Positions 1 through 64,000 of a stretch of DNA of 64,000 bases are shown here, piece by piece. Source of the stretch: Podarcis filfolensis (lineage: Eukaryota); NCBI GenBank assembly GCA_964270895.1, contig OZ185438.1. One strand, written 5' to 3'. The notes under the pieces are model-generated. The model ran no database searches and had not been told where the DNA came from. It saw only the letters and a program-made list of their open reading frames with translations. Both the position numbers and the translations under genes were made by a program. How positions within the stretch are numbered: the stretch's first letter is position 1; every line of letters starts with the position of its first letter.

Positions 1-139
1 CGGCAGGGAGGGAGGGAGAGGAGCTGCTTCCTTTGAAACCCAGGAAATTTAAGGGACAACCATCAATAAGGGACAGCAGCGGGACATGGCACTGGGATAA
101 GGGACTGACCCTCCAAATAAGGGACGCTTGACAGCTATG
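1..139. mobile_element. Right end of a non-autonomous hAT-type DNA transposon
   Basis: Ends in TTGACAGCTATG, the same terminal inverted repeat (TIR) as the complete element at 12789-12878; repeated AAGGGAC subterminal motifs. Confidence 0.7.
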
Positions 140-411
140 GCACCACACCTCAGCTATATTGCCATCTCCACATCTGCCAATCATTATCCCGTAATCTGCA
201 AAAGGGGAATGCCTCTTCCTGTTTCTGTAAGGAAGTGTCACTTCCTGTGTAAGTCACCTTCAGACTTTTAAGTATAAGATGAGGCATATACAAAGTAGTA
301 GTAGTAGTAGTCATAGACTGGACTTGATCTATCAGTACTGATGGACATGCAATAGTTAATGCATTTGAATTTGCAATTCTAATACTATTTACTTGGGAGT
401 AAGTCCCCTTA

Positions 412-772
412 GGGACGCGGGTGGCGCTGTGGGTAAAACCTCAGCGCCTAGGGCTTGCCGATCGCATGGTCGGCGGTTCGAATCCCCGCGGCGGGGTGAG
501 CTCCCGTCGTTCGGTCCCAGCTCCTGCCCACCTAGCAGTTCGAAAGCACCCCTAAGTGCAAGTAGATAAATAGGTACTGCTTTATAGTGGGAAGGTAAAC
601 AGCGTTTCCGTATGCTGCGTTGGTGCTGGCTCGCCAGAGCAGCTTCGTCACGCTGGCCACGTGACCTGGAAGTGTCTCTGGACAGCACTGGCCCCCGGCC
701 TCTTAAGTGAGATGGGCGCACAACCCTAGAGTCGGACGCGACTGGCCCGTACGGGCAGGGGTACCTTTACCT
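412..772 (+). mobile_element. Sauria SINE, full length
   Basis: tRNA-like head (GTGGCGCTGTGG...GGTTCGAATCC) and ACCTTTACCTT tail; flanked by a near-identical target-site duplication (TSD) TAAGTCCC(C)TTAG. Confidence 0.9.
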
Positions 773-795
773 TAAGTCCCTTAGAACATCATGTG

Positions 796-932
796 CAGGC
801 ATAGGCAAACTCCGGCCCTCCAGATGTTTTGGAACTACAATCCCATCATCCCTAGCTAACAGGACTAGCGGTCAGGGATGATGGGAATTGTAGTCTCAAA
901 ACATCTGGAGGGCCAGAGTTTGCCTATGCCTG
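796..932. mobile_element. Palindromic hAT MITE
   Basis: TIR CAGGCATAGGCAAACT / AGTTTGCCTATGCCTG; perfect 8-bp TSD ATCATGTG (788-795 and 933-940). Confidence 0.9.
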
Positions 933-979
933 ATCATGTGGATTCACTTCCTAATGGACACAGAGGATTATGCTGCAGT

Positions 980-1030
980 TATTATTATTGTTGTTGTTGT
1001 TGTTATCATCATCATCATCATCATCATCAT
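980..1030. repeat. Compound trinucleotide microsatellite (TTA)n(TTG)n(TCA)n
   Basis: Seen directly in the sequence. Confidence 0.9.
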
Positions 1031-1174
1031 CCCTGATGGGACACAAGGCAGTTTACAGATTATTAGCAAGTATAATCTCTGCAAATTTATTTATTCCTAG
1101 GCCACCATTCATCCAATGGATTCTAAGACTGCATACAATAAAGACAAGAATTTATAAACAGTCAAGTTATGCAC

Positions 1175-1322
1175 ACACCATCCATTTAAAGCACATGATT
1201 TCCTCTAAAGAATCCTAGGAACTGTAGTTTGTTATGGGTACTGGGAACTATAGTTTTATGGGAGATAAACTACAGTTCCCAGGATTCTTTGAGGGAGGCC
1301 ATGTGCTTTAAATGGATGGTGA
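1175..1322. mobile_element. Palindromic MITE
   Basis: CACCATCCATTTAAAGCACATG ... CATGTGCTTTAAATGGATGGTG inverted ends with an internal hairpin. Confidence 0.65.
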
Positions 1323-4037
1323 GTACACAGCCATTGTAAGTATATAATAGTGGAAAATGATACTGAGTACCTCAGCTTCTCTCATATTGATTATCCTTAC
1401 TCACCCTCACTGTGGACTCAGCTAGATTGGTAAAGAAAAAAAGACTTATATGTGTTGCGTATGCAGTATAACATTGTGCCACCAGATGGCACTGTGGACT
1501 CTCTACCTGTTTTCCCTGTTTCAGTTTACCATGCATTTCTTTGCTGTGTTTAGATCCAGCCTGTGTGTTTCTAATAGATGCCCCAGATCTTTCCAAGGTC
1601 ATAATAGCCACACAACTCGCCAAGTATGGAAGATAACCTAAGGGCATAATAGTTAACTTGCTGCTGCTAAGTGACACAATGATAGAACGTCAATACTTTT
1701 CCTATTGCTCTGCTGTCAGTCAACGGACACAGTGATTTCATTATGTGGTTAATTGTGTTTTGTTCCTTTTGAAAGGCTGTGAGCCTCAAGTTACACAACA
1801 CTTTAACATAACACCTTTCAGTGTTAAAGTCAGTTTGCATTGGTTCATCCCGTGGCCTGCTGCTATGGACAGCAAGATAGGCCACAATCCATGTTAAGTT
1901 GTGGGCGAAAATAGCAGATGACACAGCGATTTCTCCAGAGCAGCTCTTTATTTGTAAGCTGGACAGAACTGAACTGCAAACAGCTCAGCCGGCCTGCTTT
2001 TATAGGCAGCCGGCTGTCAACATTGTAGCAACAACAATCCAGGGTTTCCCGCCTAAAATAACTGACGTGGACCTGAGTGAAAACTATCTACAGCATCCCC
2101 CTGCTGGCCCAGGGTGAGAACTTCAGTACATAACAATCCACAAATTGGAATTGCCCTATCAGGAACAAGTTGGGGGGTGGAGCCTGGGCAACGGCCAGAC
2201 CAAAGTGGGGAAGTTTTCACTCTGGTCCACCACCTGGAAATAAAAGGCTGCACCTGAGCACAGTACCACAGTCTGCTGAAGAGCAGCCCACCCACCTTTC
2301 CTCTATGCTGTTGTTTAACTTGATTGCTAACCTTGTTTGCTTCCTTGAGCCCAGTGTAAATTGTGCTATAGTTTAACAATAGCTGCCGTATTTGGATCCT
2401 GGAAGGAATATGCCTGCAGACACATTTAGAGGTTTTGCCTTCCTCATAGCAAAAGTCACAACTTTTGGTGGATAAGGCATTAGGGTAGAATCCTTAGTTC
2501 AATACCGGGCTGGGGTGAAGTAGTGCATCACCCACCCCCCAGCATCAAGCAGAAGGGATCTCATTGGAAGGGTCTCAGTGGAAGTCTCTGTCCAGAAGCC
2601 AAACTTGGGGCAGAGAGGCTGTAGAGCTTCTAATAGCAGCCATCTCAGTAGATCCTTGTCTGGAGGAGGCTTCAGTCCCAGGTATGACCTTGCTTAAGCT
2701 TCAGCCCTTGGCTGATCATGGGCAGCGGCAGAGAAAACCTCTCCGGCACCTGGGGCGGGACACTGAGGGGCGGGGTGCACTGCCCAGCAGCACCCATATG
2801 GACTGTGCATGCGTGGCACCCGTACGGATGGCGCTTGAATGGCATTCCATACCCTCGGCCGCTCTACAGCTGGGGGGGGAGGCAGCAGACTATCTTGTCA
2901 CCCCCCCCCAGGGTGGCACCCAGGGCAGACCACCCCCTGTCCCCTCCTTCGTATGCCCCTGATCATGGGTATACATGCAGTGCCTGAGCCAAAGCCTCCC
3001 AATTTTAAATCCTATAACGTCTTGTCTAGTTTGTTTACACCTATTGTGCCTTTGCCTTTGCCCAGTAAGATGAAAGGCGCTGTGAGTGGATCCGCAACAA
3101 CATTTGGAACAACATTTTTAGTCTGGGGGAAAAGACAAGGAAGGAAGGAGTCTGTTTTCCTAATTACTCCAGAGTTTGCTGTCCTGGGATGTTTTGGACC
3201 CCATCAGCTCCAGCCAGTGTGGCCAATATGGATGTAATACTGTGTTTATTTTATCACACAATGACTGTGCAATCTTACTTCTTCCTTAAAGGTTAACATG
3301 TTGCTTAACATAAGCATGTGACCTGTCGCTTACTGTTAAGGTTTACTTGTTAGGTGAGTAGTCACTGCAGAATATTAAAAGTTAAAATATGCAGCGGGTT
3401 AGCAGTCGTATGACCAAAAGGAAATAATATTGCTCAGAGTTTGGCTTCCTTTCTCCTTTCAAGTTCAATCAAGAAGGTCAACCTTCCATTTTCACATAAG
3501 ATCAAAAACCTAGTCTCTGTAATCTTTAATCAAATATGGTTTTCACCATTCCTTGAAGTAACCAAGAAAGCTTCCTTGTTTACATGCCACTGTGAAACTA
3601 AATCCCTTTAAATCAGATATAAATCAGAATAGAATGAAGTCTGAGTTCAGAAGATCTGTGTGTGGCACAAATTTTCTATTCCCCTGTGCAACGCATTTCT
3701 AAAGGTGGAACAGCGTGTGATCTTTGCCCTTGGTTCTCTGCCAAAATAGCAGGCAGGTGAGTTGGGGAAAGGTGGTACAAGGAAGTGAGAATGCTTAATT
3801 CGTTCTGTGCCTGCCAATTCTCCCCTTCCCAGCTCTTCCACACACACACTGCAGCCAGCCTTTTATAGCTGTGTAAAGTTTTGGTAGAGAAATAGGGAGT
3901 CTTTTAGGCCACATCTGCACTGTGCAGTTACAAGCTACCCCATGAGTGGTGCAAGATTCCAGGGGTTTCAGGCAAGTGGTTGTGTTTCCATTGGCAGTAT
4001 TGAGGCACAGCAGAGGTTTAAGAAATATGGGGGTTCT

Positions 4038-4637
4038 TTGTTGTTGTTTAGCCATTTAGTCATGTTGGACTCTTCGTGACCCCATGGACCAGAGCACGCC
4101 AGGCACTCCTGTTTTCCACTGCCTCCCGCAGCTTGGTCAAACGTATGTTCTTAGCTTCGAGAACACTGTCCAACCATCTCGTCCTCTGTCATCCCCTTCT
4201 CCCTGTGCCCTCAATCTTTCCCAACATCAGAGTCTTTTCCAGGGTGTCTTCTCTTCTCATGAGGTGGCCAAAGTATTGGAGCCTCAGCTTCACGATCTGT
4301 CCTTTCAGTGAGCACTCAGGGCTGATTTCCTTCAGAATGGATAGCTTTGATCTTCATGCAGTCCATGGGACTCTCAAGAGTCTCCTCCAGCACCATAATT
4401 CAAAAGCATCAATTCTTTGGCGATCAGCCATCTTTATAGTCCAGCTCTCACTTCCATACATCACTACTGGGAAAACCATAGCTTTATCTATATGGACCTT
4501 GGTCAGCAAGGTGATGTCTCTGCCTTTTAAGATGCTGTCCAGGTTTGTCATTGCTTTTCTCCCAAGGAGCAGGCGTCTTTTAATTTCGTGACTGCTGTCA
4601 CCATCTGCAATGATTAGGGAACCCAAGAAAGTAAAAT
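4038..4637 (-). mobile_element. RTE-BovB LINE, 3' portion (runs into the gap)
   Basis: Minus-strand translation EIKRRLLLGRKAMTNLDSILK...IDAFELWCWRRLLRVPWTA is BovB RT C-terminus; (CAA)n-type tail. Confidence 0.9.
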
Positions 4638-4776
4638 NNNNNNNNNNNNNNNNNNNNNNNNNNNNNNNNNNNNNNNNNNNNNNNNNNNNNNNNNNNNNNN
4701 NNNNNNNNNNNNNNNNNNNNNNNNNNNNNNNNNNNNNNNNNNNNNNNNNNNNNNNNNNNNNNNNNNNNNNNNNNNN
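4638..4776. other. Assembly gap (139 N)
   Basis: Run of N. Confidence 1.
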
Positions 4777-4799
4777 AAAGTAGCAGTCAGTCATGGCTC

Positions 4800-5160
4800 C
4801 TGGTCTAAACCACTGAGCCTCTTGGGCTTGCCAATTGGAAGGTCAGCGGTTCAAATCCCCGCAACGGGGTGAGCTCCCGTTGCTGTGTCCCAGCTCCTGC
4901 CAACCTAGCAGTTTGAAAGCACGTCAGTGCAAGTAGATAAATAAGTACCACTGCAGCGAGAAGGTAAACAGCATTTCTGTGCGCTCTGGTTTCTGTCACG
5001 GTGTTCTGTTGTGCCAGAAGCGGTTTAGTCATGCTGGCCACATGACCCAGAAAGCTGACTATGGACAAATGTGGGCTCTTGGCCTGAAAGCGAGATGAGC
5101 ATCATGCCCCATAGCTGCCTTTGACTGAACTTAATCGTCCAGGGCTCCTTTACCTTTTTT
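4800..5160 (+). mobile_element. Sauria SINE, diverged
   Basis: Colinear similarity to 412-772 (GGTGAGCTCCCGT...AAGTAGATAAATA...CCTTTACCTTT). Confidence 0.85.
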
Positions 5161-8140
5161 TTAACCTGCAGCCTCCTCCAGCCACATGGAGTTCTGTCCC
5201 ACCCAGCAACTCATGGAGGTCTGGCCTTTGCTCTCCTTCTTCCTCCCAGCACACCCTTAGATTTTTAAAAGGGGGGAAAGTCCCTCAGACACCACACTCC
5301 CACCATCGCCTTGGCAACCTGTCAATTCTTCTGTCTCTGTCCACTGGGGGTGTGTGTGTGGAGAGGACAGTTCTTTTGCATTGCCAGTGGCCCTTAATGG
5401 TACTCCATTGTTCCGTAATGGCTCTGCGCTTAGCTAGCCATCTGGTTAGCGTAGGCTAATGGAGGAATTCCTCTGCAACTTGTATTTTCTCTTCAAGATC
5501 CCAATATTATCTAGATTCTGTCAGTCATTAATTTCATGGGTTAGGGAGGGGTCTTCCCTCCTCACATTCAAAGCTGTGAATTTAAAAGTACATTATGATA
5601 CCACTTTAACAGACATGGCTTTCCCCCAAATAATCTTGGAAACTGTAGTCTGTTGAGGGTGGTGGGAGTTGTGAGAATCCCCTAATTGTTAAACCACTCC
5701 TCAAATTGTAGCTCTGTTAAAGCGGTATCACAGTGTAGAAGTGGCCTCAGCTTTCTGGAGTGAATAGACTATTAGAGTGGAGCACATTTCAGTAGCATGG
5801 GTTCATGTTGATTTAAGGAACATGTAATGCATCTTTAAAACTGAATCCTAAGACTGTGACCTGCCTGGTACTTGATAACTTCTCTGCCCCCAGGTTTGGC
5901 AGTCCCAGGCAGACAACAACATTACGTAGCATCACACCCTTCTATATGGACAGCCATAGATGGTTGGTATGATGCATTCAACTCAGTGGGTCACAAATTG
6001 TGCAGGATGACTTTCAAATCCCTACTGAATCCAGAGATGAGGCAGCTACAGTTTCTCTTGCCTGCTCTGTCCCTCCTCCCTCTGCTATAGTGAGCAGGGC
6101 ACCAGGTGTGCCACACTGCAGATGAGGGAGAAATACAGGCAAGAAAACTCATCTCCTCACTCAGCTCAGTGTGGAATTTAAAGGTTTGCAGGCAGCAATC
6201 CTAAACAAACCCTGGTTTGGTGATGTATAAATTACTCAGTTTTGTGGGGAGCACTGCAAAATGCAGCAAAATAATTGCTAAACCTTGGCCCCAGTTTGGA
6301 AGGGACCCCAAATGTCAGGGTTTTGTAGTTGGGCAGGGTGGAGACAGTGTTGTGCCATTGTACTCTCCTTTCCACACATTATGTGAAAAAACCTCAAGGT
6401 AGCCAGAGAAGGAGAGTGAATGGCTTGACCTCTCCAGAAGAGTCACCCGCCAGCAAGTCTGTCCATGCTGTGCAGCTTTGAAACCGTATACTGGGCAACT
6501 GGGTTGAGAGCAAACCTCTAGCAGGCCATAAATTAAGACAGGAAATGCCACAGCTTGCTCGTGGCTCATACAGGCATGAAACGTGAATCCCTTGTGGTGA
6601 TCCATGGCAACCTCGTGAATCAGGTTCTCTGTAAGACGCCTGGGTATGCAGCATTCCCTGCCACTCTACTTCCCTTTCAGCTCCGGTCTTGCTCAATTGT
6701 TTTTTAGCATAACTGCCTCTTTTTTCTCACATGAATCCTTTGATTTATCTCTGCAGGGCCTCGAGTGAAGGGAATGCTATCTTGTTAGCTCTGTTGGCAC
6801 TGTAAACAACACGAGTAAGAGCGTGTTACCAGTTGCTAGCAGCTCTAGCTTGAAAGGTATGCCTTGAAATACAAACAAAGCAATTGTGACATTGTTGCAG
6901 GCTTAGATGCGGTTACATCCTCCCTGCTTCCTCAAGTGGTGTGAAGTTGGGGAGGCAGTGCTCACCTGGGCTTGGCTTCCTCTAAATCACTAGAGACTTG
7001 TGGTGTTCTTTGTGATATTTGGGTTTAAGCACAGGTAGAGATGGACGGCTAGGCACATTCACAAGCAGCAAATTCCACACCAGATCTCTAGAGAGAGGCA
7101 TCTCTTCTCATACCCCATACCTTCAGCCTTTTAGTTCAAAGCTCTCTTTGATTCTCTTCCAGCCTGTTGCACTGCAGTTTTTCTGTGTCATTCTGAAACC
7201 CGCTTCTTCTGTCCCAGTGGCTTACAGATTTCAAGGCCTATCCTAAGATATTTGTTGGGGAGGAGAGAATCATAGAATTGTAGAATCATAGAATTGTAGA
7301 TGGGATGGACCACGAGGGTCATCTAGTCCCTGAGATTAAGAGTCTCATGTTCAACCAACTGGAAGGGTGTGTCACTTTCTCCAAAATGACACTCATGTTT
7401 CGGGCATACCTGGTAGATATTAGTGCCTAACGTGTTGGGCAGTATGCCTGAGCCGTAAAGGAACATCAACCATTCATTGTGTCCCCCCCCAAAAAACTTC
7501 TTTTTCTTCTAACTACACCCACAGCCAAAGTTACATACACATATGCACACAGTGTGTAGCATAATGACAATGAAGCACTGCTTCACTGAGCCACATTAAA
7601 GCAGTCACACATATAAGAATATAAGCTCTCAACATGCCAAAGATTATTATTTTTTCATCTCCAAGATAGCACTGCCTGGACCTCTGTATTTAGCACTGCA
7701 GATGTTACAGAAGTGTACCGATGAATCTGTGCTAAGTTCAGGAAAACACTACAGTATTTGTGGAACATATGCCTGCTGTGAAGCACTGTTAAACTGAAAG
7801 ATTTAGATTCATCTGTAGGCAGTATAGGGGAAAGGCATGTTTCACATATTTTCTCCTCATCCACAAAAATGATGCTGATATATGTGTGTGTGTGACTGGG
7901 TTTTCTGTTTTGTTTTTAAATTGGTTTTATACATACAATTTTATATTGCACTGTACAAGTTTATATTGTTTTTGTAAATAGTTTTGACAATAATGATCAG
8001 GGATGATGGGAGTTGTAGTTTGACAACAACTGGCAGGCCACTGGTCCCCTACTCTAAAATTGAAATCAGTGGAGAAGTCCAGTATGCAGACTGAAATTAA
8101 AGGACAGAGGACTCAGCTAGACTGGTAGAGAAAAAGCTAT

Positions 8141-8400
8141 TTACCATATTTTTCGCTCTATAAGATGCACTTTCTCCTCCTAAAAAGTAAGGGAAAATGT
8201 GTGCGTCTTATGGAGTGAATGCAGGCTGCGCTGCTAAGCCAGAAGCCAGAACAGGGAGAGGGAGTGCTGCGCAGCGCTCCATCTCGCTGTTCTAGCTTCA
8301 GGCTTTGCTGCGCAAAGCATCCGCAAGGCAGCAGGGTGCCTTCATCCCGCTGCCCTGCAGAGGCTTCACGGAAGCCAGAACAACGAGACGGAGCGCTGAA
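8141..8400. mobile_element. TcMar (Tc2-like) non-autonomous fragment
   Basis: Begins TA-CCATATTTTTCGCTCTATAAGATGCAC, similar to the terminus of the element at 37581. Confidence 0.55.
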
Positions 8401-9660
8401 ATTGATGTGTGCCTAGTTCTTTGCTCTCTGCATGCAGCTATGCTTGTCGCTTGACATTTCCTAGTGCAAGCACTGCTTTGGTCTATTTTTCCTGGCCTAG
8501 ATCAACAAATACTCTGCACATGCACTTTCCTCTTGGGTGCTCTCCAACCTTTTGGCTGACTCCAGGATTCCGACCTATCTACTGGGTGTGGGGGAAGAAA
8601 AGGAACTGTAGGCAAGTACTGGGTAAAGCATATACTGTACATCTCCTAGGATACTGTAACTGAGCCATACAAAGTTGCTGTTGACATAATGAGCCTGGAG
8701 AGAAAAGAATGATTGTGGGTAATAGACAACCAAACACGTAAGCCAAGATGACCTTAGTAGTCAAACAGGAAAATAATTTTCAACAATATATGTTGGCAAG
8801 ATAGGAAGCAGCAGTCCTGGAAGTTGCATGGGTGAAAATCAAGCTCATAGCCAGATGGTCCCAGTGGGTGCTCTGCTCCACCTGAAGCATTGATTTGCAA
8901 ATGATTCCCCCCCTTTTTTTTAAGAATAGTTTTTTTTTTCTAGGCAGGGCCAGACATCAATGAGAGCTTTTACCCCTATAGAAGAAGTTGTACTATTGCC
9001 TTAAGGTGGATTGTATAGGATTACTATCATGATAATGAAATGTAAGTGATCTTGGAAAACAAAACCCCTCTATGTTGGTGACTGGGGACTAGGAGTGACT
9101 GAAGGAAGTTGTTGTTTATCTGAGAAAGTATTAGTAATGACAGGAACAAGATATTGCATTTTTTTTAAAAAAAGTAAAAAATGAACAAGCCTAAAGCACA
9201 ATCAATAAAATGCAGTGCTGTGTCTTCAGGGCAGGACTTGGGGGCAGACATCCAGGGTTCCACTTAGCTGTATGACCAGGAGGGTCCCCAAAGCACCACG
9301 GCTGGCTTACCACATTTTGGAGTGAGTGACGTAATAGATTTTTCCACCTAAAGAGGACAAACACCCCTAAGGACATGAAGTCCAGAGTCTAATATTACCC
9401 AACTACAGGACTGAATAAACAAGCAGAGGTAATGGGAGAAAAACAAAGAGACCACACTAGACCAACATTTTCTTTTGAATTGTTTCAGTTGCAGTGCAAA
9501 TCCAAACACATCTACTAAGGAGGAAACACAACCACAACTGAGTTCAGTGGTACTTATTCCCATCCAAGGATCTATTGGGTTGCACTTTTGTTCACTCTCT
9601 TTCCCCCCTCTTTTTTTTAAATATACAAACAGGTAAACACAAATATTTCACATACGCTAC

Positions 9661-10326
9661 TGTTATGAGAAAAAACTGCTGCTTTTCCCTTATGGGGTAC
9701 CCAAGAGCCCATATAGAGTCCTTTTGTAGGTTCTCTATCGGTAGGAGAAAATAACAGAGACCAACCAGGGAATATTGAGAAGCAAAGCAGCTAGTAAGCA
9801 TGATCTTTATTAAACAGTTGCAACAGGGTGCTCCCCCACCCACGTAGGAGGAAAGAGGAACCCAGAACAAAGGTGTGCCCACCCTTATATAGACTTTTTA
9901 AATTGCCCACCCTCAAACTCCAGACCACCCCCAGAAACATCATACATACATCACAGAAGGGGCGGGCTACAACAGAAATCTTGAGTGCATTGTTTTTTTC
10001 TCTTGTCTGCTAGGTTGCTTGATTGGATTACCTGGGCATCCTGGCCACTCTTTTGTTACTAAATTCCTGAATCCAGGTCACAGGTCACCCAATTCATATC
10101 TTAAATGTGCCCTTAAGACAGGATTTGTGAAAGAGACAATGGAGAGATTTCCCATTTCCTCCACCTTGCAGAGAAATATTTGACGTCATTTTGGGAGAGA
10201 AAAAATGGTTTCAGGACTTTTCTGTGGGTTTCAGACATGTGGTTTACATATTTGTATGTGTTTGCTTGATACATTTATGAACATCTATTTTATATATATA
10301 TATAAGACCTTAAAATTCTTATAACA
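9661..10326 (-). mobile_element. Solo LTR (ERV-like)
   Basis: TGTTAT...ATAACA inverted ends, perfect 4-bp TSD CTAC, minus-strand TATA-like motif and AATAAA. Confidence 0.8.
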
Positions 10327-10334
10327 CTACTAAC

Positions 10335-11450
10335 ACCAATTACATACATTAAAACACCCTTGTGACTTCCCTCCACCAACATTTGCCTTCTTTTGTACAG
10401 TATTATTGTATTTCACATTGCAATTTATATCTTTATTTCTTAACTTTCTTAACTTACTATTATTTATTCTTACTCGGCTTTACAAGCATTAATCCAAACA
10501 TATCAGCATATTATTTTTTGAGCAGAGTGTGGACATATAATCTTCAAACCATTTCCACTGTAGTTTTAATTTCTGATTTGATTGGTACCTTATTACTGCA
10601 GTTAGTTTTACCAATTCTATAAACTTAGCTAATTTGTGTATCCATTCCTCCTTTGTGGGTACCGGTAAATATTTTCCTTTCCAATTTTTCGCGAGAAGTA
10701 ACCTTGCTGCGGCAGTCACATATAAAAATAATGGGTTCCTATCTTGAGGTATTTCTTTACCTATTATACTCAGTAGATATACCTCTGGTTTTTTCTCTAA
10801 AGTAAATCTGAGCATCTTTTTTTATTTCCTCATGTATTATACCCCCCCTTTTTTTTACTTTTCCACAGCCCCACCATAGATGTATCAATGTGCTCTCTGC
10901 CTCCTCAGATTTCCAGCATAAATTGGAGTTTGATTTGTATATTTTGGCAAGTTTTACTGGGGTCATATACCATCTGTAAAACATTTTCATTATGTTTGCT
11001 TTTGTAGTATAGCATGCAGTAAATTTTATATCATTCTTTAACAGCCTTTCCCACTGCTCCAGTTGTACTACATACCCAGTGTCCTGTGCCCATTTAATCT
11101 GTACTTCTTTTACTTGTTCATCCTTTAAACTCCATTCCAATAATAAATCATAAACTTTTGGTAATAATTTTTATTACTTCCTAATAAAACTTTTTTGTAA
11201 TAACAAATCTTCTTTTCCAAATCCTCGTTTTTTATCTGAGTAAAAGATGTTGCTTAATTGATGATATTGGAGCCAGTCTTTGATATAATACTTTATTTCC
11301 ACAAATGGTTTTCAACTTTGGTTGTCCCTGGTCCTCCCTTAATAATTGACTATATGTTCCCCAATTTCCTGTCATATTTAGTTCTTTAACTGAAAAGGCC
11401 TCTAGTGGTGATAGCCATTGTGGTGTGTACTCTCAATACTCTCTCTTTTC
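10335..11450 (-). mobile_element. L1-clade LINE ORF2 3' region, frameshifted
   Basis: Minus ORFs 10757-11140 and 10489-10815 (KMFYRWYMTPVKLAKIY...CWK...HLWWGC; AAARLLLAKNWK) match the L1 ORF2 C-terminal Cys/His region. Confidence 0.85.
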
Positions 11451-12088
11451 ATTTATCTTTATTTGGGGAAAGGAACATTTTCCAAACCTTTTGGGCAACC
11501 TTCAAGGGACCACTTATCTGCAGAGGGTGGGGGTAGAGGCAAAAGTGGGTGGAGCCAAAAATTCAAATAGCAGCCTCTGGGGAGGGAGCTGTTAATTGTC
11601 AGGGTTGCAGTGGGGGGGTGTTAACCCTCTCTTTTTCTCTTGTGGTCCCCAGAATATTGCTCCTCTGAAACTGGCGTCTGAATTGGGGGATCTAAACTGG
11701 AGGAAGATGCAGATGTGGTATAGGAGCAGCCTAGACTTTTCTGGACCTTTCTGAATATGGGGGCGTATACAAATTTTGTGTTGATATTATTGCCTGATGA
11801 TTTTCATAGTGGTTTGTTCCAGCAACTGTAGGAGAAGCAATATACAGAGTTGCCTTCAGGGAATGGCAAGCTGAGGCATTTGTTGGATACCCAAGGACCC
11901 GCTGCACCCAAAGTACAATCATCATTTGTTTTCATTGAGCAACCAAAAAAACCCCTTATAGATTACATGAGCACATTTTGGGTTTGCAGAGCTTGTTTCT
12001 TCCCTGTTAACAGGGTCAGCTGAGGCTATCTTATCTAAGAGTCCCCAAATCCACAATAGCATAGCATAGGCTACAGTGCTATGCATGC

Positions 12089-12255
12089 TTAAAGGTAAAG
12101 GTAAAGGGACCCCTGACCATTAGGTCCAGTTGTGGACGACTCTGGGGTTGCAGCGCTCATCTCGCTTTACTGGCTGAGGGAGCTGGCGTACAGCTTCCGG
12201 GTCATGTGGCCAGCATGACTTAGCTGCTTCTGGTGAACCAGAGCAGTGCACGGAG
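12089..12255 (-). mobile_element. Sauria SINE, 3' half
   Basis: Starts AAAGGTAAAGGTAAAGG (reverse complement of the SINE tail); GGTCATGTGGCCAGCATGAC core. Confidence 0.8.
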
Positions 12256-12788
12256 TGCATGCTTACTTGGGAGTAAAGCCCTTTGAACACAATGGGACTT
12301 ACTTCTAAGTAAACATGGACAGGTTAGAATTGCAGGTCATTATTATCCCCATTTAAAGGTGTGTGTGTTTTTAATCATGAGCAACAGTATGATGCCATGG
12401 GGTGAGCTGTAATAATAATCTAGTTCTCCTAATTCACAGTCGGCACACTCACTTGATTACATCAATCTCTCAAACTTGATGATTTTTTGAGGGGGAAAGC
12501 GGGTCATGTTGTTTCCCCTGCCACTGCCTACTATCAGTGAACTTGTCCCTAGAAAAAGATGTTATACTAACTCAACTTTGTTCAAGTAATGCATAACTTG
12601 CCTGGGGTGGGTCCCACTGAAAGGAGGTAACTGGATGCACACAGTCTTTTATTATATTTGCGTTTATTTACAAATATACAAGCTGAACATAGGTGCAGGT
12701 TTACAGCTTTGAACACTTCAAGAGATAAGCAGAGGCCAGTGCTTCTATATCAGATCTCCAGAGAAGCAGCTGCTCCAACTCCAATTCT

Positions 12789-12878
12789 CATAGCTGTCAA
12801 CGTTTCCCTTTTTTTAAGGGAAATTCCCTTATTCCAAATAGGATTCCTCGCAAGAAAAGGGAAAAGTTGACAGCTATG
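12789..12878. mobile_element. 90-bp hAT MITE
   Basis: TIR CATAGCTGTCAA / TTGACAGCTATG; perfect 8-bp TSD CCAATTCT. Confidence 0.92.
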
Positions 12879-12884
12879 CCAATT

Positions 12885-14100
12885 CTGTAACTTACAAACT
12901 CTGTCCTCTCTGTGTCTTGATGTAAAAATTGGGGTTTGGCTTTTGCTGCCCAGATCCCCATGGGGCTCTGAGTCTCCGAAGTCCATGATCGGTCAGAGAA
13001 AAAATGTATGGAGACTGGATCCAGTGGAAAGCAAGGCAGATACTCATTTTTCTGTTGCAACAGAGTTCCCTCCCCTCCTTCCAAGGAGGGAGAGACCTTG
13101 AACAAAATAGTGCAGGAACCTTTAAAGACTTTTGACATTTTCCAACCCCCTTAGCCAAAGAACACCCCAAAATCATCATACATCTACAGCAGAAATCCTG
13201 TCTCCCAGGATACCTGATAATGATCACTGATTGCATTACCTGGGCAGCCTGGCTATTCTTTTGTGATGGTTAATACCCCAAGCTGGAATTAAGATTGCCG
13301 GAAGAAATATAAACAACCTCAGATATGCAGATGACACAACCTTGATGGCAGAAAGTGAGGCTCCATGATCACTGCAGATGGTGACAGCAGTCACAAAATT
13401 AAAAGACACCTGCTTCTTGGGAGAAAAGCAATGACAAACCTAGACAGCATCTTAAAAAGCAGAGATATCACCTTGCCAACAAAGGTGATATCTCTTTGCC
13501 GGATAGTTAAAGCTATAGTTTTCCCAGTAGTAATATATGGAAGTGAGAGCTGGACCATAAAGAAGGCTGATCGCCAAAGAATTGATGCTTTTGAATTATG
13601 GTGCTGGAGGAGACTCTTGAGAGTCCCATGGACTGCAAGAAGATCAAACCTCTCCATTCTGAAGGAAATCAGCCCTGAGTGCTCACTGGAAGGACAGATC
13701 GTGAAGCTGAGGCTCCAATACTTTGGCCACCTCATGAGTAGAGAAGACTCCCTGGAAAAGACCCTGATGTTGGGAAAGATGGAGTGCACAAGGAGAAGGG
13801 GACGACAGAGGACGAGATGGTTGGACAGTGTTCTCGAAGCTACCAGCATAAGTTTGACCACTGCGGGAAGCAGTGGAAGATAGGAGTGCCTGGTGTGCTC
13901 TGATCCATGGGGTCATGAAGAGTCAGACAGGATTAAAGGACTAAACAACAGTACTTTAGTTCCTGAATGCAGGTCACAGGCTCACCCTATTCATACACAA
14001 ATGTGGCCTTAAGATGGGATTTGTAAGTGAAAAGACAATGAGAAGGCTTTCCCTTACTGCAGGGGAATATTGTGGGCCATTTGCCTGCAATTTCCCTAAC
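12885..14100 (-). mobile_element. LTR related to 9661-10326, interrupted by BovB; ends approximate
   Basis: Shares blocks with the first LTR (TTGCAACAG, CATCATACAT, GATTG.ATTACCTGGGCA.CCTGGC, TTCCTGAAT.CAGGTCACAGG) on both sides of the BovB insert. Confidence 0.55.
13278..13950 (+). mobile_element. RTE-BovB LINE, 5'-truncated with an internal deletion
   Basis: LRYADDTTLMAE RT motif at ~13318; ORF 13365-13883 is BovB RT C-terminus. Confidence 0.92.
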
Positions 14101-14446
14101 AAAAGAGAAACTTGACATCTTTGCCAGGATACCTGAGGGAGTCTGCAACAGGACTTCAGTCTCCATTAACCCTCTCCTAGGATGCCCACTTATGCCTTGG
14201 GTGGGGAGAGTAAATGCATCCTTCCCCAAAAGAGGGCAAAAGTTGCATTTCCTAATTTATAGGTATAGATGCATACCTAGAAATAATTACCAGAATTTAA
14301 ATATAATGCATCTCACCATAATGGGGAAGGCTATGACCATATGATCAGGTACTAACTGCTGGTGGGCAGCTTTAATGCCTTTGCGCTCCCTTGTTTATCT
14401 TTTAACTGGAAATGGACTGGGCAGCCCTTCAAGAAGACAGCTTCAA

Positions 14447-16145
14447 GACTTCCGGGTTGGCGCCATCGCCGAATGGCGGACTCCCTCCGAGCTCCGGAGG
14501 GAGTCTGCTCGGCAGGGGCTGGGTTCTACCGCACCGGCGATGCGGGGACCCTTAGAAACCACGGCCACGGAGGCCGTGGACATGGAGACTCGGCTTGCAC
14601 CGTTAGCGCCCTCCCGACTCGTGAAGGAGCCTTTTTAAAGGCTACGGATCGGGTGCCGGGGAGAAGCGTGGTGCCTTGAGTTCTCTGCTTCCCCTGCTGA
14701 GCGAAGCCGCATGCCATTCGGCGGAGAGCGCTGACTTCTTCCATTGAAAATTCGGACTTTTCAACAACAACCCGTGAGTAAATTTGGAAATCGGGTTCAA
14801 AAGGAGGAAAAAAAAATTTTTTTTTCGAATTGGATACGAGCGGGGGGGATCCAAAAAGGAAGTCAGTCCCCTCCCTATTGTAAACTTTCCAAAACAAGGA
14901 CGGGGAAACCAAGACCCAAAAAGGCTTGCATTGCTGATAAAAATCCAAAATTTCACGATGGGGAACTACAAGAACTGTGCTGGAGGAGGAACTGGAGAAG
15001 GGAAACGCAACCCCCCCCCCTGGGAACCGGGGTGACTGAAGAGAGAGCCTGGTGAAAGGAGTCGGAGATCTTGACAGCTGTCAAAATAGCTGTCAAAGTC
15101 GAAAAGTGGAGTGGATTTTATTATGAGAACTTGGCTGGTTAAATTTGATACAATTTGCTACAACTTGTTAAAATTTGGATACAAAATGGCGAATATGGAT
15201 AACAAATTGACTTTTGGATTAGAGGAAACAAAGATACAACAATCCCCCTTGAGGAGTTTCGGGACATTACAAGGATTGGGAAAGTGGAAAAACACCAATG
15301 GAACTTTACAGGACTGGTTATCTTCTGGGAAAGCTGCAAAACGGAAATAACATCTCGTCTTCAGGGTGTTTTCTTTTTTGTTTTTTTAAAGGAGACAATA
15401 GATTTTTCTATTGAAGAAAGGAAGGGACTGAACGTAAGGTTTTGCCCCTGAATAACAACCATCCCTGCAGACTTACCAAACTTTCGAACTACAACGTTTT
15501 AGCAGCGGAACAAAGGGAAATCAGACTACAACCTGGAAAGAACAATGGAGGGAGTTCTATTACAGTTTTATTAAAGACTGAAGTTAAAGTTTTGAAAAAT
15601 AATGATAATAATAATAATTTTGATTTTCAAAAAAATTTATTTTTAATTTTAAAAAAGAAAAAGCCAGCAAGGAGTTGGGGAAAAGTTGTGATTTATGGTC
15701 TTAAGAATTCCAGGCAGACACCAGGGGTTGATGGTCAGGGGGAAATTAAACCGGGGACAGGGGGGGGAGAACTAAAACTCCAAAGGCTTGCCAACTTGGT
15801 TATTTTTTGCTGAATTGGTCTATTATTCATTATATTTTTTTTATTCTCTACCTTTTCTGTTTCTATTATCTGGGGTGCTTCTTTTATTAAAAAATGGAAA
15901 TTGTGGAATGACATGGGGTGGGTCTTGGGGAAAGAACACTGGGTTTTTTTTTTGTTTTTGTTTTTTTTCTTCTTTTTTTTTTACTGTAAAACAAATTAAG
16001 TTTCAATTTGAATGGGGAACTTGTTTGGCCAACAATATGAAAGGGGAATATGGTAGGGGTGGGGGAAGGGGGGAGTCCCGTAAAGTGATATTTTTTGTAT
16101 TTTTGAAAAATTTTAATAAATATTATTTAAAAAAAAAAAAAAAAA
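14447..16145 (+). mobile_element. Internally deleted L1-derived non-autonomous retroposon (~1.7 kb)
   Basis: Perfect 16-bp TSD AAGAAGACAGCTTCAA (14431-14446 and 16146-16161); CpG-rich 5' end starting GACTTCCGG; AATAAA plus poly(A) tail; no long ORF. Confidence 0.75.
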
Positions 16146-17654
16146 AAGAAGACAGCTTCAACCAGAGAACTGCATGCAAAGCAGATGTTGTGCCACTGAG
16201 CTAACCTAAAGCCTTTCCTTTCCAGTAACTCAAGCTGTAGACAAATTTAAATGTTTGTATAAGGTGAATTGCCAACAGCAAACATTCTATTATTTATCAA
16301 AAGCTGCTGCTGTGGGTACAAATGCCATTAAATGACCAGTTGAACTGGATTTACAGCTCATTGTACTCAATGTGAAGCAAACCTGGTAGACCATATCAGT
16401 GAAAATTCCAATGAAACGGGGTAAGGTGAGAATTTATATGCTCTTGGGCCACCTTTGTCCAACACTGCTTTTGTCTTACCATCAGTAGTTGGTACTGTTT
16501 GTTTTGTTTTCTTGGTGAGATCATTAATCAGAAAGAGACTTGCTTTTGAGTGAAAGGGGTTTACTTGAGATGGATAACTTTCTAAAGCAAATAAAGACTG
16601 TGTAAGCAATGCACTGTAACTAAGCAAAGCATTGTTAAGCATTTGAATATGAAAGGCACAGGGAAAGGAACTATAAATATCACAGTGATGCTTCCTGTAA
16701 CAGAGCTTTCATTAATGACAAAACGGGGTGATTTCCTTCTGCAGTCCAAAATTTGAGAGGCCTCCGGTAACTTTGAATGTTGCACAGGATATCTTCAATG
16801 AAGTGAAAGTGCTGGGGTGGGGAAGAGAGGCCACGGTTGATAAATAAAGAATTATTTTCTCTGAAACTCATCATAATATTGTTTGAGATAGCAGTAAAAC
16901 ATCCAACAGGAAACGTTATTAAGGCAGTAGAATAGTAGAGCTTGAGCAAAAGGTTACTAATTAAAAAAGCAATGCACGACTGCAACAATGCTGTAATTGA
17001 AATTGTGAACATGACGGGAATGAGCCGTGCTAGATCCCAGGAGAAGCAGCATCCCGGAAACTCTGCAGAGATTTTCATGCCTGCTAAAACAAGTCCCTTA
17101 TTGGCTATTTAATTAGAACCAAACAGCAGGTGACATTAATTGGGCGACTGCTACCATATTAGCATATGTATATGCTATATAATGTAAACAGAAACCATGT
17201 CTCAACTGGTTAAAACATAAACATTGTATTTTTATTTAATTAAAATTATATTGCATACTAAGCATTTTCTAGCACTGCCTATAATCTCTGTGGTGCTTTT
17301 GATCACCAGGGTGCTCTTTATTTCCTTCATCTTCACACAAATACAGTGAAACTTTTAAAGGGCAAGAGCTCTCTCAAGCTGGGTGATCCTAGAAACCATG
17401 AACAAGCCATGAAAAATGCCACAGCATATTTAATATTCACCTTTCTATGAAACTCTTAAGTAAAGAAGCCATATACTTGGCAGTCCCAGTGGCCTTGATT
17501 CTCTGTGTGTAAAATGGTAAGAATATTGTGGTTTATCATGTGACATACCATTTTGCTGGTCAAAAGTGCTATATGAATAACATACAATGGGTAGTAGGTA
17601 GTGATTGGTGGTGGCAGTGATTTTAAAAAAGAAAAGAAATAAGATGCTCAAGTT

Positions 17655-17878
17655 GCGCCCTCCCTGTGGAACGCCCTCCCACCAGATGTCAAAAAGAACA
17701 ACAACTACCAGACTTTTAGAAGACATCTGAAGGCAGCCCTGTTTAGGGAAGCTTTTAATGTTTGATGTATTACAGTATTTTAATATTTTTTTGGGAAGCC
17801 GCCCAGAGTGGCTGGGGAAGCCCAGCCTGATGGGCGGGGTATAAATAATAAATTATTATTATTATTATTATTATTATT
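17655..17878 (+). mobile_element. L2-clade LINE 3' end
   Basis: Encodes LWNALP...[14 protein letters not shown]; (TTA)n tail; similar to the reverse complement of 47926-48301. Confidence 0.8.
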
Positions 17879-19392
17879 AGTTTTAAAAACCAGACTGAAT
17901 GTACACCTAAAACTAGGTGCTACTAGCTTTGCTTTCTTGTATGTGTGTTACATGTATTTTACCCACTGCCATAGTGACCTGTCTTTTATAGTCAATATAT
18001 GATCATCCATATAAACTACTGTGTTTAAGGATGACTACTGTGCAGACTCATATTTCCAGGACATTCCTATATTTGTCAGCTCAGAGGTAAACTTCATTGA
18101 GTTCAATAAGGTAAGTGAATATGCTAGAACACCTGTTCACTGTCCTAATATGCTGGGTTAAGCATATGGGGCAAGCCCAAACAATGAGAGCAAGAGCTCT
18201 TAAGGGTGTGGGGAAAAAGTAACCTGAGGGAAAGATTATTAAAACATACATTAGAATGTTAATTGCTTTTTACCTCTAGGATTAATCCTGTGTTTTTAAA
18301 CAGGTGTTTATATGTCTTTAAACACATATAAAGTCTTTTGAATAAAAGTGGGTTTAAGACTGCAGTCCTGAGTGGGAATATGTATCTTTACTTCTAGCTG
18401 TATTTAATGGTATTCACTTCCTATTTAATGTTGCAGTTCTAACCTTACTTACCTGGGAGTAAGCCCCACTGAATTCATTAGGATTTATTTGTGGATTGCA
18501 CCATTGTGTGTTTAGGGGGATTGCAGCCTAACTGAAACATAGAAGAAATATTTAGAGCAGCTAGCAGCTATTCCATTTTAAAGCCTTACATTATTCAAGG
18601 ATCAAAATTGATATGATATATTGACCAATTTCAATGTAGGTTGCTGGCTCAGGTTAAGCTCAAATATTTAGGATCATTTTAATATATACCAATAATTGTT
18701 GGTATTAATCGAGGCTGGCTTCCAACTTGTTGCTACTCTTTCTCTGATATGCCATCAGTTTGACAAAGGTAATAATTTCCACTGTTTGATTCAACTATTC
18801 TTTCTTTGTTCGGTCTCATGGGGCATTTCAACATTCTTCCATTAGCCTTTTCATGAAGTCAAAATTAAATATAAAACAGATTTTACTTCCCTGAGAAAAA
18901 AATAATCTAAAACATTTGAGAGTTTTTAGTTCAGTACAGTGAACAAGGCAGGACTTGCTTCTAATCAAGGCAGGTCGAAAGCATTTTGCTATCTTAGTAG
19001 ATGGTATCCCCTCCCCACACCCCAAGTCAAAATGCCCATTATCTAAGTCTCGCCAACTTATGATGGCATCTGTAACAGAAAACCTTCCAAGTGCACCTCC
19101 TCCTCCCAGACAATACAAATACAGCAATAATTATTAACCATGGGCTGCCTTGTTATGACATTTGACATTAGCTGGCTGATGTAGCCAAAGCACTCTGCCC
19201 AGCAGTAGGGCTAGCCCTATTTTTGAATCAACAAGTTTAGGATTCACTGTAGGTCAGTGGTGGGCATCTGGAATCTCCCTCTCACCCAGTGGTCCAAATG
19301 TGACAGGTGGGCCATGATGTAAGTTCACATCAGTTCTGGTACTGAAAACAAATCCCTAGGCTCAGGGGCAACCTGTACTTTAATTCTAACTG

Positions 19393-19750
19393 AATGAATG
19401 AATGAATGAATGAATGTTCAGTGGCACCTTAGAGACCAACTAAGTTTGTTCTGGATATAAGCTTTCGTGTGCATGCACACTTCTTCAGAACCTTAAGGGT
19501 CTGGGGACTTCTGTTTCAGTGTATTTGTAGAAGTGGGCATGCACACGAAAGCTTATACCCAGAACAAACTGCACACTTCTACAGATACACTGAAACAGAA
19601 GTCACCAGACCCTTTAAGCTTTCGTGTGCATGCACATGAAAGCTTATACCCAGAACAAATTTGGTTGGTCTCTAAGGTGCTACTGGACAATTTTTTAATT
19701 TTTATTTATTTATTTCGACTGCGTCAGACCAACACGGCTACCTACCTGAA
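19393..19750. mobile_element. Penelope-like element with inverted termini
   Basis: GCACCTTAGAGACCAAC...AAGCTTTCGTGTGCATGCACAC occurs in both orientations; TTTAATTCTAAC is duplicated on both flanks. Confidence 0.75.
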
Positions 19751-20946
19751 CCTTTAATTCTAACGTATGCCTTTTGCGCCCTGTCCTAGTTGGTAGGTTT
19801 TGAGGTTCTAGTAAAAATCAAGAGTGATCGAAAAGGTCTAAAAACTGCTCTCCTCTGGCATAACCTCCCCCACCCCCACCCAAAACTAAGTTCCATTGAA
19901 ACGAATGGGCACCCTATGGATAAAAGATGAATAGATCTGGGGTGTTAGTTTCTATGTTTACTTCATTGCACCTACATAGTCATGAGTGTTTTATGAATGA
20001 CACCAAAGGCAAGTTTCCTCTCTGCACGTTTTTGCTTGACTTACTTGTATTTTTTAAGGTGATCTCATTATTTCCTCCCATTCCTGTTTGGAAATAAGAA
20101 CATGAGGCTATCATACTCTTACATACCACACCCAGCCATGTGAGAGGAAATATAAGTTTGCTCCTAGTTTAAACTATGTCACTTTGATGTCCCCAATGTG
20201 ATTTACATCTTTCCAGCCACTGCCAACGCATAGCTGTTGAACAACACAAGAAGAGGCCTGCAGAAAGTAAAAAGGATTTGGGGATGTTGCTATCTTCTTA
20301 CTCTTTAATGGACTAGAAATAATCCTTATTATTCATTGTGTCTATAACTCCCAACCTATTTATTCTAGGCATGAAGCAGCCCAGTCCTACTGAGTCAAAT
20401 GGGACAAACTTTGCAAGCTCAACAATATTTACTCAAAAGTAAGTCTTGTTGAATTCAGTGGAGCTTGCTGCTCCCAGGTAAGTGAGGTTCGGATTGCAGC
20501 TTTACTCCCAAGGAAACATTGATAGGATCCATGAAACACAGTGTGAGCCCTTTGTGGAAAGTGTCTATGACAAATAATACCTATATATACATCTACCAGT
20601 TTTTTAAAAATATTTTTAAAAAGTATTGTAATTATGCATGCATATATATGTATGCCATCCAGATGTTGCTAGACTCCACCTTCGATCATCCCTGACCATT
20701 GACCATGTTGGCTGGGGCCAATGTGAGATGGAGCACAACAACATTTGGAAACCCACAGGCTCCATCTCTGATGTAAGCACTAATATAATTCGGAAAATAT
20801 GATGATGTTGACAATGATATTAGACTACAGGGCCAACCCAAGACATTTTGCTGCCTGTGGCAAAGGACACAGTGGCACTCCCACCCCCATTACGTGCACA
20901 CAAGCCGGCTGAACAGTTGGATCCTACTTAAATAATGGCAGAAGGA

Positions 20947-21398
20947 TAGGGTTACCAGACATCCCCGGTTCCCGGGGACAGTCCCCAGATTTGCAAATCT
21001 GTCCCTGGGAAATGTTGCAGTGGCAGCCTCAGCAGCCCGGAGCCAGCCTGGTAGCACAGTTGGCTCTGGTTGACTTCAGGAGTTGCTCGCTGCTGTGGCA
21101 CCTGCCATTTTGGTCACCGGAAGTCCCCATATGATGTGTCTTGTGCAATCTCCTGCCCCCTTCCCCCTTTGTTTTGACTGATCAGGGGTGGCTCGGGAGT
21201 CGCCCAGTTTTTAAAAAACTCTGTGCATTTATGTTTCAGAGGGTGTGAAAGAAGGGCTTTGCACCTTTATACAATATGCATGTGTGCTTGGGCCCAGGGT
21301 GTTTTGCCTCACCATCTGCATTACTGACTCCTTGTTGCTACTCAGCTTTTTTTTTTTTTAAGTGTCCTTGGAATCACTGAAAAAAATCTGGTAACCAT
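20947..21398. mobile_element. Non-autonomous hAT element
   Basis: TAGGGTTACCAGA ... TCTGGTAACCATA inverted ends; imperfect 8-bp TSD. Confidence 0.6.
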
Positions 21399-21859
21399 AC
21401 AATAGGATAGGGTCCTTCAGTGCACCTGAGGCCAACAGGCTAGTTTAGGGAGTATTGGGTCAGGATTGCCAGCTTGGCCCCATGACCATGGGTGCCGGGG
21501 CCATCGGTGCCATGCAGCATGCATGGCCCTGGCACTGAAATATGTGGGTTTCTGGCCCCTTCATGGAGACTTTTGTGGGTGCTCAGGCGCCCAGGGCATT
21601 GGCACCTCTGTACCTGGCAGAACTGTGGCACACATAGGTGTAATGGCCAAGAGAGAGAAATGGCAGGGCAGCTTGTGAAGAATGGGGAGGGCTGCTGCTG
21701 CCCTCTACCATCTGCCACCCAAGGACATTGCCTCACCTGCCTATTGGTAGGGCTAGCCCTGCAAGACTATCAACATTGGTTCATTAATTCACTGCCAACT
21801 CGAGAACTAAAAACTAATAATTCTTTTTTTTCTTTGCAAACATCTTCTTTTAAAGGAGC

Positions 21860-22760
21860 CAGTATGCTTTAACCTGTTGATTGTCTGCCTCCTGTCACGC
21901 AGCTGGCAAAGCCGCTGGAATTCTCCCTCCCCGGAGACGCCTCGCGCAACCACGCTTACTCGGAAGTAAGCCTCCCGGAGTTCAGTGGGGCTCGCTTCTT
22001 GGCGTGTGGATCGAGATTTCGCGGCTCACGAGCCTCCCAGGTATGCGGGAGGGAGCCGCCGTCTTCGGGGGTTTCCTCTCAGGCGACGGGGCAGAGGGTT
22101 GCCGCCTAAGCCCCACCCCCCTCCGGCAAGGCAGGCATTGCCACAGAGAGTGACACCTCCGGCGGCGGCGCTCGTCGCCCCACTGCCCGCCCCGCTCCCT
22201 CCCTCCCTCCGCGCCTGCAGGTGAATAATAGCCCGTCAATCCCGCCTCTGAGGATGAAGTGATAAAGCGAGAGAGCAGCGAGCCCACAGGAAACGGACGA
22301 CTCTTCCCCTCGCCGCCAGGCCGCTCTCCCGTAGCGGTGGAACGAAGGTCTCTCTCGCCGAGTCCGCGCAGCTCTCCCTCTCCCCCTCTCATCCGCGCCC
22401 TGACTCGGCGCGCGGGGACTTTTGCTGTTCTTTCACCTCGCGGGAGACGAGCGCGCGGCGGGAGTGGCGCGGAGAAAGGGAGGAAGGCGGAATAGCGTGT
22501 CCCTGGGCGAAGGAAAAAGCCGCCTTGCTGCGCCTGGGCTGAAGCTGAGCATCGGGGAGCCCGGCGAAGGCGCAGCCCGTCGCCTCAGGTGAGCGCGAGA
22601 GTTTTAATTCTCTGGGCGAGGGAGACGCGGCTTGGGTGGAGGCGTTGAGGCGGAGGGATCGATTCGCGAGGACGGCGTCCCCGCAATAGCGGCCGAGCCC
22701 GCCTGTTTTTTGTTTTTAGTACGCGGAAGTGCCCCCCGCTTTTATAGAAGCATATGCTTA
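21860..22760 (+). promoter_or_regulatory. TMPRSS2: CpG island / TMPRSS2 promoter
   Basis: Dense CpG, GC boxes and ETS-type CGGAAGT motifs (21961, ~22723), upstream of the first coding exon. Confidence 0.8.
22400..22588 (+). other. TMPRSS2: Probable non-coding exon 1 of TMPRSS2 (start approximate)
   Basis: Strong donor CAG|GTGAGC at 22588/22589 inside the CpG island; a second candidate donor CAG|GTGAAT at 22220. Confidence 0.55.
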
Positions 22761-24676
22761 TTAAACTATAAGCTGTTAATTGGAAGAGTGTTTCGTTGGC
22801 TTCCATTCGTTGCCGTTTCTGTGGCGAGAAAACGAACAGAAACCCCACTGGGAGAGGCGGTCGTTCCCTTTATGCACAAATCCGGATTCTTTTCAAACCA
22901 AAATCGGGGTAGGGGGCTTTAAAAAAGGTAATGGAGTGGAGGGGGAAGCGGGATAGGAGACATAGGCATGGAACCTTGGCCATATCACCAGTTTATTTTA
23001 AAAGTCAGGACGTGGTGGTGGTGTTTCCTGTATGTTTGATCTGAATGACCTTGGCACCATACCTCTGCCGAAACACCTGCTGTTTCCTTGTTGTTAAGAC
23101 GTCGGTTTGGACTACAGAGATTTCGGTCGTGTGGATGATATTCAATATTCTAAAAATGACTTACGCTGTATCCAGCCTTACCGGGATGTTTTCCATCATA
23201 GAATGGATAAAAGTGATCTGCAGAGGCTGTTAAAGATGTGCATCGATAGGATCTCTTTCTAAGCAGGCATGGGTGGCCTCAATACTTGCAGGATCCGCCT
23301 GGGATCCACTACCTAGAATCAGGTACAAAAGTGTACAAGTTAAAGAATTCCGAGGCCCAGGAATAGATCTGAGTTCATTTATTCCACACACAGATGTTAC
23401 TTCCCTCCCTGCTTGACCCCCCATACTTCATTTCAGCAGAAGAATTGTGGGGGGTAACTTTGCTGGTACCTTTGTTAAACAAGAAGTATGAAATCTTCAC
23501 CAAATCCTCCAAGCTCCCTGGAGCAGATCCTGCTCCATCTTCTGTCCAACACTTTTCCATAGAATCTGGCAACTTATTATACAACAGAATCATATTTTTG
23601 TTGTTGATAATTCCCTTTTTATTAGATCCTTTCCTCAAGGAGCCGAGGCCACCATATTTGGTTAACACTCTATCCATTTTACCCTCACAACATCCACCTA
23701 AGTTAGGTTAGGCTGAGATATGGGGACTGCCCAAGGTCACCCAGAGAGCTTAAAGGCTAAGTGGGAGTTTGGGGCTCACTGGCCCCAGTCTCACATTCTT
23801 GATTACAACACTGCATTTTTAGCTCAATCATCCACTGAAAAGATCAGAACTGCTTATATATGTGGTTCCTATATGGCTTTTAAGTGGAATGTAGCTGCTG
23901 ATTTGAGCTTGATTAATGGGCCTTGGGTAGATCCATGACACTTCCTTTTTTTGTGCAGTAGCACCTTGCACACATTAGGCACTAAATATGGAGTAACCCA
24001 GCAGCTGTACTGTCTTCATAGTGGTGGTAAATATGAGAGAAGTTCGCTTGTTCTGTGGAAGCAGTGATTTTGAAAAACAACATTGTGCAACCATATCTAC
24101 ATATGAGACTTTGTGCTGATTTGAGGAGAAAAGCTTACAAACTGAAGGTGTGTGTCATTACTTCAGGGTAGCTGGGTGTATGAAATGAAATGCCCATTAA
24201 TCCGAGTTCACTTAATTGCTGCTTTTTAAAGTATCTGTTTGGTAGTTACTGGCTATGAAAACTATCACATGGTCCAAATCTATAATTTGTGTGCTCCTTC
24301 CTTGTAGATTAGAGATCACATTTGGGCAGTTTTTATGGGCCTCATTTCCAGTAAGGGATTCAGGTTACATTTCTGCAAACTACCCAAACCAGCACATATT
24401 TGCATCTAAATGGGTTGAGTTACACTGACCTTAGTGGAACAAAGGTTACTGTCCTCAGCTTAAAATGCTTTCTTTAAACTGTTCTGCTGGCAGTGAAGGA
24501 AATAAAATGAAAATTATGTTGTTGACTTATACTGCACTGTCACAGGCAGATTGAGAAACTAAGCTGCAGTAGTTACACTTGAGTTCAGGGTTCTGCATGT
24601 CTAAAGGGGTTTGAAGCATCATCCTAAATTGTTTGAGGATTGGGCTGTCCATTCTATTGTGGGAGGTGGTGGTGGT

Positions 24677-25206
24677 CAGTGGCATAGCGTGGGGGTGCAG
24701 GGGGGGGCCGGCCGCACCGGGCGCAACATCTGGGGGGGGCGCGCTCGCCGCCTCCAGAGTCGCCAAAGAGCCTCGGGCGCAGGCTGTAGCAGAGCCCCAT
24801 GTCTCGCGGAACCGACGAGCTGTGCGCGCGTCCGGGCTGAAGGCGTCCGGCAGGCAGCGGCTCTCAGCGCTCACCGGGGACCGCGTGTCAGGGCCACGGA
24901 GGGTGCGCCAGGCAGCCCCTCCTCACAGGCCCACCGCCGCTGCAGCTGCTGGGCCATGTTGCATTTTCCTCGCCTCTCTGCCCTCCTCCTCCTCCGGGCA
25001 AGCGGCGTTGTTTGGGCGGCAGTGCCAGCAGCAACTCTCCTCAGATCACCTGACATGGACCCGCCGCCACCGCCGTGGCTACCTTACCGTAAATACCCCA
25101 GCCCAGGCAGCAGCAAGAAGAAGCTGGCAGCGGCGGCAGGTTAGGGGTTAGGGGGCGCAAATTACTTGCCTTGCCCCGGGTGCTGACAACCCACGCTACG
25201 CCGCTG
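24677..25206. mobile_element. Non-autonomous hAT element with GC-rich cargo
   Basis: TIR CAGTGGCATAGCGTGGG / CCCACGCTACGCCGCTG; perfect 8-bp TSD GTGGTGGT. Confidence 0.85.
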
Positions 25207-28200
25207 GTGGTGGTGGTGAGCTCAAGAGTTTTTAAAGGCCATTTTTGCTGAGGCTTTGAGTGAGGCACTTCAGCTATTTGAGCAGGAACAGAAATTCATG
25301 TGCAGAATTGTCTTATTGGTCCTTTTTTTGTTTTCGCATATTGTGCTGTTTCTAAGGGATATGGGGTTGTTCCTTTGTTTTAAGTACTAAGGAAAAAAGG
25401 ACGTGATAAAGGGAAGGGATGTACTGTAGTTTAGGTTTCCCTGGAAGCAAATTTCTTGGGTGAGATGGGGTTTTCCTCTGCCTTCAAAGGCTGAAAGCAC
25501 TTTATGAATAAGCAGTTCCTTCTGCCTGATAGGGTTACCAGCTTTGTCTGGCAGGGTTGTTTTCCTACCAGCAACTATGTGATAAGCAAAATTGCTTCAA
25601 GTGGAACTTTTTTCCTATCTGAATTTTCAGCCTGGGAAGAATTTCAGCCTTTAAACATCTGCTCACCATGGCAGCATTTAAAGACACAGAAGCCTTAATA
25701 CTAACTTTGTATTCTATGGTCCTGTTCCAGGAACTTCATTATTGAAACAGTTTCTCTTTTCCTGTAGAATACATTCCATTTCTAAGCTTATTTTAATCTC
25801 TCTTGTTTCTGCAGTTGAACCACTATAGTGCTATAGGCTAAGGATGGAGAGTTGGGGAATTGTCATTCACAAATGCACTAAGGCTACAATCCTAACCTCA
25901 CTTACCTGCAGAGTAAGCCCCATTGAATTCAGTCGGACTTACTTTTGAGTAGACATGGTTAGGATTGCTCTAAGTTATTAAAGCTCTGTGCAGACTCCAG
26001 CTCAGCTCCTCATCCACAGTGGGTCTGTGTTAGGATGAGACTGACCTACCAGGGGGGCAGGTTTACAGCAAATGCCTATTGACCATAAGGCATATGAAGC
26101 ACTTTGAATACTTGCTTATAATCCTTGTTTGTTAATAGAACTCCGTCACTAAAGTTGCCTGTACAGGTTTTTTTTTAAAAGTATTAGGAACAACCATATG
26201 CTGAATTGGTGTTAACTGAGTCATCAGTAGCTGAAACACAATGCAAGTTCAAAAATATTTTGGTATGTGCTTTGAAAATGACAGTCGAGTGGGGTGTCAG
26301 CATTGTTGACCCAAAGTGACATCAGAAAAGTTTAAAAGTGTCCCCTGGGTATATTTAACTGTATAATAACAACGAGGGCAGGAAAACCAAGTTAAGTGTG
26401 CAGTTAATGTACACATAACACAGATATGCTGCCCTCAAGGTTTTGTATCTTTCTGAAGTGTGATATGTGTACGAGAACCTAAATCTCCAGTTTTCCAGTA
26501 CTAAGAAGCAGATGGAAACTATGGAGCAGACTTTATGACATCCTATCTACCAGTAGCACATGTAACAAAATATTTTATTTTATTGTCTTCCTGCTGCTGT
26601 GTGACATCTGGTGCTTTATAAATTATGCTTCAAGGGAAACAGGTGTCCCAGATATTATTAATTAAGGTGGAGAGGCAGTACAGTTACAATTGACGCTGCA
26701 GTCCCCTGCATGCTTACCTGGGAATAAGCTCCATTGAACTTGGAGACTGTGGTGAATAAGCATGGTTAGACTGCATAGTGGAAATTCTATAGAGGGGAAA
26801 TGACTTCTCTCTCAAGCCAAAAAAGAGAGGTTGAAAAAAGCTGTTTCTTTGCTTGGTTAAAATAAACCTAAGTAGCTTCATGTATGTATACATATACATG
26901 TATCATCTCTATTTGTAGTGTAATGTGTCAACAACAAAAAAATAAAATAAAGAATTCTAATTATAATTATCTGTCCAATGCAGGAACATGTCATTCATTC
27001 AATGCTCAAGAGGTTTTAAAATTATTAAGTGGTTTATAAACACTTTAAAATAAAATATTCATATAATAATTAAAGGTTCCTCAGATTCTGTTAATATTAG
27101 CTATTTTTTTTTCAACCCCAGACATTTATTAACTACTGATATTCCAAATGTTAGACTAGTTCTTCCTTAATGTTCCAATTATGCATTCAAAATAAGTTTG
27201 ACATTCTGTTAAATTATCATATGTAGTGTAAATCACAGTAAATTAAATGTAACATTGCATCTACTGTGTTATGAATTTTCCAAGCATTCAGGTGCAACTG
27301 GTTGTGATGTTAAAACTTCTCATGCAAACAAACATAAAATTGCAGGTCTTTGGGTTTCAAAGCTACAAATGAATTTCCATATTACATCAGTCCATGTAAA
27401 TTTCACCATAGAACTTTAAACAAATGGATTCAGTCATACTCAAGATAATGTATAATTTTGAAAACTTTCCCTTTCTGCAGCAACCTAATAAAGTTGCTAA
27501 TTTTCATATATGAATTGGAGATGTAATTGTGTTAAATATTTGTCCTGACTTTTTAGTAATGACACTCAGTGTTGAACCTTTTCAGTGCAAAATAAGCAAG
27601 CAGCACATTCTTCATATGCATACCTTGCATACTGTGGTGTATATCTATGAAGAACAAATCAGGTGATAGATGCTGTTTCTATTCTGCATGAAAGCTTTCC
27701 TGTTATACCAATTCTTCCATGAGGAGTTCCCTTTAATTTAATTCCTGAGCCTTCTACTGACCACCAGAAAACTGCCTTAAAAGTCCTTTTATAAGTTAGC
27801 ACTATTTGGAACACTTCCACATACCTGTTCTGGTACTTGATGTTTAAAGCCCTGCTCCTGCCTGAATGGCATGTTATAGCCACACAGCCTCATATCTAAA
27901 TAGAATATTGCTTCAAAAAGCACTTTTAGAAAGCATGAAGGCGAGTGTGCTAAACAATACCTTAAATGAAAAAAAGAGATCTCTGTGCCATTAACTACAG
28001 CAGGTTAATGGCTATCTGATTCAATGTGCTCTTCCCTCCCCCCTTCCCTGAAAATGATGTAAAAACTGTTCGGATACATGCTCTGTCTAGCTGTAAGTAC
28101 TTGATGGGAAAAATCTAGTTCTTCTGAAAAGGGTGCTAAAGAAAGTGGTTTTCTTCTGGTTGAAATAAGTTCAGACCTTATGACCTGCCACGCCATGTTA

Positions 28201-31079
28201 TCTGCTACTAAAAATGGTTGGTGCACCAGCTGGGGAGGCATGATACGCTAAGTGAGCACTGAGTTCATAACACTTCTGGTCCAGGGTAACCTAGCCTTGA
28301 ACTGAGACATCTTTTGGGTATTTGATTTCAACGTAATTGATACCACTTGGTCAGATGAGCCAGAAATGTACAATTGCCAGCAAATAGAATTGTGGTTTTT
28401 TTGTTAAATAAATACAGAATATTTTATCTTGCTACCTAGTAATGAGAGTACATGCTGGTATGGTGTGGATTTCTTGATATTGTAGTCAGTGTGTTGAGAA
28501 TACTTAGGTGCTTCATCAGAGTTGCAGGAAATCCATCTGTGTGCTGTTTGAGAACCAGCTTGGGATGTGATATTATTTTTAAAAAGTTATTGGAAGTTAC
28601 CAGCATCAGCTTTGCATATATTCCTTATTTCTGTGAATTAATTGTTTTAACTGTTTTTAATATTGAGCTTTAAATTATCGTAACTCATTTGGGACCTGAT
28701 GGTGAAGGACGTGTAATAAATTGAATATATAACAATAAATACTATAATAATTCTAGTGATGGACACCCACCTGCTGTTTCAGTTGCTTCAGCAAACCTCT
28801 TTCAATGCTTTTTCTGCTCCTTTTAACTTCCACAGGGACAGGTACTTTATTTAACTCTAAACTAACAAAGCTATTGCCTGCCAAGAGTGCCTGCTCTTCG
28901 TTGCTCTATGTACGCCTTCCTCCTCACAGAAGCCATAAGAGACCATTTGGTAACAGCTCTCCAAGGTTTCAGGCAGGATAGGAGCCTTTCCCAGACTTAC
29001 ATGGGTTTACCAGGGATTATATCTGCAACCCTTTTTTATGGTACATGAACCATTTTGGCTCTCCCCTGTTAATCTGGAACAATCTTGCTACAGCTTGAAA
29101 AGGCTCTATGGTGACTTTGAGAGTTGTATGTAGTCCAAGTCTTTGGTGGAATTGTTGTAGTACAGTATTGGAATTTCCCTGGCCTGTTCACTATATGAAT
29201 TTAAAAGCTGCATGACTGGAAAAGGATCATTACTGAGTAATTTAAAGGTGGTACTAGTGTTATTTTGATTTTTTACTTCCAGGCATGTAATCTTGTGCCA
29301 CTTAATCATTTCACTGGTTTGGCTTTAATTTATACTTCCTTGTATGTTCTTTTGTAAATTGAAGCTATATAGTTAGAACTATAAATTACTGACCTGAATA
29401 CATGTTGCTGACTCAAAAGGGAAGTATCTAGAAAGATCTCAACAAACAAACTTGGTGATGACTGTATTCATGATAAATAATAAGCTTGTGTACACTGTAA
29501 GTTGAGAAGCTTTCCCAGCTTGTTTATTGGTTTTTGTAGGAAACAGAAAGTTTGCATCACATTACTTTTTCTCTCCTTTAGTGCAACATAGTTGACATGA
29601 GAAGAATACATGGGGTTCAGTTCAAACTAGCAATGCAACTCAGTGCTCAGAAGTAGGTAGGATTTAAGCTTAAAATCAGTGGGACTAAAATTTGACTGAT
29701 ATGCTGTGATTCTATACACTAGTGGTGGGGAATCTTTTTTCTATATATATGGGGGGCGGCGGAAATCAGCTGGAGGCTAGAGCTGATGGTAGGCTGGCTG
29801 CAGTGGAAGGAAGAGAAATTGAAAACTACTGGGAAAAAGATGGGATGGAGGATTCTGGAAAATGGCGTGAATGGTTAGGGAACCTGAACAGAAGAACTTC
29901 ACAGCACAGCATTTTGTGACAGATCCCCTTTGCAATTTAATAAAAAAATAATTAAGGCTGGAAACACAGATATTTTTGAAATGTAGACTCCACAACACAA
30001 AAAGGTATGTGTGCTTCTCTATCATGCACATGGGTAGGTAGGTGTCTGTTAAAAGGGGTCAGTCCAGTAGCATACTTAAGCCAGTGCTGCACTTGGGGCT
30101 AATTTTGGAGGGGAGATGTTTGGTTCCTTTAGGCTATAGTCTGTCCCTTCATAGTATATCATGCATGCTCAGGGTAAGAGTAAATTTGTTGTTACATTTG
30201 AATGGCTGTCAAAAAAAGCACAAGCATAGTGAAAGAGCAGGAACACATATATAGATGACTAACCAACTGGTGTTCAGGGCAAATAAATTATGGCTATGTT
30301 CTTAAACAATTTATGTAAAGTGTTATTTGTTCAAGGCGTTGGAATTTCACCCATTTAACAAAAGGAATGGCGTGAGTTTTGCCTTTTAGGCTGTATAATT
30401 TATAATTCCTGAATCAGCAAGGATTCAGTTGTTGAACTAGCCAGACCACCTTCTTGGTAATGGCCACCTAAATATGAGTTGTTATGAGTTGTTAAGGTAA
30501 CAGAGGAAGTGGCTCTGTGCCAGAGAGCAGGTGGGTAGGGGCCTGCTATAATTGGTTGTTAGACGGACAAAAGCCAGAGTTGAGGTGTGTAAGAGCTGGA
30601 AGCTAGAAGCAGGTTGCTGGCAGAAATAATAATAATGATCACAACAACAACAGCAACAAATATAATTAATAATTAATAATTCATACCCCACCCAACCACT
30701 TTAGGTGGCTTCCAGCAAATATAAAAACATAATAATGGACAATTAATGGACATTTGAAAGAGGCTGCCTCAATACTTTATTATTACAGTATAACAAAGTT
30801 GGATTGATGGGTAAAGTGTGAGTGTCCTCTGCAGGAGTGAATTGTAAGGCATTGCAGTACCATCCTGTAATGTCTACTGAGATGTAAGCCTTATTGAGTT
30901 CAGTAGGACTTAGGACTTACTCCCAGGCAGAGTGAGTGTGTGTGTGCGTGTCTGTGTCTGTGGATTGTAACCACAGTTACTTGCTTCAAAACTTTAGTGC
31001 ATCTTATAATTGAGAAAGTAAATTTCTCTGTTTATAGGTTTGTCTGAAACTTGCAAAAGACGAATTGCTGAAAATCAAG

Positions 31080-45041
<13,962 letters not shown>

Positions 45042-46420
45042 TGATATTCAGCCATACCCCCCTGCCCTCCATGAAATGAACGGTGCCCCTGATGTATCTG
45101 ATTGCTCCCAATGGCTTTCTTGGTCTTCATCATTCCTGTACTAAGCGACTCTTAGGACCTAAACACTTGATAATTCTGAATGCTTGCAAAGTATTTGGGG
45201 CCATTTGCACTGTGAATGTCTTAATATCAAGCGGTGTAGGTTGAACAAGATTCTCTTTCCTTCAGTGTAGGTGCCCCTGGTCACTATCACTCCCTTATCA
45301 AGTTGCTAAACTTTTCTTCGTTTTGGAGGATTCCCAGCCAGTTGTTTTTTTTTTTAGTTTCATTATAAATCATATTTATAAATTGCTGTTACTGCTGTCT
45401 TTGGAATAGCACAGCATCTTGTTTATTTTCTTGGTTTTATTTTAACTTTTAATATATTATTATCTGTGAATATCTGGGCTGCTGGCTAGCCCAGTTTTTC
45501 AAGATTGAGGGTAAATGTCTTACTGTAACATATGAAGAGACCTTCTCCAATACTCCAGTACTACTGAGAGATGAATAATACTTTTCCATTATCTCCTGGT
45601 CAGGTACCTTTACTTCCTTTGTCTAGGTATTATACTGATTCTGAAATCAGGTCTTTGTTCAGGTTTATACTGAATTCCTCCCCTCCTTCAGATATCAAAA
45701 TTAGAGTTTGGTTCAGAAAATGGGAAAACCTTGAATTTTATTTTGTTAGAATATTCCCAGGTCGTATCTGATGCAGAAAAGATAAAACTACTACTGAGCC
45801 TAAGTAAACAACCAACTGGATATGTTGTTTACTTATGTGCTTACTCATGTTTAGAGCCTGCAGACAGTAGCTAGGGAACAATTCAACAGTTTTTCCCAAT
45901 CTCTTTCCTGAGAAAGCCTAAATACGCTCTCGTGAATATTTATTACATGCGGTTTGCTGCTGTTAACCCACATGCTAATGGAAAAGTAACCACTTAATCT
46001 TACAGCTACCTCATTTTGTAAGAGAGCAGCAACATTTATCTATTAAGCAGGGATTTTTTTACAATTAAGATTTACAATTTTAATAATGAATTCAGAAATA
46101 AACTTAAATATGGAATGTGTAACAGCAATAAAATCTGGCAAACTGGGGATTTCTTCTGATTCTCATGGACTGAAATTACTAAACGGCTGCTATTGAATTG
46201 CACTTTTTTTTTTTAAAAAAAGTGCCTGTTACCACAGCAACTTTCATTTCAGGGTTTGCCGATAAAGTTGGGTAGTAATGAGCCACTCAAATCATTATTT
46301 AAAGGAGACATACTGATAATACTATGAATATAAATCTTGCTGAATCGTTAAATAGTTGTGCCACTATTTTAAGTAGCAAATATTTCTTTACTTCAAAATT
46401 GAAATACAACATGTATCTTA

Positions 46421-46450
46421 TGTACAAATAAATAATTTTTTTACTCTCTT
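46421..46450 (+). terminator. TMPRSS2: Probable TMPRSS2 poly(A) site
   Basis: TGTA (46421), AATAAA (46427-46432), U-rich downstream; implies a 3' UTR of ~1.4 kb. Other AATAAA near 46096 and 46127 are alternatives. Confidence 0.55.
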
Positions 46451-46718
46451 AACCTTTTGGCTAATTAATATTTCTTGTGTTTCTTGTGATAGTAGGAGCA
46501 TTAGCAAAAATGGGCACCTACAACTGGAGAATATTTGGGCTTCAAACATCCTTTTCACACTGTCCTTGCTGGATGAAGCTGATGGGAATGAGACAGCATT
46601 TCTATGGCCACTTTCCCTGAAAATGTAAATTAAGGAAGATTAACTGCAGAACAGACTTTCCCCCACAACAGTAACAATGTTTTCCATTACTCAAAAATGT
46701 TGTCTATTGAAGATACTA

Positions 46719-46918
46719 CAGTCGTACCTTGGAAGTCGAATGGAATCCGTTCTGGAGCTCCATTTGACTTCGAAAACATTTGGAAACCAAAGCACGGCTT
46801 CAGATTGGCTGCAGGAGCTTCCCAGCAGCCAATCGGAAGCCCCATTGAATGTTCGGCTTTCGAAAACTGAAACACTCACTTTTGGGAACCGATTTGTTTG
46901 GGATCCAAGGTATGACTG
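46719..46918. mobile_element. TcMar-Tigger-type MITE
   Basis: CAGTCGTACCTTGG ... CCAAGGTATGACTG. Confidence 0.8.
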
Positions 46919-47379
46919 ACTATATTCATACTTGAAATCTTGTTTTGGATCTTTAGCATGACATGAATTAGGATGGTACATTCTGGCCAAGCAATCTGTG
47001 ACCCCCTCACATATTTCCCATCAGCCACAGAGCATGGCTAATGGTGATTATAGGAGTGGTAGTCGTAAACATCTGGAGGGGCAGAGGCTGCCTAACAGGG
47101 TAGAATGGTAAAAACCTTTCCTGCATCATTGTTTTTAAAACACAAGCTTCAAACAGGAACCTCCAGCATCAGCGCAAGCTCGGTGGAAATACAGCAGAAG
47201 ATGCCTTAGGAGATTGAACAGCGACCACCACTATAAAGGAGCCTGTAGCGGAAGGAAAGATTAAAATGCTTTTTTAAAAAAGCATCTTAAACATGGCACT
47301 TATTTTGAAGCCTGTGGGAAAAAATTGAAGAGTTCCTGACGGTGGTGCTTGAGAATTATGACAGAACCAGACAAGACGC

Positions 47380-47418
47380 ATAAAATGAAGTTTCTCCCCC
47401 TTTTATTGTACAATAAAA
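47380..47418 (-). terminator. Poly(A) site of the truncated Mx paralogue
   Basis: Minus strand reads TGTAC-AATAAA (47407-47402), then GU/U-rich TGCGTCTTGTCTGGTTCTGTC; ~70 nt after the stop codon. Confidence 0.7.
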
Positions 47419-47475
47419 AAATACAACAGAGCCAACTGGAGACACTACTGCCCTACACATGAACACCAAATTCCG

Positions 47476-47574
47476 CTACCATTTAAGAAGCACTGGTAAA
47501 ATAAAAGTGTGTGCCTGCTGCCAGAAAGTTTGGAGTTGAAATCTTATTTGCTGTTCTAAAGTGGGCAAAGATTT
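47476..47574 (-). CDS. MX1: Truncated Mx terminal exon
   Basis: Acceptor CTTTTTTCCTTTTAG|; [16 protein letters not shown] (Mx-like) then [16 protein letters not shown]-stop (non-Mx). Confidence 0.85.
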   Translation of the reverse strand, partial: KSLPTLEQQIRFQLQTFWQQAHTFILPVLLKW

Positions 47575-50500
47575 CTAAAAGGAAAAAAGAAAGAAAGAAA
47601 AGATGTATATGGTGCTGGGGGAAAAAACTTGTAATGAGTAAAGAAACAAACTTTGGGGTTGATGTTTCATTGTTGCTGTTTTTAAAGTGTCATTTTGCTA
47701 ACTTACGGAAATGTGTTCCACAAGCTCGCTTGTCAGTTTCTCGGCTAGTAAGGGGACTGTGGCTTTTTTTTCCTGTAGAAGGATACTGTATGGGAACAAA
47801 GAAAATGTTTACTAGAAAATCTGATGCTAACAATTGCAGTTAAACTCACTGATGTTTTTAGTGTTGCATTACGTTTTACACAATATTACTTTGCTTCCTG
47901 TGAAAAGTGTGGTTTATAAATATTTAATAATAATAACAATAATAATAACAATAATAATAATTTATACCCTGCTCATCCGGCTTAGTTTCTCCAGCCACTC
48001 TGGGTGGCTCCCAATCGAGTATTAAAAACAATACAGCATTAAATATTAAAAGCTTCCCTAAACAGGGCTGCCTTCAGATGTCTTTTAAAAATAGGATAGT
48101 TGCTTATTTCCTTGACATCTGATGGGAGGGCATTCCACAGAGCAGTCGCCACTACTGAGATGGCCCTTTGTCTGGTTCCCTGTAACCTCACTTCTCGCAA
48201 TAAGGGAACCGCCAGAAGGCCCTCAGCGCTGGACCTCAGTGTCCAGGCTGAACGATGGAGGTGGAGATGCTCCTTCAGGTACATAGGACCGAGGCCGTTT
48301 AAGTAACTGTAATTATACTATTATCTTAAAAATCACTCTCTAGTCTATGAGTACCTAAAGCATTTATGTTTCTCGAAAAATGCTCTCTCTTCCTTGAGTG
48401 CAGAGGCCAAGGTCATGTTGGACTGGATATCTTGCTGCCCACGACATTTCACAATCATATATCCCTTTTTCAAGGGAATGACTTGGTTTCTCACTATGTT
48501 CACAACTGTCCCCTCAGTTCCTCTGTCCATCAGGTCAGGCTTTGTCACGATCCCTTGGGATGAAATATGGAAAGACATTAGGAAAAAACCCAACATAATA
48601 CAAAATGGCAAAGGTGACGCACAATTGAAGGACTGTTCACACTTGTATAGAAATCATCTTGTCTGCATTGGCAAAATCAAGGGCTCAAAAACCATCATGC
48701 AGGCCAAAGAGTTCTACTTTCTTGCAGTGGAATTAAGCAAAATATTATGTCTTTGAACCAGGGCCAACTGAAACATTATGGAGAAACCACCACTTCCCCT
48801 GAATTCCCTAAGCTAACTTTCAGGTACGATGAAGTATGTTGTCGCATTGCCAGTGCTGAATAAAGTCCAGCTGCCACTCAAGCAAAACTCCCTATATAGA
48901 ACTGGGGACCTTTGGCTTGTCTTCATGATGAGGAAAAAAGGAAACACATGTTTTCATGTGGGTTAGTGAGATAAATAAAGAATACTTAAGGAACTAAACA
49001 AATAGTGACCATGAACCATTTAAAGCAACAACAACCTACAAATACCGACATTCCGGGATCTGAAAAGCACGTTCTCATTTCAACAGTGCAAGATTATCAA
49101 AGTTAAGGAGAATTATTTTGCCTCCTTACCAAGCGTTCTCTCTCCATTTGGATCCACCTCCTGGGCCATTTTCAGTGCCTCTGTTGTGGCAATATCAACA
49201 TTACTTGGAACCACCACTAAATTTATTGTCTCTTGTTTATCAATAAATGTTTTAATCAGCTTTTTGATCTGCAATGAAGGCAAACAGAACTGCTGTTAGA
49301 GCTACTGTATAGTTATTTCACTGTTTGATAGAAAGTTGCCTAGGCCAAGTTGAAGCTAGTACAGGAATCAAGGCAGGATAATATACTGGGCAAGCTGCAA
49401 GGCTGAAAGAGGACTGGGGTTGCCAGTTTAGGGGGTAGGCAGAAAGCACCAGGACTGGGAGCTTGCAAGAAGCAGCAGGAAAGGAGCAGAAACCTAGTAA
49501 GGAATGCAGTACACTTATCTTGGGCAAGATATTTAGTGTTTTACCTGATCTCCAATATTTACTGGCTGATTACCCACAGCCACTCTTGCAATCCCTGGCA
49601 GATCAATCAGAGTCAAGTCTGGAACTTCAGGAGATCTAATTTCAAGGGTAATTAGTTTATCACTAATGGCCACTCCATCACCAGCTATTATGTTCTGAGC
49701 TGGAATGAAGAAACAAGAAAAAGTTTAACATCAACATTTCAGAATATCATGTCACAGGACTGGCAGCCTCTTCTGGCTACCATTTGTTATACAACACAGG
49801 TGCTAAACTTGGAAGGAAGAAAAACTCTTTAGAAAATCAGTACAGTGATATCTCAGGATGTGAACGGGATCCGTTCCGGAGCCCCGTTCACATCCTGAAG
49901 CAAATGCAACCCGTGACTGCGCATGCCACGATTCGCCGCTTCCGCGCATCCGTGTGACGTCATTTTGACTGCGCATGCGCGAGCGGCGAAACCCAGAAGT
50001 AGCGCATTACGTTACTTCTGGGTCGCCGCGGAGCACAACCCAAAAGCACTCAACCTGAGGCAACTTCAACCCGAGGTATGACTGTATCTTCTTATAATTA
50101 ATGAAGTTCTGAGACTGGAAAGGTTAATATGGCTATGTTTATCAAACAGTGTTAACGGAACGGTTATAAATTTTCTTGTAAAAGTTAATTCTGGTTTCCA
50201 ATGGTGCAGTTTTATTTTCAAGGGCTGTTGGTTTTTTGCATACAGAAGGTCCCATGGTTCAATCTCTGAACCATCTCCAGGGAGACAAGAGCTGGGGGAA
50301 ACATCTCTGCCTGAATCTTCTAAATAGCAGCTGCCAATCATTGCAGACCTGGGACCCCTTCATGGGGCATCTGTGACACCACAATGCCCACAAGACTCTC
50401 CCCCCCAACCTAAAAAAAACCCAACCTGCTGGAGGACAGCAATTGGGAAAGCTGGGAAAGGTTAGAAGAATACTATAGAAGCCACGTAAGAGCCATCATT

Positions 50501-53500
50501 TGATTTCAGCAATGCATTTGCCTCCACATCTTCCAAACTTTAGCCATTGAAGATATTTGGCCAGCAATGTGGAATGGAAAAAAATCCAGTGTGCTTTCGA
50601 TGAGTTCATAAGTTCATTTGTGACAATCAATGTCAAATACAACGTGAGAGAAGCTTCATTGTTATCAAGTGTTAAGCTTTGTTTGCTAAATAAAAGTAAA
50701 ATAAATACACTAAATTGGATAAGATTTTATAAGAAACCTTATTTTAATTAAAAAAAAATCCAGTGCAAAATTACCCTAAATTTTCTGGTAAACCTCATCA
50801 CTGGTTTTGGGACTATATATAGAATTTGGTTGAAGAAGTATTCTCATTTATAATAGAAGGAAATTAAGAAAGAAAATAATGATCTGTTATTGACTACAAT
50901 GGAAACCACAACACTCACCTTTTCTTATTTCTATTTCTACCATTGAAGGATTTGCAAGTTCCATATATTTTCCCAGGTAGCTGATTTTCCCATTCCATTT
51001 TTCACCAGGCTGCAGCTTTTTTAGCCTGAGTTCTAAGGGACATCTGGTGACAATGCCTGTTCATGAAGAGAATCCAATTCATTAAAAGTATAGGTTATTC
51101 AGATTCACAGAAACTTCCTAAAGATTGCTAAAAACAGGCAGAATCCCACCGATTATGATGAAACAACACCTAGTTCTAGGGCAAAATCAGCTCCTAAAAT
51201 GGACCTCCATAAATAATCTGAGCAATACTGCAGATGTAGGCAGCTATCTTAAAATCTTTGCACTTAACCTTATAGGTGAACAGTGCCATCCCCGCCCCGC
51301 TGATAATATTACACCAAGCTTTTTAAAAATCAATTTAGTTTCTCAGAAATGAGAGACTTCTAACTGGTAACATTGCTTTCTTTGAAGTGTATCCAACCCT
51401 CCGAGATGTTAAAATAATGCAGGCAGACACCAAAGAGAAGGTAACTTTAGAAAATAAAGATGCCTTTTATAAAGTAGGAACACTGAAGTTAAAAAATCTC
51501 TGAACTTGCACATCCTCAAAGCTTCCCAGAAGGAAAAGCCGGCGGGAATTCTCACCACTGCCCCGTGGAAGAGCGACTCCAGAAAGAGCTTCCAGAACTG
51601 AGCTTTTCCCTGAGCTCTGATCGCCAATCACTGCAATTGCTGGCAATGCCAAGTCCTTCTCCACTCCGAGGGCTCTCAGAGTATCAATAAGGTCAATACA
51701 TGGACGGATCTTCTCTTCGTATTGGTTGAATAAGGTGTTTTCTGGTTTCTGGTTAAAAACACACACATACACAGTTCACTTCCATTTTAGTATGTGGCTC
51801 TATTCATACATCATCTGAGCTGTGGTTAATGGTTTGCTTTGAATAGGGAGAAAACTCCTGCTTTGCGCAAATGGGACCACAAAACACAATCTCTGAAGTT
51901 ATGTCTAAAGTGGGGGCTTGTTTCATTCGAACAAATTACGATGAAGAAACAAAAGAACCGCCCTTGGGTCAGATGTAAAGCTAAGCCAGAATTGTATTTC
52001 AAACACTGAGTGACACTCATAGGAGCAGCTTGGATCAAAAAGATCACTGAACACCCACAAAAAGTAGCATTGGTTCTAGACCAGGCTAGGCACTTCTTTT
52101 TGGTGTGTGAGCATCTTACTCTTGGGTTTTCATTTCTTTCTGCAGAAGAGTTCCTTTTTACAGAAAGGCTTTTCTGCATCTTTTACTTCTTTATAGCATC
52201 AGCAGCATTCCAGCTATCTCTTAGTGAAATTCCCATTACAGGAATAAACATAATCTGGTCCTGTTTCTCAGAGTATATGTTATTTACAAAACTTTACACT
52301 GGTCATTAATGAACAAAGCAAATAAAGCAACATAATCTTTTTCTCTTTTTAGCCATCTGGCCAGATACCTAATGCTGACTCATTCACATACAATTGCACA
52401 TTGGTTTTTGAACAGCTTAGTTCTCGGATGTTTTTGCTCCCGAACGCCACAAACTTGGAAGTGAGTGTTCCGGTTTGCAAACTATTTTTGGAAGCTGAAC
52501 GTCCGACAGGGTTTCTGCAGCTTCTAATTGGCTGCACGAGCTTCCTGCAGCCAATTAGAAGCCACACTTTGGTTTCAGAACATTTTGGAAGTCAAACAGA
52601 CTTCCAGAACGGATTCCTTTCGACTTATGAGGTGTGACTGTAGTCATTTACACTGACCCAGACTTCCTTGATCACATGCCCTGATAAGGACACCTGTTGC
52701 TGGAGAAATTTTCCATTGCCTAGCAACTAGAATATTCCAACAGGACCATGAGCAGAATTTGTGTTCCTTATCATTCTCAAACATCACTAACGTAGTTGAT
52801 TCATAACCAGTCTCCTTCCAGAAAGAGACAACACACCAGGCAGGTTAGTTCCCATGAGAAAGATTCCCTCTCACTCAAGACAACTGGCTGTCTAGAGAGG
52901 AAGACAGTGGCCTCCCTTGTGGTTTCCCCTCTCCATCCATCCTTCCTTCCCCTACTAGTCTTGTAATGGGTCCTGTTCCAACATCTGCTCCTGAACCCTC
53001 ACACAGGCTCTTACAGCTAGGAGCCTATACTCTTGAGAGTGTGTGGGCAACACCTGTTAAACTCTCCAAAGCCAGAGGGGTGGCTGAGTAAGATATCCAG
53101 TACAGTCATACCTTGAAAGTCGAACAGAATCCGTTCTGGAAGTCCATTAGACTTCCAAAACATTCGGAAACCAAGGGAGCTCCTGCAGCTAATCGGAGGC
53201 CGCACAGGATGATTGGGTTCCAAAGAACATTCGCAAACCAGAACACTCACCGGGTTTGCAGCGTTCGGGAGCCAAAACGCTCGACTTGCAAGGCATTCTG
53301 CTTCCAAGGTATCACTTCAGTTACAAGCAGGGCTCAAGGGAGAAGCAGCAGGATAAATTTCAGAAAATAAGAGTAATTATGCAGACCCACTTAATTTCAG
53401 CTTTTCTTGGCCAGTAATCTGGATTTCTGAGGCATACAATCCTAGATTTGTTTAGTGTCAAGAATGCACAACCTTGAGTAAAAGGTTGGCTCTAAATTGC

Positions 53501-53740
53501 AGGATTTCAGTGCTAACAAGGCGCATATTAACTCAAAAGACTTACTTTATTAGGTTGGTTTTGTTTTCCCAGTTGATCCACATCCTCGTGTTTTATGGGA
53601 CTGAACACAAAGCCTTCCATTTTTGATGGAGCAAATACATTTGGTGTAGCAAAATATTGTATAGATTTAGCTTCTTCTGGCAACAGTGATGGGATGGTGC
53701 CTATAGTCCCATTTTGTTGTGGATTCCATGGGTTATTCAT
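47476..53740 (-). CDS. MX1: Mx-family GTPase paralogue, C-terminally truncated (8 coding exons, 1197 nt, 398 aa; 426 aa from ATG 53824)
   Basis: Exons 53546-53740, 51556-51748, 50919-51056, 49545-49699, 49130-49268, 48355-48553, 47707-47785 and 47476-47574 join in frame with GT-AG sites; G1-G4 motifs intact. MX1 versus MX2 orthology cannot be resolved here. Confidence 0.9.
47707..47785 (-). CDS. MX1: Mx exon, G domain end to BSE helix 2
   Basis: [27 protein letters not shown]; 79 nt; donor GTAAGT. Confidence 0.93.
47926..48301 (-). mobile_element. L2-clade LINE 3' end inside an Mx intron
   Basis: Minus ORF ...[42 protein letters not shown]; (ATT)n tail. Confidence 0.85.
48355..48553 (-). 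CDS. MX1: Mx exon with G4 motif
   Basis: [14 protein letters not shown]...[17 protein letters not shown]...FFEKHKCF; 199 nt. Confidence 0.95.
49130..49268 (-). CDS. MX1: Mx GTPase exon
   Basis: [46 protein letters not shown]; 139 nt. Confidence 0.95.
49545..49699 (-). CDS. MX1: Mx exon with G3 motif
   Basis: [52 protein letters not shown]; 155 nt. Confidence 0.95.
49843..50084. mobile_element. TcMar-Tigger-type MITE
   Basis: TA-CAGTGATATCTCAGG ... CCGAGGTATGACTG-TA. Confidence 0.75.
50919..51056 (-). CDS. MX1: Mx exon with G2 Thr
   Basis: [46 protein letters not shown]; 138 nt. Confidence 0.95.
51556..51748 (-). CDS. MX1: Mx exon with BSE helix 1 and P-loop
   Basis: [64 protein letters not shown]; 193 nt. 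Confidence 0.96.
52391..52640. mobile_element. TcMar-Tigger-type MITE
   Basis: Same GATTGGCTGCAG...AGCCAAT hairpin core and TA-flanked ends as the other copies. Confidence 0.75.
53103..53317. mobile_element. TcMar-Tigger-type MITE
   Basis: TA-CAGTCATACCTTG ... CCAAGGTATCAC. Confidence 0.75.
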
Positions 53741-53824
53741 CTCCTCATCTGAAGAGCACCTGTTCTTAATTTTCCGAGCGCGCCGGTCAGATGGAGAATC
53801 ACGCCAGGAAGAGGACTTCAACAT
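53546..53824 (-). CDS. MX1: Mx first coding exon (acceptor at 53855; ATGs at 53824 and 53740)
   Basis: MNNPW start resembles the avian Mx N-terminus as I recall it; donor AAA|GTAAGT is phase 0, matching the next exon. Confidence 0.8.
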
Positions 53825-54889
53825 TTAGTTATCTGGGACTTTCCTTTATTGATTCCTGAAATGATATTACACATTTTGTCAAGAATAAGAAAAGCTCAAA
53901 GCAGTGATGGGGGCTGGATTGGAACTGTGGATGTGGGTGGGTGAAAATGGGGCATGCACATATTTATGGAGATCTGGAAGCAGGAGATACACTAGAATGT
54001 TTGTCTCCACTATTCTCAACTTAACTATTTAAATAAGCAGAAGGAAAGGATAACATCTGCACAGCATTTTACATTCCATCTTAATGCAAATAGCTGTCAA
54101 TCTGCACAATATCTTTATCCAACAATGGTTCAATATTTAATACACTTCCAGTGCAATCCTATGTGGTTTACTTGGAAGCAAGTCCCACTTTATACCATAG
54201 GGTTTACTTTCAGGTAAGGTCAGAATGCTATACAAGCTGAATTAAAAAACTCTAGCTCTCTCAGATCCAAACAAAGGGGAAAGTTCAAAAGGAAGAGTCC
54301 TGTGCAAACAAGTTCTGCTTTTGCAAGCTTGCATATCCATATCCTTTCATTTAAATAAATTGGATTTTTTAAAAAAATGTCACCGTGTGTATTTTTTTCC
54401 CTCACCATGTGCCTGTCTGCAATAATGTATTTTCCCTTTTCTTGAGGGCTAGGCATGTTAAGTCTTTTGCAGCAAAAACAAGAGTTCCTGTTGCACCATA
54501 AATACAAATAAATAAGTGTATTATGGCATAAGCTTCACAGACTGCAGTCAACAGCAGGTGCGTGAAGTGCTATCCGTCCTCCTAGTCAAGACAGCACTTT
54601 GTGTATCTGATACAGAGGACTGCAGTCCTTGAAAGCTTATGCCACAATAAATGTATTAAGTCTTTAAGGCATCAGAAGAAGAAGAAAGGAGTAGAGATGC
54701 AAATGAAGGATTTCCAGGTTTCGGCTCTTAACCCATAAGCATAAAGTATAAATACAAACGGAAATTCAAAGCCAGCTGTGTTCACTACCACCACTACCAC
54801 TATTCTGAAGTAGCAGAAGATAGCAAAGAACTCCTGTCTTCACTCACTGCTACTCTTGTCAGCTGGCCAGCGCCCACAGGATTTCAGAT

Positions 54890-55380
54890 TGTGACGAAGC
54901 ACCTGCTCCAAGGCTGAGGGTATCAACCAGGTGGTCACTGTCGCATTAGCACCGGAGGAAAAAACTTAAACACGTACAGCAGAGTTTCCAAAAAAACAGA
55001 CCAGGGGCAATTGTACTTCATCCAGCAGAGCTTTACTGGTACTGAAGGCAAATGAGCATAAATGGTCACAAATCCAAAACAATTGGGATTGACACAGTCC
55101 ATAAAAATCCAGTTGCAGCACTTACAATAAAACTTACAAACTTAGTAAGACTAAACTTTAACACTACAGCATAAAGAAACAGAACACTAGAACAAAGACA
55201 GAAGTGAAAGTGAGTGAGACCCAGGCTCTTCCTGGCCTTACTATATTAGTCAGCATGACCTTGACAGAATGAACAACAAAACCTGTTGAAACCAGCTGTA
55301 CTCAGCTTCCCAGAGAAATAACCCAAACATCCAAAACTTTCTTCCTGTTTCTTTCACATGGAAATAAACCTTCGATCACA
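54890..55380 (-). mobile_element. Probable solo LTR in Mx intron 1
   Basis: TGTGACG...CGATCACA ends, minus-strand TATA-like motif (~55245) and AGTAAA (~55035); no clean TSD found. Confidence 0.4.
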
Positions 55381-55578
55381 ACAAGAAGAAACCTTCTAGA
55401 ACCCTCTTTGTACAAACCACACACATTGTGTGCCCTGCAGAAAAGGCAAGGAACCCACTTGTGTATAGAGCTCCTGGTATTTGAAAAAACAAAAGTAAAC
55501 ATACTTTTAAGAAAAAGAAAAAAAATCCTAAATCCACTTTAGGGGAATATCCAATACCTGGTAGGCTTAGTAAAGGTA

Positions 55579-55818
55579 CGGTGGTACCATGGTTCTCGAA
55601 TTCAATCCATTTTGGAAGTCCGCTCAACTTGCAAAGTGTTCGAAAACCAAGACACAGCTTCTGATTGGCTGATTGGCCCAAGAAACAATGCCGACAGCCA
55701 AAACAGATGTTCGGCTTCCAAAAAACATTCGCAAACTGGAACACTTACTTCCAGGTTTGCGGCGTTCGGGAGCCGATTTGTTCGCCCACTATGCCATTCG
55801 AGAACCAAGGTACCACAG
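55579..55818. mobile_element. TcMar-Tigger-type MITE
   Basis: TA-CGGTGGTACCATGG ... CCAAGGTACCACAG-TA. Confidence 0.8.
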
Positions 55819-56129
55819 TATTGTCCTACTGTAGATTTTGTGTACGCTTTTAAAGGCAATGTCAATAATTCAGTCTTTGTCCACTAGGTGGCAGGTTCCT
55901 AACTTCTTCCCTGTTGTCGTTCCTCAATACATCATTTTCACTCTGTTTCCTAGCCAGTTTTCTCAAGAATTTGCTCAGTGCTAAGTGATGATGTTCTCCC
56001 ACACTTTAAAAAAATGTTAACGAAATCAATGAGGCCTAGACTTCTAGATAATTGACAGCTGACTGTGTGTGAAACAAAGGACGGAAGTGTTTGATTCATA
56101 TTCTGCTCTAACCACAAAAACAGAATTTT

Positions 56130-56645
56130 TTTTCCCCCCTTCCAGTAGCACCTTAAAGACCAACTAAGTTAGTTCTTGGTATGAGCTTTCGTGTGCATGC
56201 ACACTTCTTCAGATACACTGAAACAGAAGTTGCCAGATCATTCTATATAGTGAGAAGGTGGGGAGGGGTATTACTCAGAAGGGTGGTGGGAATGGGTGGT
56301 TGGCAGATAGCTGAGATGAGCCTGTTGACGGCTCTTAACGACTGCAATAGGTCTTACAGGAAAAAGCAAGGGGTGAGAAGGTGAAAAATGGCTTTGTCAT
56401 GTATAATGAGATAAGAATCCAATGTCTTTGTTCAGACCAGGTCTCTCCATGGTTTTAAGTTTGGTAATGAGTTGCAATTCAGCAATGATCTGGCAACTTC
56501 TGTTTCAGTGTATCTGAAGAAGTGTGCATGCACACGAAAGCTCATACCAAGAACTAACTTAGTTGGTCTTTAAGGTTCTACTGGAAGGAAAAAAATTTTT
56601 TTTTTTTGTTTTGACTATGGCAGACCAACACGGCTACCTACCTGT
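56130..56645 (-). mobile_element. Penelope-like element, 3' ORF remnant with inverted terminal repeat
   Basis: Terminal repeat like 19393-19750 in both orientations; minus strand encodes IAELQLITKLKTMERPGLNKDIGFLSHYT, typical of the Penelope C-terminus. Confidence 0.8.
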
Positions 56646-57639
56646 CACAAGAACAGAGTTGTGCAAAAATGCTCTAATATGTGTAATGGCAGACTTCCAT
56701 GTAATGCAAAGAAAGCTGCTAGACAAGCTGATATTTAAAAGGCAACCCTATTTTAGTAACTTGCCAAAATCCTCTTCCAACTTTTGTCATTTTCCAGTGT
56801 GTTTGAGGAATAAACTCCTGCACCTGGGTTTTTTTTGTCAGCTACTGTATAAATATTTTGCACTTTGTATCATGTTCATAATGTCTCTGACACAAAGGTG
56901 CAAGCTGACTCTCCTGACATACGTATCAGGAAAATAAAAGATGTCCTGGCATGTGTTTCAAATGGTCTGATTTCTGCAACATTTAATTCAAAGTTGAAAA
57001 ACAAAACAAAAACACAGCATGATTATCCATAACACATATGACGTAACTGTAGTAACATAAGATAAGCAGCTGAACCTTTCTCCAATTTTACATACACGGC
57101 TGCTGTCTGCCCTACAGGGGTAAACATGGCAACTTTGCTGGAGGGGGGATTTTAACTGAGAGAACTGTGGGAAAGTATATCTTACCCCCTTTGCAAAGCT
57201 GCAGTTTTTAATCTGATTGTTTTCATTACAGCAGCTGATGGGGCAAACAAACATGGGAGGTCCTGATTGCAAATCTCCTGCTTTATATTTAGTTTGTGGT
57301 CCTATACACAACTATGAGCACGATTGCTCAGATTATTACTTTCTCTTAAAACATGGTTAGAGAACCTTTAAAAGCCTGGAGGCCACCTGAAAGTGAACCC
57401 CCCTGAGATCTTTTGATGAAGGGTGGCATATAATAGAAATGTTAAGAATAACAACAGCAGGAATGATAATAATAATAATATATTCTGGAGCGTTCACCCA
57501 CACCTGACACTTCCATCCTCAGCTCTTCCCCACACCAAGGGGGCATCAAGCTCTGCATCTGCCTGGAACAGGAACTTTTCAGCGCGGCTCCAAACAAGAA
57601 CCAGCCAACGCCCAAAACTACAAGTAGCGTTCATATCAG

Positions 57640-58800
57640 GTGACAAAAGGGCTTCAGCGCTATTCGCGTCTGCCACAAGGGGCGCCATCAGTCTTCCCTC
57701 AGAAAACACCGCCTCTCTGAACCGGACAGCCTGACTAGCCCGGAGCGGAGCATCACTTCTGGGCTGGTGCTACAGGACCGTGAAAGAACGACAACCCGAC
57801 CGCGTCCCTCAGGCTGTTCTGTGGAGCTTCGCGTGCCTGCCTGAGGGAACTGAGCCCCCTTCCCTGGCGTAGCCAAGGGGGCAGTTCCCCCCATCAATAA
57901 AAAGCAAGACGAATCTGAGGGTCTGCGCCCCCTAACCAAAATCCCACGCCCCCTTTATTAATCCCAACTTCACTTCGCCGAGAGTGACCCTCCCACCCCC
58001 GTATCCAAATGGACTTCGGGCGGGACGCTTCCCACCTGCTGCGTCCTGGGGCGCGAAGGCAGAGCGCAATGGGGCCAATCAACGCCGCCCTTCCTCCCCA
58101 AGCCAGGGGCCCGAGAACATGGCGCCTCCCTCCCTCCCTCCCGCCCCATGAAGCCTTTATTCGCCCCATTAAATGGAAAGGCTGAAGCGCCTCCAAGGAC
58201 CGAGCGAGACCTTTCGGCTCTTCCAGGAGGGAAGGCGGAGCCGCAACCAGCGTCGCTCGCCCTCTTGCGGCCTAAAATGAAATCTCTCCTGGAAGGTTGT
58301 TTGCCTATCACTCGGTTAACAGCAAGGCGTCGAAAGGGTCGAGGGGAAACGTCACCTTTACGGAGCGGAGATCTTGGGTGGCGATCTGTCCCGCTGCCGG
58401 ATCTCTGGCTGTTGCGTCCACCGAAGCGACTCCGAGCCAGTCTCCTCTGGATCTCCGGGCCGGCAATTTAGCACCATCCCTCGCCCCGCCTCTTCCCCGG
58501 GACAAAATCTGGGGAAATGAAACTTAAAAGTAAAACCTGGGCAGAAAGGAAAGCGGGAAGGGGCGGGGAGCGGAGAGGATGGTGCCCGGCGTAGCAACTA
58601 AGTTCCCTGGATCGCCAGCGGGGAGAGCGCAGCTGTGGTCGGATCCTGCTGGCGAGCTTCCCAGAAGGCACCTTGGGGCCGGATGCCGGACGAAGCGGGC
58701 CTTACGCCTGATCCCTGCATCTTTACCTTCTTATCCCCCCCCCGCCTTCTTTGTAGGTTTGGGGTGCAGGAAAGCTGGCCCCGCCCAACGTAAGTGCAGT
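57640..58800 (-). promoter_or_regulatory. CpG island, promoter and non-coding exon 1 of the truncated Mx
   Basis: High CpG density, GC box near 58483, candidate donor AAG|GTGACG at 58356. Confidence 0.7.
58513..58524 (-). promoter_or_regulatory. ISRE (interferon-stimulated response element)
   Basis: Minus strand AGTTTCATTTCC fits the AGTTTCNTTTCY Mx-type ISRE; further GAAA half-sites at 58527-58553. Confidence 0.8.
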
Positions 58801-60123
58801 AGGCTCTGGATCAGGAAATATCTTACGCGCTTGAGCTGGAAGAGCCTCAGATGGAAGAAAAACCCACAAACACTGCAGAGATGCTTCCTCACCCCACCCA
58901 AGTGGGGCCGACTATAAGAGCAGGGGCAGCCTCGGATAGCCTGCTAAATAGTGATACAGTTCAATCCAAGCATCATATAGTTCATATTTAACAAATCCAC
59001 ATTTTTAAATAAATCTGTTACAGAGATGCAATGGGCTGCAGGCCCAACTTCACTGCATTTCATTCCCACTGAAATCCATGGGATTTAAGACATGACAATG
59101 TTTCCCATTGATTCCAATGGTACCTAAATGCAGTTTCCTTAAGACTGCAATCCTAACACCACACAGCTGGGAAGAATTCAATAGGACTTGCTTGAGTAGG
59201 TATGGTTGGGGTTGTGCTGGCTGACTGGGCTGAACCCACCTGCTTGTATGGTATGTTTGTCTCTGTCATTATTAACTGTCAGGAGGAAGTTGAAAACATT
59301 CCTGTTCAGCCAGGCATTTGGTGGCTGGAGAATACTGTGCCTGCCAACCCCATCATTGGATGGAAGACCATTTTTATAACTCTTAACTGCTTTCAGATGT
59401 TTTTAATTGTAATTATTCTTAGGCTGTTTAGTTTTAAAACGTTTTTACTGTGTTTTTGCTTTTAAATGTTGTATCTGTGTGCTGCCCTGGATCTTATGGC
59501 TTCTTCACATCTTAAAACATTTACAGACATTCCAGTTAAAGAATTTCAATGGTAAGTCACTATAAAAAAGTCACTAAGCTAACATCAAGCTTGCGAAATC
59601 AGATCTCCACTGATTTAGGGAAGTCGATTTCACACACCCCTACGTCATTGTTCACTCTCTTGCAACATCCCTTAATAGTCTGTTTCTCTGCCTCTCACTC
59701 TTACACACACTTCATATACCACTTTCTCAGCCCCACACAGGGCTGCACTTTTGACTGTTCCATTCGGTCTTTGCTCCACTTCCTACTGTTAACCACCACA
59801 TTGTCCTTGAATGTTGTTTTTTGGATTATTATTATACTTTTTAAAAGGTTCTGAGGAGTCTTAATGTACATAAATCATTCCATTTCAGCCAAGGAGCCAA
59901 GCAAGGGCTAAATTAAACCAACTGAAACTATTAACTCTCATATCTAATAGCCAGCAACATTTAAAACAATGCAGCCTGCAGTTATCTCAAGGTAGGGTGA
60001 GGGGTATTTTGGGCCATTTTTGGGGGGTGGGAAGGCAAATTGGCAGACCACAAGCTATCTGTTTTCTGTGTGAATCCTGTTGTCTCTGGTTGACCACAGC
60101 CACTCCCTAGCAGAACAGACAAA

Positions 60124-61038
60124 GCTGGTTTTTGACTTAGCCAGAGACAAGCTCAGAAAACAGGTAGCAAGTAGCCTGTGCTGGTTCAGTTGAGAGATGA
60201 AAACTCAGTACAAAACTAAGTTGTATAATAGCTTAATTAGAACCAGCTAATAAATTCTCTGGGGAACTCCATAGCTCCAAACCAATCACTGATTGGTTTT
60301 GCAGGAGAGTAAATAGAGACAGCTGTGGGCTATGTATTTAGAACTAGCCAATCTAGCAACAAACCAATGAATAAGATTTCATGTTCTTCAGAACTCTTCT
60401 AGTGCAATGTCTATGCCAGGGGTCAGCAAACGTTTTCAGGAGGGGGCTGGTCCACTGTCCCTCAGACCTTGGGGGCCGGACCCACCATCTGCCAAAAGCA
60501 CCCCCTCTCCCAAAAGGAGCCCCCCCCCCGCCAGTCACACCACAGCCACTGATACCATGTTTTCTGCAGTGGTAATGTCCTGCTGGTTTTTGACTTAGCC
60601 AGAGACAAGCTCGGAAAACAGGTAGCAAGTAGCCTGTGCTGGTTCAGTTGAGAGATGAAAACTCAGTACAAAACTAAGTTGTATAATAGCTTAATTAGAA
60701 CCAGCTAATAAATTCTCTGGGGAACTCCATAGCTCCAAACCAATCACTGATTGGTTTTGCAGGAGAGTAAATAGAGACAGCTGTGGGCTATGTATTTAGA
60801 ACTAGCCAATCTAGCAACAAACCAATGAATAAGATTTCATGTTCTTCAGAACTCTTCTAGTGCAATGTCTATGCCAGGGGTCAGCAAACGTTTTCAGGAG
60901 GGGGCTGGTCCACTGTCCCTCAGACCTTGGGGGCCGGACCCACCATCTGCCAAAAGCACCCCCTCTCCCAAAAGGAGCCCCCCCCCGCCAGTCACACCAC
61001 AGCCACTGATACCATGTTTTCTGCGGTGGTAATGTCCT
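60124..61038. repeat. Tandem duplication, unit ~458 bp (60124-60581 and 60582-61038)
   Basis: The two copies differ by two A/G substitutions and one C-run length, as far as I can see by eye. Confidence 0.9.
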
Positions 61039-61390
61039 CTGCCTCGACCAGGGGTCCGTGGGGTGCAGAGCCCATTCCAACGGCCTGGGCTGCGGAGGCA
61101 GCCTCCCCGCCACCACCGTTTCCTCCTGCTTGGCTTTTGACCATACGCGGCTGCCTCAGCGGGAAGGAAGGGGTGTTGCCCAGAGGTGTCCGCGGCTTCG
61201 GATTGGCTGCAGGAAGCTCCTGCAGCCAATCTGAAGCAGCATCCGTGTTGCGGAAGTTAGTCCCCACGTGGTGAGGCGTCTGTGCCTCATCGGTTTAGCA
61301 TGGGGTGGCAGGGTCAGCAAGGTTCGCAGGCTGCATTAACGAGCCCGGTGGGCTGTACCCGGCCCCCAGGCCTTAGTTTGCCGACCCCTG
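60875..61390. mobile_element. Non-autonomous hAT element with mosaic interior
   Basis: CAGGGGTCAGCAAAC / GTTTGCCGACCCCTG TIR; TSD GTCTATGC / ATCTATGC. Confidence 0.8.
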
Positions 61391-61572
61391 ATCTATGCAG
61401 AAATAAGTCCCATTGACTTAATTGGGTTTACTCCTAAGTTGGTGTGTATAAGATTACAGCCTTTATCAGTTATCAAGAAAAATAGAGTGTGAGAGAAAAT
61501 GCTGGCATAGTGTTGAAGCTGCAAAGTCAGAAATTCCATTGCAAGTTCCCATTGTCCATGATACATCTAGAC

Positions 61573-61775
61573 CCGTGGTTCCCAATGTGGGGCACACGAC
61601 CCATAGGGGGGCAATTTGAGAATGAATTATTAACAGTTAATGGCCTTTTAGGCTTCCTCCACGTGAAAAGGAGTTCACTTTTTGAATGATAAGAATTGTA
61701 TGTCATGGGGGGGGGGCACCAGGATTTTAGAGATGCTTAGGTGCGTAATGGCCAAAAAAAGGTTGGGATCCACTG
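61573..61775. mobile_element. hAT MITE
   Basis: CCGTGGTTCCCAA / TTGGGATCCACTG ends; perfect 8-bp TSD ATCTAGAC. Confidence 0.85.
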
Positions 61776-62087
61776 ATCTAGACAATGCATGCTCCTGATC
61801 TGATTGCATATTCCTAGGTTTAGGTGGATTCTCATTTTCAAGGTGGAAAGTATTCATCCATGTTTTAATTGCAAGGATTGTGTAGACCATGAAATCACTC
61901 CAAATAACCAGTAATAATTCACCTGGAGAAAAAAACAGCATTAAAATCTCAAACAAAGAATATGAGGGAAAGCAATAATTTGAGACCAGTTCAGCAACAA
62001 ATACTTTATTTTAAAAGGAGAACAAGGTTTTCCACCTTAAGTCTAGAATTTAGCATTTTTAAAATCAGTTATTACTAGGATGATGGT

Positions 62088-62201
62088 CATAGAATCATAG
62101 AATCATAGAGTTGGAAGAGACCCAAGGGCCATCGAGTCCAACCCCCTGCCAAGCAGGAAACACCATCAGAGCACTCCTGACATATGGTAGTCAAGCCTCT
62201 G
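62088..62201 (-). mobile_element. CR1 LINE 3' end
   Basis: (CATAGAAT)n octamer tail, then GTTGGAAGAGACCC...GTCCAACCCC. Confidence 0.75.
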
Positions 62202-62233
62202 CGGTGGTGGTATGAAAGCTTAAGTTGTTTATA

Positions 62234-63481
62234 CAGTGGTACCTTGGTTTTCAAACTTAATCTGTTCTGGAAGTCCGTTCCAAAACTAAAGTGTTCCAAA
62301 AGCAAGGTGTGCTTTCCCATAGAAAATAATGCAAAATGGATTAATCCATTTTAGACTTTTAAAAACGACCCCTAAAACAGCAATTTAACATGAATTTTAC
62401 TATTTAATGAGACCATTGATCCCTAAAATGAAAGCAATAAACAATGTACTGCAGTCAATCAATCAATCAGTCAGTAGCTGAACTGGGTTCCACACAGTCA
62501 CACACAAAAAAGAGCCACAAAAATGCAAAATCAATAGCAGAAACAGACAGACCTCAGCGTAACACTTAAAATGGAAGTGTGGCACTCAATTCATCAGCGT
62601 AACACTCAAAACAGCAGTGTGGTTGTGGCGTTCGTACAAAACCCCTGGTCGTTTCATGGACTACAGTGGTACCTTGGGTTACATACGCTTCAGGTTACAA
62701 ATGCTTCAGGTTACAGACTCTGCTAATCCACAAATAGAACTTTGCAGCAGCAGTGGGAGGCCCCATTAGCTAAAGTGGTGCTTCAGGTTAAAAACAGTTT
62801 CAGGTTAAGAACGGACCTCCAGGATGAATTAAGTTCTTAACCCTGTATTGGTACCCCTGTATTGACCTGTACACCAGTGCTTTATTCTTCCGCTGCCACT
62901 AAGCAGGTTTCTTCTGGTAAAATACTGAGTCTCAGTCAGGTTGTAAAGTCAACAACGAAGATTAAAGTTTATTGAAGAACAAGTTTTAAATATATTCAGA
63001 ACGGTTTCTGAAATGCGCGCCCTTAACTAGATGTGGCACTATCTCACACTGTCACACTTTTCTCTCTCAGTTCTATCCCTGTCTCTCACTCCAGCTGTCA
63101 CAACTGCTGTGTTCGTCTTTTACTGGCTTTGTCTGACTCTGACTCCTCTATCTCCCAATGGTAAAACCCCTGGGCTGAGCCTCAAAGCCAGGTAGAGGCT
63201 CCGCCTCTGAGCTTTCTCACTGGTCAATCTACATTAACCATTTCCATCCCCCTGTACAAACAAAATCACAAGGAATGAGCAAAGGCCACATTGGCACTCA
63301 AATCGGAAGTGTAACACTCAAAACGGAAGTGTAGCACTCAAATAGTCAGCCTAACACTCAAAACGGAGCATGTTTGGCTTCCGAAGAAAGTTCGCAAACC
63401 AGAACACTTACTTCCGGGTTTGCAGCATTTGGGTTCCAAGTTGTTTGAGTACCAAAGCGTTTGAGAACCAAGGTACCACTG
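62234..63481. mobile_element. Nested elements: Tigger-type MITE containing a solo LTR (62624-63290), which contains a second Tigger-type MITE (62664-62859)
   Basis: Outer CAGTGGTACCTTGG TIRs with TA TSD; LTR ends TGTGGC / GCCACA with degenerate 5-bp TSD (GTGGT / TTGGC); inner TA-flanked MITE. Confidence 0.65.
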
Positions 63482-63554
63482 TATACATAAGCAATGAATA
63501 GGATCCCTTCCTTCTGCAACTGGAAGAGGGAATTAACACAGAGACACCTCTTGA

Positions 63555-63785
63555 TTACATGGGGAATTTTGCTAAATGCTGTCGTGCTTTGGTGAGACGC
63601 TTGATCTTCTCCTTCAGAGTGTTCCTCACATTGGAAGTATCATACCTCTCCTGAAGGAGAATGTCAAACTGATCTTTGTTTTGCAAGAGTTGCAGCATTG
63701 CATTTTGTAATTTGTCAGCATAATCCTGGAGAACATATGTCCGAATAATCATGGGAATTTGGGTTCCAAGACGGGTTCCTGCGCT
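63555..63785 (-). CDS. MX1: Last exon (GED / BSE helix 3) of a second, upstream Mx gene
   Basis: Acceptor TGTTTGCAG|; SAGTRLGTQIPMIIRTYVLQDYADKLQNAMLQLLQNKDQFDILLQERYDTSNVRNTLKEKIKRLTKARQHLAKFPM-stop; 231 nt. The rest of the gene lies beyond the window. Confidence 0.93.
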   Translation of the reverse strand, partial: SAGTRLGTQIPMIIRTYVLQDYADKLQNAMLQLLQNKDQFDILLQERYDTSNVRNTLKEKIKRLTKARQHLAKFPM

Positions 63786-64000
63786 CTGCAAACAGAATAA
63801 GAGTTTGGGTTTTTAGACTGATTAACAGACGGACAAAACCAGGAAGGTAGCATTATCAAAAGACTATCATTACAACAGGTCATCCACTTAAACATAGGTC
63901 ACTGGAAGAAGGCTTAAATCACTCCCACTAACAATCAATCCAAAGAGGAGGGATAATGGGGCCTTATTTATTTCACAAATTGGTTTGGTTCTCTTGTTTC

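Follow-up and report, generated by a model that had tools for sequence, protein, structure and literature searches.

Beside TMPRSS2 in a 64-kb stretch of Podarcis DNA (hereafter the window) lies an Mx gene that looks intact but ends early, and it raises the question of whether an interferon-induced Mx protein can persist as little more than its G domain, or whether we are looking at the remains of an ordinary gene. A first-pass annotation of the window leaned towards the former: after a duplication, the TMPRSS2-proximal copy was thought to have become a distinct G-domain-only paralogue, with a very recent pseudogene as the main alternative. The evidence described below favours that alternative. 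The TMPRSS2-proximal Mx gene is probably a recent loss-of-function deletion allele, that is a nascent unitary pseudogene, traceable to a single deletion of 7 kb specific to the lineage or individual that the window represents.

Structure of the TMPRSS2-proximal Mx gene

The gene lies on the minus strand, where its eight coding exons (53824-47476), all with GT-AG boundaries, splice into a single open frame of 426 codons plus stop (Table 1). The first-pass description of canonically spliced exons free of frameshifts and premature stops is therefore correct, as is its listing of intact G1 to G4 motifs. A dynamin-type G domain is recognisable in the window itself, since Pfam Dynamin_N matches a window exon directly, and positions 1-167 of the 168 in this model correspond to orthologue residues 131-306. 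Coding exon 1 shares 97.8% amino-acid identity with residues 1-93 of the P. raffonei protein (P0406), while coding exon 6 returned 913 Mx-type matches from a representative library.

Homology to Mx, which had been placed as ending near 47528, stops exactly at 47529|47528 within coding exon 8, an exon whose normal length was given as 123 nt and has precisely that length in P. raffonei (L002:16245-16367). What follows was reported as 16 new residues and a stop; the TAG stands, but the count is 17, the T that spans the junction having earlier been taken as homologous. This 17-residue tail is hydrophobic. The 32-residue product of exon 8 found no match among solved structures.

A GED-containing Mx gene adjoins the truncated one, as first noted, and accounts for the single GED exon of the window (Table 1). 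The remainder of this upstream paralogue lies outside the window; in P. raffonei the protein has 651 aa. On the other side, the TMPRSS2-like gene is convergent to Mx, its CDS ending at 45041 and its 3'UTR heading toward Mx, and the TMPRSS2-like gene called in the orthologous loci carries SRCR_2 and Trypsin domains. The spacing of ~1 kb between Mx and TMPRSS2 rests on a putative TMPRSS2 poly(A) site near 46430.

Table 1. Features of the Mx-TMPRSS2 region, in window coordinates.
Feature	Position	Strand	Remarks
TMPRSS2-like gene, 3' part	33859-45041	+	LDLa exon, trypsin exons, large exon ending 43274
TMPRSS2-like terminal coding piece	45030-45041	+	12 nt
Palindromic TTTATTGTACAATAAA	47402-47417	both	AATAAA on either strand; conserved in P. 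raffonei, P. muralis, L. agilis
New C-terminal tail	47528-47476	-	17 non-Mx residues, junction-spanning T included; TAG at 47478-47476
Deletion junction	47529/47528		Blunt; without microhomology, filler bases, repeats or Ns
Coding exon 8 as now read	47574-47476	-	46 nt of former exon (47574-47529) plus new tail
Coding exon 7	47785-47707	-	Second BSE helix begins
Coding exon 6	48553-48355	-	TKPD (G4) and end of G domain; Pfam Dynamin_M positions 2-51
Coding exon 5	49268-49130	-	G-domain core; 100% identity to Podarcis orthologues
Coding exon 4	49699-49545	-	DLPG (G3)
Coding exon 3	51056-50919	-	VTRCP (G2, switch I)
Coding exon 2	51748-51556	-	First BSE helix and P-loop GDQSSGKS (G1); Pfam Dynamin_N match begins here
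Coding exon 1	53824-53546	-	ATG plus 93 codons, fast-evolving N-terminal region; GT donor
Presumed non-coding first exon of Mx	about 58490-58360	-	3' of ISRE-like element
ISRE-like element AAGTTTCATTTCC	58525-58513	-	Promoter motif; second, weaker half-site adjoins
Last coding exon of upstream full-length Mx paralogue	63785-63555	-	GED end and stop; Pfam GED E 6e-17

Orthologues of the truncated gene are full length

In five other lacertids the same gene is full length, at 708-710 aa and with both Dynamin_M and GED: P. raffonei (XP_053242747), P. muralis (XP_028583072), P. lilfordi (CAI5772530), Lacerta agilis (P0335) and Zootoca vivipara (XP_034971708). These orthologues share the locus and the exon structure of the window gene but run 301 residues further, through the stalk, loop L4 and GED, where the window gene does not. 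The order Mx-Mx-TMPRSS2 is common to L. agilis, P. raffonei and P. muralis, and the window, with its Mx locus beside TMPRSS2, is colinear with all three of these loci, which we aligned using the newer P. muralis assembly. Identity to P. raffonei is 98.3% across the locus, and 405 of the 409 kept residues are identical. Relative to intact orthologues at the same position, then, the window gene has lost essential coding sequence.

The first-pass annotation had suggested looking for the same breakpoint in other lacertids, and with all five orthologues full length the truncation is shared by none of them. Because every orthologue examined is full length, the truncated architecture is not conserved, and the proposal of a distinct G-domain-only paralogue arising after duplication is not supported. 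A truncated Podarcis Mx (191-607 aa, or at least 390 aa) was absent from the best 120 matches listed for each protein search, and a literature search returned no paper linking Podarcis and Mx. Judged from these sequences, the window gene is no established G-domain-only paralogue, and the loss appears specific to the lineage or the individual represented by the window.

A single blunt deletion accounts for the truncation

Alignment with the three lacertid loci reveals perfect colinearity apart from a single blunt deletion of 6,975 bp (in P. raffonei coordinates). Lost with it are 77 of the 123 nt of exon 8, every exon that codes for the stalk or GED, and the stop codon together with 1.1 kb beyond it; in orthologue numbering, residues 410-710 are gone. 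The two adjacent bases at the junction map far apart in each comparison locus: 47529 aligns to L002:16290, L003:16191 and L001:15957, and 47528 to L002:23266, L003:23080 and L001:26696. The new tail, its stop and the AATAAA beyond are former downstream DNA and are conserved, the tail lying 1.1 kb past the orthologue stop and being found downstream of the Mx gene in 3 of 3 comparison loci. As conserved single-copy downstream DNA, the tail is neither the 3'UTR of the neighbouring gene nor a transposon, two origins that we considered and rejected; blastn of 46300-47620 against the window recovered only SINE-like repeats, at 46717-46841.

The missing exons have not been moved elsewhere in the window. 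A tblastn search of the 64 kb with five full-length Mx proteins (from turtle, tuatara, mammal and lacertid sources) found no stalk or GED exon other than the last exon of the upstream Mx gene, in keeping with the earlier claim that too little room remains downstream for the missing exons, and blastn of the deleted P. raffonei interval against the window returned dispersed repeats only. Both searches reject displacement of the exons downstream or onto the opposite strand.

It is conceivable, though in our judgement unlikely, that the animal or its species has an intact gene and that the 7-kb segment was dropped during assembly or lies on the other haplotype, which would include a heterozygous deletion picked by the primary assembly. 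The intact orthologue in 5 of 5 other lacertid genomes examined and the almost unchanged state of the kept part are both in line with such an artefact. However, the junction contains no Ns or gap, the sole N run in the window (4638-4776) being far off, and the flanks are colinear with P. raffonei and 98% identical to it on either side. Both breakpoints also fall in unique, non-repetitive and mutually dissimilar sequence, so that repeat collapse is not expected, and other small lineage-specific structural differences in the window resemble ordinary real variants. When the 1-kb flanks of the two breakpoints were compared, they had nothing in common beyond chance 9-18-mers; with dissimilar flanks and unique breakpoints, repeat-mediated deletion and assembly collapse were rejected. 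The deletion could nevertheless be heterozygous, rare or an assembly error.

Regulatory signals and substitutions on the window's branch

The ISRE reported at the Mx promoter was located as the ISRE-like motif AAGTTTCATTTCC, which is conserved in the three other lacertid loci. About 300 bp around it are near-identical in P. raffonei and P. muralis, and in L. agilis the element is conserved and duplicated. At the other end of the gene, where a poly(A) site had been placed ~70 nt past the stop, a predicted minus-strand AATAAA signal (47407-47402) lies 68 nt beyond the new stop, with U-rich sequence upstream and GU-rich sequence downstream. In the orthologues this AATAAA is conserved DNA 1.2 kb beyond the stop codon; a proximal ATTAAA, 167-172 nt after the stop, is conserved as well as the distal signal, and conservation along the interval from stop to AATAAA is flat at ~88%. 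On this pattern the distal AATAAA could have served the gene all along as a distal poly(A) signal, or it could be intergenic sequence that the deletion moved within reach. The first-pass statement that the gene lost its 3' half yet kept promoter, frame and terminator holds for the loss, the promoter, the frame and a usable poly(A) signal, the terminator being either native or newly acquired.

The branch leading to the window carries 2 changes in 1,228 coding nt, versus 32 in 4,918 intron sites; 8 coding changes would be expected at the intron rate (Poisson P=0.014). One of the two is synonymous, and the other, E402Q, located in the retained 46 nt of exon 8, is the only non-synonymous change. 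A search of the Mx remnant for stops or frameshifts found none, and there is no sign of relaxed constraint. Two changes where about eight were expected indicate either that the deletion is young or that the remnant is still constrained. The low count fits a gene that was constrained for most of the branch, and a remnant so free of lesions leaves two readings, a very young lesion or retained function.

What the truncated product keeps and lacks

Positions 2-91 of the 287 in Dynamin_M are kept, and 93-286 fall in the deleted part, so the gene as it stands has no complete stalk (middle domain) with loop L4, exons matching which are absent elsewhere in the window. The GED (orthologue residues 621-707) is deleted entirely. 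The last kept residue aligns with Q351 of human MxA, within the second BSE helix, leaving a product without the third BSE helix and without the last ~10 residues of the second.

Known dominant or moderating Mx forms act by stalk-mediated co-assembly. Engineered stalkless MxA or GTPase-BSE constructs (PDB 4P4S, 4P4T, 4P4U) consist of the G domain and BSE helices, and their chains match the region retained here. In these constructs the C-terminal third BSE helix is fused back on, making the bundle complete; the lizard product differs from them in lacking that third helix, in its shortened second helix and in its hydrophobic tail. The BSE is a three-helix bundle formed from dispersed regions of the sequence, and self-assembly proceeds via the stalk (PMC5458555).

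A maintained G-domain-only protein would be a very different outcome: it would be interferon-inducible and would either tune its full-length neighbour, for instance by way of transient G-G dimerisation, or divert viral antagonists or capsids as a decoy. We consider this very unlikely. In its favour, the promoter, ATG, splice sites, G1-G4 and frame are all intact, a canonical AATAAA follows the stop of the terminal exon, and the branch has gathered fewer coding changes than the intron rate would give, although a young deletion explains the low substitution count equally well. One MX2 study (PMC7391006) reportedly describes binding of a viral capsid by the MX2 G domain alone and moderation of restriction by a natural MX2 isoform. 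Against this, all orthologues examined have the full-length architecture, the deletion is blunt and accidental-looking with a tail drawn from non-coding DNA, and the BSE is incomplete. Moreover, the co-assembly through which known dominant or moderating forms reportedly work (PMC4702540) is impossible here. For the regulator, decoy or dominant-negative role raised in the first-pass annotation we found nothing in favour, and the product also lacks parts of the three-helix BSE bundle (PMC5458555). That the allele has reached fixation or a high frequency in this Podarcis species and makes a stable interferon-induced G-domain protein, tuning or antagonising its neighbour or soaking up a viral antagonist, we regard as a long shot; if true, nature would have produced a stalkless Mx, seen here at its origin.

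A probable recent loss-of-function allele

In the reading we prefer, a young loss-of-function allele, the Mx-Mx-TMPRSS2 locus conserved among lacertids has suffered a recent non-homologous deletion of ~7.0 kb in a Podarcis genome that stands near P. raffonei. The deletion begins 46 nt into coding exon 8 and takes out the remainder of the second BSE helix together with hinge 1, the entire stalk including L4, the GED, the third BSE helix, the stop and 1.1 kb more. The shortened exon now abuts conserved DNA, from which come 17 codons, a stop and a strong AATAAA. Transcription of the allele from its ISRE promoter probably continues and, with the stop in the last exon, nonsense-mediated decay probably spares the mRNA. 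The encoded product would have 426 aa, made up of the N-terminus, the G domain and an incomplete BSE. Lacking the stalk it should not assemble, lacking L4 it should not recognise viral targets and, with less than two of the three BSE helices left, it is most likely unstable, to judge from the structures of relatives, and without antiviral activity. Only the upstream paralogue would then supply Mx function. The intact frame and promoter, strong poly(A) signal and few substitutions would be equally expected of a still-useful G-domain protein.

Comparison with known Mx inactivations

A precedent for this reading is the Mx1 deletion allele of inbred mouse strains, reportedly described by Staeheli et al. 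in 1988. It resembles the lizard gene in its large intragenic deletion, in the promoter and G domain that remain and in its short out-of-context tail. The mouse allele has a frameshift after internal exon loss, whereas the lizard deletion passes through the stop codon into downstream DNA. Although non-functional, the mouse allele is fully interferon-inducible (PMC3880568). Its predicted product (mCG4781, P0159) has 423 aa, near the 426 of the lizard, but keeps ~60 more residues, into the first stalk helix, while the lizard product stops earlier.

Mx loss is also known from toothed whales; there, as in sheep MX2 and probably in the lizard, a lineage or population has lost the use of one Mx gene but retains a paralogue. 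The sheep and whale cases are point nonsense mutations or old pseudogenes with multiple lesions, whereas the lizard case is a single clean structural deletion with a pristine remainder. The premature stop in sheep MX2 is a natural Mx loss-of-function variant (PMC12893586).

An intact-looking truncated gene can thus be a one-step deletion of a normal orthologue, and a new gene class is not required. If the deletion is real, a wild lizard would offer a natural knock-out or hypomorph for one of its two Mx genes, and a reptile would join mice, sheep and toothed whales among known Mx inactivations. With the breakpoint known to the base, a simple PCR across the junction suffices to type the allele. 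Such typing would allow the dispensability of an Mx paralogue to be tested, and would show whether small island or endemic populations of Podarcis segregate for Mx loss.

The truncated Mx gene and its neighbours

The TMPRSS2-proximal Mx gene comprises eight coding exons on the minus strand (53824 to 47476), with an AG acceptor and a GT donor at all internal exon boundaries and a frame of 426 uninterrupted codons followed by TAG. The exons after the first carry the four GTP-binding motifs, including TKPD. Pfam searches run directly on the window exons matched Dynamin_N and the beginning of Dynamin_M, and a 65-residue exon matched 913 Mx-type proteins in a representative library. The promoter block around the ISRE-like element is near-identical in three other lacertids. 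A weaker half-site upstream reads TTTTAC in the window and Lacerta agilis and TTTCAC in Podarcis raffonei and Podarcis muralis, and the ISRE block is duplicated in L. agilis (28-nt insertion; about 4280-4330 of that locus). The first-pass annotation had thus described the sequence correctly with respect to exons, frame, motifs, ISRE-like element, flanking Mx exon and TMPRSS2-like gene.

In the TMPRSS2-like gene, the large last protease exon is not terminal, but is joined by splicing (ATGCAG/GT) to a 12-nt coding piece (ANR, then stop) that lies 1.75 kb further downstream, in agreement with the P. raffonei gene call; because of the position of this piece, the 3'UTR points towards the Mx gene. 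The window's sole N run adjoins a repeat also found at 13359-13950 and in L. agilis Mx introns.

Features of the Mx locus in the window, with corresponding positions in L. agilis (L001), P. raffonei (L002) and P. muralis (L003)
Feature	Position	Strand	Remarks
Coding exon 1	53824-53546	minus	begins ATG; codes for 93-residue N-terminal region
ISRE-like AAGTTTCATTTCC	58525-58513		~4.7 kb upstream of ATG; in promoter block
Weaker ISRE half-site	58533-58539
Last exon of second (upstream) Mx gene	63785-63555		clear GED match, Pfam E 6e-17
TMPRSS2-like protease gene	coding sequence ends 45041	plus	downstream of truncated Mx
Its large last protease exon	43257-43274 (3' end of the exon)
Its terminal coding piece	45030-45041
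Stretch within its last intron	43380-44167
Palindrome TTTATTGTACAATAAA	47402-47417		contains AATAAA (47407-47402)
Jump, near side	47529		L002:16290; L003:16191; L001:15957
Jump, far side	47528		L002:23266; L003:23080; L001:26696
Missing: final 77 nt of 123-nt exon 8			exon at L002:16245-16367
Missing: every coding exon downstream of exon 8
Missing: stop codon	L002:22161-22163
Missing: 1,103 bp past stop codon
Tandem duplication	60124-61038		458 bp
MITE-like element	56107-56614		~520 bp
N run	4638-4776

Lacertid orthologues are intact

The library search yielded Sphenodon and turtle proteins, through which lacertid Mx proteins were reached. The orthologues of Zootoca, Lacerta and P. muralis (708-710 aa) match the eight exons near-perfectly and run 301 residues further, a stretch that is absent from the window; the P. 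muralis cluster also includes 710-aa proteins of P. raffonei and P. lilfordi. The closest orthologue is that of P. raffonei, with 2 differences in 93 fast-evolving N-terminal residues. The P. lilfordi protein differs from exon 1 at 16/93 residues, so the window and that gene copy do not correspond.

All three genomic loci compared (L. agilis, P. raffonei and P. muralis) contain an Mx gene of about 640-650 aa, another of 709-710 aa and a convergent TMPRSS2-like gene, which makes the pairing of two Mx genes an old arrangement common to these lizards. Apart from one jump, at which 6,975 bp are missing relative to P. raffonei, the window is colinear with all three; it is 98.3% identical to the P. 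raffonei locus and about 95% identical to that of P. muralis. The first-pass annotation had proposed looking for the same breakpoint in other lacertids; it is not shared by the lacertids compared, all five orthologues examined being full length.

The junction is blunt, with zero shared bases, filler or N, and the 1-kb flanks of the two breakpoints are not repeats and have no similarity to each other. A simple non-homologous deletion leaves a junction of this kind; a repeat collapsed during assembly would not. An assembly or haplotype artefact is unlikely, and the blunt junction in unique sequence argues against it. The sequence beyond the junction, which provides 17 new residues and a stop, is found with hardly any change at the equivalent position of each comparison locus; the tail is therefore former non-coding DNA, accidentally read.

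The AATAAA beyond the new stop lies within a 16-nt perfect palindrome, providing a poly(A) signal on both strands, and is U-rich upstream and GU-rich downstream on the Mx strand. The palindrome is kept from Lacerta to Podarcis (L. agilis, P. raffonei, P. muralis) and, lying between convergent genes, may serve both of them as a bidirectional poly(A) signal or terminator. In intact orthologues AATAAA sits 1.2-1.55 kb past the stop codon and a weaker-looking ATTAAA 167-172 nt past it; with the orthologue gene ranges covering coding sequence only, either may be the signal used by the intact gene. The earlier proposal that the truncated copy kept its terminator stands insofar as a good signal follows 68 nt after the new stop; that this signal is the native one may or may not hold.

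The predicted product lacks the assembly region

Residues 1-409 of the P. raffonei orthologue contain Dynamin_N and Dynamin_M positions 2-91, while residues 410-710 contain Dynamin_M positions 93-286 and the GED. In alignments to solved human MxA chains, the last retained residue corresponds to Q351, which lies in the bundle signalling element (BSE), within its second helix, ahead of hinge 1 and the stalk. Since the BSE is built of three helices from dispersed sequence parts (PMC5458555), the predicted product would keep the N-terminal region and G domain together with one BSE helix and the greater part of a second; the third BSE helix would be absent, as would the stalk with loop L4. Mx self-assembly is stalk-mediated (PMC5458555).

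Age of the lesion

With P. muralis as outgroup, the window's branch shows 2 substitutions in 1,228 retained coding nucleotides, one synonymous and the other E402Q, five codons ahead of the junction codon, and 32 in 4,918 aligned intron sites. At the intron rate, 8 coding changes are expected (Poisson P=0.014; Fisher P=0.049); the P. raffonei branch, where the gene is intact, has 5. The remnant shows no decay, being free of stops and frameshifts. These counts fit either a deletion late on a branch whose whole length is just about 0.65%, or continuing constraint on the remnant; the events are too few to separate the two, and the absence of stops and frameshifts is not strong evidence for function.

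Several other changes were observed in the window. The tandem duplication between the two Mx genes (2.0 copies, 99% identical) is lineage-specific, because it is single-copy in all three comparison loci. A MITE-like insertion, bounded by 136-bp terminal inverted repeats that are 92% identical, interrupts the intron separating coding exon 1 from the presumed 5'UTR exon; none of the three comparison loci contains it, and a related sequence is present at 19419-19748. Within the last intron of the TMPRSS2-like gene, a stretch of about 790 bp corresponds to about 200 bp in P. raffonei, and the extra about 590 bp are probably another lineage-specific insertion.

A likely loss-of-function allele

These observations make a young loss-of-function deletion allele the likely reading, because the orthologues are all intact, the lesion arose by accident in a single step, and the product has a broken BSE and lacks everything known to be necessary for Mx assembly and target recognition. 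The earlier suggestion of a regulator, decoy or dominant negative is very unlikely, its sole positive support being the intactness of the remnant, against which stands the absence of conservation of the truncated form.

We found no paper linking Podarcis with Mx in the literature searched, and this deletion event appears to be unreported; Mx genes truncated by deletion within a single lineage are already well known as a kind of event. The closest precedent for the loss-of-function allele is Mx1 of inbred mice, whose predicted product (mCG4781, P0159; 423 aa) likewise has a short foreign tail, although it ends about 60 residues further along than the lizard product. The mouse allele is described as a truncated form that has lost its function but can still be fully induced by interferon (PMC3880568). 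By analogy, interferon probably still induces transcription of the lizard allele. Nonsense-mediated decay would not be expected to act on its mRNA, because the stop sits in the terminal exon.
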